A stretch of DNA of 64,000 bases from an uncultured Dehalococcoidia bacterium (GTDB taxonomy: Bacteria; Chloroflexota; Dehalococcoidia; Lucifugimonadales; UBA3495). Numbering within the stretch: position 1 is the stretch's first letter; each line of letters starts with the position of its first letter. A model generated the notes under the pieces. That model worked only from the letters and a program-made list of their open reading frames with translations. It searched no databases and was not told where the DNA came from. Positions 1 to 64,000 of the stretch are shown in pieces. Both the position numbers and the translations under genes were made by a program. The stretch lies in the NCBI GenBank assembly GCA_964629875.1, contig CAZVRK010000007.1, positions 169-64,168 of the forward strand, read 5' to 3'.

Positions 1-204
1 CGAGGCGTAGGTAGTTATGTAGTAGATATGTTACCTAAAGTGAAGTTAGAAATGGTTGTCCAGGACGGGGAAACGCAAAAAGCTATTGATATAGTTATAG
101 AACATGCGCGTACGGGTAATATTGGTGATGGAAAGATATTTGTATCTCCTGTCAGCGACGCGATTAGAATAAGGACCGGTGAGCAGGGAGAATCTGCTCT
201 TTAG
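1..204 (+). CDS. glnB: Nitrogen regulatory protein P-II, C-terminal part (5' end outside the window)
   Basis: Frame 1 is open from base 1. It reads ...LPKVKLEMVVQDGETQKAIDIVIEHARTGNIGDGKIFVSPVSDAIRIRTGEQGESAL, then TAG at 202-204. GDGKIFV...IRIRTGE is the hallmark GlnB/GlnK C-terminus. It is absent from the ORF track because it has no start in the window. Confidence 0.9.
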   Translation, partial: RGVGSYVVDMLPKVKLEMVVQDGETQKAIDIVIEHARTGNIGDGKIFVSPVSDAIRIRTGEQGESAL

Positions 205-275
205 GTCGCTCATTCTGAGCATTACATCTGTCATGTGCATGACAGCATAAATGGATTAGCAGGAAGGTGTACTTC

Positions 276-755
276 ATGTCGCCAATAAACTATTGGTTAT
301 TTAAATCTGAACCTACAGCCTACTCGTACCAAGATTTGCAGAATGAAGATGATCATACTGCCGAATGGGATGGAGTAAGGAATTATCAAGCCCGCAACTT
401 AATGAGAGATGAAATGAAAATCGGGGACCGAGTATTGTTTTATCATAGTAACGCCAAGCCAATGGCGGTAATAGGGACGGCCACAATAGTCAAGGAGGCG
501 TATCCGGATCACACCGCATTGGATCCAAAGTCTAAGTACTACGATCCTAAAAGCACTCCAGACAATCCGATATGGATGATGGTAGATATAAAAGCAGATC
601 AGGCACTTGCAAGGCCTGTGACATTGCAGGAGATTAAACAAGCACCTGACCTTGAGAATATGCCTCTGGTACGAAAAGGAATGAGGCTTTCTGTACAACC
701 TGTAAGCAAATCCGAATGGGAATCAATATTGTCCATGTCAGAATTGGCAGATTAG
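276..755 (+). CDS. EVE (PUA-like) domain protein
   Basis: ATG 276 follows AGGAAGG at 261-267. The N-terminus MSPINYWLFKSEP...WDGVRNYQARN...GDRVLFYHS is typical of the EVE/thymocyte-nuclear-protein-1 fold. Confidence 0.75.
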   Translation: MSPINYWLFKSEPTAYSYQDLQNEDDHTAEWDGVRNYQARNLMRDEMKIGDRVLFYHSNAKPMAVIGTATIVKEAYPDHTALDPKSKYYDPKSTPDNPIWMMVDIKADQALARPVTLQEIKQAPDLENMPLVRKGMRLSVQPVSKSEWESILSMSELAD

Positions 756-779
756 GCACGTCTGTCTCACGTATATGTC

Positions 780-1190
780 CTATACGTTGTAGGTCATAAA
801 TTCGAGCAGGTTGTCGTCAGGGTCCCGCAGATATAGGCTTAGTGACGGCGTCGTTCCGCGTCCCCTACCTCCTGGTCTCTGCACCGGACCGGTTATCACT
901 TCGACTCCCGCTTTGCTAAGCATAGCCTGACACTCTTCTACTGTTCCTTCCCATACAAAACATATATCACCGCATCCAGGCACCGCGGTAGCTCCTCTTA
1001 AGTTAGCTACGTGTCCTTCTGGGTGAATATTTATTTTCGAGTCCCCGACTTGTATTGAAAAGGTAGGGACTTCTCCAGATCGCCATTTATCTTCGTTGTT
1101 AATCTCAAATCCCAAGGATTTATAGAACGCTATAAGTCTCTCGGCATCATTGGTTGGCATTGCTATATGGTCTATTCCGACAGTTGACAT
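780..1190 (-). CDS. VOC family protein (glyoxalase/bleomycin resistance/dioxygenase fold)
   Basis: 136 aa. GIDHIAMPTNDAERLIAFYKSLGF is a typical VOC beta-alpha-beta-beta-beta start. Confidence 0.75.
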   Translation of the reverse strand: MSTVGIDHIAMPTNDAERLIAFYKSLGFEINNEDKWRSGEVPTFSIQVGDSKINIHPEGHVANLRGATAVPGCGDICFVWEGTVEECQAMLSKAGVEVITGPVQRPGGRGRGTTPSLSLYLRDPDDNLLEFMTYNV

Positions 1191-1223
1191 AAGATTCTCC
1201 TTTAAACAACCTACATGGAGTAT

Positions 1224-2039
1224 TCAGATGATTGGATTGTGTTTCCAGAAGTCTACTAGTATATCTCGGACCTTATCGGGTTCATTTGAAAGAAGTCCGT
1301 GTTCTGCCCCTTTAATGGTATGAAATGTTGCGTTCTGAATTTTCTTATCCAAGTCTTTGCCACATCGTATAGGAATTCGGGTATCAGAGCTACCATGAAT
1401 TATTACGGTAGGCATTGTAATTTCACTTAAGCGTGCATCTATACTGTCTGCAATATCGATGTAGCTACGCATCGTTGAAACTATTCCATCATATTGTTTC
1501 AGATTGAGTTCGAGTAAATGCTGGAAATGGGCAGGTTCAGCCTCCCGAAGACCAGGTCTCCGAACGTCTAATGCATTGGCTACTTGCGTTCGTTTGCTGG
1601 AAGCTGAGGTATCCTCAAGGATAGTCAACTCTTGTTGTCTTTTGATCCTTTCATTTTGGTCGCAATACGACATGGTATTAATAAGGCCTAGCGTATGTGT
1701 CTTTTCAGGGTTATCAAGAGCGAATTGCAGGGCAATAGGCCCTCCAGCAGAGGAACCAACAATATGAGCTCTATCAAGTGAGAGGTGGGCCAGTAAATGA
1801 TATACATCTTGGGAGTAGGTTTTTATGGAATATCCGGTTATGGGAGAGTTAGATTTTCCGGCTGATCTACGGTCAAAAACTACTAGTTGGCATAATTCTG
1901 AGAGTTGCTTTGAATGTTGTGAAACGATATTTGCACTTCCTTCTCCGCCACCCAGTCCTCCGTGAATAATAACTGTTGGCTGTCCGACACCGAACACTTC
2001 GTAGTGCATATCGTAGCCATTGATAGTTTGATTCGGCAT
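1224..2039 (-). CDS. Alpha/beta hydrolase
   Basis: HGGLGGG oxyanion region and nucleophile elbow VGSSAGG (G-x-S-x-G). I place the start at the internal ATG 2039 (MPNQTINGYDMHY). The longer ORF running to 2147 adds only a low-complexity Y/I-rich leader. Confidence 0.8.
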   Translation of the reverse strand: MPNQTINGYDMHYEVFGVGQPTVIIHGGLGGGEGSANIVSQHSKQLSELCQLVVFDRRSAGKSNSPITGYSIKTYSQDVYHLLAHLSLDRAHIVGSSAGGPIALQFALDNPEKTHTLGLINTMSYCDQNERIKRQQELTILEDTSASSKRTQVANALDVRRPGLREAEPAHFQHLLELNLKQYDGIVSTMRSYIDIADSIDARLSEITMPTVIIHGSSDTRIPIRCGKDLDKKIQNATFHTIKGAEHGLLSNEPDKVRDILVDFWKHNPII

Positions 2040-2246
2040 GTACCTTCTCCAAGTACAAAATAAATATATGTAATAAATAGTAATTTGCTCATGTGTAGGT
2101 GGCAATCCCTTTATTAGGAAATCTGTATATCGATTTTCAATAACCACTTGTGTGAGTGCTTGTTAAAGTTAACGCGACGAAGAATTTGTTATATTTGGAT
2201 TGGGGTTAATGGTTTAATCCAGGTGAGGTGGCCGCTATTAGCGTCC

Positions 2247-2276
2247 TTGACAAGCTCTCTTGGTGGCCAATACAAT
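2247..2276 (+). promoter_or_regulatory. Putative sigma-70 type promoter TTGACA-18-TACAAT upstream of the HMGL-like gene
   Basis: TTGACA at 2247-2252, TACAAT at 2271-2276, about 50 nt upstream of ATG 2326. Motif match only. Confidence 0.35.
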
Positions 2277-2325
2277 TCCAGCACAATCCCGGCGGATGGG
2301 CCTATAGTAGTGATAGGAGATATTT

Positions 2326-3510
2326 ATGAGTAAATACCCAAAGATACTTTATAAAGAAGAAGGCATGCGGGAAGGCATGCAAATAGAAGATGCAAACATA
2401 GGTGTAGACGACAAAGTGGAGTTACTGGACGCCTTATCTGAGACAGGGCTGCAGCAGATAGTTGTGGGCTCGTTTGTTAGTCCGAAATGGACTCCTCAGA
2501 TGGAAAGAATCGATGAAATTGTCACCAAGTTTACACCCAAAGCAGGTGTGACCTATACGGCACTCGCATTGAACTCTAGGGGTGTAGAAAGGGCCAGAGC
2601 TTATTCGCCTCCTTTGACTATTGAAAGAGATAAATACCCACGGTTGAGTTGTCATTTCTGTGATGTATTCGTACGCAGGAATACAAACAGAAGCCAGATG
2701 CAGGAAATGGAAAGGTGGCCTCAAATTATAGCCCAAGCTCAAGAGCTCAATATAAAGGAAGCAGGTATCGGCTGTAATGCTAGCTGGGGTTCTAATTTCC
2801 TTGGTGAGTTTCCAGTAGATAGTCTGATGGTTTTGCTTGAGAAACAGCATTCTATGTGGGATGAGGTTGGTATAAATGTGGTTAGCTGCTCGTTAGGAGA
2901 TCCTATGAGCCACTGTCACCCGGCCGCGGTTGAAGAGAGTGTTTACAGGGTTAAAGAGCGCTGGCCTGAAGTAAATCACTTTAGGCTTCATCTTCACAAT
3001 GGAAGAAATATGGCAATAGCTTCTGCTTACGCAGCTATTACTACGCTAGGACCAGATGATACCCTCGAATTAGATGGGACCATTGGCGGGTATGGCGGAT
3101 GCCCCTACTGTGGGAATGGTCGTGCAACGGGTATGGCACCTACAGAAGACATAATTCATATGATGGAAGATATGGGTATAGAGACGGGCGTCGATATAGA
3201 TAAGCTAATTGATTGTGTCTGGATGGCAGAGCGTATCATTGGCAGAGAATTGTATGGACATGTATCGAAGGCTGGTCCTAGGCCAAAGACCTTAGATAAG
3301 CTCTACGATATGAATATGCCATTCGTAGAAACTATGGATCAAGCAAAACATTTCAAGACGGGAGCGGGAGCATATGAGGGTGGAATATATCCTTATGCTG
3401 AACCGATCACTAGCCCATACCGCGATAGGTTGGAAAAAGGATTACCTTTATTCGACGACGCGAATGGGGACTTTCCCTGGAAACAGGATTGGTTTCCTGC
3501 CAAAGCTTAG
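2326..3510 (+). CDS. HMGL-like DRE-TIM metallolyase (hydroxymethylglutaryl-CoA-lyase family, divergent)
   Basis: AGGAG lies before the ATG. GMREGMQIED...GSFVSPKWTPQM parallels HMG-CoA lyase PRDGLQ...TSFVSPKWVPQM. An HLHLHNGRN His pair is present. The C-terminus is about 90 aa longer than classical HMGL. Confidence 0.6.
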   Translation: MSKYPKILYKEEGMREGMQIEDANIGVDDKVELLDALSETGLQQIVVGSFVSPKWTPQMERIDEIVTKFTPKAGVTYTALALNSRGVERARAYSPPLTIERDKYPRLSCHFCDVFVRRNTNRSQMQEMERWPQIIAQAQELNIKEAGIGCNASWGSNFLGEFPVDSLMVLLEKQHSMWDEVGINVVSCSLGDPMSHCHPAAVEESVYRVKERWPEVNHFRLHLHNGRNMAIASAYAAITTLGPDDTLELDGTIGGYGGCPYCGNGRATGMAPTEDIIHMMEDMGIETGVDIDKLIDCVWMAERIIGRELYGHVSKAGPRPKTLDKLYDMNMPFVETMDQAKHFKTGAGAYEGGIYPYAEPITSPYRDRLEKGLPLFDDANGDFPWKQDWFPAKA

Positions 3511-3530
3511 GTAACCCAGTCAGGCAACAG

Positions 3531-3569
3531 AGTAAAGCACCATTGAGATCAATGGTGCTTTACTTTTTA
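3531..3569. terminator. Intrinsic terminator hairpin between convergent genes
   Basis: AGTAAAGCACCATTGA (3531-3546) is the perfect complement of TCAATGGTGCTTTACT (3549-3564), followed by TTTTT. Confidence 0.7.
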
Positions 3570-4058
3570 TGCGGTACCTAGCCAAGATTTAATAATATCT
3601 TGGTCTCTGGGAAAAGCCATCTCTGGTAAAACATCTATATCAAAAAACTCAACAGCTAATGTTTCGTCACTCGTTTGTATCGACCCTGAAATTTGCTCTC
3701 CAGAGAAAGCTATCACAATCACAGGGTGGTTCTTTTGGGAAAATACTCCTATTAAGCGGGTTATTTTAACCCTAAGCCCTGTCTCTTCAAACACTTCTCG
3801 GGCAGCAGCCTCTTCTACTATTTCACCTCTGTCTACATACCCACCAGGTAGACTCCACAATCCATAGCCCGGTTCATTTCCACGTTTTACCAATAACACC
3901 TGATTGTTATCACCAATCACGGTTGTGGCTGCTACTTTCGGATCATAATAAATAATACGCCCGCAGCCTGAACATGAGGAATTTGTTTGACCTTCATTAG
4001 GTGAGGACTTTAATTGGGCACCGCAGGTTGGGCAAAATTTGTGAGTGCTAAGAGACAT
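3567..4058 (-). CDS. NUDIX hydrolase with N-terminal zinc ribbon (NudC-like core)
   Basis: CPTCG...CSGCG Zn ribbon. The Nudix box GYVDRGEIVEEAAAREVFEETGL fits GX5EX7REUXEEXGU. Confidence 0.85.
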   Translation of the reverse strand: MSLSTHKFCPTCGAQLKSSPNEGQTNSSCSGCGRIIYYDPKVAATTVIGDNNQVLLVKRGNEPGYGLWSLPGGYVDRGEIVEEAAAREVFEETGLRVKITRLIGVFSQKNHPVIVIAFSGEQISGSIQTSDETLAVEFFDIDVLPEMAFPRDQDIIKSWLGTA

Positions 4059-4106
4059 ATATTTGCTCCCACATAATGATAGAAATGTTCCAAATTAGAG
4101 TGAAAG

Positions 4107-4739
4107 TTGTTTAGCCAACAGATAATGAATTACTTATCATGGAATGAAAACATTATTACAGAGATATCTTACTTGAAAAAATTATTTGTTGTAACGGCGT
4201 TTATTTCTTTATCGATCAGCGCGATCTTCGGCATCTCAATTTTAATCTTAGGGAACTTTGGTGAGACCCAGCAAAAGCTTTTGATAACTACAGTACTATT
4301 TGGTGCGTTTAGTATCTTGGGTATCACTCATTCAATTAGTGGTCAAAAAAGACAGTTATTACCGATACGTATATTAGGGATTGTATCGTCTGCTGGTGCT
4401 TTACTAATACTTTTATCTGCGCTTTGGTCTCTTGTAGAGATAAGGGAGTTGTCCTGGAAGATTATATTTACGCTGATATTGTTATCTGGCATGTCTGCCC
4501 ACGTATCTTTGTTGAGCATGATAAGACGGCCTAATTGGATGATCAAGGCTTGGTATTATTTTGCCGTGATTGTCCCATTTCTAGTAGTTGCCTGGATTCT
4601 AGGACATATCTGGTCTTTAATGTCTTTTGACGACGGCACATTTTTTCGTTATTTGGGGATTATACTTATTCTAGATGTACTCGGGACGGTTGGCATATTC
4701 CCGTTGAGCAGAATATACGGGAAGTTGGCAGGTAAATAA
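4107..4739 (+). CDS. Hypothetical polytopic membrane protein
   Basis: About six hydrophobic segments and no recognisable motif. The start is uncertain: TTG 4107 or ATG 4125. Confidence 0.5.
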   Translation: MFSQQIMNYLSWNENIITEISYLKKLFVVTAFISLSISAIFGISILILGNFGETQQKLLITTVLFGAFSILGITHSISGQKRQLLPIRILGIVSSAGALLILLSALWSLVEIRELSWKIIFTLILLSGMSAHVSLLSMIRRPNWMIKAWYYFAVIVPFLVVAWILGHIWSLMSFDDGTFFRYLGIILILDVLGTVGIFPLSRIYGKLAGK

Positions 4740-4769
4740 CCTGTAAGACGTATGAATCGGGAGACGAAG

Positions 4770-5681
4770 TTATAGTAGGTTTTCGATTTCTGATCGAGTT
4801 GGCATAGCGTCTTGCGCTCCGATCTTTGTGACTGCTAATGCGCCTGCTGCAGATGCGAATCTGGTTGCTTCACCCAGGGAATTATTCTCAGATAAAGAGA
4901 CGGCTAAAGCTCCATTGAATGCGTCTCCTGCTCCTACAGAGTCTACCGCTTTAACGCGAAACGGTGGGACGTAACCAGATTCACTGGTATTCGCATAAAA
5001 TGCACCATGTTCTCCCAGTTTAATTATTGCGTTAGATATTCCTTTGCCAAGCAGGTTGTATGCAGCTTTTTCAGCAGTTTCACGGTTTGTAACCGGGAAC
5101 CCAATTAATGCTTCTGCGTCTGTTTCATTGGGAGTTATCACAGAACAGTAGTTTAGTAGTTCATCCGGGAATGGGCGGACGGGGCTGGGATCCAGAATCA
5201 CGGTAACATCGTTTTGGTAGGCTTCTCGAGCAACCTCTAGCGATAGATCTATTGAAACTTCTAGTTGCAGCAATAGCGTGGATGAGCATTCAAGTAATGA
5301 GCTGATCTTTTGTTTTTCGTCGTTGCCACACGTCTCGTTGGCACCAAGAATTTGTGTTATTTGGTTTTGGGAAGAATCATCTATTAATATTATAGCTATT
5401 CCGGAACTTATATCCGATGTCCCAACGTTGGACGTATTAACTCCAGAAAGATGCAGGGCCTCTAATAGTTGCGGTCCGAATTCGTCGTTGCCTACGCGGC
5501 CTACCATTAGAGTGTTCCCTCCAGCACGTGCAGCAGCTACGGCCTGATTAGCTCCCTTACCTCCGGGATATGTCAGGAATCTAGATCCTACAACAGTTTC
5601 CCCTGGAGCAGGGAATCTAGGTGATAACGCGACTAGGTCCATATTTATGCCACCTAGCACAATAATTTGTTTCTGATCCAT
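4770..5681 (-). CDS. rbsK: Ribokinase (PfkB family)
   Basis: GGKGANQAVAAARAG and C-terminal GAGDAFNGALA signatures. The start is taken at ATG 5681 (MDQKQIIVLGGINMD). The 40-codon upstream extension of the ORF has no homology. Confidence 0.85.
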   Translation of the reverse strand: MDQKQIIVLGGINMDLVALSPRFPAPGETVVGSRFLTYPGGKGANQAVAAARAGGNTLMVGRVGNDEFGPQLLEALHLSGVNTSNVGTSDISSGIAIILIDDSSQNQITQILGANETCGNDEKQKISSLLECSSTLLLQLEVSIDLSLEVAREAYQNDVTVILDPSPVRPFPDELLNYCSVITPNETDAEALIGFPVTNRETAEKAAYNLLGKGISNAIIKLGEHGAFYANTSESGYVPPFRVKAVDSVGAGDAFNGALAVSLSENNSLGEATRFASAAGALAVTKIGAQDAMPTRSEIENLL

Positions 5682-5783
5682 TGTATTAAACCGATGCTCT
5701 ATGTTTTGATCTGAATAGGTTTTACAAACTACCACTGGCCATCTGGGTTCGTCAAATGCTTGCATTACTCTGTACAAAACACA

Positions 5784-5792
5784 TGCTATAAT
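5784..5792 (+). promoter_or_regulatory. Extended -10 box TGcTATAAT upstream of the CoA-transferase operon
   Basis: Perfect TGnTATAAT at 5784-5792, 68 nt before ATG 5860. No good -35 element. Confidence 0.35.
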
Positions 5793-5859
5793 CTGCCGCA
5801 ATGGCGTTTATTATCTTGATGAACGCTAGTGATTATCTCTTTGTAGGATACATTTATAA

Positions 5860-7077
5860 ATGAATGCAGTTCTTAAAAATATCAAAGTGGTTGACCTTAC
5901 CCGCACTCTAGCGGGTCCATTCTCAACAATGATGTTGGGGGATATGGGAGCGGAGGTCATAAAAATAGAGGAGCCTGAGAACGGAGATGAAACACGGTCT
6001 TGGACTCCATTCTGGAATGGAGAGAGTAGCGTTTTTGTTGCTTTTAACCGGAACAAAAGAGGTATCAGTGTAAACTTAAAAGAGCAGGAAGGAATAGATT
6101 TAGTTCTATCGTTGGTAAAAGACGCTGATATTGTTGTGGAAAGTTTTCGGGCTGGGGCTTTGGACAGGATGGGGTTAGGATACGCTGATATTAAAACAAT
6201 TAACCCCAATATTATATATTGTTCAATTTCAGGGTATGGTCGGACTGGGCCTTTAGCAAACAAGCCGGGATATGATCTTCTGATACAGGCCTACAGCAGT
6301 CTAATGAACCTTACAGGTGAAACTGACGGAATGCCTATGAGAGTCGGGTTTTCTTTGGTGGATTTGTTTACGGGTATGATGGCTTATGGGTCTATGATGA
6401 CGGCTTTATATCACAGGAACGTGACTGGCAAAGGGCAATGGATTGAGGCTGCCCTGCTTGATGGCCAGGTGGCTGCTATGAGCTATCATGGGACAGCGTA
6501 TCTGGCTACAGGTATTGATCCTTTGCGTATGGGTTCTGGTCATCCCAGTTTAGTGCCATATCAAAGTTTTGGTGGGTCAGATGGCAATTTTATCCTAGGA
6601 GTGGCAAACAATGGTCTTTGGCAACGATTTTGTAATTCCATAGAACATCCTGAATTGTTGGAGGATCCTAGATTTCGGACGAATGACGATCGAGTGGCTA
6701 ATCGCTCTGAATGTGTGCGGGCACTTAACAATATTTTTGGGGATAATACGGTTTCGTATTGGGTTGAGAAAATTAGTGAAGCAGGTGTTCCTTGTGGCCC
6801 TATAAATCAAGTCTCAGATGTTGTTAATGATCCTCATGTTCTCTCTAGGGATATGATTTCTGGGATAGAACACCCAAATATTCCTGATCTTCGTTTCCCA
6901 GGATCCCCCCTGAAACTTACCGAGACCCCTCCCACTATTAGACGAGCGCCCCCGTTGTTAGGGCAGCATAATGAGGAAATTTTGAATGAACTGGGGTATA
7001 GCTCAGAGTCAATAGATTCCTTAAGGGACCGGGGTGTAATAGGCAAAACCCAGTTCCCGAATGGAAAACAAGCATGA
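5860..7077 (+). CDS. Family III (CaiB/BaiF) CoA-transferase
   Basis: VVDLTRTLAGPFSTMMLGDMGAEVIKIE N-terminus. The catalytic Asp motif SLVDLFTG is retained. Confidence 0.9.
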   Translation: MNAVLKNIKVVDLTRTLAGPFSTMMLGDMGAEVIKIEEPENGDETRSWTPFWNGESSVFVAFNRNKRGISVNLKEQEGIDLVLSLVKDADIVVESFRAGALDRMGLGYADIKTINPNIIYCSISGYGRTGPLANKPGYDLLIQAYSSLMNLTGETDGMPMRVGFSLVDLFTGMMAYGSMMTALYHRNVTGKGQWIEAALLDGQVAAMSYHGTAYLATGIDPLRMGSGHPSLVPYQSFGGSDGNFILGVANNGLWQRFCNSIEHPELLEDPRFRTNDDRVANRSECVRALNNIFGDNTVSYWVEKISEAGVPCGPINQVSDVVNDPHVLSRDMISGIEHPNIPDLRFPGSPLKLTETPPTIRRAPPLLGQHNEEILNELGYSSESIDSLRDRGVIGKTQFPNGKQA

Positions 7078-7790
7078 AAAACCTGAAAATTGTACATACC
7101 TCTGATACTCATTTAGGAACTGACTGGAAACCTGAATTAGAAAAAAAAGCTTTCCGAGCTATCTTGAATGGGGCGATAGATTTAGATGCAGATGTAGTCC
7201 TGATAGTGGGTGACGTGTTTGATCATGCTAGGGTAGCAGATGAAGTTCTACAGTTTTTTGTTCACCAAATAAGGACTGCTAATATGCCTGTTGTAGTTCT
7301 TCCTGGCAATCACGATTTGTACGGGGAGAACTCTGTTTATCATAGAGAGCCGTTTAACGATATGCCGCCAAATCTTTATATTTTGTCAGACAACGATGGT
7401 GAAATCATCAGTTTTCCTGAGCTTGGTCTGGATGTTTGGGGGAGGGCAATGCTTTCTCACACCCCACAGTTCCGTCCAATATTGGGGATGCCGGTTAAAA
7501 CATCAGACAATTGGCTAGTAGCATTAGCACATGGGCATTATCATTTTGAAAATGATACGGAACTTCGCTCGTCTCCCATATATCCTGATGACGTTGCTAA
7601 TGCTACCTGTGACTACTTGGCACTTGGTCATTGGGAACGACAGGTAGATGTTTCCAACGGGAAGGTAAAAGCATTTTATTCAGGTTCTCCGTTGGGTGCC
7701 TTACAAAGCAATGAAAATGTTTCTGTTATCATGGCAGAGCTTAACGAAATGACAGGAGTAACAGTTCAACAATGTTGGTTACCTATTTAA
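7074..7790 (+). CDS. Metallophosphoesterase (Mre11/SbcD-like calcineurin fold)
   Basis: IVHTSDTHLG, VGDVFDH and LPGNHDL motifs. Its ATG overlaps the upstream stop (ATGA at 7074-7077). Confidence 0.75.
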   Translation: MKNLKIVHTSDTHLGTDWKPELEKKAFRAILNGAIDLDADVVLIVGDVFDHARVADEVLQFFVHQIRTANMPVVVLPGNHDLYGENSVYHREPFNDMPPNLYILSDNDGEIISFPELGLDVWGRAMLSHTPQFRPILGMPVKTSDNWLVALAHGHYHFENDTELRSSPIYPDDVANATCDYLALGHWERQVDVSNGKVKAFYSGSPLGALQSNENVSVIMAELNEMTGVTVQQCWLPI

Positions 7791-7808
7791 CATACGTGTA
7801 GAGGGTTT

Positions 7809-8681
7809 ATGAAAAAATTAACTCGGGACAACCCAATATATATCTTAGAGCCTGGCATGAATCCGGCTATAACAATTGATTCTGGGGAAGATCTCCTTGT
7901 AGAAACATGGGATGCGTTCGAAGGAATACGAGACCCACATGAACTGGAAGTGAAATCGTTAAAGGGACCTGCTACAGGGCCAATATATATAAACGGGGCA
8001 GAACCCGGTGATTCGTTAAAGGTGGATTTCATTAGTATCTCTCCTAAAGAAGGTGCCGCTCATATGGTCATGCCTGGTCGAGGATTCCTATATGAGGACT
8101 TTGATGAGGGATACCCTACTGTTATGCAAATCACTGATGGCAATGTAGTTTTACCAAGTGGTGTTAAGTTACCTATGTCTCCGTCAATGGGAGTAGTAGC
8201 TACTACCCCGACTTATCCCCAATGTACAGCCACTGATAGTGGTCCGTACGGTGGGGACATAGATATGAAAGAGCTTGTTGAAGGCAGTAGCATTTACCTT
8301 CCAGTTTTTGTTCCTGGTGGACTGCTGGCCCTTGGGGATTGCCACGCAGTAGTGGGAGACGGCGCCGTGGCAGGTACAGGAGCGGAATGCAGTTCGGATA
8401 CGCATATACGTGTCACTGTCGAAAAAGGTATGAATATCAGTAGTCCTAGGGCGATTACACCAGACTATTTTGTAGTGTTGTCGCATGGTGAAGATTTAGG
8501 ACCTGCGATGAAGCAGGCTGTTAGGGACATGGTTGATTTTCTGGTTACTGAGAAAGGACTAAAACCGTATGATGCTTATACTCTATGCTCACTAGCAGGT
8601 GATATTAGGGTGTCCAGAACGTTTAGGCCAATTAGTCCTGTTAAGATGATGCTATCTCGTGCGGCTTTGAACCAACTTTAG
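7809..8681 (+). CDS. Acetamidase/formamidase family protein
   Basis: GPIYINGAEPGDSLKV and GDCHAVVGDG motifs typical of the FmdA/AmdA family. Confidence 0.75.
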   Translation: MKKLTRDNPIYILEPGMNPAITIDSGEDLLVETWDAFEGIRDPHELEVKSLKGPATGPIYINGAEPGDSLKVDFISISPKEGAAHMVMPGRGFLYEDFDEGYPTVMQITDGNVVLPSGVKLPMSPSMGVVATTPTYPQCTATDSGPYGGDIDMKELVEGSSIYLPVFVPGGLLALGDCHAVVGDGAVAGTGAECSSDTHIRVTVEKGMNISSPRAITPDYFVVLSHGEDLGPAMKQAVRDMVDFLVTEKGLKPYDAYTLCSLAGDIRVSRTFRPISPVKMMLSRAALNQL

Positions 8682-8712
8682 GTTTATGCATATAGTAAGA
8701 CCTGATTTGGTT

Positions 8713-9486
8713 TTAGAAGCTAGAGTAACCTCCGTCTACCGCTATCACAGAACCGGTAACATAATCGGAAGCTGGGCTCGCTAGAAATACTGCCACTCCT
8801 GCCAACTCGTCCGGTTCGCCCCAGCGACCAGCGGGGATTCGGCTACTGATGAGTTGGTATCGCTCCTTCTGTCTTTCAGGGATCGCTGCGGTTAACTCTG
8901 TAGTGAACCAACCAGGTAATATTGCATTAGACTGGATGTTATCTTTGGCCCACGCAACTGCCAGACTTTTTGAAAGTTGGACTATTCCACCTTTACTGGA
9001 AGAATACGGGGCCCCGCTTCCACCACCGCCGAAGATAGATGTCATAGACCCTATATTTATTATCTTTCCCGAGCCTTGGTCTCGCATATGTGGGTATACA
9101 GTTTTGGAGGCTAGGAAACATGCCCTGAGGTTCACATTTAAAACATGGTCCCATTCGTCACCAGTTAAATCTTCTGGTTCTTTCCTCATAGTAACCCCGG
9201 AGTTGTTCACTAAAATATCTATGTGTCCAAATTGTTGAAGGGTTAGCGATACCATAGACTCGATCTCTAGTTCTTGAGTTACGTCTGTTGGTACCGAAAT
9301 AGCTCTGGCACCAATATTTTCTATCTGTTTTATAGCATCGGATGTTTTATCAGGGTTGCGCGCAGCTACGGCTATGTCTGCGCCAGCCCCGGCCAAACCT
9401 AATGCCATCCCTAGACCTAGCCCTCCATTCCCCCCGGTTATCAGGGCTACTTTCCCCTTTAGGTCAAATAAATCTTTTGATGTCAC
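8713..9486 (-). CDS. SDR family oxidoreductase
   Basis: TGGNGGLGLG cofactor motif, NNSG, and the catalytic YSSSK (YxxxK). Confidence 0.9.
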   Translation of the reverse strand: MTSKDLFDLKGKVALITGGNGGLGLGMALGLAGAGADIAVAARNPDKTSDAIKQIENIGARAISVPTDVTQELEIESMVSLTLQQFGHIDILVNNSGVTMRKEPEDLTGDEWDHVLNVNLRACFLASKTVYPHMRDQGSGKIINIGSMTSIFGGGGSGAPYSSSKGGIVQLSKSLAVAWAKDNIQSNAILPGWFTTELTAAIPERQKERYQLISSRIPAGRWGEPDELAGVAVFLASPASDYVTGSVIAVDGGYSSF

Positions 9487-9523
9487 GGCAACACGCTCCT
9501 ATCAGTGTTAGTTCAACTCTATC

Positions 9524-9570
9524 ATACTATTGTCTCTGCAAGGTTAGTAATGTAGAAGTAATACTATTGT
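9524..9570. repeat. 10-nt direct repeat ATACTATTGT x2 upstream of the hppA promoter
   Basis: Exact copies at 9524-9533 and 9561-9570, just upstream of the -35 box at 9585. Confidence 0.5.
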
Positions 9571-9584
9571 GCAGACCCCGCTAC

Positions 9585-9613
9585 TTGACATAAAAACAAT
9601 GCGTGTGTTAAGT
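9585..9613 (+). promoter_or_regulatory. Putative promoter TTGACA-17-TTAAGT for hppA
   Basis: TTGACA at 9585-9590, TTAAGT at 9608-9613, 38 nt before ATG 9652. Motif match only. Confidence 0.3.
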
Positions 9614-9651
9614 TCCGGTCGCTCAAATTTAGAGTCTTGAAAGGGGTTTAG

Positions 9652-11679
9652 ATGATTTCCATTTATGTGGCTATAGTTGCAGGGGTCGTGGCTCTTGTTT
9701 TTGCTGCTCTCATGGCAATGAAAGTGGTCAAAGCAGACGAGGGCAATGACACTATGAAAGAGATTGCTGCTGCCATAAGAGTTGGCTCTTCGGCATTTTT
9801 GCGTAGAGAATATACCGCTCTTATTCCATTCGTGGTGGTCGTTGCGATTGTTCTAGGAGTTTTAATTGACTGGCTTACCATGGGATCTATTGTCCCAAAG
9901 ACAGCCATATCTTATCTAGTCGGAACGATATGTTCTGCTGTTGCAGGTTTTGTTGGGATGAATGTTGCGGTAAGAGCAAACGTTCGGACCGCCGCAGCCG
10001 CCATGAAAGGACTTAATCCCGCGTTGAGAATAGCTTTTTCTAGTGGTTCTGTTATGGGTATTACAGTGGTAGGGATCGGGCTACTTGGAGTTACCGTTCT
10101 TTATCTAGTTTTCCAAGATATAACAGTGGTCGCTGGATTTGGATTTGGAGCTAGCTCGATAGCACTTTTTGCCCGTGTGGGCGGTGGAATATTTACGAAA
10201 GCCGCTGACGTAGGATCAGACCTAGTAGGAAAAGTTGAAGCTGGTATACCTGAAGATGATCCTAGGAATGCTGGTGTCATAGCTGACAACGTTGGTGACA
10301 ACGTAGGTGATGTGGCCGGTATGGGTGCAGACCTTTTCGAATCGTATGTTGGATCGCTGATATCCTCCATAGCGCTAGCCGCTGCTGGTATAGGTGTTTT
10401 TGGAGACCAGGCAGTTTTCCCTCTGATGCTAGCAGGAGCAGGTATCGTGGCTGCGATACTTGGAACTTTTGTAGTGAGAAGTGGAGAGCAGGCTGATTTC
10501 GGCCAGTTACTGTGGGCCTTGCGCAGAGGAATATTTGCCTCGGCCATTTTGCTAGCGGTTTTTGCGTTAGGAATAATCCTCTATTTCGGCCTGGATATAG
10601 ATTGGTTCTGGTGTGTATTATCCGGCCTTGTAGCAGGTGTGGTTATAGGTTTAGCCACTGAATATTACACTTCGTATGAATACAAACCTACCAAACAGGT
10701 TTCCGAGTCATCCCAGACCGGAGCAGCTACTGTGATTATTAGCGGGTTGGCTACTGGAATGCTTAGCACCGTTATACCAGTGATAGCAATAGGTATCACG
10801 ATATTAATAGCCTTCCAGCTAGCAGGCTTCTATGGCATTGCATTGGCAGGAGTCGGATTGTTGTCCACTCTTGGTATCACGTTAGCCACGGATGCTTATG
10901 GTCCAGTGGCTGATAATGCTGGCGGAATAGCTGAACAGGCTCAATTGGATCCTCAGGTGAGAGAGAGAACAGATGCTTTAGATGCTTTAGGGAACACTAC
11001 AGCGGCTACCGGAAAAGGGTTTGCTATAGGTTCTGCTGCTCTTACCTCATTGGCTCTCTTGGCAGCATATGCCGTAACAGCTGAAATCACGTCAATAGAT
11101 TTGCTTAGCTCTACAACGCTAGTCGGTTTATTGTTGGGAGCTATGCTACCATTCTTGTTTTCAGCTTTTACTATGAAGGCTGTTGGCAGAGCTGCGTTCT
11201 CTATAGTAGAGGAAGTGCGACGTCAATTCCGCGAAATTCCTGGAATAATGGAGGGAACTGGCAAGCCGGATTACGCCAGGTGTGTAGATATAAGTACTAA
11301 AGGAGCTCTCAGAGAGATGATTGTTCCTGGAGTTCTGGCAGTGGTTGCTCCGGTTGCAGTCGGGTTCGTATTGGGAACTGAGGCGCTAGGAGGGCTATTA
11401 ATAGGGGCGGTTTCTGCAGGATTTATGCTCGCAATTACGATGGCCAGTGCTGGTGGCGCTTGGGACAATGCGAAAAAGTATGTTGAATTGGGTAATTTTG
11501 GTGGAAAGGGTTCAGATTCCCACAAAGCCGCTGTTGAAGGTGACATGGTAGGGGACCCATTTAAGGACACTTCTGGCCCATCTCTCAATATTCTTCTAAA
11601 GTTAATGGCTATTGTTTCTTTAGTTTTTGCGCCAGTTTTCGTTCAGGTTACTCCGTTAATCCAGATCATAACTGGGTAA
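9652..11679 (+). CDS. hppA: Membrane-bound proton/sodium-translocating pyrophosphatase
   Basis: 675 aa and very hydrophobic. GGIFTKAADVGSDLVGKVE and DNVGDNVGD signatures. Confidence 0.95.
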   Translation: MISIYVAIVAGVVALVFAALMAMKVVKADEGNDTMKEIAAAIRVGSSAFLRREYTALIPFVVVVAIVLGVLIDWLTMGSIVPKTAISYLVGTICSAVAGFVGMNVAVRANVRTAAAAMKGLNPALRIAFSSGSVMGITVVGIGLLGVTVLYLVFQDITVVAGFGFGASSIALFARVGGGIFTKAADVGSDLVGKVEAGIPEDDPRNAGVIADNVGDNVGDVAGMGADLFESYVGSLISSIALAAAGIGVFGDQAVFPLMLAGAGIVAAILGTFVVRSGEQADFGQLLWALRRGIFASAILLAVFALGIILYFGLDIDWFWCVLSGLVAGVVIGLATEYYTSYEYKPTKQVSESSQTGAATVIISGLATGMLSTVIPVIAIGITILIAFQLAGFYGIALAGVGLLSTLGITLATDAYGPVADNAGGIAEQAQLDPQVRERTDALDALGNTTAATGKGFAIGSAALTSLALLAAYAVTAEITSIDLLSSTTLVGLLLGAMLPFLFSAFTMKAVGRAAFSIVEEVRRQFREIPGIMEGTGKPDYARCVDISTKGALREMIVPGVLAVVAPVAVGFVLGTEALGGLLIGAVSAGFMLAITMASAGGAWDNAKKYVELGNFGGKGSDSHKAAVEGDMVGDPFKDTSGPSLNILLKLMAIVSLVFAPVFVQVTPLIQIITG

Positions 11680-11694
11680 AATGTCTCTATATAG

Positions 11695-11737
11695 TAATAA
11701 ACAAGAGGGCCGTTTTAAACGGCCCTCTTGTTTATTA
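11695..11737. terminator. Bidirectional intrinsic terminator between convergent genes
   Basis: TAATAAACAAGAGGGCCG (11695-11712) pairs perfectly with CGGCCCTCTTGTTTATTA (11720-11737). The loop is TTTTAAA, with A/T runs on both sides. Confidence 0.75.
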
Positions 11738-11762
11738 CCCAACCTTTGAGCTTGAATAAACG

Positions 11763-12758
11763 TTAGATGAGTTTCATCTGGTATCCTTGGCCTTGGTTAG
11801 AACCGGACTGTCCGAGGTGTATAGTTGGATGTCCCAGATTGCGTAGGTGTTGGGACAAATCGGGAAATCCATTTACAGTGTAGGTCTGTTTAGGTTGTAG
11901 GCTGTTTACTAATTCTACTAGCTCATTAAAATCTGCGTGATCACTATAAGGTAGAGAAATATCTGCTCTTCGTGAGAAACTTCTTCTCGGATTTACCGAC
12001 CATCCGGTTAACTCCATGAATTTAATCCTGTTGAAATTCTTCGTCAGTTGTGAACTGGCTTTTCCAGGGGGACAAATTAATAAACTCTCTTCAGGCCATG
12101 AATCTTCGGAAAACTGGGTTATTGATTTGTTGAAAGTTACTCCCGACTCAACGTATTTAAGAGTTATGTCGTAAACGCTTTTTTCCAGCAAGACGTTGAA
12201 GCCAGCTAGTTGTAGGTGGTGTAGTATTTCTTGAGATTTACCAAGTTTCCAGGAATTAATGACTGGCCGGATCCCGCGGTCCAACCACTCTTTAAGTTTT
12301 GTAATAGCTATATCCAATACGGTTGATGGTTCGGGAAAAGTGTATTCTGGATGCCCATACGTAGATTCAATGATAAGGGTGTCACAAGGTACGAGTTCAA
12401 AAGGTTTATTGATCGGGTTAAATCGTGTTTTAAAGTCTCCGGTATATAGTATCTTTTCTCCGGTCTCTAGTGACTGTATAAGAGTTTGAGCAGACCCCAA
12501 GCAATGACCTGCAGGATAAAAAGTAATTGTATGGTTCCCGTTTTCATATGTCTGATAATATGGCAAGGGTATGGGGATAGACTTCTTGTAATATTCTTCT
12601 AGTAATAGACCAGATTGCGGAGTCAAAATAGGTTCTATGTGGCGTGCAACATGATCTGAATGTGCATGAGAGACCACACATTTATCTTTTTTCCTTAAAG
12701 AGTCAAGCCATAAATCTAGCTCTGGTAGGTAGATGCCTCTGTCGAATACTGTGAGCAA
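11763..12758 (-). CDS. MBL-fold beta-CASP hydrolase, resembling the ligase-associated DNA-damage-response exonuclease
   Basis: HAHSDH (HxHxDH) motif. The N-terminus LTVFDRGIYLPELDLWLDS...VVSHAHSDHVARH resembles the roughly 330-aa exonuclease of Lig/Lhr/PdeM clusters. Confidence 0.6.
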   Translation of the reverse strand: MLTVFDRGIYLPELDLWLDSLRKKDKCVVSHAHSDHVARHIEPILTPQSGLLLEEYYKKSIPIPLPYYQTYENGNHTITFYPAGHCLGSAQTLIQSLETGEKILYTGDFKTRFNPINKPFELVPCDTLIIESTYGHPEYTFPEPSTVLDIAITKLKEWLDRGIRPVINSWKLGKSQEILHHLQLAGFNVLLEKSVYDITLKYVESGVTFNKSITQFSEDSWPEESLLICPPGKASSQLTKNFNRIKFMELTGWSVNPRRSFSRRADISLPYSDHADFNELVELVNSLQPKQTYTVNGFPDLSQHLRNLGHPTIHLGQSGSNQGQGYQMKLI

Positions 12759-12891
12759 GGTGACTCCAATTACGTTAGAAGTTGTTGATTGTGTGATATC
12801 ATCTGGGGTATCGCAACATTAGTATAGCAGTCCGGTATGAAGAGGCTATATGAAGAAGTTAGTTTAAATATATTTGCCAAGGAGGTTGGTT

Positions 12892-13353
12892 ATGTCTTTA
12901 GACATCGGAGATAGTGCCCCAGATTTTAAATTGGCATCAGTTAGTGATGGCGATATCACCTTGAGCCAGTTCAAAGGCGAGAAGCATGTCATCCTATCCT
13001 TTCATGTTTTGGATTTTACAGGTGGTTGAACCGATCAAGCGACTTCTTTTCGAAAATATAATGCTCAGTTCGAAGAGAGTGATGCCCAAGTTTTGGGTAT
13101 AAGCTGCGATCATGTAGCGGCTCATAGAGCATGGACAACTGCAATGGGAGGGCTTCCGTATCCAGAGCTCTCTGATTGGCATCCAAAAGGACAGGTTACA
13201 GCATCCTACGGGCTATGGAATGAGGAACGTGGTGCTGGCACTAGGGCTGTTATGGTAGTGGATAAATCAGGTGTTATAAGGTTTATGGAGAAATATGTTC
13301 CAGGAACATTGCCAGATCCTAATGAAATACTTCAGTTTGTAAAGGGTCTATAG
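12892..13353 (+). CDS. AhpE-like peroxiredoxin with in-frame UGA (putative selenocysteine) at codon 46
   Basis: GGAGG at 12881-12885 precedes ATG 12892. The frame passes TGA at 13027-13029 and joins the listed ORF 13093..13353 in the same frame. The product is ...HVILSFHVLDFTGG-U-TDQ..., with the UGA on the peroxidatic Cys position of the Prx motif. Confidence 0.7.
13044..13079 (+). promoter_or_regulatory. Candidate bacterial SECIS hairpin
   Basis: CUUUUCGAA (13046-13054) pairs with UUCGAAGAG (13069-13077), extendable by U13045-A13078 and U13044-G13079. The 14-nt apical loop is AAUAUAAUGCUCAG. The stem begins 15 nt after the UGA. Confidence 0.45.
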
Positions 13354-13396
13354 AAAAAGGACGGCTGCCCAGCCGTCCTTTTTCTATAGACCCTTT
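13341..13396. terminator. Bidirectional terminator: 27-nt perfect inverted repeat
   Basis: AAAGGGTCTATAGAAAAAGGACGGCTG (13341-13367) is the perfect complement of 13370-13396. The core is GGACGGCTG/CAGCCGTCC, flanked by A5/T5. Confidence 0.8.
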
Positions 13397-13411
13397 GTTA
13401 ATGTTGGAGGT

Positions 13412-14233
13412 CTACCCTCCAATCTTCTCGATTCGGTAACTCACAGTGCCTTTGGGCACGCTTATCGATATATCTTCCCCTACTCGTCTATCCAACAGCG
13501 CTTGTCCTACCGGAGACTGCGTTGATATCTTTCCTGCAGACACATCAGCTTCTCTCACGTCTACTAAAGTATATAGAATCTTTTTCCCCGAATCACCATC
13601 TTTTAATGTTACAGTGCAACCCATTGATACTTTCGCCTGTTGGGCTTTCCTACCTCTCTGGGTTATTATTTCCACCCTGCTTAATGTATCTTCCAATTCC
13701 CGTATCTTCGATTCTATTAGCCCTTGTCTCTCCTTAGCCGCGTCCAAAGGTGAATTTTCTCGAAAATCTTTATCTTCCATGGCGTATTTGATATCTTCAA
13801 CGACTGACACCCTATCTATTTTGAGTTCGTCAAGTTGAGTCACCAGACGCTCATATCCTTGTTGGCTTAGTTGGGTGCTTGGTGTGTCTTCAATCATTAC
13901 TGTTTTACTATTACCGCTGGTGGTTTTCCTATTGCGAGGTATTCTGAGGTGTGTTGCTAAGCTAGCTTCAATCCAGCCTTGGGTTTTTAAAAATGCTAGA
14001 AATTCTTTCACGGGACTAAGTCTAATGCCCGCATCAGAACCTCCTAGCCCCACATATTGGGCGTAATCAGCTATTTCCGCGGGTGCTAAGCTAGTCACTG
14101 CTCGCTCGCGTCCTAGCCAGGCTATAAATCTTCCAATCTCGTGATGTCCCTCAGTGGGTTTCTTCCCGTTCTTTTTTGCGGAAACGTATTGGCTTAAAGC
14201 CTCAGTACATGACAAACTAGTAGGTATTACCAC
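13412..14233 (-). CDS. greA: GreA-family transcript cleavage factor with a roughly 112-aa N-terminal extension
   Basis: The C-terminal 160 aa are canonical GreA: coiled-coil tip DFRENSPLDAAKERQ and a C-terminal domain ending VSYRIEKIGG. GTG 14233 has AAGGAG 7 nt upstream. The internal ATG 13897 lacks an SD. Confidence 0.8.
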   Translation of the reverse strand: MVIPTSLSCTEALSQYVSAKKNGKKPTEGHHEIGRFIAWLGRERAVTSLAPAEIADYAQYVGLGGSDAGIRLSPVKEFLAFLKTQGWIEASLATHLRIPRNRKTTSGNSKTVMIEDTPSTQLSQQGYERLVTQLDELKIDRVSVVEDIKYAMEDKDFRENSPLDAAKERQGLIESKIRELEDTLSRVEIITQRGRKAQQAKVSMGCTVTLKDGDSGKKILYTLVDVREADVSAGKISTQSPVGQALLDRRVGEDISISVPKGTVSYRIEKIGG

Positions 14234-14591
14234 AGTAGAACTCCTTATAGACGCGAGACGTCTGTCCCGACGATTTAGGATTTATTAACTGAACCTTATT
14301 AGAGAGTCCTTAGCAGAGGTTTGCCTAGTGGACAGGAGCTCTCTTTTGAAAGTTTTTAACTTTGTTTAAGACCACCCGTCTTTGGTAGATTTCTTGATCT
14401 TGTCTGGCGACAAATAACAACTATTTATGCACAATCTACAAATACTATGATAGCATCTTACACTTATCGTGGCAAACGTGGGCCAAGTAATTTGACCGAA
14501 TGCTAAAACCTGACTTTAGTATTTTTTGTTCTATTCCGAGTGTATACTGGCTTGTAATCTGTGATACTGAAATACTGTGAATGGAGGTCAT

Positions 14592-15557
14592 ATGAAAGCC
14601 ATACAAATTACAGAATATGGTGGGCCTGAGGTTATGAAATATTCAGAAGTTCCAGACCCAGTTGCTGGTCAGGGTGAAGCACTGGTGAAGATCGAAGCTG
14701 TAGGAGTTAACTTTACAGATATATATAGCAGGGCTGGGGTAAACCCTCCTGGATTACCCTGGATTGTTGGAGTTGAAGGGGCTGGAGTCGTTACTGCGGT
14801 AGGATCTGGTGTTGATTCTATCCGTGTCGGAGATAATGTTGCTTATTCTGGTGTGTTCGGTTCGTACGCCGAAATTGCATCTGTACCTGCTTCTAAATTG
14901 ATCAAACTTCCGGATGGACTTGATGCCAAGGCTGGAGCAGCGGTGATGTTACAGGGTATGACAGCACATTACTTGTGCCATAGTACATACGCAGTACAGC
15001 CAGGTGATAAGGTTCTGATTCATGCAGGTGCTGGAGGAGTAGGACTCTTATTGACGCAGATGGTAAAGAAACTGGGAGGGTATGTTTTTTCTACTGTATC
15101 TACAGAAGCGAAAGCACAATTATCACGAGAAGCGGGATCCGATCAAGTGATACTTTACGGCGAACAGGATTTTTCTGAAGAGATAAAGAAAGCTACTGAT
15201 GGTAAAGGTCTTCAGGCTGTGTACGATGCTGTTGGTGAGACAACCTTTGAAAAAAGCATTACTTGTTTAGGTAGAAGAGGTCATATGGTATTGTATGGCC
15301 AAGCAAGTGGGCCGCCTCCTCTAATAGACCCACGTCGCCTTGGTAATGGGTCCTTGTTTTTGACACGACCTGGCCTGGCAGATTACACAGCCGACAGAGA
15401 TGAGTTAGAGCATCGGGCTGGGGATGTATTGAACTGGGTTAAATCTGGTGATTTAAAGCTTAGAGTAGAGCACGTATTTCCGTTAGAAGAGGCTGCAGAG
15501 GCTCATTCTCAATTGGCTTCACGAGCTACAACGGGAAAAATTTTATTGATACCGTAA
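14592..15557 (+). CDS. NADPH:quinone oxidoreductase (zeta-crystallin-type MDR)
   Basis: GGAGG at 14584-14588 precedes ATG 14592. MKAIQITEYGGPEVMKY start and HAGAGGVGLLL nucleotide motif. Confidence 0.85.
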   Translation: MKAIQITEYGGPEVMKYSEVPDPVAGQGEALVKIEAVGVNFTDIYSRAGVNPPGLPWIVGVEGAGVVTAVGSGVDSIRVGDNVAYSGVFGSYAEIASVPASKLIKLPDGLDAKAGAAVMLQGMTAHYLCHSTYAVQPGDKVLIHAGAGGVGLLLTQMVKKLGGYVFSTVSTEAKAQLSREAGSDQVILYGEQDFSEEIKKATDGKGLQAVYDAVGETTFEKSITCLGRRGHMVLYGQASGPPPLIDPRRLGNGSLFLTRPGLADYTADRDELEHRAGDVLNWVKSGDLKLRVEHVFPLEEAAEAHSQLASRATTGKILLIP

Positions 15558-15567
15558 TCGATCGGCT

Positions 15568-15606
15568 TTTTCCCAGATAATTGTATATAATGGTTATCTG
15601 GGAAAA
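15568..15606 (+). terminator. Intrinsic terminator-like hairpin after the quinone oxidoreductase gene
   Basis: TTTTCCCAGATAA (15568-15580) pairs with TTATCTGGGAAAA (15594-15606) around a 13-nt loop. The downstream T-run is weak. Confidence 0.45.
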
Positions 15607-15647
15607 TAATAAATCAGAAGTAAATTAAATAACTTCTTGGAGGTTAA

Positions 15648-15956
15648 ATGGCTGAAGTAGTTAGTCAAGAGGAAGTTTACGAGGCTTTAAGGACTGTTTA
15701 CGATCCGGAAATACCGGTTAACGTGGTAGACCTGGGTTTGATATACGACGTTCAGGTAAGCGATGAGAATGACGTTTTTGTTCAGATGACATTGACCTTT
15801 CCGGGGTGTGGTATGGGGCCTCACATAGCCCAACAGGCTGAGTGGGCCATACAGGATGTAGAAGGTGTTGAGGATGTCCAGATAGAGTTGACATTTGATC
15901 CTCCTTGGAGCCCTGATCTAATTAGTGATGAAGCTAGGTCTTCTCTAGGTATATAG
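15648..15956 (+). CDS. DUF59/MIP18-family Fe-S cluster assembly protein (SufT/PaaD-like)
   Basis: VYDPEIPVNVVDLGLIY and TFPGCGMG motifs. Confidence 0.85.
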   Translation: MAEVVSQEEVYEALRTVYDPEIPVNVVDLGLIYDVQVSDENDVFVQMTLTFPGCGMGPHIAQQAEWAIQDVEGVEDVQIELTFDPPWSPDLISDEARSSLGI

Positions 15957-16012
15957 TTGGTTAGCCATTGTTTTCAGGTCCACAAAAATATCAGTAGTTT
16001 GCTAGAGGTTGA

Positions 16013-16822
16013 ATGAGTACTCCACAAGAAAATGCCCGCTTGGAACAAATCAAACGTAGTTGGGACCAAAGACGTCAGATAACTGATCGTTTATCAGGAA
16101 TTAAGTCTAAAATTGGTGTATACAGTGGTAAAGGCGGGGTAGGTAAAACCACGGTGTCAGTCAACTTGGCGGCCAGCTTGGCTTCAGAAGGAAAAAAAGT
16201 AGGGCTGTTGGATGTAGATATAGATTGCCCGAACGCTAATAAAGTTTTAGGTGTAACCGAACCTGCAGACTATGTTGATGGTCAGATAATACCTGCCGAG
16301 AAGTGGGGCGTTAAAGTCGTGTCAATGGCGTTCTTCCAGGAGAAAGAGGATGAAGCGATAATATGGCGTGGGCCAATGGTACATAATGCGATTAACCAGT
16401 TTCTCCAATCTACAGAGTGGGGAGAGCTGGATTACTTAATCGTGGATCTACCTCCAGGCACATCAGATTCCCCTCTTACAGTAATGCAGACTATACCTAT
16501 GGATGGGTTTGTAGTAGTCACTACACCTCAACTACTAGCCAATGTTGATGCGAAACGTTGTATTAATATGATTCGCAAGTTAAATTTGAATATAGTAGGT
16601 GTAGTCGAGAACTATACTGGAGATATATTTGGCCAGGGAGCAGGATCTGTGTTGGCCAAAGAAGTGGACACTGAATATCTAGGTAGCATAGCACTTAGGC
16701 AGGCGTATCAGGATACGAGTCGGCCGACTGTGTTACTGGATGATGAAGTCTCAACTGAGTATGATTCTATAACGACAAAGTTCAGAGAAAGCCTAAAGGC
16801 TTTGGGCAGAGAAGCCCCTTAG
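16013..16822 (+). CDS. mrp: Mrp/NBP35-family Fe-S cluster carrier ATPase
   Basis: Deviant Walker A SGKGGVGKTT and DLPPGTSD. Confidence 0.9.
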   Translation: MSTPQENARLEQIKRSWDQRRQITDRLSGIKSKIGVYSGKGGVGKTTVSVNLAASLASEGKKVGLLDVDIDCPNANKVLGVTEPADYVDGQIIPAEKWGVKVVSMAFFQEKEDEAIIWRGPMVHNAINQFLQSTEWGELDYLIVDLPPGTSDSPLTVMQTIPMDGFVVVTTPQLLANVDAKRCINMIRKLNLNIVGVVENYTGDIFGQGAGSVLAKEVDTEYLGSIALRQAYQDTSRPTVLLDDEVSTEYDSITTKFRESLKALGREAP

Positions 16823-18672
16823 GTTCCTTCAATGAGTTCCACATTGCCGGAAGTATTGGGAAGTATTTTCGAATATTCATCGAAAATATTGGTATGAACT
16901 ACCTCGTTATTGGGGATACTAGTGTTTTTATTGGCAAGATTAATTAGTAATTGAATTTCAGAATTGACTGCTTCTTGCGCATAGGTACTCATCTCCCCCA
17001 TCTTGCGGTATTTCTTGTACCGTTCTCGTAGTAGTTTGGAAGACGATAGTCTTTCAATCTCCAATAAACTCTTCATTATTTGTATCTTCAGCGCATCAGC
17101 CGCGTTTTGAGGATTATTATGCGATCCTCCAGAAGGTTCATTGACCACGGTATCAACTAATCCCAATAGTGAGCATTCTGGGCTAGTTAACATAAAATCT
17201 TCTGGGGTTTTCTGAAGTATTTCAGAGGTTGTTGGTCGCCTTGTAGATGTAATGCTACTCACTGCAACAGGAGAATATATAGCGTATTCCTGCATCAATA
17301 TTCTATCGGAAATTCCCAGAGCCAGAGCACCTTCGCTGCCGCTTTCTCCTATAATTGCTGATATTATAGGAATTGGCACTTCAGCCATTAACGCGAGAGT
17401 GCCTGCAATAGCATTCCCTATTCCTTGTTCTTCTGCTTGTATTCCAGGGTCTGCCCCTTCAGTGTCTATCAGTGTGATAAGGGGTAAATTAAATTTCGTT
17501 GCTAGTTTTATAATACGTTGAGCCTTACGAAGCCCGTCAGGGTATGTATGATACGCCGACTGTCCTGTTTTAGCCGTCCGTTGTTGTCCTATAATAGCAA
17601 CGGATTTACCATGTAGGGATCCTATTCCTCCGACGATAGACCTACAGTCACTATTAAGACGATCTCCATGTAGTTCTATGAATGGTTGTAGCATAGACCT
17701 CATGTAGTAGAGAGATGAGGGTCTTTCGGCATGTCGTGCTGTCGCTATAGGATCAGATGAACTTTCGTTATTGACGCCCGATTCAGTTAGTTTTATAGCC
17801 TGTTTTATATTCTTGTTAGTCTGCTTCTGATTTGTTAAAACAGCGAGCAGGGACGCGATACGTGGCTGTAGGTTTTCACGGTCAACAATATTGTCTATCA
17901 AGCCATTGTTTAAGTGCGCTTCTGCAGTGTGGGCGCTGAAAGGAACTTCTGTATCAGAGACATTTCTTAGTGTTCGTAGAGGAGATAACCCAATAAGCGA
18001 ACCAGGTTCTGCTAGGATGACATCTGCCAGATTAGCGAAACTAGCGTAAGCCTGTCCTGTAGATGGGTTTGCTAGGACTACTATGAATGGAATGTCTTTT
18101 TCTCTGAGTCGATTAGCGGCCGACACGGTTTTGGCCATTTGCATAAGGGACATAACTCCCTCTTGGATTCTGGCCCCTCCACCAGTGACTAGCGCTACTG
18201 TTGGAATATCTCGCTTGGCAGCATCTTCCAGCGCTAGGGCGACCTTTTCGCCTACTACACTACCCATACTGCCACCCATAAAACCAAAATCTAGTACTAT
18301 TAGCATAGATTCTAGTCCTTCTATTTTGGACCGTCCTGTTACCACTGCTTCTGTTAGGCCAGTCTTGGTTTGGCTCTTTGATAATAAGTCCTGATATTGT
18401 TTTTTGTTTGAGAAGGACAGTGGGGCTACGGAGCTTAGGAATTTATGCGATTCTCTAAAGCTATTATGGTCCGCTAGCAGCTCTATCCGCTCTCGTGCCG
18501 AAAGCGTGTAATGGAATCTGCAATATGGGCACACTTTGTAATCTGAATATGTGTCTGAGTCGTGTATATCTTTTTCGCAGAGAAGACATTGCTGGTGCAG
18601 AGTTGATATGTACGATTCAGTATCAACATTTTTACCTAGAAGTGATGTTATTATGAAGCGAAAAAGATTCAA
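16819..18672 (-). CDS. accD: Acetyl-CoA carboxylase carboxyltransferase, fused beta (AccD) and alpha (AccA) subunits
   Basis: N-terminal Zn ribbon CLLCEKD...CPYCRFH. An AccD-type body ([14 protein letters not shown]) is followed by an AccA-type half (RLIDTEG-like ITLIDTEGADPG). The apparent start is TTG 18672. Confidence 0.85.
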   Translation of the reverse strand: MNLFRFIITSLLGKNVDTESYISTLHQQCLLCEKDIHDSDTYSDYKVCPYCRFHYTLSARERIELLADHNSFRESHKFLSSVAPLSFSNKKQYQDLLSKSQTKTGLTEAVVTGRSKIEGLESMLIVLDFGFMGGSMGSVVGEKVALALEDAAKRDIPTVALVTGGGARIQEGVMSLMQMAKTVSAANRLREKDIPFIVVLANPSTGQAYASFANLADVILAEPGSLIGLSPLRTLRNVSDTEVPFSAHTAEAHLNNGLIDNIVDRENLQPRIASLLAVLTNQKQTNKNIKQAIKLTESGVNNESSSDPIATARHAERPSSLYYMRSMLQPFIELHGDRLNSDCRSIVGGIGSLHGKSVAIIGQQRTAKTGQSAYHTYPDGLRKAQRIIKLATKFNLPLITLIDTEGADPGIQAEEQGIGNAIAGTLALMAEVPIPIISAIIGESGSEGALALGISDRILMQEYAIYSPVAVSSITSTRRPTTSEILQKTPEDFMLTSPECSLLGLVDTVVNEPSGGSHNNPQNAADALKIQIMKSLLEIERLSSSKLLRERYKKYRKMGEMSTYAQEAVNSEIQLLINLANKNTSIPNNEVVHTNIFDEYSKILPNTSGNVELIEGT

Positions 18673-18737
18673 GGTTCAGACCTTACAAACGTATGCCGGG
18701 ATATTTTAATTATACGGAAAAGAGTATTAAGTGAGTA

Positions 18738-20231
18738 TTACGGCTTGCAGGTTATCGCAAGGACGTTTGTTCTAGGGATATCATTTTGTATTTTTACTGT
18801 GTCTGATATCCTGTGTCCGACTACCCAGATTATCTCATCATCCACCTCTATTAGAGGTATATGGTGGCGTTGGACTCTGCTAATCTTTGAGTCAGTAAAG
18901 AAATCCTGCAATTTTTTGTGTCCTTGCATTCCCAATGGTCTGAATCTATCGCCCATTTTCCAAAAGCGTATCGTAGCCCTGGAGCTCATCGCATCAGTGC
19001 TGAAATACTGTGTTAATCCGGCTGGATTTACTTCCTTGTATTGATCATTATTAGAGAGAAGTTCAACACAGAAGCTCATTTTGCTGAGGTACACATAAAT
19101 TGGTCTATCCATCTGAGTGGGCAGGCTAAACTGTGTTTCAATACTGGCTGATGGCAAATGGTCACTGGATGATTCGCTACGGTGACTGATACAGAGTGTG
19201 ACGGCATTTGATTCTGCCATTAACCCAAAAGGGAGATGTACAGTTTTACTACCACGTTTGCTACTCAATAGGTTGATCACCGCGGTTATATGCTTTTCAG
19301 TTAGCCTCCTTGTATCACAGCAGACCCGAGCATAGGCTCTTCTGATCAGATGTCTTTGCATAGAAGGATGAAGTGAGGAAATTTTGTCAATATCAAATTC
19401 CACAGTAAATCCTTTTGTAGGGGAGATGTTGCTTATGGCTAAGTGGTTCCACAGTTTGTCCGTTTCCTGCTCAATGTAGTCGAAATCTAGTGATGAAGAT
19501 CTAGATAGCCTTATAAGGGCATTTTGAATTTGCGGATTATATTCATTCGCCAAAAGTGGCATCAAGGTTTTACGAACTCTGTTCCTAGTAAAAGCAAGCA
19601 TATCGTTTGTTGTATCTTGACGGAAACTCTGGTTAAGCTCAGCGCAATATAGGCTGGTTTCTGATTTATTGATCTCCAAAAATGGCCGGAATAATTTGAC
19701 TTCCGACTCTGTGGACGGCCATGGCCAGTCAGAGACTTCAGACATTCCTCTTAGGCCATTTAGTCCGGATCCTCTTAAAATATGTTCAAGAACCGTTTCC
19801 GCAAGATCATCAGCTGTATGTGCCACTGCAACAAATTTTGACTGTTGTTCATGGGCCACTCTCAATAAAAAAGCATACCGTAGTTCACGCGCACCTTGTT
19901 CAAAGGATGAGATGCCGTGTTGCCGTTGGTACATATCGGTATCCTGATACTCAGAAGTGCTGTTTAGTCCTAATTGGCTAGCTAGCGACAATACAAAAGT
20001 TTCATCGTCGTCTGCTTCTTGCCCACGAAAATCGTGGTTCAAATGGGCGACATGTAGTTTTAGTGGAAATACACTTGCGATTCTTGCTAGGCAACACAAT
20101 AATGCTGTGGAATCGGGACCACCGGAAACTCCTACTACTATCGTATCGTTATAGGTTACCCCTGATCTCAAAAGCGATTGGATAGTATGGTTTTCTAATA
20201 ACGAATGTCTATTTTCACCATCAGTCGTCAT
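18738..20231 (-). CDS. tilS: tRNA(Ile)-lysidine synthase
   Basis: PP-loop VGVSGGPDS, HLNHDFRG, and a long C-terminal substrate-binding domain. Confidence 0.9.
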   Translation of the reverse strand: MTTDGENRHSLLENHTIQSLLRSGVTYNDTIVVGVSGGPDSTALLCCLARIASVFPLKLHVAHLNHDFRGQEADDDETFVLSLASQLGLNSTSEYQDTDMYQRQHGISSFEQGARELRYAFLLRVAHEQQSKFVAVAHTADDLAETVLEHILRGSGLNGLRGMSEVSDWPWPSTESEVKLFRPFLEINKSETSLYCAELNQSFRQDTTNDMLAFTRNRVRKTLMPLLANEYNPQIQNALIRLSRSSSLDFDYIEQETDKLWNHLAISNISPTKGFTVEFDIDKISSLHPSMQRHLIRRAYARVCCDTRRLTEKHITAVINLLSSKRGSKTVHLPFGLMAESNAVTLCISHRSESSSDHLPSASIETQFSLPTQMDRPIYVYLSKMSFCVELLSNNDQYKEVNPAGLTQYFSTDAMSSRATIRFWKMGDRFRPLGMQGHKKLQDFFTDSKISRVQRHHIPLIEVDDEIIWVVGHRISDTVKIQNDIPRTNVLAITCKP

Positions 20232-20854
20232 ATGTCAGATCCGCTAGTTGTGCTTAGGTGGGATACTGAATTATACCTAAGTATGCGCCATGAATTTCTA
20301 AAAAGTTCTACAGTGGTTATGGAACTCAAGCTGAGTGTCATACTATGGAAATTAGATAGAGGCATTTTTAGAATCTTGGCGCAAATACAACGTATTGCAA
20401 AGTTGTGGGAAACGATGGCAATTTGATCATCGTCCGTGTGGGTTTGTTGTATGTTTTCAAATGATTTCCAGGATCGATCACTTAAATTAATTAGGGACTC
20501 TCCTTTTGGCATACTGACTAAAGACGGATCTAGCCTCCATTGGTTCCAAACCTCAGGCCAACTTCTACGCATATCATTACCTGTGATCCCTTCTAATGAA
20601 CCGAGATTTAATTCCATGAAGCCAGAGTCCTGCTTGATTGGTACTCCAGTCATTGATGATATCTGACGTGAGACTTGCATAGTGCGTTTGAGAGGGCTCG
20701 AATACAGGGCTGTTAATCCCCATTGTAGAGATGTTCTAGCAGTTGCTAATGCCTGAGAGATTCCAACGTCGTTTAATGGTATGTCTATTTGGCCTTGGAA
20801 TAGCCCCTCATTATTCCACTGTGTTTCTCCGTGCCGAATTAGAAAGATTTTCAA
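20228..20854 (-). CDS. Histidine phosphatase family protein (phosphoglycerate-mutase-like)
   Basis: The N-terminus IFLIRHGETQWN carries the RHG catalytic motif. Its stop overlaps the tilS start (ATGA at 20228-20231). Confidence 0.85.
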   Translation of the reverse strand: MKIFLIRHGETQWNNEGLFQGQIDIPLNDVGISQALATARTSLQWGLTALYSSPLKRTMQVSRQISSMTGVPIKQDSGFMELNLGSLEGITGNDMRRSWPEVWNQWRLDPSLVSMPKGESLINLSDRSWKSFENIQQTHTDDDQIAIVSHNFAIRCICAKILKMPLSNFHSMTLSLSSITTVELFRNSWRILRYNSVSHLSTTSGSDI

Positions 20855-21026
20855 TATTTTGTGTCCTGAATGTGACTAGGAAATGAACATGGTTATGTGG
20901 TTATAGTGTTCTTGAAAAGGGCTGTTTGTGGAGCATAACAACTCGGATAATACCATTCGCCCATTTTCTATGTAAAGTTGTCATAGTAATAATTATATAT
21001 GAAGTAGAGTTGTCTTTCAGGCCTAG

Positions 21027-21056
21027 TTGAGCAGTGTAGCAAATTCACTCTATAAT
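21027..21056 (+). promoter_or_regulatory. Putative promoter TTGAGC-18-TATAAT abutting the tsaD start
   Basis: TTGAGC at 21027-21032 and TATAAT at 21051-21056. ATG 21064 lies 7 nt after the -10 box, with no SD between them. Confidence 0.4.
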
Positions 21057-21063
21057 GATGGAT

Positions 21064-22110
21064 ATGATAAATGTACTTGGAATAGAAACATCGTGTGACG
21101 AGACTGCTGTTGGCGTAGTAAGTGATGGTCATGTACTTCGGTCAAACATAATAGCTTCACAAATTGAAATACATGCTCAATATGGCGGGATTGTTCCCGA
21201 ATTGGCTTCGCGCCAACATATTAGGGATATTTCCGCCACGGTAAGTAGTTCTCTAAAAACCGCTGGTATTAATATGGAAGATATTGACATAGTTTCTGCT
21301 ACGTATGGGCCAGGTTTAGCAGGATCCCTGATAACAGGGTTAAATACGGCTAAAGCCCTAGCTATGTCTCTTGGTGTTCCGTTCATCGGTTCTAATCATT
21401 TAGAAGGGCATTTGTATGCATCTTGGTTAAAAGAATCAGGGGAATTGCCTGACACTGAGCCAGGATTTCCTCTGGCATGTTTAATCGCATCAGGTGGGCA
21501 TACTGATCTAATACTCATGGAGAATCATGGGAACTATAAGCTAGTTGGAAGGACTCGCGATGATGCTGCAGGAGAGGCTTTTGATAAAGCTGCTAGAGTC
21601 CTGGGATTAGGGTTTCCTGGAGGTCCAGAAATACAAAAAGCGGCGGAACAAATGATTGGAGAGAACGATCTCGAGTTACCTAGAGCGTGGATGAAGGGTA
21701 CTCTGGATTTCAGCTTTAGTGGTGTTAAAACTGCGCTACTTCATATGGCCCAAAACAAAGGTATATATCCACTTGACCAATGCCAATTTACAGATGATCA
21801 AGTACGCTTGTTAGTAAATCAAATGTCTTATGCGTTTCAGGAGGCCGTCGTTGATGTGATGGTGGAGAAAGTTGTGAGTATGGCCGAACAATACCACGCG
21901 AAAGGAATATTAATTGGTGGAGGAGTTGCGGCAAATAGTAGACTACGCACTAAGGTTGTGGACCGGTCTAATATCCCTGTTCTTATTCCGCCTCCGGTAT
22001 TATGTACTGATAACGGAGCAATGATAGCCGCCTGTGCCTATTACCAGTATCAGAGGGGCGAGCAATATGGGTTCGAATTGGACGTTAATCCTAGCCTGCC
22101 ACTTGGATAG
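21064..22110 (+). CDS. tsaD: tRNA N6-adenosine threonylcarbamoyltransferase
   Basis: MINVLGIETSCDET matches the conserved TsaD/Kae1 N-terminus. Alternative ATGs at 21055 and 21058 lie inside the -10 box. Confidence 0.9.
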   Translation: MINVLGIETSCDETAVGVVSDGHVLRSNIIASQIEIHAQYGGIVPELASRQHIRDISATVSSSLKTAGINMEDIDIVSATYGPGLAGSLITGLNTAKALAMSLGVPFIGSNHLEGHLYASWLKESGELPDTEPGFPLACLIASGGHTDLILMENHGNYKLVGRTRDDAAGEAFDKAARVLGLGFPGGPEIQKAAEQMIGENDLELPRAWMKGTLDFSFSGVKTALLHMAQNKGIYPLDQCQFTDDQVRLLVNQMSYAFQEAVVDVMVEKVVSMAEQYHAKGILIGGGVAANSRLRTKVVDRSNIPVLIPPPVLCTDNGAMIAACAYYQYQRGEQYGFELDVNPSLPLG

Positions 22111-22114
22111 TTTG

Positions 22115-22747
22115 TCATATCAAGGGTGAGGGCTTACTTGACTTAAGTCGTGATCCAGAAACTTTTTCACTCAGAACGTTTGCAAGTTCGTATAAGTCTG
22201 ATTCTGAATTGGATCCACCCGTTGACGTAGTAATCGACCATGACTGACCCTTTAGTGTAATGGAGGCATTTCTTTGTCTATAGTAGCGTTGTGATATTAG
22301 CCAGAAGCAAACCAAAATGGCTATAAGAAGTATTAGTGGTCCGGCATCTATATTGATTATTGGTACGGTTGGGCCATTCCATTTTCCGGTTATCCAATAA
22401 GCTAAACATAGGTATATGAATAGTCCAGAAATGGTCATAAAAATAGCTTGGTATAGGTTCCAATAATTTTTTTTAACATCTGTGACGATTATTTCGTCTA
22501 TGTCTTCTACTCTAACAACATCGCCTGCGCGGTTTCCTCTATCGTCAGTGAAGGAGAAGACTCTCTCTGATGTTACGATTAGCAGATCACCGTTACTAGT
22601 CGGTTCGGAAACGAGGCCTTGTTGTGAAGAGAATGAGAGGGCTATATCTTCACCGGGTAAGATAGCAATTTTCCTAACCTTCTTTAGAAAACTATGGGGC
22701 TGTTGCTCTTCTATATACAATATAATCCTCCGGAAATATACTACCAT
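22115..22747 (-). CDS. Hypothetical membrane protein (soluble N-terminal domain plus two TM helices)
   Basis: 210 aa. Hydrophobic stretches AIFMTISGLFIYLCLAYWI and GPLILLIAILVCFWLI. No motif recognised. Confidence 0.5.
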   Translation of the reverse strand: MVVYFRRIILYIEEQQPHSFLKKVRKIAILPGEDIALSFSSQQGLVSEPTSNGDLLIVTSERVFSFTDDRGNRAGDVVRVEDIDEIIVTDVKKNYWNLYQAIFMTISGLFIYLCLAYWITGKWNGPTVPIINIDAGPLILLIAILVCFWLISQRYYRQRNASITLKGQSWSITTSTGGSNSESDLYELANVLSEKVSGSRLKSSKPSPLI

Positions 22748-22786
22748 ATCTAATCCGTGGTACCTTCGTATTCTGTGGAGGATTTG

Positions 22787-22984
22787 ATGGAAGAATTAAC
22801 TAGTCAAGATATAGCATCCTTAGCCAGGTCCGTAAATATGAATATTCCAGACAATGATTTGGATCAGGTAGCTATGAGTCTTAATGCCATACTTCAACTA
22901 ATGTCTGAGATTACTGTTACTGATGTTAATTTGGTTGAGCCGTTGCCGATAAGGCATATAAAGGAGGATGGTATTTATGAATAA
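22787..22984 (+). CDS. GatC-like small protein
   Basis: GGAGG at 22776-22780 precedes ATG 22787. MEELTSQDIASLARSVNMNIPDNDLDQVAMSLNAILQLMSEI resembles the GatC N-terminal helix pair. At 65 aa it is shorter than canonical GatC. Confidence 0.6.
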   Translation: MEELTSQDIASLARSVNMNIPDNDLDQVAMSLNAILQLMSEITVTDVNLVEPLPIRHIKEDGIYE

Positions 22985-24404
22985 CTCAGATATACCTTTC
23001 CTGTCTGCTACTGACCTCGGAACTTTAATAAAATCCAAGAATCTGTCCCCAGTAGACGCTGTTACTGCTTATTTAGATCGGATTCAAGACGTAAATCCTA
23101 AATTGAATGCATATATCACTGTTTGTGGAGAAATGGCATTAGCCCAAGCTAAACAAGCGGAGAAAGACATCAATAATGGCAACTACATTGGTCCTTTACA
23201 TGGGGTGCCCGTTGCAGTCAAAGACCAAATCCATAGCGCAGGCATACTGACTAGCGATGCATCCAAGATTCGTTCTGATTTTATACCCCAAGAAAATGCT
23301 ACCGTGTTGGAAAATCTTACCAAGGCAGGAGCGATCTTACTTGGTAAACTTAACATGAGCGAATTTGCTCTTGGTGACCCGATCAGTTCAGCATATGGTC
23401 CAGCTAGAAACCCATGGGACATAGAAAGGAATCCTGGAACTTCTAGTACTGGGTCGGGGGCCGCTACTGCGGGATTTTTATGCGCTACTTCATTGGGTGA
23501 GGATACTGGAGGGTCAATTCGTGGACCTGCGGCCAATTGTGGTCTGGTAGGACTGCGTCCCACTTGGGGTAGAGTTAGCAGGTACGGGGTAGATGGGGCG
23601 TGTTGGTCAATCGACACGATCGGCCCTATCTCAAGGACGGTGTCGGATTGTGCTGTGACTATTGGCTCAATAGCGGGACATGATCCAAAAGATAGATATA
23701 CGAGCAACATCCCTGTTCCAGACTATGTGAATCTTCTAAATGGAACGTTAGATGGATTAAAGATAGGCTTAGTAACGGATTTCCTTGATAGCGACGAGCT
23801 AGGAGTAACTACGCCAACGAAAGAAGCAGTCGTGGCAGCGGCGGCGCACTTTAGGACCCTTGGAGCCGAAGTAGTAGAAATATCTATTCCTATAGCAAAA
23901 TACACTGGTGCTGTGATACGTACTATTACCCATACAGATAGAGTTAGTCTGTTCCCTGATAGAATTCGAACAAGAGCTTCGGATCATCATCAAAACACTA
24001 AAATTGCTTTCATGGCGGCAAATCTTATACCTGCGCAGGTATATTACAAGGCCCAGAAAATACGTGATCTGGTTAGGACCCAAGTTATGGAGGCTTTTAA
24101 GTCAGTCGACGTATTAATTCAACCGACATCTTCGGGCCCAGCGGGCAGGATAAATCTAGAGCCTGGTGTAAGAAGTTTAGACCAGGCCAAGAAAGACTTA
24201 ATTGAAGGAAGTTTCAGAGGAATCTACAGTTTGGCCGGTGTTCCAGCTCTCTCAATATGCTGTGGATTTTCGGATGTAGATGGCAAAAAATTACCGTTGG
24301 CACTTCAAATTGCCGGAAGACCATTTGACGAGGCCACAGTTTTAAATACAGCATACGCTTATGAGCAAAGTAATACTTGGAAAGATATACAACCTGATTT
24401 TTAA
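22977..24404 (+). CDS. Amidase-signature family enzyme (GatA-like)
   Basis: VPVAVKD, GTSSTGSGAA and GEDTGGSIRGPAANCGLVGLRPTWGRVSRYG. It overlaps the GatC-like gene by 8 nt. No gatB is adjacent. Confidence 0.85.
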   Translation: MNNSDIPFLSATDLGTLIKSKNLSPVDAVTAYLDRIQDVNPKLNAYITVCGEMALAQAKQAEKDINNGNYIGPLHGVPVAVKDQIHSAGILTSDASKIRSDFIPQENATVLENLTKAGAILLGKLNMSEFALGDPISSAYGPARNPWDIERNPGTSSTGSGAATAGFLCATSLGEDTGGSIRGPAANCGLVGLRPTWGRVSRYGVDGACWSIDTIGPISRTVSDCAVTIGSIAGHDPKDRYTSNIPVPDYVNLLNGTLDGLKIGLVTDFLDSDELGVTTPTKEAVVAAAAHFRTLGAEVVEISIPIAKYTGAVIRTITHTDRVSLFPDRIRTRASDHHQNTKIAFMAANLIPAQVYYKAQKIRDLVRTQVMEAFKSVDVLIQPTSSGPAGRINLEPGVRSLDQAKKDLIEGSFRGIYSLAGVPALSICCGFSDVDGKKLPLALQIAGRPFDEATVLNTAYAYEQSNTWKDIQPDF

Positions 24405-24469
24405 TCGTCTAGCTTTTAATAAGATAATTGTAATTTAGAACCGCAATAAACAGTAATAAGGAGAGTAAA

Positions 24470-24778
24470 ATGACGTTACCAAACCCTGGTTCATGGCAAG
24501 GAATAATTGAGGAGGCATCACCTCAATTATTTAAGGATGTTACTACTCTTAGGGATAATGTGCTTACTGATGGAGCTCTCTCCATGAAAGTGAAAGTTTT
24601 AATGACGATGCTATGCGATGCTTTGTTGGCACATGATCATGGTGTCGAGAATATAGCCAATAGAGCACGAGCTATCGGTGCAACTGAAGAGGAGATTGCT
24701 GAGACTATAGGAGTTGCCTTTGTAATGGGTGGTACTCCTGCCTTGGTAACGGGAGCTAATGCTTTTAAAAAGTCGTAA
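24470..24778 (+). CDS. Carboxymuconolactone decarboxylase (AhpD-like) family protein
   Basis: 102 aa. LSMKVKVLMTMLCDALLAHDHG...EEEIAETIGVA is typical of the CMD fold. Confidence 0.7.
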   Translation: MTLPNPGSWQGIIEEASPQLFKDVTTLRDNVLTDGALSMKVKVLMTMLCDALLAHDHGVENIANRARAIGATEEEIAETIGVAFVMGGTPALVTGANAFKKS

Positions 24779-24834
24779 TCTGTTTGCTGAGGTGTATTGA
24801 CAGTGATTTTCATGAATGATACGCTCAATGTAAT

Positions 24835-25101
24835 AGCGTTGATGGAGACGAGTAGGTTAATCTAAATCGCAAAGCGAGCCTGGTATGGTGTGAGCAGGTG
24901 CGTATAAATTACCGAAAATCCCTCCGGAGCTGCCAGCAGAAAGGGCTAGAATCCTGAGTAAGCCAAGGCCGAGTTCGTCGTCCGTTACTAACGACGGGGC
25001 ATGATGGTGTCCTTATTGAGAGGCCTGAATTTTCGGGCAAATAGGGTGGTACCGCGGGATTAATAAAAAAGTCCCGTCCCTAAGTGGGACGGGACTTTTT
25101 T
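24835..25101 (+). promoter_or_regulatory. T-box riboswitch leader of ilvB
   Basis: K-turn/S-turn UGAUGGAGACGAGUAGG (24840-24856). AG-bulge and distal-loop type sequences (24873-24895). CCGUUA (24982-24987). T-box AAAUAGGGUGGUACCGCGGGA (25039-25059). A terminator follows, and an antiterminator pairing is possible. Confidence 0.85.
25065..25101 (+). terminator. Intrinsic terminator of the T-box leader
   Basis: AAAAAAGTCCCGTCCC (25065-25080), loop TAAGT, GGGACGGGACTTTTTT (25086-25101). The 16-bp stem is perfect and ends in a T6 run. Confidence 0.85.
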
Positions 25102-25161
25102 ACGTCTCATAAAAACGATAAATTCGTCTAATTTTGGCTTATGAGGCCATGGAGGATTTAA

Positions 25162-26856
25162 TTGAAACTTAAAGGTTCGGAAATAATTTGTGAAAGTCTT
25201 CTCAAAGAGGGTATTGATGTAATTTTCGGTCATCCGGGAGGCGCGATTCTGCCCTTCTATGATGCTTTGTGGAGTTATCCTCAACTAAAACATATTTTAG
25301 TGAGACATGAACAATCGGCAGCTCATGCCGCTGATGGATATGCTCGTATGACTGGTAAACCAGGTGTGTGTGTCGCTACCTCCGGCCCAGGAGCTACTAA
25401 CTTGGTAACCGGTATCATGAATGCTCGGGCGGATTCTATTCCTATGGTTTGTATAACAGGACAGGTATCAAGACCGGTTTTAGGGTCTGAAGCTTTTCAG
25501 GAATGTGATATCTGTTCTATAGCAGCAGCATGTTCAAAGCGAACATATCTGGTGATGTCGACCGATGACCTGGCGTCGACTATACACGAAGCGTTCAGGA
25601 CTGCAGTATCTGGGAGGCCAGGGCCGGTTCTGGTAGATGTCCCACGAGATGTACAACTGGAACTTGCTGAATTCACTTATCCTGAAACACCAGGTTGTGT
25701 TATTGAACCTGAGCCACTATCCGAAGAAATACTTAGTAATGTTAAGCGAGCCGCACAACTTATAAATCAGTCAGAACGACCAGTCATTATAGGTGGCCAT
25801 GGTGTTGTCATGTCTCGGGCTTTCGAGGAAGTAAAAGACCTCGCAGAAACTACTGGTATACCGGTTATAAACACATTGCTCGGATTAAGTGGGTTTCCTA
25901 GAACCCATGAACTGAGCTTAGGGATGCTCGGTATGCATGGTATGTACTGGAATAATATGATCATAGAGCAATCTGATTTGATCGTTGGTCTTGGTATGAG
26001 ATTTGATGATCGAGTTACCGGAAAGGCTTCTACTTTTGCGCCACATGCTAGGATTATTCATTTAGATATTGAAGGTTCTCAGATAGGGCGTAATGTACCT
26101 GTAGAAGTACCACTTCAAGGAGATGCCAAAACCATACTCAAGTCACTAGTACCCTTGGTGGAAAAGGTTGATAGACCAGAGTGGATGGCTTATATAAATG
26201 AGACTAGGGACAATCATCCTTCATTGGCTATTCCTAGCTCTGAGAATCTACAAGCCCAAGAGGTTCTGGTTGAAATCAATCGATTGATCCAGGAAAACCC
26301 AGAAACGGTTGTTGTAACAGGTGTAGGTCAGCACCAAATGTGGGCAGCTCAATTTCTGGAGTTCAACAATAGTAATACTTTTGTGTCTTCAGGTGGGTTA
26401 GGTACTATGGGATTCGAACTTCCTGCAGCCATGGGAGCTCAATTGGGTAGACCGGGTGCTCCTGTTTGGAGTATTGCTGGGGACGGAGGCTTCCAAATGA
26501 CTTTACAAGAGCTAGCAACTGTTGCTCAAGAGAAAATGCCTTTGAAAATAGCGTTATTCAACAATGGTATTTTGGGAATGATAAGGCAGTGGCAAGAACT
26601 GTTTTTTGAACAACATTTGAAAGAAACTCCTATTCCTGGACCTGACTATGTCAAATTAGCTAATTCTTTTGGTATTCCAGCGGTCAAGGTTAGTCATCAA
26701 GAAGACGTAATGCCGGCATTACGAGCTGCAAATGCGGAAGACGGGCCTTACCTGATTGAATTCGTAGTTGATTCTGAATCTCATGTGTATCCCATGGTTC
26801 CACCGGGTGGTGGACTTGGCGACACTCTAGAAGACCCGTTGACACGAGTACAGTAA
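25162..26856 (+). CDS. ilvB: Acetolactate synthase (acetohydroxyacid synthase) large subunit
   Basis: TTG 25162 lies 6 nt after GGAGG (25151-25155). GHPGGAILPFYDAL, GLGTMGFELPAAMGA and GDGGFQM TPP motifs. Confidence 0.9.
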   Translation: MKLKGSEIICESLLKEGIDVIFGHPGGAILPFYDALWSYPQLKHILVRHEQSAAHAADGYARMTGKPGVCVATSGPGATNLVTGIMNARADSIPMVCITGQVSRPVLGSEAFQECDICSIAAACSKRTYLVMSTDDLASTIHEAFRTAVSGRPGPVLVDVPRDVQLELAEFTYPETPGCVIEPEPLSEEILSNVKRAAQLINQSERPVIIGGHGVVMSRAFEEVKDLAETTGIPVINTLLGLSGFPRTHELSLGMLGMHGMYWNNMIIEQSDLIVGLGMRFDDRVTGKASTFAPHARIIHLDIEGSQIGRNVPVEVPLQGDAKTILKSLVPLVEKVDRPEWMAYINETRDNHPSLAIPSSENLQAQEVLVEINRLIQENPETVVVTGVGQHQMWAAQFLEFNNSNTFVSSGGLGTMGFELPAAMGAQLGRPGAPVWSIAGDGGFQMTLQELATVAQEKMPLKIALFNNGILGMIRQWQELFFEQHLKETPIPGPDYVKLANSFGIPAVKVSHQEDVMPALRAANAEDGPYLIEFVVDSESHVYPMVPPGGGLGDTLEDPLTRVQ

Positions 26857-26932
26857 TAGTAATAATTTATGGTGGATATAATCCAATAACATGGGGATAA
26901 TATTTTTATATTCTGAGGGATGAGGTTGCATC

Positions 26933-27340
26933 ATGGAATGGGTCTCTATACAGGAAGCTTCTCATATATTGAATGTTTCTCAAGATGTGATTCGTCGCTA
27001 TGCTAGGGACGGCAGGCTTAACGCAAAAAAACAAGCGAAAGAGACCGGAGGCACTTCTTGGGTCGTGGAACTTCCAGATGGACCTTGGGAAGATGATTTT
27101 AAAGAAAATGTTCATAGCATTGCCCAGAGATTAACCCCTTGGTGGTGGTCTACTCCAGACAAAGAAGGGGTGGTACATTATGTGGATGGTCTAGGTATTG
27201 AAGAGATAGAAGCCCTGTTCATGTGTGGGCTAATGACGAACAATATTTATTCAGCTGTTGGTCATGATCTATCTGACAGATGTCCTGAATGTATTGAAGA
27301 GGTTGTTAAACAAGGATTGCCAATGGAGACTCGAGAGTAG
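26933..27340 (+). CDS. Hypothetical protein with N-terminal excisionase/MerR-like helix-turn-helix
   Basis: WVSIQEASHILNVSQDVIRRYARDGRL looks like an HTH_17-type DNA-binding helix pair. The remainder is Trp-rich and contains CPEC. Confidence 0.45.
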   Translation: MEWVSIQEASHILNVSQDVIRRYARDGRLNAKKQAKETGGTSWVVELPDGPWEDDFKENVHSIAQRLTPWWWSTPDKEGVVHYVDGLGIEEIEALFMCGLMTNNIYSAVGHDLSDRCPECIEEVVKQGLPMETRE

Positions 27341-27341
27341 A

Positions 27342-27968
27342 TCAGATAACACGGTAGACCCATATTTGATGGTAGGCGTCCGGCTCCCCTTTTGGTAACG
27401 CCTGGAATGGTTCGGTGCATTCTACTAGTTCCCACTTCATGGCACTGGAGAGTGTATCCTGCTTGTCTTTGAACCCCGCTGGTTCATAGATGTCGGATCT
27501 AAGGCTGAACGCTATGTAACCACCTGGTTTGGTCACCCTCACTATTTCGTCTAGAGAGTGCGGAGGAGCGTGCCCTATTGTTAAAACCCCCACTGTTATA
27601 GCTGCGTCAAAATGATCCGATGGAAACGCCAATTCATCTCCCATAACCATTTGATGAAGTTCCGAATACACCTGTTTTTTAGATGCCTGTTCCAGCATCC
27701 CTGTAGAGAGGTCCATGGCTACTAAATTTGTGCATCCGGCTGCGTGTAGGAGTAGGCCTACTAGGCCTGTGCCTGCTCCAGCATCTAGTATTATTGAATT
27801 AGAGTGAATATACGGTAACAAAGATGCTACAGCTCGTTCGTGGCCATTCCATTCAAAGTCATTTTCAAGGTCCGTTTCGTAATCGTTTGCCCATTCATCG
27901 TATCTTGCTGATAATTCGCTGTTATTAGTCGAAGAGTAGATCCACTGGACTTTATTCTGTTCTTCCAT
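27342..27968 (-). CDS. Class I SAM-dependent methyltransferase
   Basis: Motif I ILDAGAGTGLVG and post-I acidic MDLS. Confidence 0.8.
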   Translation of the reverse strand: MEEQNKVQWIYSSTNNSELSARYDEWANDYETDLENDFEWNGHERAVASLLPYIHSNSIILDAGAGTGLVGLLLHAAGCTNLVAMDLSTGMLEQASKKQVYSELHQMVMGDELAFPSDHFDAAITVGVLTIGHAPPHSLDEIVRVTKPGGYIAFSLRSDIYEPAGFKDKQDTLSSAMKWELVECTEPFQALPKGEPDAYHQIWVYRVI

Positions 27969-28126
27969 CTGTAACCTACCTATCTTTAGTAACCTTATCG
28001 TGTGTCGGGCTTTTGGCTACGTCGCAATTGGATATTCTATTATCGGGTATTAATGCCTACTTCATTACTTGCTTTATAGTGTCTGTAAAAGTAATGTACT
28101 AAACACGATTATATCAGAGGAGAAAT

Positions 28127-29686
28127 ATGTCTGACCTATTGATTCGTAATGGCCGCATAGTTGACGGTACAGGTTCAAAATCATTTTCCGGTAGTCTAAG
28201 TATTGATGGAGATACAATAACTATAATCACAGGAGATACTTCGGATATAGAAGCTGATCGGATTATTGATGCTGATAACTACATAGTATGCCCCGGGTTT
28301 ATCGATATGCATTCTCATTCTGATCTGATGCTGTTAAATGAGCCTTTTCATGAACCTAAGGTTAGACAAGGTGTTACTACAGAGGCACTCGGCATGGATG
28401 GTCTATCTTATGCTCCTTCTTCGACTGTTAACTTGGAACTGTTGTTGGGGTATCTGTCTGCTATAAATGGGACTGCTCCTGAAGGTGTTAGGTGGAGCAG
28501 CGTCAGTGACTTTTTGCAACTGTTTGATAATAAGTGTTCGTGCAATGTTGTGTATTTTGTTCCACATGCTGCTATTAGAGTCGAGGCTATGGGTTGGGAT
28601 GCCAGACCTCCCAATGCCGCTGAGCAGATGAAAATGCAAGAATTGGCCATCCAAGGTATGAGAGACGGGGCATTTGGATTTTCTACCGGATTGACCTATG
28701 CTCCGGGTGCGTACAGTGATACCGAGGAATTGGTCGGAGTATGTCGGGCAATCAGGGATACAGGTGGGATATATGTGTCACACGCCAGATATTCTCTTGG
28801 AGATAGGCTCCTAGATCCCTTCCGAGAAGTGCTTACAATAGGTAGGCAAAGTGGTATTCCCGTCCATATATCGCATTACCATAATCCTGTTGATGGGATG
28901 GGTCAGAAGATGATTGGGCTAGTTGATGAAGGCAGGAGTTCGGATATCGACGTTACATTTGATCAGTATCCATATCCAGCCGCGAGTACAGTATTACATT
29001 CACTACTACCGATCTGGGTGCATGATGGCGGACCAACCGCACTAATGAATCGTATTAAACAACGTAGTGTGCGTGATGAGATAGGTGATTCTGTAGATCC
29101 GCAATGGGGAATGACTCTCGATCATTACATAATTAGTAACGTTAAAACAGATGCTAATAAAGAATGGGAAGGCAGATCGCTAACAGATCTTGCGGATGCG
29201 AGAGGGCAAAGGATGATAGACGCAATTTGCGAAATTTTGATTCAAGAAGATCTGGAGGTTGCGTTTGTAGCCAGGACTGGGAATAACGAAAACATTAGAA
29301 CCATCGTAAAACATGATGCTCAAATGGTGGGATCTGACGGTATTATGACTGGGGACTATCCTAATCCAAGAACCTATGGCACGTTTCCTTTTATTTTGGA
29401 TAGACTAGTTCGCCAAGAAGCAATATTATCATTGGAAGAAGCAGTACGAAAAATGACCTTTATGCCTGCTCAGAGATTAGGGCTAAAGGATAGAGGTGTA
29501 CTCCGTGATGGTATGAAAGCGGATATTGTAATGTTTAATCCTGATACGGTCGCTGCACCAGCTACTTTTGAAGATCCAAAACAGTTTCCATCTGGCATAG
29601 ATTATGTGATAGTCAACGGTCAACTGGTTATTGACTCTGGAATTCATACCAAAGCTCTGCCAGGAAAATCATTGAAGTCTCAATAG
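28127..29686 (+). CDS. N-acyl-D-amino-acid deacylase (D-aminoacylase, amidohydrolase superfamily)
   Basis: DLLIRNGRIVDGTG...VCPGFIDMHSHSD N-terminus. The length of 519 aa fits the family. Confidence 0.8.
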   Translation: MSDLLIRNGRIVDGTGSKSFSGSLSIDGDTITIITGDTSDIEADRIIDADNYIVCPGFIDMHSHSDLMLLNEPFHEPKVRQGVTTEALGMDGLSYAPSSTVNLELLLGYLSAINGTAPEGVRWSSVSDFLQLFDNKCSCNVVYFVPHAAIRVEAMGWDARPPNAAEQMKMQELAIQGMRDGAFGFSTGLTYAPGAYSDTEELVGVCRAIRDTGGIYVSHARYSLGDRLLDPFREVLTIGRQSGIPVHISHYHNPVDGMGQKMIGLVDEGRSSDIDVTFDQYPYPAASTVLHSLLPIWVHDGGPTALMNRIKQRSVRDEIGDSVDPQWGMTLDHYIISNVKTDANKEWEGRSLTDLADARGQRMIDAICEILIQEDLEVAFVARTGNNENIRTIVKHDAQMVGSDGIMTGDYPNPRTYGTFPFILDRLVRQEAILSLEEAVRKMTFMPAQRLGLKDRGVLRDGMKADIVMFNPDTVAAPATFEDPKQFPSGIDYVIVNGQLVIDSGIHTKALPGKSLKSQ

Positions 29687-29712
29687 TGAAAACAAAAATG
29701 GTAATAATAAAT

Positions 29713-29738
29713 AAAACCCCTCATGAATGAGGGGTTTT
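29713..29738. terminator. Bidirectional terminator between convergent genes
   Basis: AAAACCCCTCA (29713-29723), loop TGAA, TGAGGGGTTTT (29728-29738). Confidence 0.75.
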
Positions 29739-29786
29739 ATGGTATGTCCTAAGAGTATTTGAGTGCTAAGTGTACATATGAATATT

Positions 29787-30551
29787 TTAGCGGCCTTTCC
29801 AAACAGGAGCTCTCTTTTCAGCAAAGGCCTTTACACCTTCTTCGGCATCTTCAGTGTGGAGTATTACATCTCTCTTCATTTGAGCGAATGCTACACGGCG
29901 CTCTAGGTCCATGGCTGCTCCCATAATGGACGACTCTTTGATCGCTGCTAATGATAATGGTGCGTTAGCTACTATCTTTCGAGCAATTTCTTCTGCACGC
30001 GGTAACACTTGGTCAGGTTCTACCACATGGTTCACTAACATCAACTCACGAGCTTTTTCTGCGTCTATAAAGTCTCCTGTAAATAAGATCTCGAAGGCAA
30101 TGTTTTTCGGTAGCACCTGGGCCAATAAAGCCGGACCGCTTACGGATGCTATACCTCTTTTTACTTGTGGCCATCCAAACTGAGCTTCAGTCGAAGCTAT
30201 TCTTATATCGCTACCTAAAGCAAGTCCACATCCTTGTGCTAGGCAAACACCATTTATTGCAGCGATTATAGGTTTCCAAATATTTGATTGAACTACGTAT
30301 AGGTCACCTGTACTTGGGCCCTCGTTAGCACGCGCATTTGCCATTGCTACTAAATCGTGACCGGTGGAAAATGCCCTGCCGTTACCAGTCACAATAGCGC
30401 ATCGGACCTCGGGATTATTTTTAACGTCTTGGAATGAGTCCCAAAGAATTTGGCGCATTGGAGGGTCTATAGCGTTAAGTTTTTCTGGTCGGTTAAGGGT
30501 TATGAAAGCTATTCCATCTTTTATTTCGTATAATGCTTCAGGTTCTGGCAC
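29787..30551 (-). CDS. Enoyl-CoA hydratase/isomerase (crotonase) family protein
   Basis: AFITLNRPEKLNAI, GNGRAFSTGHDL and INGVCLAQGCGLAL. Confidence 0.9.
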   Translation of the reverse strand: MPEPEALYEIKDGIAFITLNRPEKLNAIDPPMRQILWDSFQDVKNNPEVRCAIVTGNGRAFSTGHDLVAMANARANEGPSTGDLYVVQSNIWKPIIAAINGVCLAQGCGLALGSDIRIASTEAQFGWPQVKRGIASVSGPALLAQVLPKNIAFEILFTGDFIDAEKARELMLVNHVVEPDQVLPRAEEIARKIVANAPLSLAAIKESSIMGAAMDLERRVAFAQMKRDVILHTEDAEEGVKAFAEKRAPVWKGR

Positions 30552-30660
30552 AATCGTATCTCCTTATTGTTTTGTTTATATGTAATGCTACGGTTAGTGG
30601 TGTTCTGTTATAGCGATATCAGTGTTTACCTAAGAGCCACGGTTTTCAGTTTAGTACATG

Positions 30661-31935
30661 TTAAATAATACGGGAACCTGTTGGTTTTGTCCCTATAACT
30701 CCAGTTTGCTCCAAGTCTGTGATTTCTGAATCAGTTAACCCAAGGAATTCACTGTATACAGTATGGTTGTGCTGTCCTAAGGTCGGGGCAGGCCAATGTA
30801 CTTGTCCAGGCGTAAGAGACATTTTCCAAGCAAACCCGGGATACCATTTCGGTCCTACCTGTGGGTGATCTACATTGTTAAAGGTGTTTCTTTCTGAAAA
30901 GTGTGGATCTTCCAGAAGGTCGGGACCACGAAGAACGGGACCACTGGGAACACCAGCTTCCTGTAGTTTATGAACTATATCGTACATCTCGTGCTCGACT
31001 GTCCAGTTGCTGATTATATTATCTAATTCGTCCTGGTTTAACAGACGCTGTTCGTTGTTTGAAAATGTGTCCGTTGAATGTAATTGCGGATCGTCTATTA
31101 CATTTACAAGATTTTTCCATTCCGATTCATTTGTTACAGCGATAGTGACCCAACGGTCATCGCCGCTGCAGGGATATATGTTATGAGGTGAAAAATATGG
31201 TGAATGATTTCCTATACGTTCCGGTTCAGAACCGCTAATCTGATAGCTGATGACTTCTCCTCCTATGAGTGAGACAGCTGATTCTTGTTGGGAAACGTCT
31301 ACGAACATACCCTTGCCAGTTTTCTTACGATACCTCAGCGCTGCCAATACAAGTCCTGCAGCGTGGGATCCGGTTATAGGGTCTCCGTGATTAATTCCCG
31401 ACTTCATGGGACCGTCATTTTCGTATCCTGTCATGTGAGCCATACCACATAGTTGTTCCTGTCCAATCCCATATGCAACGTATCCTTTCCATGGTCCACT
31501 GTTTCCAAATGCTGGCATGGATACGTAAATAATGTCTGGTCTAATGGATTTTAGTTTTTCGTAATCGTATCCTAGTCTTTCAAGACTGCCTTGCCTAAAA
31601 TTTTCTACAACTACGTCACTTATCGATACAAGTTCTTCGAAGACTTTTCTCCCTGAAGCTTCTGTAAGTTCCAAACTTATACCGTATTTACTCATATGGA
31701 GACAGTTGAACCACCCGTTTCGGTTCCATGGTTCGTCGCCAGGCTCTGAGTCAGGATAGGCAGCAATTCCGGGAGCAGGGGTCACTGGTCCCCTGTGGGA
31801 GTCATATACACGTAGGGATTCCATCTTGATAACTTGTGCTCCCATATCTGCCATTAGTTTCGTGCAATATGGCCCTGCCCATATTCGTGATAGGTCAAGT
31901 ATTCTGTAGTTTTGGAGAGGCTGATTATTTTCCAT
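30661..31935 (-). CDS. Family III (CaiB/BaiF) CoA-transferase, catalytic Asp retained
   Basis: ILDLSRIWAGPYCTKLMADMGAQVIKME. The NHGDPITG motif keeps the Asp equivalent to Asp169 of CaiB/Frc. Its ATG directly abuts the upstream stop (31935/31936). Confidence 0.9.
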   Translation of the reverse strand: MENNQPLQNYRILDLSRIWAGPYCTKLMADMGAQVIKMESLRVYDSHRGPVTPAPGIAAYPDSEPGDEPWNRNGWFNCLHMSKYGISLELTEASGRKVFEELVSISDVVVENFRQGSLERLGYDYEKLKSIRPDIIYVSMPAFGNSGPWKGYVAYGIGQEQLCGMAHMTGYENDGPMKSGINHGDPITGSHAAGLVLAALRYRKKTGKGMFVDVSQQESAVSLIGGEVISYQISGSEPERIGNHSPYFSPHNIYPCSGDDRWVTIAVTNESEWKNLVNVIDDPQLHSTDTFSNNEQRLLNQDELDNIISNWTVEHEMYDIVHKLQEAGVPSGPVLRGPDLLEDPHFSERNTFNNVDHPQVGPKWYPGFAWKMSLTPGQVHWPAPTLGQHNHTVYSEFLGLTDSEITDLEQTGVIGTKPTGSRII

Positions 31936-33138
31936 TTAAACCACCCCATCAGAGCGCAAAGATTGGAATTCGTCCTGTGAGTATCCTAGTCTTTTACATA
32001 TGATTGCTTCTGTATGTTCTCCGAGAAGTGGGGCCCTTTGATACACCCACGTAGCGATTTCTGTGTGCGGGCTAATAGGTGGGCCGGGATATTTTAATGT
32101 TCCAGCAATAGGGTGGTCTAGGTCAACAAAATAATCTCTGGCTTCTAGTTGTTCCATTTCAAGAATATCCTGCATATTGGCTACAAAGGAAAATCCTAAC
32201 CCGTGTTCCTGGCCGGCTTTAAATATGTCGACCTTGTTGTTGTCTAATAACCATGGCAACATCAAAGCATCTACTTCATCAGCGTATAATAAACGGCCTT
32301 GTCTGGATGCGTATTTCTCCTCTCCGAGTTCTTCACGGTCCATTATGTTGGATACTTCGGGCCAATTCTGATCTGGTCCGGCAATTATCCCGACGTAGCC
32401 GTCACCGCATGGATATATACCCCATGCTGCACGTCCGTAGCCTCTATTACCTACTCTCGAATATTCTTGACCGGAGTAGCTATATTGCATCAGGGCGTTT
32501 TCGAGGACATTGGTGGCATATTCTGCGATAGCTATATCTATATGTTGTCCTAAACCGGTTTCTTCTGCGTACATTAATGCAGTCATGCTAGCTACGAAAG
32601 CATTCTGACCAGTACCTAATTGTGCTAAGGGCGCTCCCTCCTTTAATGGAGTATCTTCGGGTTCCCCTGTTATATTCATTAATCCGCCGGTTGCATATAG
32701 ATTAAGTTCAGTTCCTTTCCAATCTTTATATGGCCCTGTCTGGCCATAGTTTGATATAGACGTTACCACTAGTTGTGGATTTAGCTCGTGTAATTCGTCG
32801 TAGCTTAGGCCTAGGCCATCAATAGTATTTGGGGAGAAATTTTCGACTAGTATATCGGCTGATTTGATGAGGTCCTTTAAAATCTCTCTTCCTTGGTCTG
32901 ATTTAATATCTAGAGTTACGCTTTGTTTGGAGGTGTTGAGGTAAAGAAACCATGCGCCAGAATCAATAGTTGCTGCCTCGGAGGCAAAAGGCCCATAACG
33001 TCGGATAGGATCACCGTTGCTAGGAGATTCTATCTTAATAACTTCTGCGCCGAGGGTGGCAAATAACTTAGTACAATAAGGTCCGGAAAAATAACGTGAG
33101 AGGTCAATTACTTTAACCCCTTCCAATAAACCAGGCAT
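31936..33138 (-). CDS. Family III CoA-transferase paralogue with Gln at the catalytic Asp position
   Basis: VIDLSRYFSGPYCTKLFATLGAEVIKIE. The motif reads PLAQLGTG where paralogues have x-x-x-D-x-x-T-G. The start is taken at ATG 33138 (MPGLLEGVKV). Confidence 0.85.
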   Translation of the reverse strand: MPGLLEGVKVIDLSRYFSGPYCTKLFATLGAEVIKIESPSNGDPIRRYGPFASEAATIDSGAWFLYLNTSKQSVTLDIKSDQGREILKDLIKSADILVENFSPNTIDGLGLSYDELHELNPQLVVTSISNYGQTGPYKDWKGTELNLYATGGLMNITGEPEDTPLKEGAPLAQLGTGQNAFVASMTALMYAEETGLGQHIDIAIAEYATNVLENALMQYSYSGQEYSRVGNRGYGRAAWGIYPCGDGYVGIIAGPDQNWPEVSNIMDREELGEEKYASRQGRLLYADEVDALMLPWLLDNNKVDIFKAGQEHGLGFSFVANMQDILEMEQLEARDYFVDLDHPIAGTLKYPGPPISPHTEIATWVYQRAPLLGEHTEAIICKRLGYSQDEFQSLRSDGVV

Positions 33139-33265
33139 AAACGAGGGCCCTTTCAGAATATCTGAGATATTGTTGCATTGGCAGTTATTAAATGCAAGCA
33201 AGGTGATCTTATATTACCAACGCTATCGAGAGTATAATGGGTTAACCGAAATTGGAAGGTTACAT

Positions 33266-34372
33266 ATGGAAAAACCGACATTTCAGCCGCTAGGGACACA
33301 CGTAATGGAATTGGATACGCCAGCATTGGTTCTGGATATGGAAGCACTAGATTTTAATATTAACCAGATGTCCTCAATGATTGGCCATGGTGATGTGGGA
33401 ATTCGTTCACATGTTTCTACGTATGGTTGTCCGGCTATTGCACATTTATATGCTGATAAATTTCCTGGCAATTGTGGAATAGCTGTGAGCACCATCGGTG
33501 AGTGCGAAGTTTTTGCTAATTCAGGATTTTCGGACATCTTAATTACAAACCAAGTCATCACTAAATCCAAGATTCTTAGACTTTGCAGCGTTGCGGTTAA
33601 TCACTCAGTCCAGGTGCTTGTGGATAGTCCTCAAAATGCTAGAGACCTCTCCGGCGTAGCGGTAAATAGTGCAGTCACAATTGGCTGCAAGATTGAGATT
33701 AATGTTGGCTTAGGCCGTGGCGGTCTTTCAGACACCAGAGAGATAAGAGAATTAGCTAACTTGATTTTGGGTCTGGATAATTTAGAGCTCACGGGTATGA
33801 CTGCAAATTTTTTGCCGCTACATGTCTCATCCATATCGACAGAACACGATATAGCGACTCTCCTTAGTGTATTCATAGATACTGTCAAGCAGGCGGTTGA
33901 TATGGACGCCAAAGACGGGTTTCTGAGCGTACGCTCCACTGAAGGTTTCCTGGATATATTAGGTGCTTCAGAGATTAGTGAAATCCAAATAGACACAGTG
34001 CCATTGATGGACCATAAGTCTCTACAAGTTAATCCACAGTTTAAACCCTCGGTCAAAGTACTCTGCTCAGTGCTCAGCCAACCGATTCCCTCGCGAGTCG
34101 TTGTAGACGCAGGTCACAAAACCACTGGGCCAGATATCGGGCTCCCTGTTGTGGACGGATTGAACGGTATTGAAGCTGTGAAATTCAGTGCTGAACATGG
34201 AGCTTTGGAAGTTGATGAAAATTCTGCACAGGTTTTATCCCCTAATGATAAAGTTTGGTTGATACCCTTTGATTTGAGTCTATGCACTAACCAGTTTGAC
34301 TATTTTAGGGTTGTTCGAAAAGATGTATTAGGCGGATTATGGCCAATATCATCAAGAGGATTGTTCGGGTAG
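33266..34372 (+). CDS. D-threonine aldolase/D-serine dehydratase (DSD1) family paralogue lacking the PLP lysine
   Basis: ATG 33266 follows GGAAGG. LDTPALVLDMEALDFNI N-terminus and C-terminal SAEHG. The motif IRSHVSTYGCPAIA has Ser51 where the family has Lys. Confidence 0.8.
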   Translation: MEKPTFQPLGTHVMELDTPALVLDMEALDFNINQMSSMIGHGDVGIRSHVSTYGCPAIAHLYADKFPGNCGIAVSTIGECEVFANSGFSDILITNQVITKSKILRLCSVAVNHSVQVLVDSPQNARDLSGVAVNSAVTIGCKIEINVGLGRGGLSDTREIRELANLILGLDNLELTGMTANFLPLHVSSISTEHDIATLLSVFIDTVKQAVDMDAKDGFLSVRSTEGFLDILGASEISEIQIDTVPLMDHKSLQVNPQFKPSVKVLCSVLSQPIPSRVVVDAGHKTTGPDIGLPVVDGLNGIEAVKFSAEHGALEVDENSAQVLSPNDKVWLIPFDLSLCTNQFDYFRVVRKDVLGGLWPISSRGLFG

Positions 34373-34403
34373 ATAAGTTAGCGTATATCTAGGAGATGAT
34401 TGG

Positions 34404-35504
34404 ATGACAATGTCGTATAGGCCTTTAATAGGGACTCCTATTAGTGATCTTGACACACCTTGTCTAGTAGTAGATATGGACAATCTAGATCACAATATGT
34501 CTGTAATGGCTGATTATTATCAAAACAGGAATACCAAACTTAGAGGGCACGGTAAAAATCATAAGACACCTGCAATTGCTATGCGGCAAATTAATAGAGG
34601 TGGAACTGTCGGTGGCGTATGTTCGGCAAAAGTATCAGAAGCTGAGGTAATGATTCATGCTGGGATCACAAATGTGATGATAACCAGTGAAATTATTGCC
34701 CCGTTGAAGATTCAGAGGCTATGTAATCTAGCTAAGCAAGCCGAAGTTATTGTTGCATGTGACAATCTGGATAATGCCCGGAACATCTCAATGGCAGCTG
34801 TGTCACATGGAGTTAATATAGGGTTAGTAGTAGAGCTAGAGACAGGTTTGGAAAGGTGTGGCGTCCAAGACCTTGAATCAGGTGTAGAGCTTGCTAAAGC
34901 GATTTCAGGTTTGCCTGCAGTCCAATTTAGAGGAATTATGAGCCATCAGATGATGGCTGAAGCATCATCCGATAAAGAAGATAGGATATTGGAAGGCAAA
35001 CGACTTATCGAACCTGTAATAGATTTAAGAAAGGCTATCGAATCCAGCGGAATTGCAGTAGAAATAGTATCTACGGGTGAAACGTGGAGTTATGACGTTG
35101 CTGGAGATATTGACGGTGTAACAGAAATACAAGGTGGGACTTACTTGCTAATGGAGAGCGCATACGATTATATGTCTGACTTCCAATTCGCTGCTACGGT
35201 TTTGACTACTGTAATAAGTACACCACGCACAGGTATTGCTGTTGGAGATGCAGGCACACGCTCCATTGGTGCTATTAAGGGTGTACCTTTGGTTCAAGAT
35301 CGCTCGGATGTTATTGTTTCAGGAATGGACTCAGATCATTGTATTTTCGAAACTTCCGTTAACTCTCTAAACATAGGCGATCAACTTCGGTTAATCCCAG
35401 GCCAGCAGGATGCTATGATCAGCCGCTGGGACAATATAGTCGGCATACGGGATCAAAAGGTTGAAATAGTATGGGATATACTGGCTAGAGGTACCCACTC
35501 TTAA
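34404..35504 (+). CDS. D-threonine aldolase/D-serine dehydratase (DSD1) family PLP enzyme
   Basis: LDTPCLVVDMDNLDHNM. LRGHGKNHKTPAIAMRQ matches the R-P-H-x-K-T-H-K Schiff-base motif (Lys51). Confidence 0.85.
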   Translation: MTMSYRPLIGTPISDLDTPCLVVDMDNLDHNMSVMADYYQNRNTKLRGHGKNHKTPAIAMRQINRGGTVGGVCSAKVSEAEVMIHAGITNVMITSEIIAPLKIQRLCNLAKQAEVIVACDNLDNARNISMAAVSHGVNIGLVVELETGLERCGVQDLESGVELAKAISGLPAVQFRGIMSHQMMAEASSDKEDRILEGKRLIEPVIDLRKAIESSGIAVEIVSTGETWSYDVAGDIDGVTEIQGGTYLLMESAYDYMSDFQFAATVLTTVISTPRTGIAVGDAGTRSIGAIKGVPLVQDRSDVIVSGMDSDHCIFETSVNSLNIGDQLRLIPGQQDAMISRWDNIVGIRDQKVEIVWDILARGTHS

Positions 35505-35513
35505 CCTATTGAT

Positions 35514-38500
35514 TTATTTTGCGAGAACATCTTTTTCTAACTGTTCGATATCGGATTCGCTAAGATTGAAGTATTTAGCTTCAGGGTGATGGAAAACTAT
35601 TGCAGATACAGAAGCTTCAGGATCCATCATAAATCCCTCTGTAAGTTCTACCCCTATATTAGAGTTTACATCTAGCAGAGTGAATAGCTTGCTTTGGTCT
35701 TCTAGACGGGGACATGCAGGATACCCAAAGGAATATCTGCGGCCTTGGTATTGAGTTCTAAATAGATCTTGATAACTAGTACCTTCAGTATCCCTAAGTC
35801 CCCACATCTGCCGTATCTGTTGGTGCAGTAACTCAGCGAAGGCTTCTGCACTTTCTATGGCCAGAGCTTGCAATATGTGAGAATTGAGATAATTACCCTC
35901 TTGCATCCACCGTTCAGATAAGTCTCTCACTCCCGGCCCTATTGTAGTTGTGAACATGGCTATGTAATCAATCTGATTCATAGAGGCTGGATTAACATAA
36001 TCTGCTAAGCATAATCCATCGTGCTGACTCTGACGTCCGAAATAAAATCGTTCTGCTACGGTCTCACGGTCAGGTTGTAGTATTAGTAACTCCTGTTCTG
36101 AGGACACGCAAGGAAAGAATTTAAACACAGCGTTTGCCGTTATGTCTGCCTGGCTCAATACTATGTCTTCTACGGCTCTGACCGAATTCCGGAGTTCTAC
36201 CGCAGATGAATCACCGGATTCCAAGGCTTCGGCAAATCTTCCTTTAAAACCTAGGTGCCGTACGTATAGCATCTGCGGGTTGATATATGGGAATATTTTC
36301 TCCATGTCATGATTAGTCAGCACGTGAGATACCAAGTCTGGTGGGTTGGGGATGTCGATATTATGGCTGATCTGCGCCGGAGCTACTGCGGGAGCTTCAT
36401 TTTTCGGCTGAGCCGCAGAAGCAGTCGATTGTTCTGACAGCATAGCTTCTGTTTCTGCTTCAGCCGTGATAACTAGTTTTTGTCTTTCGTCAGAATCTTG
36501 CACCGAATTGGCCAACGATAACCCGGTCATAGCATCTTGTGCGTACAATACTAGTCCGTCGTATTCTGGAGATATTCTTAGTCTTGTGAACCGGTTAGAT
36601 AGAGCGGCTCCCCCCACCAGAATAGGTGAGTCGACTCCTGATTGACGGAAATCTTTGACAGTCTCAACCATCATTTGGGCAGATTTAACCAACAAACCAG
36701 ATAGACCTATCATATCTGGATTATGTTCTCTACATGCTTCGATTAAGTCCTGGGGTGGAACTTTAATACCTAAGTTGATGACCTCGTAGCCATTATTGGA
36801 CAGTATTATTTCTACCAGATTTTTCCCTATATCGTGGACATCTCCTTTTACAGTAGCTAGAACTACTTTGCCTTTTGTGGCAGTATCTGCTCTGTCCATA
36901 TGTGGTTCCAAATGAGACACAGCGAACTTCATAGACTCAGCGGACTGAAGTACTTCGGCTACTATTAGCTGATTGGCGTTGAATTGACGTCCCACTTCAT
37001 CCATTCCTGCCATCAATGGCCCGTTGATTATTTCAAGAGGTGCCCTGTCTTCTAGAGCCTCGTTCAGGTCATCGGATAATCCTTCTTTGGTTCCCTCAAT
37101 AATAGCTTGCGCTAAACGTTCGTCTAGCGGTAGATTACGTCTTTCTTCAACAGTGGATTTTGGTGCTTTATCCCGAAAATGATCAACGAATGGTGTTATG
37201 GGATCTTCCACTCTGTTCCATATTAAATCTTCAGCAAGATTACGTTCTTCTTCGGGTATGGATGCGTATCTTTGCATTAGTTCTGAATTGACTATTGCTG
37301 TATCAAGTCCAGCCTGAACACAGTGATATAGAAATACTGAGTTAAATACTTCGCGTCCAGCTGCAGGAAGTCCAAAGGACACGTTGGATATACCGAGTAT
37401 AGTTTTGGTGTTCGGTAGTGCTTCTTTGATTAACCGAACTCCCTCTATGGTTTCTGCGGCAGAACCTACGTAATTTTGGTCACCTGTGCCTGCGGGGAAT
37501 ACCAAAGGGTCGAAGATAATGTCTTGTTCGGGTACGCCGTATTTTTCTGTGAGCAATTTATGAGATCGTAAAGCGACTTCCAACTTGCGCTCTTTTGTAA
37601 TAGCTTGTGCTTGATTAGGATCGTCGTCAATGCATCCTACTACTAGTGCTGCACCATATCTCTGGGCTAATGGTACGACGGCCTGGAAGCGTTCTTCGCC
37701 ATCTTCCAGATTTATCGAATTTATAATCGACTTACCCTGTAGTTTTTTTAATGCTTCCTCGAGGACTTTTGCATCGGTTGAGTCGATCATTATGGGAGCT
37801 TTAACCTTTTTGGTTAATTCGTCCAAGAATTTCGTAACGTCTGACAGCTCGTCCCGATCTGGGTCTTGTAGGCAGACGTCCAATATATGAGCTCCGTTTC
37901 TTACTTGCCGTCGTCCTACTTCGGCTCCTTCCTCATATGAGCCTTCACTGATTAATCTTCGGAATCGGCGACTTCCGAGGACATTAGTTCGTTCGCCTAC
38001 TATGGTAGGTCTACTCTCATCGTCTATAATCAGAGCCTCAATACCAGATACTCTGCTCTCATAGTTGGTCACCGGTGTTCGAGTATCTGACAATTGTGAA
38101 ACGTGTTCTGATAGTTTTTTTATGTGTTCTGGAACGGTGCCGCAACACCCCCCTACGACGTTAATCCAACCAGATTCTAGAAACCGGCTGATAGTAGAAA
38201 CCATCATTTCAGGGGTTTCATTGTAATTACCGTCTTCGTCCGGTAATCCTGCGTTCGGGAGGCATGCAACTGGAAATTTAGATATACCAGCCAGCGTCCT
38301 GACATGGTCTGTCATAAATTCAGCACCTGTCGCACAGTTAAAGCCGACCCATAACAAGTCTCTATGAGACAACGATGTATAGAAGGCCTCAGCATCTTGA
38401 CCTGCGAGCAGTGTACCCATTGGTTCGACTGTGCCTTGGACTGAAACAGGTAGTGCTGTTTTTAGTTCTAGGAAGGCCTGGTCAATTCCTTCGAGTCCTG

Positions 38501-39026
38501 CCTTCACGTTTATAGTGTCTTGGCTGGTCTCTAGGAGCAGTAGATCTACTCCTCCTTCTATAAGCCCGACCGCCTGCTCTTTGTAGGCATGTGCAAGTTC
38601 GTCAAAAGTTATTCCGCCTGTTACCGAAATTGTCTTTGTTGTTGGACCCATTGCCCCGGCGACGAACCGAGGTTTATCCGTTGTGGTAAATTCTTGAGCT
38701 GCCTCGACCGCGAGCTGAGCAGCCTCTCGATTTAATTCTCTAGCCAAGTGACTCAAATCGTACTCAGACAATACTACGGATGTTGATCCGAAAGTGTTTG
38801 TCTCGATTATGTCTGATCCAGCGCCTAGGTAGGCTTTATGTATTTCCGAGATGATATGCGGGCGTGTCAGGCACAGGTGTTCGTTACAGCCCTCGTATTC
38901 GACACCACCAAAGTCATCTGGTCCCAAATCATATGCTTGGATAGCGGTCCCCATAGCGCCGTCTATTACCAAGACTCGCTGTTTAAGAAGTTCTTTTAAT
39001 AAAGCTGTGCGTTCAGAAGTTACCAT
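35514..39026 (-). CDS. metH: Cobalamin-dependent methionine synthase
   Basis: 1170 aa with four ordered modules: Hcy-binding, pterin-binding, B12-binding with GDVHDIGKN, and the AdoMet reactivation domain. Confidence 0.95.
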   Translation of the reverse strand: MVTSERTALLKELLKQRVLVIDGAMGTAIQAYDLGPDDFGGVEYEGCNEHLCLTRPHIISEIHKAYLGAGSDIIETNTFGSTSVVLSEYDLSHLARELNREAAQLAVEAAQEFTTTDKPRFVAGAMGPTTKTISVTGGITFDELAHAYKEQAVGLIEGGVDLLLLETSQDTINVKAGLEGIDQAFLELKTALPVSVQGTVEPMGTLLAGQDAEAFYTSLSHRDLLWVGFNCATGAEFMTDHVRTLAGISKFPVACLPNAGLPDEDGNYNETPEMMVSTISRFLESGWINVVGGCCGTVPEHIKKLSEHVSQLSDTRTPVTNYESRVSGIEALIIDDESRPTIVGERTNVLGSRRFRRLISEGSYEEGAEVGRRQVRNGAHILDVCLQDPDRDELSDVTKFLDELTKKVKAPIMIDSTDAKVLEEALKKLQGKSIINSINLEDGEERFQAVVPLAQRYGAALVVGCIDDDPNQAQAITKERKLEVALRSHKLLTEKYGVPEQDIIFDPLVFPAGTGDQNYVGSAAETIEGVRLIKEALPNTKTILGISNVSFGLPAAGREVFNSVFLYHCVQAGLDTAIVNSELMQRYASIPEEERNLAEDLIWNRVEDPITPFVDHFRDKAPKSTVEERRNLPLDERLAQAIIEGTKEGLSDDLNEALEDRAPLEIINGPLMAGMDEVGRQFNANQLIVAEVLQSAESMKFAVSHLEPHMDRADTATKGKVVLATVKGDVHDIGKNLVEIILSNNGYEVINLGIKVPPQDLIEACREHNPDMIGLSGLLVKSAQMMVETVKDFRQSGVDSPILVGGAALSNRFTRLRISPEYDGLVLYAQDAMTGLSLANSVQDSDERQKLVITAEAETEAMLSEQSTASAAQPKNEAPAVAPAQISHNIDIPNPPDLVSHVLTNHDMEKIFPYINPQMLYVRHLGFKGRFAEALESGDSSAVELRNSVRAVEDIVLSQADITANAVFKFFPCVSSEQELLILQPDRETVAERFYFGRQSQHDGLCLADYVNPASMNQIDYIAMFTTTIGPGVRDLSERWMQEGNYLNSHILQALAIESAEAFAELLHQQIRQMWGLRDTEGTSYQDLFRTQYQGRRYSFGYPACPRLEDQSKLFTLLDVNSNIGVELTEGFMMDPEASVSAIVFHHPEAKYFNLSESDIEQLEKDVLAK

Positions 39027-39073
39027 TTGATGTTTATTCCAATTATATTTATTGTAGATTTTGGTTCTAAAGT

Positions 39074-41665
39074 TTAGTTAAACCATTTTGATAGTTCGTC
39101 TTTATTTTTCCCTAGCCACGCTGTGTTAATACGAATCCGTTCTAGTGATTGGCGAATTGTCCGTTCTGCAGCCGGAGTTGGATGTTCTTTGAAGAAGTCT
39201 TCTATTTCGGTAGCTTTTTCCTCGGATGTGAATGATCCGGTAATAGCTACCAATCGCATTAATCCAAACCCACCTCCACCGTATCGTTTGTCAAATTCGG
39301 TCCAATTATCCTTCACGAATTCCCAGGCTATATTCCTACCTCTTATGTTCGCGGCTACAGCGGATACTAACGTTATAGTATCTTGTGACCGGACATCGTC
39401 ACTTAACGATCTGGCTAGAAGGTCCTTAAGTAGATCTACGTCGCTAAATCTTGCCAAACTGATGAGCAACCGTATTTTTTCCTCTTGTAGTTCTGAGTTG
39501 CGTTCCAATGTCCAGAGGGCGTCGTACGTAGTCTTGTCCCCAGATTGTGCGACTAAGCTATATACGAGCCCCCGCAAATCTGGATGTACTGATGACGTGT
39601 CTTGTAGATATTTAGCGAATAGGGATTGAGCCTCTTCTAGGACTTCGGTATCACCGTAGTTTCCAGCTTGGCTCAATACTGTGCTTCTCAGAAGTGCGTC
39701 CAGATGGCCTTCTCCAGTCTTGGGAGTCCATCCTATATCTTGGGCAGCACCCTTAAATAAATCTTTGGCGAAGTCTCTATACGCATTGTAAAAACTCTCA
39801 TCAGAGATCAAGGTTTCAATTTCCTTTAGATTGCTGGCTAGATCACTCCAGACTGAAGCGTCGGATTCGGATTTATAAGCATTGGCCAATGACAAAAATT
39901 GTGTGACTGATAGTAAACCTGCTTTTGATAATGCGTAAGCGTCGTTCTGTATGCCAAGCCTGTCCGTAGCACTCAATATCTGGGATTCTATCCCTGGGAT
40001 AAGATTCTGCCAGTCTTTTGACGTGTAGTTGACTCTGAAAAATCCCGTCTGATCAGGATTTAATTTGAACCACTTGGGATCATCTGATATCCCGGATATT
40101 GTGACTGATGATTTGGAGTCAGAGATTATAGAGGTACCTGATGCTCGGTTATCTTGTGGAACCAGGACTCTGACAGGAACTTGCCATTGCATTTGTGGGG
40201 ATGGTTGATCGTTCAGTATGTTGTCGTATACAAATCGTTCTTGTGATAGGTTGATTGTTAAGCCGTTATTGACTCTCTCAGATGTAACGGAGACAACGGG
40301 ATAGCCCATTTGGCTAGTCCACGTATTCATGATTTCTGTGACAGGTTGTTTAGAGACTTCTTCAAGGGCGTTCCACAAATCGATAGTCTGTGCATTTTGG
40401 TATTGGTTTGCAGTTAAATATTTGTGGAGACCTTGGCGGAAAATCTCGGGGCTCAAGAATTGTTCCAGCATGCGTATGACCGAGGCACCTTTGCTGTAGC
40501 TAATGGCATCAAATAATTGGCTAACCTCTGCAGGATTTTTAACTTCCTGCTCTATAGGATGAGAATTCTTGAGTCCGTCAAGGCTTAGGGCCCTGTTAGT
40601 GTCCATGTTTACGAATTGAGTCCACATTGCCCATTCGGGAAACAGCCAATCTACGGCTTTCGTTCCCATCCAGGAAGCAAAACTCTCGTTAAGCCATAGG
40701 TCGTCCCACCATTTCATAGTCACCAGGTCCCCGAACCACATATGGGCCATCTCGTGGGCTACTACTTCCGCAACTCTTTGCCTCGTCCCAGCTGACGAAT
40801 TTAACTGATCTACTAACAGGGCTGTTTCTCGGTAGGTAACGGCCCCCCAATTTTCCATAGCTCCGGCTGCAAAATCTGGTATGGCGATATGGTCCAACTT
40901 CGCAAGAGGATAGGGAATTCCAAAATAGTCGTTGAAGAATGATAGTAGCTTGACTGAAGTATCTAGAGCGAAGCGGCCTTGTTCCTCTTTGCCTCTAGTT
41001 GTCCACACTCCTACTATCGTTCCACTAGCAGCTTCTTTCTCTATGTGAGTGAGATCCCCTACTACGAATGCTAATAGATAGGTTGACATTATAGGTGTAT
41101 CAGCGAATTTTACTGATTTCATGCCACTGCTAAGTGTCGTATTTTCAATTTCTGGTGTATTGGCTAGAGCAACTAGGTCACTGGGTACAATTAGAGTTAC
41201 AGAAAAAGTTGCTTTGCATTCTGGCTCGTCCCAACAGGGAAAGGCCTGACGAGCATCTGTAGCTTCAAATTGCGTAGTAGCTAAATACTGGGTATTTCCT
41301 TCAGGATCTACGTATTGGCTTCGATAGAATCCTCTAAGTTTGTCGTTCAATATGCCTGTAAAAGCTATGTGGATCTTTCCATTACCTATTGGGATTTCTT
41401 GTGGGAAAGTCATCGTACAGGTTTCTGCTTCTTTGTTATATGTGATGTTTTCAGTTTTTAGTACAGTTCCATTGATTTCTATGGAAGCTGATCCTATATC
41501 GATATCCAGAGCATTCAGTACGATATTTGACGATGATTCCGCGATGTTGACGTCTATCGTTTCATTTCCGGAGAAGGTGAAATTCTGTATATCAGGCTTT
41601 AATTCAAGTTGGTAGTGAAGGGGTTTTATGTTCTTGGGCAATACCGCCGCTTCAGTTCCAGGCAT
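39074..41665 (-). CDS. pepN: Aminopeptidase N (M1 family)
   Basis: GAMENWG exopeptidase motif and HEMAHMWFGDLV...WLNESFA zinc site. Confidence 0.95.
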   Translation of the reverse strand: MPGTEAAVLPKNIKPLHYQLELKPDIQNFTFSGNETIDVNIAESSSNIVLNALDIDIGSASIEINGTVLKTENITYNKEAETCTMTFPQEIPIGNGKIHIAFTGILNDKLRGFYRSQYVDPEGNTQYLATTQFEATDARQAFPCWDEPECKATFSVTLIVPSDLVALANTPEIENTTLSSGMKSVKFADTPIMSTYLLAFVVGDLTHIEKEAASGTIVGVWTTRGKEEQGRFALDTSVKLLSFFNDYFGIPYPLAKLDHIAIPDFAAGAMENWGAVTYRETALLVDQLNSSAGTRQRVAEVVAHEMAHMWFGDLVTMKWWDDLWLNESFASWMGTKAVDWLFPEWAMWTQFVNMDTNRALSLDGLKNSHPIEQEVKNPAEVSQLFDAISYSKGASVIRMLEQFLSPEIFRQGLHKYLTANQYQNAQTIDLWNALEEVSKQPVTEIMNTWTSQMGYPVVSVTSERVNNGLTINLSQERFVYDNILNDQPSPQMQWQVPVRVLVPQDNRASGTSIISDSKSSVTISGISDDPKWFKLNPDQTGFFRVNYTSKDWQNLIPGIESQILSATDRLGIQNDAYALSKAGLLSVTQFLSLANAYKSESDASVWSDLASNLKEIETLISDESFYNAYRDFAKDLFKGAAQDIGWTPKTGEGHLDALLRSTVLSQAGNYGDTEVLEEAQSLFAKYLQDTSSVHPDLRGLVYSLVAQSGDKTTYDALWTLERNSELQEEKIRLLISLARFSDVDLLKDLLARSLSDDVRSQDTITLVSAVAANIRGRNIAWEFVKDNWTEFDKRYGGGGFGLMRLVAITGSFTSEEKATEIEDFFKEHPTPAAERTIRQSLERIRINTAWLGKNKDELSKWFN

Positions 41666-41813
41666 CGATTAACTCCTATTTGTGCGCGACATTAATTATT
41701 AGGAATTATCCCTATCCGCGCATTGTGTACTTGGAAGTACCCGTAAGTTTAACATTAAACACAAACCTAGTCTGCTTGAGAAGGGTTTAGGTAGACCGTT
41801 AGCAGTAATCCAG

Positions 41814-41822
41814 TGGTATAAT
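41814..41822 (+). promoter_or_regulatory. Extended -10 box TGgTATAAT upstream of leuC
   Basis: Perfect TGnTATAAT at 41814-41822. It would give a roughly 125-nt leader before ATG 41957. Confidence 0.35.
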
Positions 41823-41956
41823 AGCCGGCGGTTTCATTGGTAAAAGAAGCATGCACATTCACCGATAGTCCATGCTGACCACGAGATTTATCGTGCGTGG
41901 CGATTTGGTCAGAATGAAATTCAAAACCAATTAAGAGTAACTATAGGAGGCGGCAC

Positions 41957-43357
41957 ATGGCGGCTCAGACTATGTTTGAGAAAATCTGGGATTCCCACGT
42001 TGTTCATGAGGAGTCCGGACAACCTTCGATCATCTATATAGATCTTCATTTGATACATGAGGTTACTACTCCTCAGGCGTTTGATGGCCTTAGACTCAAC
42101 GGGAGAGGAGTTCGTAGGCCTGATTTAACTATTGCTACTGTTGACCACAATACCCCGACTTGGGAATTGGACAAACCAGTTACGGACGAGATATCTAAGA
42201 AGCAGTTGGATGCGTTAGCTGATAATGTGAAGGACACTGGAATAACTTTTTACGACAGATTCAGCGAAAATCAGGGAATAGTACATGTTATTGGACCAGA
42301 CTTAGGGTATACGCTCCCTGGGAAGACTGTAGTATGTGGGGATAGTCATACGTCTACTCATGGAGCCTTAGGTTGCTTAGCAATGGGTATCGGCACTTCT
42401 GAGGTTGAGCATGTGCTGGCTACACAGACTCTGCGGCAGTTTAAACCTAAGACAATGGAGGTAAGGATAAACGGGTCCTTGCCGGTGGGAGTATCTGCCA
42501 AGGACATTATCCTAGGGATTATCGGTAAGATAGGAATAAACGGCGGGATAGGTCACGCGATAGAATATACGGGTGAAGCTATCAAGTCTTTGTCTATGGA
42601 TGGCCGTATGACCGTTTGCAATATGAGTATTGAAGGTGGTGCCAGAGCCGGTATGATTGCTCCGGACGAAACCACTTTTGAATACATAAAGGAGCGACCG
42701 TATGCTCCAAAAGGCGAGGAATTAGAAGCTGCGATTGAAGAGTGGAAGAAATTACCTACTGACAGTGGAGCTAAGTTTGACAAGCTCGTAGAGATTGATG
42801 CTGCCGATTTAGCACCATTTGTAACTTGGGGTACCAATCCTGGAATGGTAGCCAAGATAACCGATCGAGTTCCGGATCCAGCATCATTTGACAGTCCTGC
42901 CGAGCGCGAATCCGCTGAACGAGCTCTTACGTATATGGGTCTTGAACCGAACACTCCAATTGAGGAGATTAAAATAGATCGGATATTCCTTGGTGCCTGC
43001 ACTAATTCGCGTCTTGATGATCTGAGAGCTGCGGCAAACGTTATAAAGGGTAAGACTGTTAATCCAAATGTTTATGCAATGGTTGTTCCAGGTTCTGCAA
43101 GGGTTAAATTACAGGCAGAACAGGAAGGGTTAGATAAAATTTTTAAGGACGCTGGATTTGATTGGCGAGTCGCCGGGTGTTCCATGTGTCTGGGGATGAA
43201 TCCAGATATTCTTCAACCCGGAGAGCGATGTGCGTCCACATCTAATCGCAATTTTGAGGGTCGTCAAGGGAAAGGCGGTCGTACTCATTTGGTTAGTCCA
43301 GAAATGGCTGCTGCAGCTGCCATAGCCGGGCATTTTGTAGACATTCGAAATTGGTAA
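41957..43357 (+). CDS. leuC: 3-isopropylmalate dehydratase large subunit
   Basis: AGGAGG at 41945-41950. VCGDSHT, GACTNSR and CSMCLGMN Fe-S ligand motifs. Confidence 0.95.
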
Positions 43358-43367
43358 AGGAGACGAT

Positions 43368-43955
43368 ATGGAACCTTTTATAAAAGTGAGTGGAGTAGCG
43401 GCTCCGATCGATAGGGTGAATATTGACACGGATCAGGTAATCCCTGCCATACACTTGAAAAGTATTGAGAGAACGGGTTATGGCAAATTCCTATTCTCCA
43501 GCTGGAGATTCAACGCGGACGGCACACCTAACCCTGATTTCGTTTTAAATAAACCGGAATATCAAAATGCTAGCATAATAGTGGCAGGTCGGAATTTTGG
43601 GTGTGGATCTTCACGAGAGCACGCTCCCTGGGCTCTTCAAGATTATGGTATCAGGTGCGTTATAGCCCCAAGTTTTGCGGATATTTTCCATAACAATTGC
43701 TATCAAAATGGTTTGCTCCCAATAGTTTTACCTGAGGAAGATGTACGTCGACTTATTGATAAGCTTGAGAAAGATCCTGGTACAAAACTAAACATAGACC
43801 TAGAGGGATTAAGGGTGTGGGATGAAGATGAAGAAATTGTTCTAGAATTCAATGTTGAGGAGTTTAGGCGGTATTGTCTTCTGAATGGCCTCGATGATAT
43901 TGGATTGACGCTACAGAATGAGGATGCCATTAACCGGTTCGAAACCAAGTCTTAG
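43368..43955 (+). CDS. leuD: 3-isopropylmalate dehydratase small subunit
   Basis: GRNFGCGSSREHAPWAL motif. It lies 10 nt after leuC. Confidence 0.95.
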   Translation: MEPFIKVSGVAAPIDRVNIDTDQVIPAIHLKSIERTGYGKFLFSSWRFNADGTPNPDFVLNKPEYQNASIIVAGRNFGCGSSREHAPWALQDYGIRCVIAPSFADIFHNNCYQNGLLPIVLPEEDVRRLIDKLEKDPGTKLNIDLEGLRVWDEDEEIVLEFNVEEFRRYCLLNGLDDIGLTLQNEDAINRFETKS

Positions 43956-43970
43956 TTCATATAAATATGT

Positions 43971-44005
43971 AAAAAAAGCCACCAACGACCGGTGGCTTTT
44001 TTTTT
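43971..44005 (+). terminator. Intrinsic terminator after leuD
   Basis: AAAAAAAGCCACC (43971-43983), loop AACGACC, GGTGGCTTTTTTTTT (43991-44005). Confidence 0.8.
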
Positions 44006-44087
44006 ACCATCTGTATTTTTGCCAATGGTATACTCTGGGCATTCTGTTATTGGATGTTGATAAAATAATTATAGTGTGAGGGTTTTC

Positions 44088-45734
44088 ATGCAGACTATTG
44101 ATGTAATCGCAGAGATATTGAAGCGAGAGGGTATCGGGGTATTGAGTTGTTTCCCAACTACTCCTGTTATAGAAGCAGCAGCTGCTGCTGGTATACGGCC
44201 CATTATATGTAGGCAAGAACGTGTCGGAGTTGGAATAGCTGATGGATATAGTCGCCTGACAAATGGGGATCCTGTCGGAGTGTTTGCAATGCAATATGGG
44301 CCTGGAGCGGAGAATGCTTACGCTGGTGTCGCAACAGCTTACTCTGACTCGACACCTTTACTTCTATTGCCCCTGGGTCATCCTAGGGATAGGCAAGGAG
44401 TATTTCCTCTATTCTCGTCTATGTCTAATTATGCAGGGGTAACTAAATATATAGAACAAATAAATGTTGCAGATCGTACTTCAGAGGTAATGCGTAGGGC
44501 TTTTGGTGCGATTCATCAGGGACGCACTGGTCCGGTTATGGTGGAAATACCCGCTGACATAGCATTGGAGGAAGTCTCGGAAGAATCTTTTTTCTGGTCC
44601 CGTAATGTTAGAAAACTAGGATCACAAGGAGACCCGAGGGACATCGAATCAGCTGCAAAGGTATTATGCGCTGCAAAAAATCCCATAATACATGCTGGGC
44701 AAGGGGTGTTATTAGCGTCTGCAACCAACGAGTTAGTTGAATTAGCCGAGTTGTTAAATATCCCGGTAATGACCACATTGTTGGGTAAAAGTGCATTTCC
44801 AGAAGTCCATTCATTAGCTTTAGGTAGCGGTTCAGGTGTGACATCGGGGCCAGTACAGTATTTTATGAGCATATCTGATGTAGTTCTTGGCATCGGGTGC
44901 AGCTTTACCAAGCATGGTATGTCCATGAATATACCTTCGGGAAAGACGATTATTCATGCAACTAATGATCCCAGAGATATAAATAAAGATTATGATGTTG
45001 AATATCCTATAGTGGGAGATGCGAAGCTCGTACTCAGACAACTTATAGAGGCATGTAAAGAGATAATAGGATCGTCACAGATACAGAGAGAAGATATCAG
45101 TCGAGAGATAGACTCCCAACGAAGTCAGTGGTTGGCTGAGTGGGCCAGAAAGTTAGAGTCTTCTGAAAAGCCTATCAATCCTTATAGGGTTATATGGGAC
45201 TTTATGCGGACTATACCACCTCAGGACGCTGTAGTTACTCATGATTCTGGTAGTCCTAGAGATCAGATAGTTCCTTTCTATAGATCAAATGGGCCGAGGA
45301 CCTATTTAGGCTGGGGTAAGTCCCACGGATTGGGAACTGGCCTTGGCTTAGTGATAGGGGCTAAATTGGCAGATCCTAGTAAAATGTGTGTGAATTTTAT
45401 GGGAGATGCAGCGTTCGGAATGACGGGACTTGATTTTGAAACGGCCGTTCGATCAGACATCCCTATTACCACTGTTGTGCTAAACAACTCAACTATGGCG
45501 GTAGAAACTCATGCTATGCAGACGTCACATGACTTGTATAGGTCTCGCGATTTAGGAGGCAATTACTCCGAATTGGGACTTGCAATGGGCGGGTATGCGG
45601 AGCGTATTGATAATCCAAACGAGATATGTGGAGCCTTTGAACGAGCCCGAAAAATGAATGATGAAGGAAAATCTGTGCTGCTAGAATTCATTACTAGTGC
45701 TGAAACAGCATTTTCCCACAAGAGGCCTTTCTAA
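44088..45734 (+). CDS. Thiamine-pyrophosphate-dependent enzyme (acetolactate-synthase-like family, function unassigned)
   Basis: N-terminal TPP-pyrimidine domain (GIADGYSRLTNG...QYGPGAENA). C-terminal GDAAFGMTG...NNS TPP-binding motif. The start is taken at ATG 44088. Confidence 0.8.
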   Translation: MQTIDVIAEILKREGIGVLSCFPTTPVIEAAAAAGIRPIICRQERVGVGIADGYSRLTNGDPVGVFAMQYGPGAENAYAGVATAYSDSTPLLLLPLGHPRDRQGVFPLFSSMSNYAGVTKYIEQINVADRTSEVMRRAFGAIHQGRTGPVMVEIPADIALEEVSEESFFWSRNVRKLGSQGDPRDIESAAKVLCAAKNPIIHAGQGVLLASATNELVELAELLNIPVMTTLLGKSAFPEVHSLALGSGSGVTSGPVQYFMSISDVVLGIGCSFTKHGMSMNIPSGKTIIHATNDPRDINKDYDVEYPIVGDAKLVLRQLIEACKEIIGSSQIQREDISREIDSQRSQWLAEWARKLESSEKPINPYRVIWDFMRTIPPQDAVVTHDSGSPRDQIVPFYRSNGPRTYLGWGKSHGLGTGLGLVIGAKLADPSKMCVNFMGDAAFGMTGLDFETAVRSDIPITTVVLNNSTMAVETHAMQTSHDLYRSRDLGGNYSELGLAMGGYAERIDNPNEICGAFERARKMNDEGKSVLLEFITSAETAFSHKRPF

Positions 45735-45763
45735 TAAAGATATTAAAATATTAAGGAGCTAGT

Positions 45764-46123
45764 ATGACTCGCTCAAAGTACTTGTTTATAGCCTCAATGG
45801 ATGTCCTAAAAGACAGAAAACAGTTGTTCGACGAAGTTTATAACGAGGAGCACTGCCCGTTGTTGCTGGAAGTTCCGGGAGTGCGCGCTGTAAGTAGGTT
45901 TGAAACACAAAGCTTTGCTATAGCACTTGGGGGAGAGATACGCCAAGTAACTAATGAACATGAACCTACTTATCACGCAGTTTACGAAATAGATAATCCA
46001 GGCGTTTTGGAGTCATCGGATTGGTCTAAGGCGGTCGATAGCGGCAGGTGGCCAGAAGAAGTGCGGCCTTATACAAGTAACCGTAGGCATTCGTTGTTGA
46101 AGTTGACGTATCCTATTACTTAA
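45764..46123 (+). CDS. Small dimeric alpha/beta-barrel-like protein (EthD/DUF4286-like), function unknown
   Basis: 119 aa. The FDEVYNEEHCPLLLEVPGVRAVSRF pattern recalls EthD-like proteins. Assignment is weak. Confidence 0.35.
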   Translation: MTRSKYLFIASMDVLKDRKQLFDEVYNEEHCPLLLEVPGVRAVSRFETQSFAIALGGEIRQVTNEHEPTYHAVYEIDNPGVLESSDWSKAVDSGRWPEEVRPYTSNRRHSLLKLTYPIT

Positions 46124-46156
46124 TGAGCCTTGCTATGGGTGAATACTTAGGGGTAT

Positions 46157-46645
46157 TCAGATGTATTTAACATAATGTTCGACTGTTAATGGTCCGTATG
46201 CTTCTTTACGTGTTTTCTTGTATCCGTTGGTCTTATACATACGTATCGCTGGGACTAAGTGACTCACGGTAGATAGAAAGATGTGCCCGTAGCCATGATC
46301 TCTGCAGAATTGATCTACGGTGTTTAGGAGTAATGTACCTATTCCTTTCCTACGAGAGTCTCGTGAAACACTCATGCGCCGTAACTCTGCTGACTCTCTA
46401 CTGTGGTTCTGGATAGCTACTATCCCTTTGATTTCCCCCGATATCTCTGCAATCCAAAAATTACTGCTATCATGGGTCTTGTAGTGCGTGGTTATGTCCT
46501 TCAAGTCTAGACCTAGAGACCTTCTGATATATGATCTTACCTCCGGTTCAAATGGTTCGCCGATAGCGAAGTCCAGTTGTCCGTTAACAAATAGTTGTCT
46601 GACTGACAAATAATCAGTTGGTTGGTATTCGCGTATGTATACCAA
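46157..46645 (-). CDS. GNAT family N-acetyltransferase
   Basis: Acetyl-CoA motif A: MSVSRDSRRKGIGTLLL. Confidence 0.85.
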   Translation of the reverse strand: MVYIREYQPTDYLSVRQLFVNGQLDFAIGEPFEPEVRSYIRRSLGLDLKDITTHYKTHDSSNFWIAEISGEIKGIVAIQNHSRESAELRRMSVSRDSRRKGIGTLLLNTVDQFCRDHGYGHIFLSTVSHLVPAIRMYKTNGYKKTRKEAYGPLTVEHYVKYI

Positions 46646-46700
46646 TGTTACCCTGTCATTAATAGATAAGTTTCTGGGTCAGTTTAATGCCTTTGCTACG

Positions 46701-47786
46701 CTATACATTTATGAGGAAATGTATTATGTCGCCATCTTTAACTGGGTAGGTTTTGCCCTCGGATCTAAGGACTCCTTCTTTTCGCCCCTGAGCAAGGCTG
46801 CCACACCGAGTGAGATCATCATAGGGTATGACCTCTGCTCTTATAAACCCGCGCGAAAAGTCGGTATGAATAGTTCCTGCAGCGTCTTGTGCAGGGAGTC
46901 CTGCTGGTATACTCCAGGCCCTGACTTCGTCTTCGCCGACAGTTAAAAAAGATGCAAGCCCCAGGGTTGAATAAGTCATACCGATGACCTGAGTTAAGGC
47001 AGAATCTCCTAACCCAAGGTCCGTTCTAAACTCAGACTCTTCTTCATCTGACATTAAAGCCAGTTCAGATTCCAATTTTGCAGATAAGCTTACTTCACCT
47101 AACTCGGAGTCGATATCATAGTCCCAATCCATATTCTGGAGTGTTATAGGTTCTGACGTTTCGTCAGTATTGAATGCGACTATTACTGGTTTACCTGTGA
47201 GCAACTGATAATTAACCAAAAATGAGAGGTCAGATTCGCTTAATTGTTGTCTTCTTAGTGGGATACCATCTTCCAATCCCTGCTTAACCTTTTTGACAAC
47301 CTCTTGTTGTTTTACTACGTTCGGCCTCTCGGAGACTTTGGACTTCTTGATAGCGTCTTCTAATCGGTCGACTGCTCGGTCAAGAATCTCTAGATCGGCA
47401 AACAGGATTTCATTGAGCATTGTGGACAAGTCATCTTTGGGATCGATGTTATTTGCTGGGTGAATGATACTAGGATCATCAAAGCTCCGTATTACGATTA
47501 GAAATGCATCAGCCCCTTGTAATAAATTCCGGTACTGTCCAGCGATGCCCTGGGATTTCGATTCGTGGTTAGACCCAGGAATATCAAAATACTTTATTTC
47601 TGCATGCACAATTTTTTTGGGATTATACATCTCAGAGAGCACGTCTATACGGCTGTCTGGCACCTTTGTTACCCCTATATGAACTTCTGACATGCCACCA
47701 CCGGTGGTCTCAGCAGTCCCTTTTGTTAAAGCATTAAATACAGTGGTTTTTCCACTTTGTGATAACCCGATTATTCCAACATCCAT
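46701..47786 (-). CDS. ychF: Ribosome-binding ATPase YchF
   Basis: P-loop GIIGLSQSGKTTVFNALT, central coiled-coil insert, and a C-terminal TGS-like FIRAEVIPYDDL. Confidence 0.9.
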   Translation of the reverse strand: MDVGIIGLSQSGKTTVFNALTKGTAETTGGGMSEVHIGVTKVPDSRIDVLSEMYNPKKIVHAEIKYFDIPGSNHESKSQGIAGQYRNLLQGADAFLIVIRSFDDPSIIHPANNIDPKDDLSTMLNEILFADLEILDRAVDRLEDAIKKSKVSERPNVVKQQEVVKKVKQGLEDGIPLRRQQLSESDLSFLVNYQLLTGKPVIVAFNTDETSEPITLQNMDWDYDIDSELGEVSLSAKLESELALMSDEEESEFRTDLGLGDSALTQVIGMTYSTLGLASFLTVGEDEVRAWSIPAGLPAQDAAGTIHTDFSRGFIRAEVIPYDDLTRCGSLAQGRKEGVLRSEGKTYPVKDGDIIHFLINV

Positions 47787-47814
47787 ATATGATTTATACC
47801 TTTTGTATTGTAGT

Positions 47815-48990
47815 TTAGTCTCTTGCTAACACGACTGTTCCAGTAGATGATAGGGATCCACCAGTTCCATTTACTATCGATATCTTAGCATTTTGACTTG
47901 GATTTGATTTACTTTTAACTTGTCGCTCGCCTACTTCACCGCGAAGCTGGCGAACTGACTCCACCAAAAGAAAGCTACCGTACATACCAGGATGCGTGTA
48001 TGACAGGCCTCCACCGTTAGTGTTTAGTGGGAAATCTCCCCCCGGTGCGGTCCGTTGGTTGGCTACGAAGTCTGCTGCTTCCCCTGGTTTGCAGAATCCC
48101 AATCCTTCAAGAGTTATCATCACGGTATATGTAAATGAGTCATATATCATCGTAAGGTCTATGTCATTGTGAGTTAAACCTGCTCTTGATAGAGCAGTAG
48201 GTCCGGTTTCTCTTGATACAGAGGAGGTAAAATCTGGCATCATGCTTACTATATTGTGGTCGTGGGCTTCTGCGGCTCCCAATACCCAGATGGGCTCCTT
48301 TCGGCAATTCTTGGCTTTCTCTGCCGATGTGACTATTATGGCTGCGCCAGAATCTGTGACTAAACAACAATCGACTAAGTGAAAAGGCCAAGCGACCCAC
48401 CGTGAGTCGTGGTATTCACTAAAAGAGAGTGGAGTGTCGTGCATTACAGCTTTAGGGTTTAAGTTTGCCCATTTTCGAGTGGCAACTGCTATCTCTGCCA
48501 TCCCTTGACGTGTTTTATCTTCGCCATATTGATGCATATATCTAGTACAGGCCATTGCGTAATTAATTGGTTGTCCAATCATCCCGTATGGCGATTCGTA
48601 TTGGGAGACTGGAAGATTTGGGTCAGTAGGAATTCTTGCCCTGGTTGATCTTCCTGCCTGTCCGTGAGTGATCAGTGCAACGTCGCAGTATCCTGCCCTG
48701 ATGGCTGCTAGAGCATGTGCTACGTGAATGACAAAGGATGAACCACCGACTGATGTGTTATCAGTGAAACTAGGTTTTATTCCTAGGTATTCTGCCGTGG
48801 CCAACGAGGAGAATCCGGCAGTAAAAACCCCGTTCACGTCTGCTTTAGACAAACCGGCATCTTCTAGTGCATTTGATGCAGCCTCTGCGTGGTGCTGTAA
48901 AGATGATTTATTTGGAACAGTGCCCATTTCATCGGATTCAGCAACTCCTACTATAGCGATATCGCGTTCGTTTCTAAAAGAATTAGTCAT
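47815..48990 (-). CDS. Thiolase-fold protein (SCP2-thiolase-like) lacking the N-terminal nucleophilic Cys
   Basis: IAIVGVAES..., VDCCLVTDSGAA and NTNGGGLSYTHPG. The thiolase acyl-enzyme motif reads S-V-G-G-S-S-F where a Cys is expected. Confidence 0.75.
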   Translation of the reverse strand: MTNSFRNERDIAIVGVAESDEMGTVPNKSSLQHHAEAASNALEDAGLSKADVNGVFTAGFSSLATAEYLGIKPSFTDNTSVGGSSFVIHVAHALAAIRAGYCDVALITHGQAGRSTRARIPTDPNLPVSQYESPYGMIGQPINYAMACTRYMHQYGEDKTRQGMAEIAVATRKWANLNPKAVMHDTPLSFSEYHDSRWVAWPFHLVDCCLVTDSGAAIIVTSAEKAKNCRKEPIWVLGAAEAHDHNIVSMMPDFTSSVSRETGPTALSRAGLTHNDIDLTMIYDSFTYTVMITLEGLGFCKPGEAADFVANQRTAPGGDFPLNTNGGGLSYTHPGMYGSFLLVESVRQLRGEVGERQVKSKSNPSQNAKISIVNGTGGSLSSTGTVVLARD

Positions 48991-49223
48991 TGCAATATAC
49001 CTTTCTCATCGTCTTATATAATCAAGGTCTCAGCATAGCTTGATCAGCCGGGCCATGACTGATGGTACAACAACCTATAGGTTTAGGACAATGGTCATGT
49101 CCCTTGATATGGTCAGAACGAACCGGTAGATCTCTTTCTAAACCTACGTGTTAAAATACTAATGGATGCAACGAATTGTTTGAATTGTTTAAGTTCATCC
49201 ACTTCAGAAAAAGAAGGTGAATC

Positions 49224-49793
49224 ATGCCTCGTAACTTCTGGATGATCACTTGTAATGAATTAAATTACCAGATCACCAAAGAACAAGGGTTTGTATGTCA
49301 AGGTCTTAAAGGTCAGTACCGACGTAAGGTGCAAAGAGTCGAAATCGGGGATAGGCTGTTGTACTACGTCACCGGTATACGATGTTTCACGGCTACGGCC
49401 ACCCTGATATCTTCTTATCGTGAGGAAGAGACGATAATATGGCAGAATGAAGGTAAAGCCGACTGGCCATATAGAATCGACATCGAGCCGGAAGTGGTTC
49501 TGGATGAAGATCAGTATATAAACGCAGGTCTTTTAGCTCATAGGTTAGATTACGTGAGGCGATGGCCGCCAGAAAACTGGTATATGGCTTTTCAGGGAAA
49601 CCTTCATTTGCTCCCCAAGAATGATTTTTTCTTAATTGAAGAAGAGATGAAAAAGCTCAAGTTCGGTCCAGAATATAAACCTCAAATAGAGCCACCTCCG
49701 GAGAGGTCTAAGTCTAGGGGTAGGAGAAATCGTGGTGGCGCGGGAAATCGCAATGCCAATAAAGCCGCAACCGCAACCGCGTCAGGGGAATAA
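49224..49793 (+). CDS. PUA-like (EVE/ASCH-type) domain protein with Arg/Gly-rich C-terminal tail
   Basis: RNFWMITCNE...VEIGDRLLYYVTG...WPYRIDIEP resembles EVE-type folds. The tail is SKSRGRRNRGGAGNRNANKAATATASGE. Confidence 0.45.
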   Translation: MPRNFWMITCNELNYQITKEQGFVCQGLKGQYRRKVQRVEIGDRLLYYVTGIRCFTATATLISSYREEETIIWQNEGKADWPYRIDIEPEVVLDEDQYINAGLLAHRLDYVRRWPPENWYMAFQGNLHLLPKNDFFLIEEEMKKLKFGPEYKPQIEPPPERSKSRGRRNRGGAGNRNANKAATATASGE

Positions 49794-49797
49794 GAAT

Positions 49798-50934
49798 CTA
49801 TACTGTTATCCGAGATGAGGCTGCGCTTATCTCGTTTATAACCTCTGGGTCGGTTTCTACTGAAAGTTGCTCTCTCAAAGCCAGCTTTGATGCATGGCCC
49901 CCAATTTTGCCTAGTGCCCACGCTGAGTGACCTCTAACGATGGGTGAGTCTGATTTCAATGCGTGTGTCAGGGCAGGAATTGAATCTGGTGATCCTATAT
50001 TTCCCAGTACTATGCAGGCATTTCTCTGCATACCGTGATATTTAGCGCGCATTATTGGGGTTCCAGCAAAATTTTCTCGAAATTGATGCTCAGACATAGT
50101 TAGAAGATTTATTAAGTCCAGAGATTGTTTGGTGTTAACTTTGAACAAAGGTTCTTTTGCAATCTGAGATTTGACGTTTACGGGACATACGTCTTGGCAG
50201 ATGTCACAACCAAACACCCATTCACCGATAGAATCTCGTAACTCCGTAGGGATAGAGCCTCTGTTTTCGATTGTAAGATGGGATATACAACGTGAGTTAT
50301 CAATGGTGTAAGGATCTGTTATAGCTTTGGTTGGGCATTCTTCAATACATCTACTACAGGTGCCACAATGTTTCTTCAGGGGTAAATCTATATCTAATTC
50401 CAGATCAGTAATGATCTGCCCCAAGAAAACCCATGAACCTAACTGAGGGGACAATAGGTTGGTGTTTTTTCCTATCCAGCCTATACCTGATCTACGTGCA
50501 GCAGCCCTATCTAGCATTGGGCCATCATCTATATACCATCTTGATTTGAAACTAGTACCCAATACATTTGAAATGTTTTCTACTAGTAACTTCATTCTTT
50601 TCTTTACTACTTTGTGGTAATCCTTGCCCCACGCATATACTGCTACCTTGCCCATAGGTCTATGTTTGTTAGGGTTAGGTTTACGGTCTTGGTAATAATT
50701 CATCCCCACAGAAATTATCGATTTTGCTTCGGGTAGTAAAGTAGACGGATCCGTTCCTCGGATCACTCTGCTCTCATTGAACCAGGGTAATCCGGACATT
50801 TTCCCTGATCGTATCCGATCAATTGCTATATCTCTATCTTCAATAAAACTTTCAGCTGACGTTATATTGCACAGGTCAAAATTTAGCTCACTAGCTGAAT
50901 TTTTAATTATCTCTGTCAAGTCACTTCTGTTCAT
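49798..50934 (-). CDS. queG: Epoxyqueuosine reductase
   Basis: CGTCSRCIEECPT and CDICQDVCPVN 4Fe-4S motifs, plus a C-terminal HEAT-like repeat (NACIVLGNIG...VRGHSAWALGKIG). Confidence 0.9.
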   Translation of the reverse strand: MNRSDLTEIIKNSASELNFDLCNITSAESFIEDRDIAIDRIRSGKMSGLPWFNESRVIRGTDPSTLLPEAKSIISVGMNYYQDRKPNPNKHRPMGKVAVYAWGKDYHKVVKKRMKLLVENISNVLGTSFKSRWYIDDGPMLDRAAARRSGIGWIGKNTNLLSPQLGSWVFLGQIITDLELDIDLPLKKHCGTCSRCIEECPTKAITDPYTIDNSRCISHLTIENRGSIPTELRDSIGEWVFGCDICQDVCPVNVKSQIAKEPLFKVNTKQSLDLINLLTMSEHQFRENFAGTPIMRAKYHGMQRNACIVLGNIGSPDSIPALTHALKSDSPIVRGHSAWALGKIGGHASKLALREQLSVETDPEVINEISAASSRITV

Positions 50935-50984
50935 ATAGACTTCTATGATCCAAAATTCGAAGATTCAAACTTATATTTGTTTTG

Positions 50985-51500
50985 CTAGATGTTTTCATTC
51001 TGATATGCCCCATCGTATTTTTGTTGGGTTGGTGCGTCTAATACCATAAATACGAGCTGCATAACGCGGGCATTCTTCTGGATGTCGTACCCATCAGGAT
51101 GATAGATATTAATTAAGGCCTGGGAACGACCGTTGTACCCTGCGTCCCATACGGCAGTGTGTATGGCTACACCACTCCTCAACAAACTTGATCTGGGACG
51201 TGCGAGGGCCATAAGGTTCCCTGGTAGTGATACGATTTCATTGAACGTTATAAGAAAAGAACCCTGTGGAAGATGTAACCGATCTTCTTTATCAAACTCT
51301 AGGAGTGAGGTTTCTGAGACTTTCCGATCGTCTGGTCTTTTACCGATGCTGCCAGCTGTGTCAAGCGTGTAAACACTGTTTAACGTTACATCAAAACCGT
51401 TAGGTTGTATCTGCTCTTCAAGTGATAGGTATGAAGTAATCAACGGGGGGTCCCCATTGATGAGCTGGAATATAGTTTGATTGCTGAGGGTTGCCGTCAT
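50985..51500 (-). CDS. dCTP deaminase/dUTPase-family protein (archaeal-type dUTPase-like)
   Basis: 171 aa. QPNGFDVTL, RSSLLRSGV and DAGYNG motifs of the Dcd/Dut beta-barrel family. Confidence 0.7.
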   Translation of the reverse strand: MTATLSNQTIFQLINGDPPLITSYLSLEEQIQPNGFDVTLNSVYTLDTAGSIGKRPDDRKVSETSLLEFDKEDRLHLPQGSFLITFNEIVSLPGNLMALARPRSSLLRSGVAIHTAVWDAGYNGRSQALINIYHPDGYDIQKNARVMQLVFMVLDAPTQQKYDGAYQNENI

Positions 51501-51524
51501 TTAAACAATCATGCTCAAATTAAT

Positions 51525-51567
51525 AAAATATCTCGGAGATAATCTTATACCATCTCCGAGATATTTT
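51525..51567 (-). terminator. Hairpin terminator downstream of groEL
   Basis: AAAATATCTCGGAGAT (51525-51540) pairs perfectly with ATCTCCGAGATATTTT (51552-51567) around an 11-nt loop. Confidence 0.6.
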
Positions 51568-51585
51568 AATAGGTCTTATTTTTGG

Positions 51586-53211
51586 TTAGTCGTGCATGAA
51601 ATCTTGTATGTCGGCAGGCAACGGAACAAACTTGGGGATTTCAGTTACTACAGCTTGTGTCGTAAGTATCATTCCGGCGACGCTTCCAGCGTTCTGCAAT
51701 GCACTCCTCGTTACTTTTGCTGGGTCAATGACACCCTTAGCTACTAGGTTTGCGTATTGTCCAAGTTCGGCATCAAATCCCCAATCGTCCTTACCATCTC
51801 TAACATGTTCCAAAACTACTTCGCCAGAGTATCCAGCATTTTCGGCAATTAGCATGAGAGGGGCGCCGAGCGCTCTCTTCACGATATTAACGCCTAGAGA
51901 TTCTTCGCCAGTTAGTTGCTTTTCGAGCTGGTCAAGCACGTGTTCAGCTCTAACAAGGGTTACTCCACCCCCAGGCACTATACCTTCTTCTACGGCCGCT
52001 CTCGTAGCCGACAGAGCATCTTCAGTCCTAGATTTACGTTCGTTTAACTCTGGTTCAGTAGCAGCACCAACTTTTATTACAGCGACCCCTCCAGCCAGAG
52101 CAGCAAGTCTCTCTTGAAGTTTTTCTCTATCATAGTCAGACGTGGTGTCTTCTATCTGGACTCTCAATTGTCCTACGCGGCCGTGTATATCGTCTGAAGA
52201 ACCGGCCCCTTCAATAATAGTCGATTCGTCTTTAAGGCATATGATTCTTCTCGAGCTGCCCAAGTGATGAAGTTCGACGGAATCCAACGATAAGCCTGTG
52301 TCACTGCTGACTACTGTTCCGCCCGTCATTATGGCAAGGTCTTCCAATAAGGCTTTTCTGCGGTCGCCAAAACCCGGTGCTTTGATAGCAACGCAGCTAA
52401 TAGTTCCACGCATTTTGTTAACAACTAATGTGGATAAGGCTTCACCTTCCACGTCTTCAGCAATTATTACAAGGGGTTTACGGTCACCTTGTGCTATTTT
52501 TTCCAATGTTGGGACTATGTCGTTGGCAGCCGATAGTTTTTGATCTGTTATTAAGAATCTGGGTTCGTCTAAAACTACTTCCATACGTTGAGCGTCTGTT
52601 ACAAAATGAGGCGATAGGTATCCCCTATCTAATCTCATTCCTTCGACTATTTCTAGGTCGTCCGTGAGAGTTTTTGATTCTTCGATTGTTATGACGCCTT
52701 CTCTACCGACTTTGTCCATAGCCTCGGCGATTAATTGTGCAATGCCATCTTCATGAGCTGAGAGAGCGGCTACTTTGGCAACTTGTTCTTGATTTTCTAC
52801 AGCGGTAGAAATACTCCTGATCTCAGCAACTACTGCATCGACAGCTTTATCTATCCCCGACTTTAGAAAGACAGGACTGGCTCCAGAAGCAACGTTCTTA
52901 AATCCTTCGTTTACGATTGCTTTTGTTAAGACCACTGAAGTAGTGGTGCCATCACCGACCACATCATTCGTTTTTGAAGCGGCCTCTTTTACTAGCTGGG
53001 CACCCATATTCTCATATGCGTCTGGTAGATCTATTTCTTTTGCTACGGTTACGCCGTCACTACATACAACAGGGAGGGCCCATACACGAGCTAGCAATAC
53101 GTTTCTTCCGCTGGGTCCTAATGTAAGGCCTACAGCTTTTGCTAGCTCATTTACTCCTTTCATTAAACTACTTCGAGCTTCTTCATCAAAAATTAATTGT
53201 TTTTCTGCCAT
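51586..53211 (-). CDS. groEL: Chaperonin GroEL (60 kDa)
   Basis: [11 protein letters not shown]..., DGTTT and [12 protein letters not shown]. The C-terminus ends ...[10 protein letters not shown] with no GGM repeats. Confidence 0.95.
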
Positions 53212-53291
53212 ACTATGAGCCTCTTCTTTAAGTAAAATAACTATACGTGCGAGGTTGCACTACCAGTCTTTATATACGGTTCCGGCTAACC

Positions 53292-53320
53292 AATATGCGT
53301 TAACCTGTATTCATTGTCAA
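53292..53320 (-). promoter_or_regulatory. Putative promoter TTGACA-17-CATATT for groEL (minus strand)
   Basis: On the minus strand, TTGACA is at 53320-53315 and CATATT at 53297-53292, about 80 nt upstream of ATG 53211. Confidence 0.35.
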
Positions 53321-53390
53321 CAGTTTAACATCTTGCCGCTATTTGTTGCAGTTTTTATTCGTTTCGCGAATGACAAATTGGTAAGTGTTC

Positions 53391-53900
53391 TCAATGAATT
53401 GGTATTCCCCATTTCTTTATAGCAGTTTGAGATGTGTCTGAATAGGGAATGTCTTGTATTTCTATTCCTGATGAGGGATGAACTAATGTGGGGGCTATTT
53501 CTAAAAGAGGAATTAATACAAAGGATCTTTCCAGAATCCTGGGGTGCGGGATATGTAGGTCTGGTGTTTCACACGATATCACTTGGTCTCCATAAAACAA
53601 GATATCAATATCTAGAGAGCGCGGACCATATCGAAATGACGGTTCTCTACCTACCATGGTCTCAACTGATTTTACTAAAGCCAGCAACTCTATCGGGTTT
53701 TGCGATGTGCGAATCCTGATTGCGCAGTTTAAAAAATATGGCTGGTTTGCATAACCCCAAGGTTCGGTTTCATATATTGAAGAACACTCCATAAAACTAA
53801 TATCAGGCTGCACTGATAGCAAGGATATGCCATCGGCGATATTATCTGCTCGGTTGCCCATATTTGAACCTAACCCCAGGTATACGTTTAATCTGTCCAA
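53391..53900 (-). CDS. folK: 2-amino-4-hydroxy-6-hydroxymethyldihydropteridine pyrophosphokinase
   Basis: VYLGLGSNMG N-terminus, GPRSLDIDIL and HPRILERSFVL motifs. Confidence 0.9.
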   Translation of the reverse strand: MDRLNVYLGLGSNMGNRADNIADGISLLSVQPDISFMECSSIYETEPWGYANQPYFLNCAIRIRTSQNPIELLALVKSVETMVGREPSFRYGPRSLDIDILFYGDQVISCETPDLHIPHPRILERSFVLIPLLEIAPTLVHPSSGIEIQDIPYSDTSQTAIKKWGIPIH

Positions 53901-54739
53901 TTCACAGGTCTCCAGTTTCTGATTATAGCGTCGGACATTTTTGATACTCGGATCATCTCTCTAACGTCATGGACCCTGATGATATCTGCTCCACAGGCTA
54001 TTGATAAAGCTATTGTTGCGGCTGTACCTTCAATACGGGCTTCCACTGGCAACTCTAGAATTCTTCCGATTGTGGATTTTCTTGAAGTTCCAATTAATAA
54101 TGGGCTTCCTAGAACTCTGAATTCGGCTAATCTATTTAATATTTCTAAATTGTTCTCGGCGGTTTTTGCGAAACCTATGCCAGGGTCTAGTATTATCTCC
54201 GTATTCGGTATGCCGGTTTTTATGGCTTGGTTTTTGCATTTTTCAAGGCTGTTTATTACATCGGATACCACATCTTCATAATTGGGCGAACGATCATTAT
54301 GCATAAGAACAATAGGGGCCTGTTGTTGAGCCGCCACTGAAAGAATTTCAGGGTCCGCAATTCCTCCCCATATATCGTTGATAATCGATGCGCCTGTGTT
54401 TAAACATTGTCTAGCTACTTCGGATTTGTACGTGTCGATGCTAATAGGAATATTCACCTTTTGTGCTACTGCACTGACGGCTGGGAGTAGGCGATTAATC
54501 TCATCAGCCTGATTAACAGCTGTATGACCTGGTCTAGTAGATTCTGCTCCCATGTCGATTAGGTCAGCCCCTTCGGACTCAAAACGGAGTGCTTGATCTA
54601 CTATTTTATCAATATTAGAGTCCAGACCATCACCGGAAAACGAATCAGGTGTGATATTTATTATGCCCATCACGTAGGTCCTAGTGCCCCATTTGATAGG
54701 TTCGTTATTCGCAACTTTAAGGTCAGATATTCGTGTCAA
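53888..54739 (-). CDS. folP: Dihydropteroate synthase
   Basis: MGIINITPDSFSGDG and DIGAESTRPG-like DMGAESTRPG. Apparent TTG start at 54739. It overlaps folK by 13 nt. Confidence 0.9.
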   Translation of the reverse strand: MTRISDLKVANNEPIKWGTRTYVMGIINITPDSFSGDGLDSNIDKIVDQALRFESEGADLIDMGAESTRPGHTAVNQADEINRLLPAVSAVAQKVNIPISIDTYKSEVARQCLNTGASIINDIWGGIADPEILSVAAQQQAPIVLMHNDRSPNYEDVVSDVINSLEKCKNQAIKTGIPNTEIILDPGIGFAKTAENNLEILNRLAEFRVLGSPLLIGTSRKSTIGRILELPVEARIEGTAATIALSIACGADIIRVHDVREMIRVSKMSDAIIRNWRPVNWTD

Positions 54740-54754
54740 TTATATTCCCTGACA

Positions 54755-54781
54755 CTTAAGCGATCTGGTTGCTTAAGCGAT
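54755..54781. repeat. Direct repeat CTTAAGCGAT x2 in the folP/pccB divergent intergenic region
   Basis: Exact 10-mers at 54755-54764 and 54772-54781, 17 nt apart. Each contains the palindrome CTTAAG. Confidence 0.5.
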
Positions 54782-54872
54782 TTTCGCATTGTACACCGCA
54801 GACTATTTATCTTGCACCGTTTGAGAGGTGTTTGCTAGCATGTCACAAGAGTCTATTGAATAAGGATTGGTG

Positions 54873-56432
54873 ATGTCGCAAAACGCTAGAAATATAGACA
54901 CCAAGATTGATGATCTTAATAAATTGAGAGATCAAGCCCATAAAGGCGGTGGGCAAACTAGAATTGATCAGCAGCATGGGAGAGGAAAACTAACTGCCAG
55001 AGAGCGATTGATCGCTTTTATGGATGAAGGGACCTTCCAAGAGTTAGACTCGTTTGTTACCCATAGGACAACTGATTTTGGGCTTTCAGATCGACAGTTC
55101 CTGGGAGATGCGGTCGTTACTGGATATGGCAAGGTGGACGGTAGACAGGTATTTGCATTTGCCCAGGATTTTACTGTATTCGGGGGCTCATTATCCGAAG
55201 TAGTCGGTCAAAAGATCTGTAAGGTTATGGATTTAGCAGGAAAAACAGGTTGTCCTATAGTTGGGTTAAATGATTCAGGCGGAGCTAGGATACAGGAAGG
55301 TGCTTCGAGTTTAGCTGCTTATGGAGATATATTCTCAAGAAACACCCTATACTCGGGTGTAATACCCCAAATATCTGTCATATTAGGTCCGTCTGCTGGT
55401 GGGGCAGTTTATTCTCCAGCCATAACAGATTTTATATTTATGGTTAAGGGAATTGGGCAAATGTATATTACGGGCCCTGATGTAGTTAAGTCAGTTACTG
55501 GTGAACAGGTTACCCATGAAGAATTAGGAGGAGCTGATCCACATTCCACCAAAAGTGGGGTCGCTCACTTTGTGTCCAGTAGTGAATCAGATTGCCTCGA
55601 TGATGTCAGAAGGCTTTTAGGTTTTTTGCCTTCCAATAATCTTTCAGATCCACCGCAATACGATGTTGATCATATACAATCGGATCCTGAACTTCGTTAT
55701 ATCGTCCCAGATGAAGCTAATAGACCTTATGATATTAGAGCGGTGATTAATAAAATCGTAGACGAATGTGACTTCATGGAAGTCCAAAGCGATTATGCCC
55801 AGAATGTCGTTGTGGGATTCGCTAGAATGAACGGTTCGACTGTCGGTATAGTCGGTAATCAGCCAGCTTACTTAGCTGGAGTATTGGATATAAACGCATC
55901 TTCAAAAGCTGCTAGATTTGTTAGATTCTGTGATTGTTTCAATATTCCGTTAGTCACCTTGGTAGATGTACCTGGGTTTATGCCAGGTGTTGATCAGGAA
56001 TACGGCGGAATCATAAGGCATGGAGCTAAACTGATTTACGCTTATGCTGAAGCTACTGTCCCTAAGATAACCGTCATACTGCGTAAGTCTTACGGAGGAG
56101 CTTATATAGTCATGAGTAGTAAACACCTGAGGTCCGATATAAATCTGGCATGGCCTTCAGCAGAAATAGCTGTTATGGGACCTGATGGAGCAGTTAACAT
56201 AATATATCGTGATGAAATCTCTAAGTCCGATGACCCTGAAGCTACTAGACAGGAATTGATCGAAGATTATCAACACCGATTTACCAATCCTTATACGGCT
56301 GCTAACAGAGGTTATATTGACGATGTAATAGATCCCGCCGATACACGTATACGTGTCATAGACGCTCTGAACATGTTAGCCAGTAAACGAGAATCCTTGC
56401 CTTCTAAAAAACATGGTAATATCCCGTTATAG
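54873..56432 (+). CDS. pccB: Acyl-CoA carboxylase carboxyltransferase (propionyl-CoA carboxylase beta / methylmalonyl-CoA carboxyltransferase 12S type)
   Basis: [19 protein letters not shown] and PGFMPG motifs. ATG 54873 follows AAGGA. Confidence 0.9.
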
Positions 56433-56510
56433 ATAATAACTATTCATAGATCACTGTTATACTGGCCACTACTATTATTAATAACTACTTAGATAGTGAC
56501 GGGATTGGTC

Positions 56511-57518
56511 ATGGAATTTGGAATTTTTGATCAGCTACCTCGTGGGACCGGACAAACGTCAGGTAACAGGTATCGTGAATTTATAGAGCAGTGTACGCTA
56601 GCTGACACAGTGGGATTTGATTCAGTGTGGATGGCTGAATACCACTTCAACCCCAGATTCTCAGTAATGCCTTCTCCCTTACTCGTAGGAGCTGCTGTGG
56701 CCAAATGTACGAGTAATATAAGTATTGGCACGGCGGTGAATCTATTACCGCTGCATCATCCAGTACGCTTGGCTGAAGAAGTCGCAACACTCGATATCAT
56801 TTCAGATGGTAGAGTCCTATTTGGTGTAGGGAGAGGTTCCAATCCAGAGCATTATTCTGGTCTAAGTGTTGACGTTGACGAGGCTAGACCGAGATTTCTT
56901 GAAGGGCTACAAGTAGTTAAGGCATCATGGGCTGATGAAAATGTGAGTCATAAAGGTCAGTATTATGATATCCAAGATTTGGCGGTGGAGCCTAAGCCAA
57001 TTCAGAAACCGCATCCCCCGATTTATATTGCTGCTAATAGTGTGGATACATTTCCAATAGTAGGAGAACTTGGACATAATATTCTCGTTACTCCATTGAT
57101 TATCGGGACACAAGGTGTAGTAGAGAATCTGTCCGTTTATAGAAATTCTCTTGTGGATAATGGACATAATATTGATGACGTTAAAATAATTCCTACCCTA
57201 GCAGCTTGTGTTTCGGATAATCGTAATAAAGCGAGGGAACTGTTAGGGGCTACTATAGATAATTATTTAAATGTGCTAAAGTCAGGACAATCTCGGCGAT
57301 CTAGTCGTGCCCAAGAACTGACCGCTGAGTCTATACTTAATGATTATGCCATCGTCGGTGACCCCAAAGAGTGTATCGATCGTATTGAGGAGTTAAAGGA
57401 ATCAATGGGGTGCCAAGGGGTTCTTTTCTGGCAGAATATTGGCGGGTTGGTTCCCCATGAAGACCTGAAACGTTCGATGGAATTGTTCTCCAACAAAGTT
57501 TTACCCCATTTCAGGTAG
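56511..57518 (+). CDS. Luciferase-like (LLM class) flavin/F420-dependent oxidoreductase
   Basis: MEFGIFD...GFDSVWMAEYHF...GRVLFGVGRGS. The start is taken at ATG 56511. Confidence 0.85.
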   Translation: MEFGIFDQLPRGTGQTSGNRYREFIEQCTLADTVGFDSVWMAEYHFNPRFSVMPSPLLVGAAVAKCTSNISIGTAVNLLPLHHPVRLAEEVATLDIISDGRVLFGVGRGSNPEHYSGLSVDVDEARPRFLEGLQVVKASWADENVSHKGQYYDIQDLAVEPKPIQKPHPPIYIAANSVDTFPIVGELGHNILVTPLIIGTQGVVENLSVYRNSLVDNGHNIDDVKIIPTLAACVSDNRNKARELLGATIDNYLNVLKSGQSRRSSRAQELTAESILNDYAIVGDPKECIDRIEELKESMGCQGVLFWQNIGGLVPHEDLKRSMELFSNKVLPHFR

Positions 57519-57567
57519 AGTCAACCTTCGCGCAGTGTAATTGATATGTGATTCAAAAGGTGAATAT

Positions 57568-58902
57568 ATGACTCTATTTGACCACGCACGAGAGTTGATG
57601 AATAGGACTATTGCCCCTTTGCCGGAGCGCATGCGCCCCAGAACTTTTGATGATCTAGTTGGCCAAGAACACATTCTAGGTAAAGGCAAAATACTGCGTA
57701 CTGCTATAGATTCGGATAGATTACCATCCATAATTTTTTGGGGACCTCCAGGGATTGGTAAAACTAGTCTGGCTCGGCTAATTGCTAGTGTTACTAAGTC
57801 CCATTTTGAAGCTTTGAGTGCTGTAACGTCTGGGGTTGCGGATTTACGAAGACTTATCGGCGAATCTAGAGATAGGCTTTCTATGTATGGCACCAAGACA
57901 GTTTTATTCATTGATGAGATACATAGATTTAATAAATCTCAACAAGATGTAATTTTACCGCACGTAGAAGATGGTACTGTAACACTTGTTGGCGCAACTA
58001 CTGAGAATCCTTCCTTCGAGGTTAATGCTCCCCTATTGTCGCGGTGCAGGGTGTTCACTTTGTTAGCGTTGGATATGAAATCTGTTGAAATTCTTGTACG
58101 CAGAGCCCTAGTTGATATCGAATGTGGTTTAGGAATGATGAAAGCGCAGGTCTCAGATGAAGCAATGCAGCACCTTCTTAGTTATTCAAATGGAGATGCT
58201 CGTGTTGCATTAAATGCCTTGGAAATTGCAGTAACGAGCTCCGCTGCAAATGAGAATGGCTCCCGAGTTGTTGATGCTGATGCGATGTCTGAAGCCCTGC
58301 AGCATCGCTTTGCCAATTACGATAAATCAGGGGACTCACACTATGACACGATTTCAGCTTTTATTAAATCTATTAGAGGATCCTCACCCGATGGAGCGTT
58401 GTACTGGCTTGCTCGAATGATTTATGCCGGAGAAGACCCAATGTTTATAGCTCGGCGCTTAGTGATTTCAGCGGCGGAAGACGTAGGTTTAGCTGATCCT
58501 AACGCTTTAGTATTTGCTACATCCGCTCAGCAGGCACTTCATCTTATAGGAATGCCAGAAGGTAGGATTATTCTTGCTGAGGCGACTGTTTATTTGGCCT
58601 CTGCTCCGAAAAGCAACTCTGCTTATGCAGGACTAGAAAAAGCTTTGAAGGACGTTAGTAACTTATCCTCCGAACCTGTCCCGATGCATCTCAGAAATGC
58701 TGTTACAGGATTGATGAGAGACCTGGGGTATGGCCGTGATTATAGATATGCCCATGATTATGCTGAAAATTTTGTTGAACAAACCTACTTGCCGTCGAAT
58801 GTTGCAGATGCTCGTTATTATCAGCCTTCTGAAAATGGTGATGAATATGAGAAGTCAGTTAGATTACGTCACCTTTGGGAAGATCATTCTGATGAGAAGT
58901 AA
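57568..58902 (+). CDS. rarA: Replication-associated recombination protein A (AAA+ ATPase)
   Basis: Walker A GPPGIGKTS, LFIDEIHRFNK, and a MgsA C-terminal domain (DGALYWLARM). Confidence 0.95.
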   Translation: MTLFDHARELMNRTIAPLPERMRPRTFDDLVGQEHILGKGKILRTAIDSDRLPSIIFWGPPGIGKTSLARLIASVTKSHFEALSAVTSGVADLRRLIGESRDRLSMYGTKTVLFIDEIHRFNKSQQDVILPHVEDGTVTLVGATTENPSFEVNAPLLSRCRVFTLLALDMKSVEILVRRALVDIECGLGMMKAQVSDEAMQHLLSYSNGDARVALNALEIAVTSSAANENGSRVVDADAMSEALQHRFANYDKSGDSHYDTISAFIKSIRGSSPDGALYWLARMIYAGEDPMFIARRLVISAAEDVGLADPNALVFATSAQQALHLIGMPEGRIILAEATVYLASAPKSNSAYAGLEKALKDVSNLSSEPVPMHLRNAVTGLMRDLGYGRDYRYAHDYAENFVEQTYLPSNVADARYYQPSENGDEYEKSVRLRHLWEDHSDEK

Positions 58903-58913
58903 ATTTTAGTTAG

Positions 58914-59498
58914 TTAAGATAGGGCTTTAATCAGATCTGCTGAAGTTACAATATCAGCTTGTCTAGGAAAGATTTTCTCCATTAAGAAATTATGTACCTC
59001 AGGATCTGTATCTGCACAGCAGTCTTCTACTATTATGATGCTGTAATCTGAATCGGCTGCGAATCGTGTTGTGGACAAGACTACTCCGCTGGTTGCGTAG
59101 CCTAGAAGTATGATGGTGTCGATTTGATTGGCTCTAAGAGTCATATCTAAATCTGTCCCGTACAAAGCATTTACTCGGTGTTTCCCAACGACAACTTCTC
59201 CGTTTATCGGAGATACTCCTGGGTGTATCACTTCAATCGGATCAGATACCGCGGGTTGTCCGGAGTTCTTTCGCTGACTGAAAGTCTTGTTTCGATCACT
59301 GATTTCTATATAACCTGGTCGAAATACTGTGGCGGAGTAACAGATTAGCATTCCCGATTGTCTTGCGGCTTTCTGTAGTTCTTGAGTGTTACTCAAAACG
59401 TTTCTTTCAATAGAATGAGCTATTGTTCCCATCATATCTTTGTAGAAATCCGCGATTATGAGTGCTGTGGACTTAATATTGATTCTCCCATCAGTCAT
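58914..59498 (-). CDS. Isochorismatase-family cysteine hydrolase
   Basis: ALIIADFYKD and the catalytic region IIIVEDCCAD. Confidence 0.8.
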   Translation of the reverse strand: MTDGRINIKSTALIIADFYKDMMGTIAHSIERNVLSNTQELQKAARQSGMLICYSATVFRPGYIEISDRNKTFSQRKNSGQPAVSDPIEVIHPGVSPINGEVVVGKHRVNALYGTDLDMTLRANQIDTIILLGYATSGVVLSTTRFAADSDYSIIIVEDCCADTDPEVHNFLMEKIFPRQADIVTSADLIKALS

Positions 59499-59537
59499 TA
59501 GGCAGCTAACCTCCGTGTATTTATATCAATAGTTGAG

Positions 59538-60596
59538 TTATTTGGAGTTCGATGCCAGGCTACTGACAACTTTGGATGTGATAGCTAGAGCTTGTTCAAT
59601 GTCAGGGCCAGTTATATGACGGTGGGTTACCATGCGTATAGAGTTGGGGCCAGGAGAGCTTACCAAGACATCCTGATCTTTTAATGCGGCTATTACCTTA
59701 GATGCTTGCCCGACTGATGGGTCTATATCAAATATCACGATGTTGGTGCTGATGGTTTCAGGGTCAATCTTAAGTCCCTTGATGTTAGCTATACCGGTGG
59801 CTAATTGTCTTGCATTGGCATGATCATCCGCGAGGCGATCAATCATATTGTCTAATGCTACCAAGCCTGCTGCGGCTAGCACTCCCGCTTGCCGCATACC
59901 TCCGCCTACCATTTTTCTCCATCTAAGGGCTTCCTGGATGAATTCTTTGGAGCCGCATAGGACCGAGCCCACCGGACAACTTAGTGCCTTCGATAAACAA
60001 AACGACACATCGTCGACGTCTTTTGTAAGCTCCGTAACAGGCACTTCTAAAGCAATCGATGCGTTGAACAACCTAGCGCCATCTAGATGCACCTTGGCCC
60101 CTGCAGTATGTGCTATGTTAGCAATTTGTGCGGTCTGACTTGGAGTAAGGACCCCGCCACTACAGCGATTGTGAGTATTCTCTAGACACACTAGTGTTCC
60201 AGGCGCAGTATGTATGTTGCCTTTTGGCCGTATTGATGACTCGAGTTCGTCAGGGCTGATTTCTCCCTGATCTCCATTAGAAATGAGTCGTATTTGGACT
60301 CCTGCTAGCCCGGAGGCACCACCAGATTCATTCCAGAAAATGTGGGCTTGATCACCCATGATAACTTCATCACCTCGGTCACAGTGGGCTAATATAGCAA
60401 CCAAATTGCTCATTGTTCCACTAGCCATGAGTAAACCAGCTTCCTTCCCTAGCAAGGCCGCTGCTTTTTCTTGGAGTAGGTTTATAGATGGGTCTTCTCC
60501 GTATACGTCGTCTCCAACTTCTGACTGAGCCATTGCGTTGCGCATTTCTTCAGTTGGTTTGGTAACTGTATCGCTTCTTAAATCTATCAAACTCAT
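59538..60596 (-). CDS. ltaE: Low-specificity L-threonine aldolase
   Basis: IDLRSDTVTKPT N-terminus. PLP fold-type I, with SFCLSKAL containing the Schiff-base Lys. Confidence 0.9.
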   Translation of the reverse strand: MSLIDLRSDTVTKPTEEMRNAMAQSEVGDDVYGEDPSINLLQEKAAALLGKEAGLLMASGTMSNLVAILAHCDRGDEVIMGDQAHIFWNESGGASGLAGVQIRLISNGDQGEISPDELESSIRPKGNIHTAPGTLVCLENTHNRCSGGVLTPSQTAQIANIAHTAGAKVHLDGARLFNASIALEVPVTELTKDVDDVSFCLSKALSCPVGSVLCGSKEFIQEALRWRKMVGGGMRQAGVLAAAGLVALDNMIDRLADDHANARQLATGIANIKGLKIDPETISTNIVIFDIDPSVGQASKVIAALKDQDVLVSSPGPNSIRMVTHRHITGPDIEQALAITSKVVSSLASNSK

Positions 60597-60730
60597 ACTT
60601 CCTTATAGACTAAATTTGTTTGCTCCTCGGTGACCTAGAGAACAAAGATTGCGGCACATTTTATCAGGAATCCTTGCTAAACACTACTGAGTGTGATTAA
60701 GATTGGTGTAATCAGATAGGAGCGATTTTT

Positions 60731-61372
60731 ATGCGTCAAAGCGCGGTTTCTTTTGAGGCAAATGGTCTAAAGTTTGAAGGAATATTGTCTACTCCGGATG
60801 ATTTGATCGGCGATGTTCCTGGAGTAGTCGTGTGTCATCCTCACCCTTTGTTTGGCGGCAATATGCACAATAATGTTGTGTCCGCTGTAACTTATCATCT
60901 TTCAACGGTGGGGATCGCAACGTTAAAGTTTAATTTTAGAGGTGTAGGAAACAGCGAAGGAGAGCACTCTAAAGGAGAGCTAGAATATCAAGAAGTGGTA
61001 GCGGCGCAAAAGTTGCTTTCGGCGTGGCCTGGAATAAATCCAAAGAAGATAGGTATTGTTGGCTATTCATTTGGTACGCGGGTTATATTACGGCACCCGC
61101 AGTTGCAAAAGTCTCCGAGAGCTTTTGCCTTCATATCTCCCTCAATAGAGGCTCTTGAAGAATCGACTTTAAAGAATGATAAAAGGCCTAAATTTGTTAT
61201 ATCTGGTACAAAGGATAAGCTACTCCAGTCTGATAAATTGCCTGAAGTCTTAGAGCAGTTTGTGAATCCTCCTATGATAAGCTCTATAGAAGGAGCAGAC
61301 CATTTCTGGGCAAATATGGAGGATTTGGCAGTAGAACCAGTTTCTACGTTTTTTCATGAAAATCTTACCTAA
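60731..61372 (+). CDS. Alpha/beta hydrolase
   Basis: HPHPLFGGNMHNNVV and nucleophile elbow GYSFG. Confidence 0.75.
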   Translation: MRQSAVSFEANGLKFEGILSTPDDLIGDVPGVVVCHPHPLFGGNMHNNVVSAVTYHLSTVGIATLKFNFRGVGNSEGEHSKGELEYQEVVAAQKLLSAWPGINPKKIGIVGYSFGTRVILRHPQLQKSPRAFAFISPSIEALEESTLKNDKRPKFVISGTKDKLLQSDKLPEVLEQFVNPPMISSIEGADHFWANMEDLAVEPVSTFFHENLT

Positions 61373-61406
61373 TATCTTACGGCGCAGATCAGAGGATGAA
61401 GACAGT

Positions 61407-61916
61407 ATGCCCACTTCTTCTGCCTATCACTGGGCAGTTGCTCAAGGAGCCGGAGTGGTTTTGGCCTTAGACCAATTTACCAAGTATTTGGTGCAACATT
61501 TTATTCCATGTGATCCTGGTATGATTTGTAGAGTTTCCATACCTTCAGAAGGTTTTGCTCGTATTACGCATATACACAACAGCGGCAGTATATTTGGACT
61601 GTTTTCAGGTAATAACATCCCATTAATTTTTGTATCTTTTGTTGGTGTATGTGTATTGTTGTACATATATAAGATTCAAATAAAACCTAATAATTGGTTT
61701 AGGTTGAGCATAGCACTGCAAATAGGCGGTGCCTTAGGAAACGTTACTGATCGCATTCGGATAGGCCATGTCACTGATTTCATCGATATAGGTGTTTCTG
61801 CATGGAGATGGCCAGCCTTCAATATAGCTGATGCATCAATTATTACTGGCTTATGTCTCTTAGTATGGACGATTCTACTAGCAGAACGCGATGACAGTGA
61901 TGAACAATTGATATAA
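61407..61916 (+). CDS. lspA: Lipoprotein signal peptidase (signal peptidase II)
   Basis: LDQFTK, NSGSIFG and FNIADASI motifs. I prefer ATG 61407 (GAGGA 10 nt upstream). The ORF track start 61356 overlaps the previous gene and has no SD. Confidence 0.85.
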   Translation: MPTSSAYHWAVAQGAGVVLALDQFTKYLVQHFIPCDPGMICRVSIPSEGFARITHIHNSGSIFGLFSGNNIPLIFVSFVGVCVLLYIYKIQIKPNNWFRLSIALQIGGALGNVTDRIRIGHVTDFIDIGVSAWRWPAFNIADASIITGLCLLVWTILLAERDDSDEQLI

Positions 61917-62027
61917 TTGACCTGATAGAACACGTGGGAATTTCAACACACGTTGGTATTTTAAAGAAACACAGTTTTGCCTATGCATCTGAACTTTTAA
62001 GGTTCCAAATTAATTATTGTGGATAGG

Positions 62028-62930
62028 ATGGATCAACAATATCTAGTTAGTGATTCTGGTAAGAGATTAGACTCTTTTCTTGCAAATCAGGAAAAGGCTA
62101 CTACTCGTAGCAGACTACAGGCTTTAATAGAGTCTGGTCATGTGACTGTAAACGGATCTTCTGCGAAACCTTCCTACAAAGTAAAATCTGGAGATATAGT
62201 GCGTATTAGCATGCCTGCAGCTAGTCCAGTGGATATTGTTCCACAGGATATACCGATCTCCTTTATTTATCAGGATGAACATATAGCGGTTGTTGATAAA
62301 CCTCAGGGCCTCCCCGTTCATCCTGGGCCAGGGCATCCAGATGGAACACTGGTTAATGCTATTCTGGCTCATTGTCCTGATATAGCAGGTGTCGGAGGAG
62401 AGATACGACCAGGAATAGTGCATCGCTTAGACAAGGATACTTCTGGTCTTATTATGATTGCCAAAACACACGATGCCCACCAGAATTTATCTGCTCAAAT
62501 TAGTAGTAGAAATGTTGACAAAGGGTATCTTGCCTTATGTAAAGGTTTGCTGACTAAGGATGATGGAATTATTGATGCCCCAATTGGAAGAGATCCATAT
62601 AATAGAAAACGGATGGCAGTTGTTGAAGATGGACGCTACGCCAAGACTATGTACACGGTAATTGAGCGTTTCGAAAGTAGTACATTTTTAAGTGTAAAGC
62701 TAGAGACGGGAAGAACTCACCAGATAAGAGTTCATATGGCTCATCTAAATCATCCATTAGTAGGTGACACCGTATATGGTAGGAGTAGCAATATTGTGTT
62801 CAGGCATTTTCTACACGCACATTACTTGGCGTTTCGTCATCCAATTACGGGAGAACCTGTCGAATTTCAATCAGATCTGCCAAAAGATCTGTCATCTGCA
62901 TTAGAATCTCTAAAAAACGATTTGAAGTAA
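62028..62930 (+). CDS. rluD: RluA/RluD-family 23S rRNA pseudouridine synthase
   Basis: N-terminal S4 domain (RLDSFLA...VTVNG) and the catalytic HRLDKDTSGL. The start is ATG 62028 or GTG 62019. Confidence 0.9.
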   Translation: MDQQYLVSDSGKRLDSFLANQEKATTRSRLQALIESGHVTVNGSSAKPSYKVKSGDIVRISMPAASPVDIVPQDIPISFIYQDEHIAVVDKPQGLPVHPGPGHPDGTLVNAILAHCPDIAGVGGEIRPGIVHRLDKDTSGLIMIAKTHDAHQNLSAQISSRNVDKGYLALCKGLLTKDDGIIDAPIGRDPYNRKRMAVVEDGRYAKTMYTVIERFESSTFLSVKLETGRTHQIRVHMAHLNHPLVGDTVYGRSSNIVFRHFLHAHYLAFRHPITGEPVEFQSDLPKDLSSALESLKNDLK

Positions 62931-62983
62931 GCGTTATAGCATCAATTTGATGTTAGAGATCAGAGCGTCGCTTCAAAGTCATA

Positions 62984-62992
62984 TGCTAGAAT
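62984..62992 (+). promoter_or_regulatory. Extended -10 box TGcTAGAAT upstream of glnS
   Basis: TGnTAGAAT at 62984-62992, 62 nt before ATG 63055. Motif only. Confidence 0.3.
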
Positions 62993-63054
62993 GTCCCCAG
63001 GCTCTGCCCATTCGCGTGTGCTCATTAAATTATAGGATTTTATAAATAGTTCTA

Positions 63055-64000
63055 ATGTCTAATCCAGATAATTCCGCGTCGGATTTTATTAGGAATATCA
63101 TTTCTAACGATATTAATTCAGGGAAATTCGATTCCTCAATTATTACACGTTTTCCTCCAGAGCCAAATGGATACCTTCATATAGGCCATGCTAAATCCAT
63201 ATGTCTTAATTTTGGGGTTGCGAACGAATATGGAGGGATTTGTCACTTGAGGTTTGATGACACTAACCCTGCCAGAGAAGATGTTGAATATGTTGAATCA
63301 ATTAAGAAGGATGTTAAATGGTTAGGGTATGATTGGCAGGATCATTTGTATTTCGCTTCTGATTATTTTGACCGACTTTACGACTTTGCCGTTGTATTAA
63401 TACAAAAGGGATTTGCTTATGTAGATAGCCTCGAAGCGGATGATATTCGTAAATACCGAGGAACTCTGACAGAACCAGGCCAAGAAAGCCCATATCGGGA
63501 TCGTTCAATCCAAGATAATCTAACTCTGTTCGAACAAATGAAGAACGGAGAATTTGAGGACGGTACCCATGTTCTCAGAGCCAAGATAGATATGGCGTCA
63601 CCGAATTTGAATCTACGAGACCCGACTTTATATAGGATACGTAAAGTACCACATCACAGAACAGGAGATACTTGGAAAATATATCCAATGTATGACTTTG
63701 CTCATAGCTTATCTGATTCTATTGAGAAGGTTACTCATTCATTATGCACTCTGGAGTTTGAAGATCATCGACCTTTGTATGATTGGTTTTTAGATGTTTT
63801 GGAAGTACATCATTCTCAACAGATAGAATTCGCTCGACTTAACTTGAGTAATACGGTAATGAGTAAACGACTACTGAGAGATTTGGTTGAAAATCACCAT
63901 GTTAGTGGCTGGGATGATCCGAGAATGCCTACTATATCTGGCCTCAGAAGAAGAGGATATACTCCAAAAGCCATAAGAATGTTTTGTCATGAGATAGGTA
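63055..64000 (+). CDS. glnS: Glutaminyl-tRNA synthetase, N-terminal part (3' end outside the window)
   Basis: The ATG 63055 frame stays open to the window end. [16 protein letters not shown] (HIGH), LRFDDTNP and VMSKR (KMSKS) motifs. It is absent from the ORF track because there is no stop in the window. Confidence 0.9.

Follow-up and report, generated by a model that had tools for sequence, protein, structure and literature searches.

An in-frame UGA at the peroxidatic position of an AhpE-type peroxiredoxin gene from marine Dehalococcoidia is probably a selenocysteine codon

In the 64,000-nucleotide stretch of DNA analysed here (the window), a marine Dehalococcoidia peroxiredoxin (Prx) gene is interrupted by a single UGA. 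The question raised by this locus is whether that UGA ends translation, disables the gene or is read as an amino acid, and if so, which one. From comparison with relatives we conclude, at a probability of roughly 0.9, that 12892-13353 is a single functional AhpE-type Prx gene whose peroxidatic residue would be selenocysteine (Sec).

A peroxiredoxin reading frame with one UGA

Translation of the plus strand from the ATG at 12892 gave a frame of 153 codons that runs to a TAG at 13351-13353 and whose sole interruption is a TGA at 13027-13029. The product, of 17 kDa at full length, comprises 153 residues including the UGA position, which is codon 46. The ATG, the GGAGG ahead of it and the TGA at codon 46 had been picked out earlier in a sequence-only reading of the window, together with the continuation of the frame past the UGA into the open reading frame (ORF) listed at 13093..13353; each of these was confirmed in the sequence, the last by translation through to the TAG ending at 13353. 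The start Met and the length also agree with those of orthologues in 80 genomes. The peptide around the presumed Sec46 reads HVILSFHVLDFTGG-U-TDQATSFR, with FTGG-U-TDQ as its active-site stretch. As had been pointed out, the locus cannot be seen as a whole gene in the supplied ORF list, which splits it into 12874..13029 (51 aa) and 13093..13353 (86 aa, with a TTG start). The features of the gene are as follows.

12881-12885, plus strand: Shine-Dalgarno sequence GGAGG, 6 nt upstream of ATG 12892, read from the sequence
12892-13353, plus strand: coding sequence of the probable AhpE-like selenoprotein Prx, from translation, Pfam AhpC-TSA, the AhpE match and orthologues
13018-13020, plus strand: codon ACA for Thr43, the Thr of the TxxU motif; family-invariant and opposite the active-site Thr of AhpE
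13027-13029, plus strand: in-frame UGA, codon 46, putative Sec codon at the peroxidatic position, from conservation, Cys forms and the AhpE alignment
13105-13107, plus strand: codon TGC for Cys72 in the GISCD motif, invariant in alignments A1 and A3; a possible resolving Cys
13243-13245, plus strand: codon AGG for Arg118, the conserved Prx active-site Arg; family-invariant and aligned with AhpE Arg116
13345-13392, unstranded: perfect 20-bp inverted repeat overlapping the stop codon, from a terminator scan and the sequence

The terminator scan returned three matches against 0.4 expected. The inverted repeat is likely a bidirectional terminator common to Prx and a convergent greA-like gene on the minus strand (13412-14233).

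The UGA occupies the catalytic position of an AhpE-type enzyme

With Cys substituted at codon 46, the product matched Pfam AhpC-TSA (PF00578) over residues 5-131 with an E-value of 2.5e-33 (115.1 bits against a cut-off of 26), and it matched Redoxin too. The best solved relative was AhpE of Mycobacterium tuberculosis (E = 1.3e-29). AhpE entries made up the top seven sequence matches (E 1e-29 to 2e-27), with the next class at 1e-19, and the top PDB match was the F37H mutant of AhpE. The fold pointed the same way: when a model of the Cys orthologue P0008, whose active-site loop had a pLDDT below 50, was searched with Foldseek, the top matches were all AhpE, at TM scores of 0.88-0.89.

In the alignment with AhpE, FTGG-U of the window's Prx lies opposite FTGIC, which places the UGA on the peroxidatic Cys. 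Thr43, U46 and Arg118 match AhpE active-site residues and do not vary across the family alignment. Naturally occurring Cys forms locate the same column. The Cys-form relatives are P0008/L082, P0011, P0012/L083, P0091/L084 and L101, and codon 46 is TGC or TGT in L082, L083, L084 and L101. The expectation that the UGA column would coincide with the catalytic Cys column was thereby upheld in AhpE and in the Cys-form relatives alike. The Sec/Cys pairs that had been suggested as something to look for among orthologues were found as well, and in L082 the Cys orthologue even has the neighbour genes seen in the window (hydrolase, Prx, GreA, ADH, SufT-like, Mrp and ACC). Across the sampled relatives the ratio of Sec to Cys forms was 157:4, so that Cys is fixed in 4 of 161.

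A conserved hairpin follows the UGA

Two hairpins were located downstream of the UGA.

13043-13081, plus strand: hairpin 1, putative SECIS, from folding, covariation, synonymous shuffles and its loss in the Cys forms L083 and L101
13082-13100, plus strand: hairpin 2, AUGCCCAA-GUU-UUGGGUAU, from pairing in 67 distinct sequences and synonymous shuffles

A hairpin suitable as a bacterial SECIS had been noted 3′ of the UGA; it is present, and its support comes from comparison with relatives, not from the window's own fold. In the window, hairpin 1 has a stem of 11-12 bp (13043-13054 paired with 13069-13081) and a loop of 11-14 nt, with 14 nt when it is placed at 13055-13068. Its energy of -10.6 to -11.6 kcal/mol is unremarkable when set against dinucleotide shuffles (z -0.9 to -1.3). 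The family consensus is a two-tier stem spanning UGA+16 to +48 with a 9-11-nt loop. By RNAalifold and pair counts, 82% of the cells of hairpin 1 were paired, and the whole hairpin model reached 90% pairing versus 31-40% in slid controls. Compensatory changes were seen at pair 27:39 (GC in 37, CG in 21 and AU in 3 sequences). Among 119 distinct Sec forms the upper stem was 70-99% paired, with pair 24:42 occurring as CG in 86 and UA in 15. When codons were shuffled synonymously, hairpin 1 gave a mean z of -2.28 and a negative value in all 67 distinct Sec forms; the window's own value was -2.96.

The Cys forms were informative in two ways. In a clade that contains both forms, hairpin 1 folds in the Sec form L088 but not in its Cys relatives L083 and L101. 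L082 (TGC) and L084 (TGT), however, retain a stable hairpin at the SECIS position, and the structure is therefore not strictly tied to the UGA. Remnant SECIS elements after recent Sec-to-Cys conversion are documented, for example in FdhA and HesB-like proteins (Zhang et al. 2006), and L082 and L084 likewise are Cys forms with a stable hairpin where a SECIS would lie. They differ from those cases in that the direction from Sec to Cys in Prx follows only from the 157:4 ratio and the shared neighbourhood, without a rooted tree. L083 and L101, which lack hairpin 1, are the older Cys forms.

The published consensus for a bacterial SECIS has a small apical loop with a conserved G, a feature that hairpin 1 shows in part. 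Of the 119 sequences, 118 have a G in the consensus loop, but only 54 have one at either of its first two positions; in the window it lies near the 3′ side of the loop. Rfam SECIS models gave no match to the Prx hairpin region, and the one Rfam hit was to gltS, by chance (E = 8).

Hairpin 2 is encoded by the conserved peptide A-Q-V-L-G and carries the listed TTG 'start' at 13093 in its 3′ arm. In 67 distinct sequences 99% of its cells were paired, and synonymous shuffling gave a mean z of -1.98. Three of the four Cys forms retain it with 7-8 of 8 pairs, L101 having 6 of 8, and so it is not specific to Sec forms. We considered hairpin 2 as part of the SECIS and did not adopt this assignment, because the structure follows from an invariant A-Q-V-L-G with common codons and persists in Cys forms. 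It may be an accessory structure or may simply result from the peptide together with codon bias; with a synonymous-shuffle z of -2, some role at the RNA level is possible.

Sec machinery and the amino acid inserted at UGA46

ARAGORN and Rfam detected no tRNA-Sec in the window or in the orthologue stretches L001-L164. Similarly, tblastn with E. coli SelA, SelB and SelD as queries detected none of the three genes in the window (64 kb) or in L001-L164, of which L001-L080 amount to about 1.6 Mb. That all four genes are missing from these stretches is expected by chance. Weak SelA-like matches downstream of Prx in soil loci proved to be SufS (TIGR01979, 587 bits against a cut-off of 475); they arose because SelA and SufS have the PLP fold in common. 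Prx was the sole credible UGA-interrupted gene in the window. In the orthologue flanks, clustering in all frames was swamped by conserved off-frame ORFs, and after a codon-position GC filter only the Prx cluster looked real. The lack of a second UGA-interrupted gene thus provides neither independent support for nor evidence against a Sec trait in these genomes.

UGA46 could be recoded to something other than Sec, either through near-cognate read-through with Trp or Cys or through Cys brought in by the Sec machinery or by a tRNA resembling tRNA-Sec. With sulfide in place of selenide, the Sec pathway is able to insert Cys. It also counts towards such recoding that no Sec-insertion genes turned up in the stretches searched and that the hairpin departs from the canonical loop rule in some lineages. 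Against it, the UGA lies in the peroxidatic column, where an active enzyme requires Cys or Sec and Trp would abolish activity. A TGC codon is a single mutation away, yet has been fixed rarely among the sampled relatives, and a SelB-type hairpin is conserved at the right distance. The literature further documents the Sec trait in Dehalococcoidia at class level and ranks Dehalococcoidia metagenome-assembled genomes, with 49 and 46 selenoprotein genes, with the bacteria richest in selenoproteins. The Prx-bearing genomes L022 and L059 come from a sponge study in which most bins were reported to contain SelA and SelB. A study of SepRS and SepCysS (Mukai et al. 2017) contains no evidence of Cys recoding of UGA in Dehalococcoidia. 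On balance, we regard recoding to a residue other than Sec as improbable, although it is the alternative that fares best, and Sec remains the preferred assignment.

The UGA is conserved and the sequence around it evolves as coding sequence

Relatives of the Prx occur in at least 298 species-level genomes. We examined 80 of these, almost all from Dehalococcoidia/SAR202, and TGA was present at codon 46 in all 80, in 81 of 81 sequences of this genome set and in 76 of 77 metagenome relatives. Complete chromosomes with the TGA form include OZ253540.1, OZ244885.1 and OY762444.1. The frame was otherwise open over 153-155 codons, with no second in-frame stop in the 81 genome-set sequences or in the TGA-bearing metagenome sequences. 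These are not clonal copies, since amino-acid identity across the orthologue set ranges from 57 to 97%. In the genome set, synonymous sites were saturated (pS 0.86-0.99), and pN/pS was 0.245 upstream of the UGA (codons 1-45), 0.211 over codons 47-67 and 0.099 over codons 68-131. By this measure, both halves of the gene, as well as the codons that separate the UGA from the TTG, are under purifying selection.

These values weigh on the possibility that UGA46 is a true stop, yielding either a 45-residue peptide alone or two polypeptides with a restart at TTG 13093. The in-frame TTG does yield the listed 86-aa ORF, and a caller has reported a 45-aa fragment. Against such a stop, codons 47-67 are constrained in this frame, and the first start-like codon past the UGA varies among orthologues (codons 63, 67, 68, 85 and elsewhere). 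Neither piece holds a complete thioredoxin fold, in line with the earlier remark that neither half would fold alone, and TTG 13093 separates the active-site Thr and the Sec position, on its 5′ side, from the active-site Arg on its 3′ side. Termination at UGA46 is accordingly very unlikely in our judgement, and more so than recoding to another amino acid.

The same comparison bears on decay, in which the Prx would have lost its function through a nonsense mutation, and on the possibility that the TGA is a sequencing or assembly error where the Cys codon should be. One step suffices to turn TGC or TGT into TGA, and gene callers do handle the locus as fragments. The identical TGA nevertheless recurs in the genome-set and metagenome sequences, which are independent assemblies, with no further in-frame stop in any of them and with pN/pS of 0.10-0.25 on both sides at saturated synonymous sites. 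Nor was codon 46 ever TAA or TAG, although these dominate at the true terminators of the 81 orthologues (TAG 36, TAA 30, TGA 15). A UGA that is invariant in about 157 diverged relatives, within surroundings that evolve as coding sequence, favours the original proposal of recoding over decay; the search for further frame disruptions in orthologues, named at that time as a possible sign of decay, turned up none in 80 genome loci or in 76 of 77 metagenome loci. Given these conservation data, the pseudogene reading is effectively refuted.

A reassigned code that reads UGA as sense (code 4 or 25), as used in some automatic calls of relatives that place Trp at position 46, is refuted by stop-codon usage, since TGA closes 7 of the 51 long ORFs in the window (TAA 30, TAG 14), including 5860..7077 with the TGA at 7075-7077 that had been cited as an ordinary stop, 15 of the 81 Prx orthologues themselves end in TGA, and an internal TGA is credible in no window gene but Prx.

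Proposed decoding and catalysis

Under the preferred reading, in which UGA46 encodes Sec, SelB carrying Sec-tRNA(Sec) would bind hairpin 1 as the SECIS, UGA46 would be decoded as Sec, and the ribosome would go on past UGA46 to the UAG at 13351. With Thr43 and Arg118 orienting it, the selenolate of Sec46 would then attack a hydroperoxide and form a selenenic acid, which could be reduced via the invariant Cys72, through a selenenylsulfide, or by a partner of the thioredoxin or glutaredoxin type without that step.

Two further features stand out. The active-site Pro of the PxxxTxxC/U motif is absent; position -7 is Val39, invariant in alignments A1 and A3 and Val or Ile in metagenome relatives, and some more distant relatives such as P0124 retain the Pro. 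Cys72 of the GISCD motif likewise does not vary in A1 or A3, and SCD is found in the nearest 50%-cluster representatives where more distant Prx have SVD or SID. It is conceivable, though we think it unlikely, that the window's Prx belongs to a distinct AhpE-type clade in which Sec is the default (157 UGA versus 4 Cys), the Pro, held to be universal at the active site, has given way to His-Val or His-Ile, and Cys72 resolves the selenenic acid as a selenenylsulfide. If this were true, the clade would form a mechanistically separate subclass of Sec-Prx, selenium use in SAR202-type Dehalococcoidia would be substantial and unannotated, and hairpin 2 might belong to an extended SECIS.

Public annotation of the subfamily

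In public collections this Prx subfamily appears as 45-aa N-terminal pieces, as 86-104-aa C-terminal pieces or as code-4 calls with Trp. Close homologues of the window's Prx are mostly the C-terminal fragments of 86-104 aa, one of which, 88 aa long, is named "redoxin domain-containing protein". The fragments exist because gene callers stop at the UGA. Where full-length calls were made, 10 of the 18 sequences read have W at position 46, because TGA was read with code 4, and four have a genuine Cys. No NCBIfam model scored above its cut-off for the window's Prx, which makes it unlikely that model-based annotation would name it a selenoprotein.

The main value of the finding is therefore the correction of annotation. 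It also adds an AhpE-type member to the Sec-peroxiredoxins and leaves knowledge of the Sec insertion mechanism unchanged. Judged from the codon 46 counts, Sec appears almost fixed at this position in the window's Prx clade; its near-constant retention in marine, sponge and soil Dehalococcoidia bears on the selenium demand of these bacteria.

Comparison with known peroxiredoxins

The closest known system is AhpE (Rv2238c), the 1-Cys type member of the AhpE subfamily. The sequence-only reading had named it as a relative of the same length with FTGIC opposite FTGG-U, and rightly so: AhpE likewise has 153 aa, is compact without a C-terminal extension and is about 36% identical to the window's Prx. 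The two differ at three places. AhpE has Cys at the peroxidatic position where the window's Prx has UGA, it has Phe-Pro at -8/-7 where the window's family has His-Val or His-Ile, and it has Val where that family without exception carries Cys72. The reductants of AhpE are mycoredoxin and mycothiol, neither of which is expected in Chloroflexota.

Sec-containing peroxiredoxins as such are established, and the early judgement that the family is probably not new was sound. The selenoprotein family 'Prx (PF00578 / COG1225), TxxU' has been known since 2001-2005, includes PrxU of Eubacterium acidaminophilum and is abundant in marine metagenomes, with 43 genes in the Sargasso Sea data and 253 in GOS; 91 more are counted in 78 sequenced organisms. 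The window's Prx resembles this family in its Pfam assignment, in the probable Sec in place of the peroxidatic Cys within T-x-x-U and in the hairpin inside the coding sequence after the UGA. It is not PrxU, however, as it reached 67.5 bits with NCBIfam NF040737 against a cut-off of 270, and its best matches are to AhpE-type enzymes, not to the Prx1/AhpC or BCP types. A review gives the Sec-Prx motif as PxxxTxxU, from which the window's family departs in having Val or Ile for the Pro, with His before it. The Prx-SUH thiol peroxidase model (NCBIfam NF045827, CxxU) was not matched either (35.2 bits against a cut-off of 298), the motif here being T-G-G-U. One source (PMC12697902) describes the Prx6-type context as HPxxxTxxC, in which the residue at -8 relative to the catalytic one is His, a feature shared with the window's Prx. 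Prx6-type 1-Cys enzymes differ from it in being longer, in having a C-terminal domain and in keeping the Pro, and both the sequence and the fold matches favour AhpE as the nearest relative.

An in-frame UGA splits a peroxiredoxin gene in existing annotations

The sequence-only reading had described a Shine-Dalgarno sequence, an ATG, a TGA, and a frame continuing beyond it, and the window sequence agrees at all these positions. The features of the locus are as follows.

12881-12885, +: Shine-Dalgarno sequence GGAGG, read from the sequence
12892-13353, +: peroxiredoxin (Prx) coding sequence, start ATG 12892, stop TAG 13351-13353, 153 residues on translation
13003-13011, +: codons 38-40, His-Val/His-Ile site (peroxiredoxins normally x-Pro)
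13027-13029, +: in-frame TGA, codon 46, with the frame open on to the TAG
13043-13054/13069-13081, +: window form of hairpin 1 (putative SECIS) from folding, lineage-specific, 11-12-bp stem and 14-nt loop
13082-13100, +: hairpin 2, AUGCCCAA-GUU-UUGGGUAU, 99% paired across the family
13345-13392: perfect 20-bp inverted repeat from a terminator scan, overlapping the Prx stop codon and lying between prx and the convergent greA-like gene

As had been anticipated, standard callers see only fragments: the mechanical ORF list holds one ORF of 51 aa that stops at the TGA and another of 86 aa that starts at TTG 13093, and on an ENA contig encoding an identical neighboring H+-PPase, the gene caller gave only a 45-residue N-terminal fragment. 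The gene stands alone, with a divergent hydrolase gene on one side and the convergent greA-like gene on the other, and the inverted repeat is probably a bidirectional terminator for the latter and prx. A simple scan of the + strand found no sigma-70-like promoter.

Several observations concern the surroundings. The GreA homologue (13412-14233, −, 273 aa) has GreA domains only in residues 119-271, and its ~115 additional N-terminal residues have no family match; this same long form (278 aa) also adjoins prx in the related locus L082. The sole Rfam match in the window is a T-box leader (RF00230; 24830-25084, +; 115 bits versus a gathering score of 93) directly upstream of ORF 25162-26856 (564 aa). 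In a soil-metagenome clade (L110, L126-L130, and L132), a SufS-family cysteine desulfurase gene (TIGR01979, 587 bits) directly follows the UGA-containing prx, ∼200-500 nt downstream; the window itself has genes for a SufT-like protein (15648-15956) and for an Mrp/NUBPL Fe-S carrier (16013-16822), at a distance of 2.3-3.5 kb downstream of prx. Such proximity to Fe-S genes may be a recurring link or a coincidence.

The UGA falls on the peroxidatic cysteine of an AhpE-type peroxiredoxin

Searched with Cys substituted at the UGA, the product matched Pfam AhpC-TSA (E = 2.5e-33, residues 5-131 of 153) and also Redoxin. Its top solved relatives were seven M. tuberculosis AhpE entries (E = 1e-29 to 2e-27), followed by the Prx1/AhpC types as the next class (1e-19). 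In the alignment, FHVLDFTGG-U lies opposite F(F/H)PLAFTGIC of AhpE, which puts the UGA on the peroxidatic Cys column, exactly where the sequence-only reading had placed it; Thr43 lies opposite the AhpE active-site Thr and Arg118 opposite AhpE Arg116. An AlphaFold model of P0008, the Cys-form orthologue encoded by L082, stood in for the window protein (pLDDT 77.8, pTM 0.79) and superposed on AhpE over its full length with a TM score of 0.88-0.89. Throughout the family, Val or Ile, with His before it, takes the place of the PxxxTxxC/U Pro (positions −7 and −8 from Sec), and the best PDB match is therefore an engineered AhpE F37H mutant (5c04). Cys72, in GISCD, is Val or Ile in other peroxiredoxins. 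NCBIfam offered no specific model: the product scored 67.5 bits with PrxU (cut-off 270) and 35 bits with Prx-SUH (cut-off 298).

The UGA is conserved in otherwise intact frames

In a search over 5.8 billion proteins, most hits were 86-104-aa fragments whose coverage was limited to the C-terminal 56-67% of the query. Among 18 sequences read at position 46, there were 10 with Trp, indicating that TGA had been translated under code 4, 4 with genuine Cys, and 1 with Leu. The Leu belongs to P0001, which comes from a contig of 696 nt. P0013 is chimeric, with an N-terminal half that is nearly identical to the window protein (one difference besides position 46) and a C-terminal half from a different peroxiredoxin, also seen in P0146; P0016 and P0083 are apparently frameshifted calls near the UGA. 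Of 1.84 billion cluster representatives searched exhaustively, only 46 had E <= 1e-30, among them Cys forms and more UGA forms, the latter called with W; the clade is compact.

With one genome scanned per species, relatives turned up in 298 genomes. We examined the best 80, of which nearly all are MAGs of Dehalococcoidia or SAR202 and many are closed chromosomes. In each of the 80 loci, a single in-frame stop, at codon 46, interrupts a frame otherwise open over 153-155 codons. With the window included, this stop was TGA in 81/81 sequences, while the true terminators were TAG (36), TAA (30), and TGA (15). Synonymous sites were saturated relative to the window (pS 0.86-0.99), and pN/pS was 0.245 upstream of the UGA (codons 1-45), 0.211 in the part lost in gene-caller output (codons 47-67), and 0.099 over codons 68-131. 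Seeding a metagenome scan with the Cys-containing clade added 77 soil, sediment, and seawater relatives, with TGA at codon 46 in 76 and TGC in 1.

A reassigned code is excluded, since 7 of the 51 long ORFs in the window end in TGA, one of them at the ordinary stop 7075-7077 already pointed out from the sequence, and prx is the only credible window gene with an internal TGA. The recurrence of TGA, the intact frames, and the low pN/pS on both sides likewise exclude a pseudogene or sequencing error; further frame disruptions in orthologues, which the earlier reading had linked with decay, are absent from all 80 loci.

The Gly codon 45 before the UGA (13024-13026) is GGT in 80/81 genome-set sequences despite synonymous saturation and mostly GGC in the soil clade, a bias that may reflect a codon-context effect on UGA decoding. 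Two loci labeled as lying outside Chloroflexota, L035 (SXND01000262.1, Proteobacteria) and L039 (JBMDXC010000490.1, Candidatus Entotheonellaceae), carry the same UGA Prx at 70-71% identity, which could result from mis-binning or horizontal transfer. The same locus occurs on two records of one MAG (99137651-...), L015 and L016 (OZ219949.1 and OZ219947.1), of which one is a 38.6-kb "chromosome 3"; a segment that was duplicated or left unresolved in assembly could account for this.

Sec/Cys pairs occur among orthologues

The relatives sampled comprised 157 UGA forms versus 4 Cys forms, namely P0008/L082 (TGC), P0012/L083 (TGC), P0091/L084 (TGT), and L101 (TGC), so that the Sec/Cys pairs that the sequence-only reading had proposed to look for do exist. 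L082 shares the gene order of the window (metallo-hydrolase, Prx, convergent greA, Zn-ADH, SufT-like, Mrp/NUBPL, and ACC carboxyltransferase) and is thus a true orthologue, with a one-base difference at codon 46.

A selected hairpin follows the UGA

RNAalifold analysis of 69 aligned sequences, from the UGA to +75, yielded two hairpins. Hairpin 1 (columns 17-27/39-49, UGA+16 to UGA+48, loop of 9-11 nt) was 82% paired, and whole-model pairing fell from 90% to 31-40% when the 3′ partners were slid as a control. Pair 27:39 was G:C in 37, C:G in 21, and A:U in 3 sequences. The upper stem was 70-99% paired across 119 distinct UGA forms, in which a second covarying pair, 24:42, was C:G in 86 and U:A in 15. 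Some compensatory switches separate near-identical sequences (e.g., L010 and L033) and so represent independent events. The lower stem is retained in a register that differs by lineage.

To separate RNA-level selection from peptide effects, we compared each gene with synonymous-codon shuffles of itself. The hairpin 1 region was more stable than its shuffles in 67/67 distinct sequences (mean z −2.28; window z −2.96), and in 81% of them at most 5% of shuffles were as stable. The SECIS-like hairpin noticed in the sequence-only reading is present and covarying. The case for a SECIS has limits: taken singly, the window hairpin is unremarkable against dinucleotide shuffles; a G early in the apical loop occurs in only 54/119 sequences, and no Rfam SECIS model matched.

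The Cys forms L083 and L101 lack hairpin 1 (z −0.17 and −0.28; 4/9 and 3/9 pairs), and L088, their close UGA relative, has a clean hairpin fold. L082 and L084 retain a stable hairpin, which fits a "remnant SECIS" of the kind described for recent Sec-to-Cys conversions. Hairpin 2 (synonymous-shuffle z ∼−2) is probably incidental, because it is encoded by an invariant A-Q-V-L-G peptide with common codons and is kept in 3/4 Cys forms.

Sec machinery and proposed mechanism

Neither tRNA-Sec nor, with E. coli probe sequences, selA, selB, or selD was found in the window or the fetched loci of relatives (L001-L164); this is the chance expectation, as these cover a small share of each genome. Weak SelA-like matches beside prx in soil contigs were SufS, not selA. 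At class level, the Sec trait in Dehalococcoidia has literature support: the ten bacteria richest in selenoprotein genes in BSepDB include two Dehalococcoidia MAGs (49 and 46 genes), Chloroflexi selenoproteins were on record in 2006, and a sponge-microbiome study, the source of two genomes with the Prx gene (SAR202 bin22, L022; bin87, L059), reported SelA and SelB for the majority of its bins.

Taken together, these data establish one gene whose UGA lies at the catalytic column, is invariant across the family, and is followed by a selected hairpin. We put the probability that prx is a functional gene recoded at the UGA at roughly 0.95, and Sec is very likely the residue inserted at position 46; the original observation is confirmed, and its interpretation as a hidden gene, recoded rather than decayed, is supported. 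In the proposed mechanism, SelB with Sec-tRNA(Sec) would bind hairpin 1 and insert Sec at codon 46, and the Sec46 selenolate, positioned by Thr43 and Arg118, would reduce hydroperoxides. The resulting selenenic acid would be recycled via Cys72 or an external thiol reductant.

Comparison with known selenocysteine peroxiredoxins

Among bacterial selenoprotein families, the TxxU peroxiredoxins are one of the longest known. The description of PrxU from Eubacterium acidaminophilum dates from 2001, and surveys counted 43 genes in the Sargasso Sea, 253 in GOS, and 91 in 78 sequenced organisms, which bears out the earlier view that the family, with Sec members in marine metagenomes, is probably not new. 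The window gene, very probably a hidden selenoprotein gene, is an AhpE-type addition to the known Sec peroxiredoxins; it holds no mechanistic surprise, and its main value lies in correcting a systematic annotation error. It would work like the known TxxU peroxiredoxins and belongs to the same Pfam family. It falls below the NCBIfam cut-off for PrxU and is AhpE-type by sequence and fold, and its clade differs from other peroxiredoxins in that Sec is nearly fixed, the canonical Pro is gone, and Cys72 is invariant.
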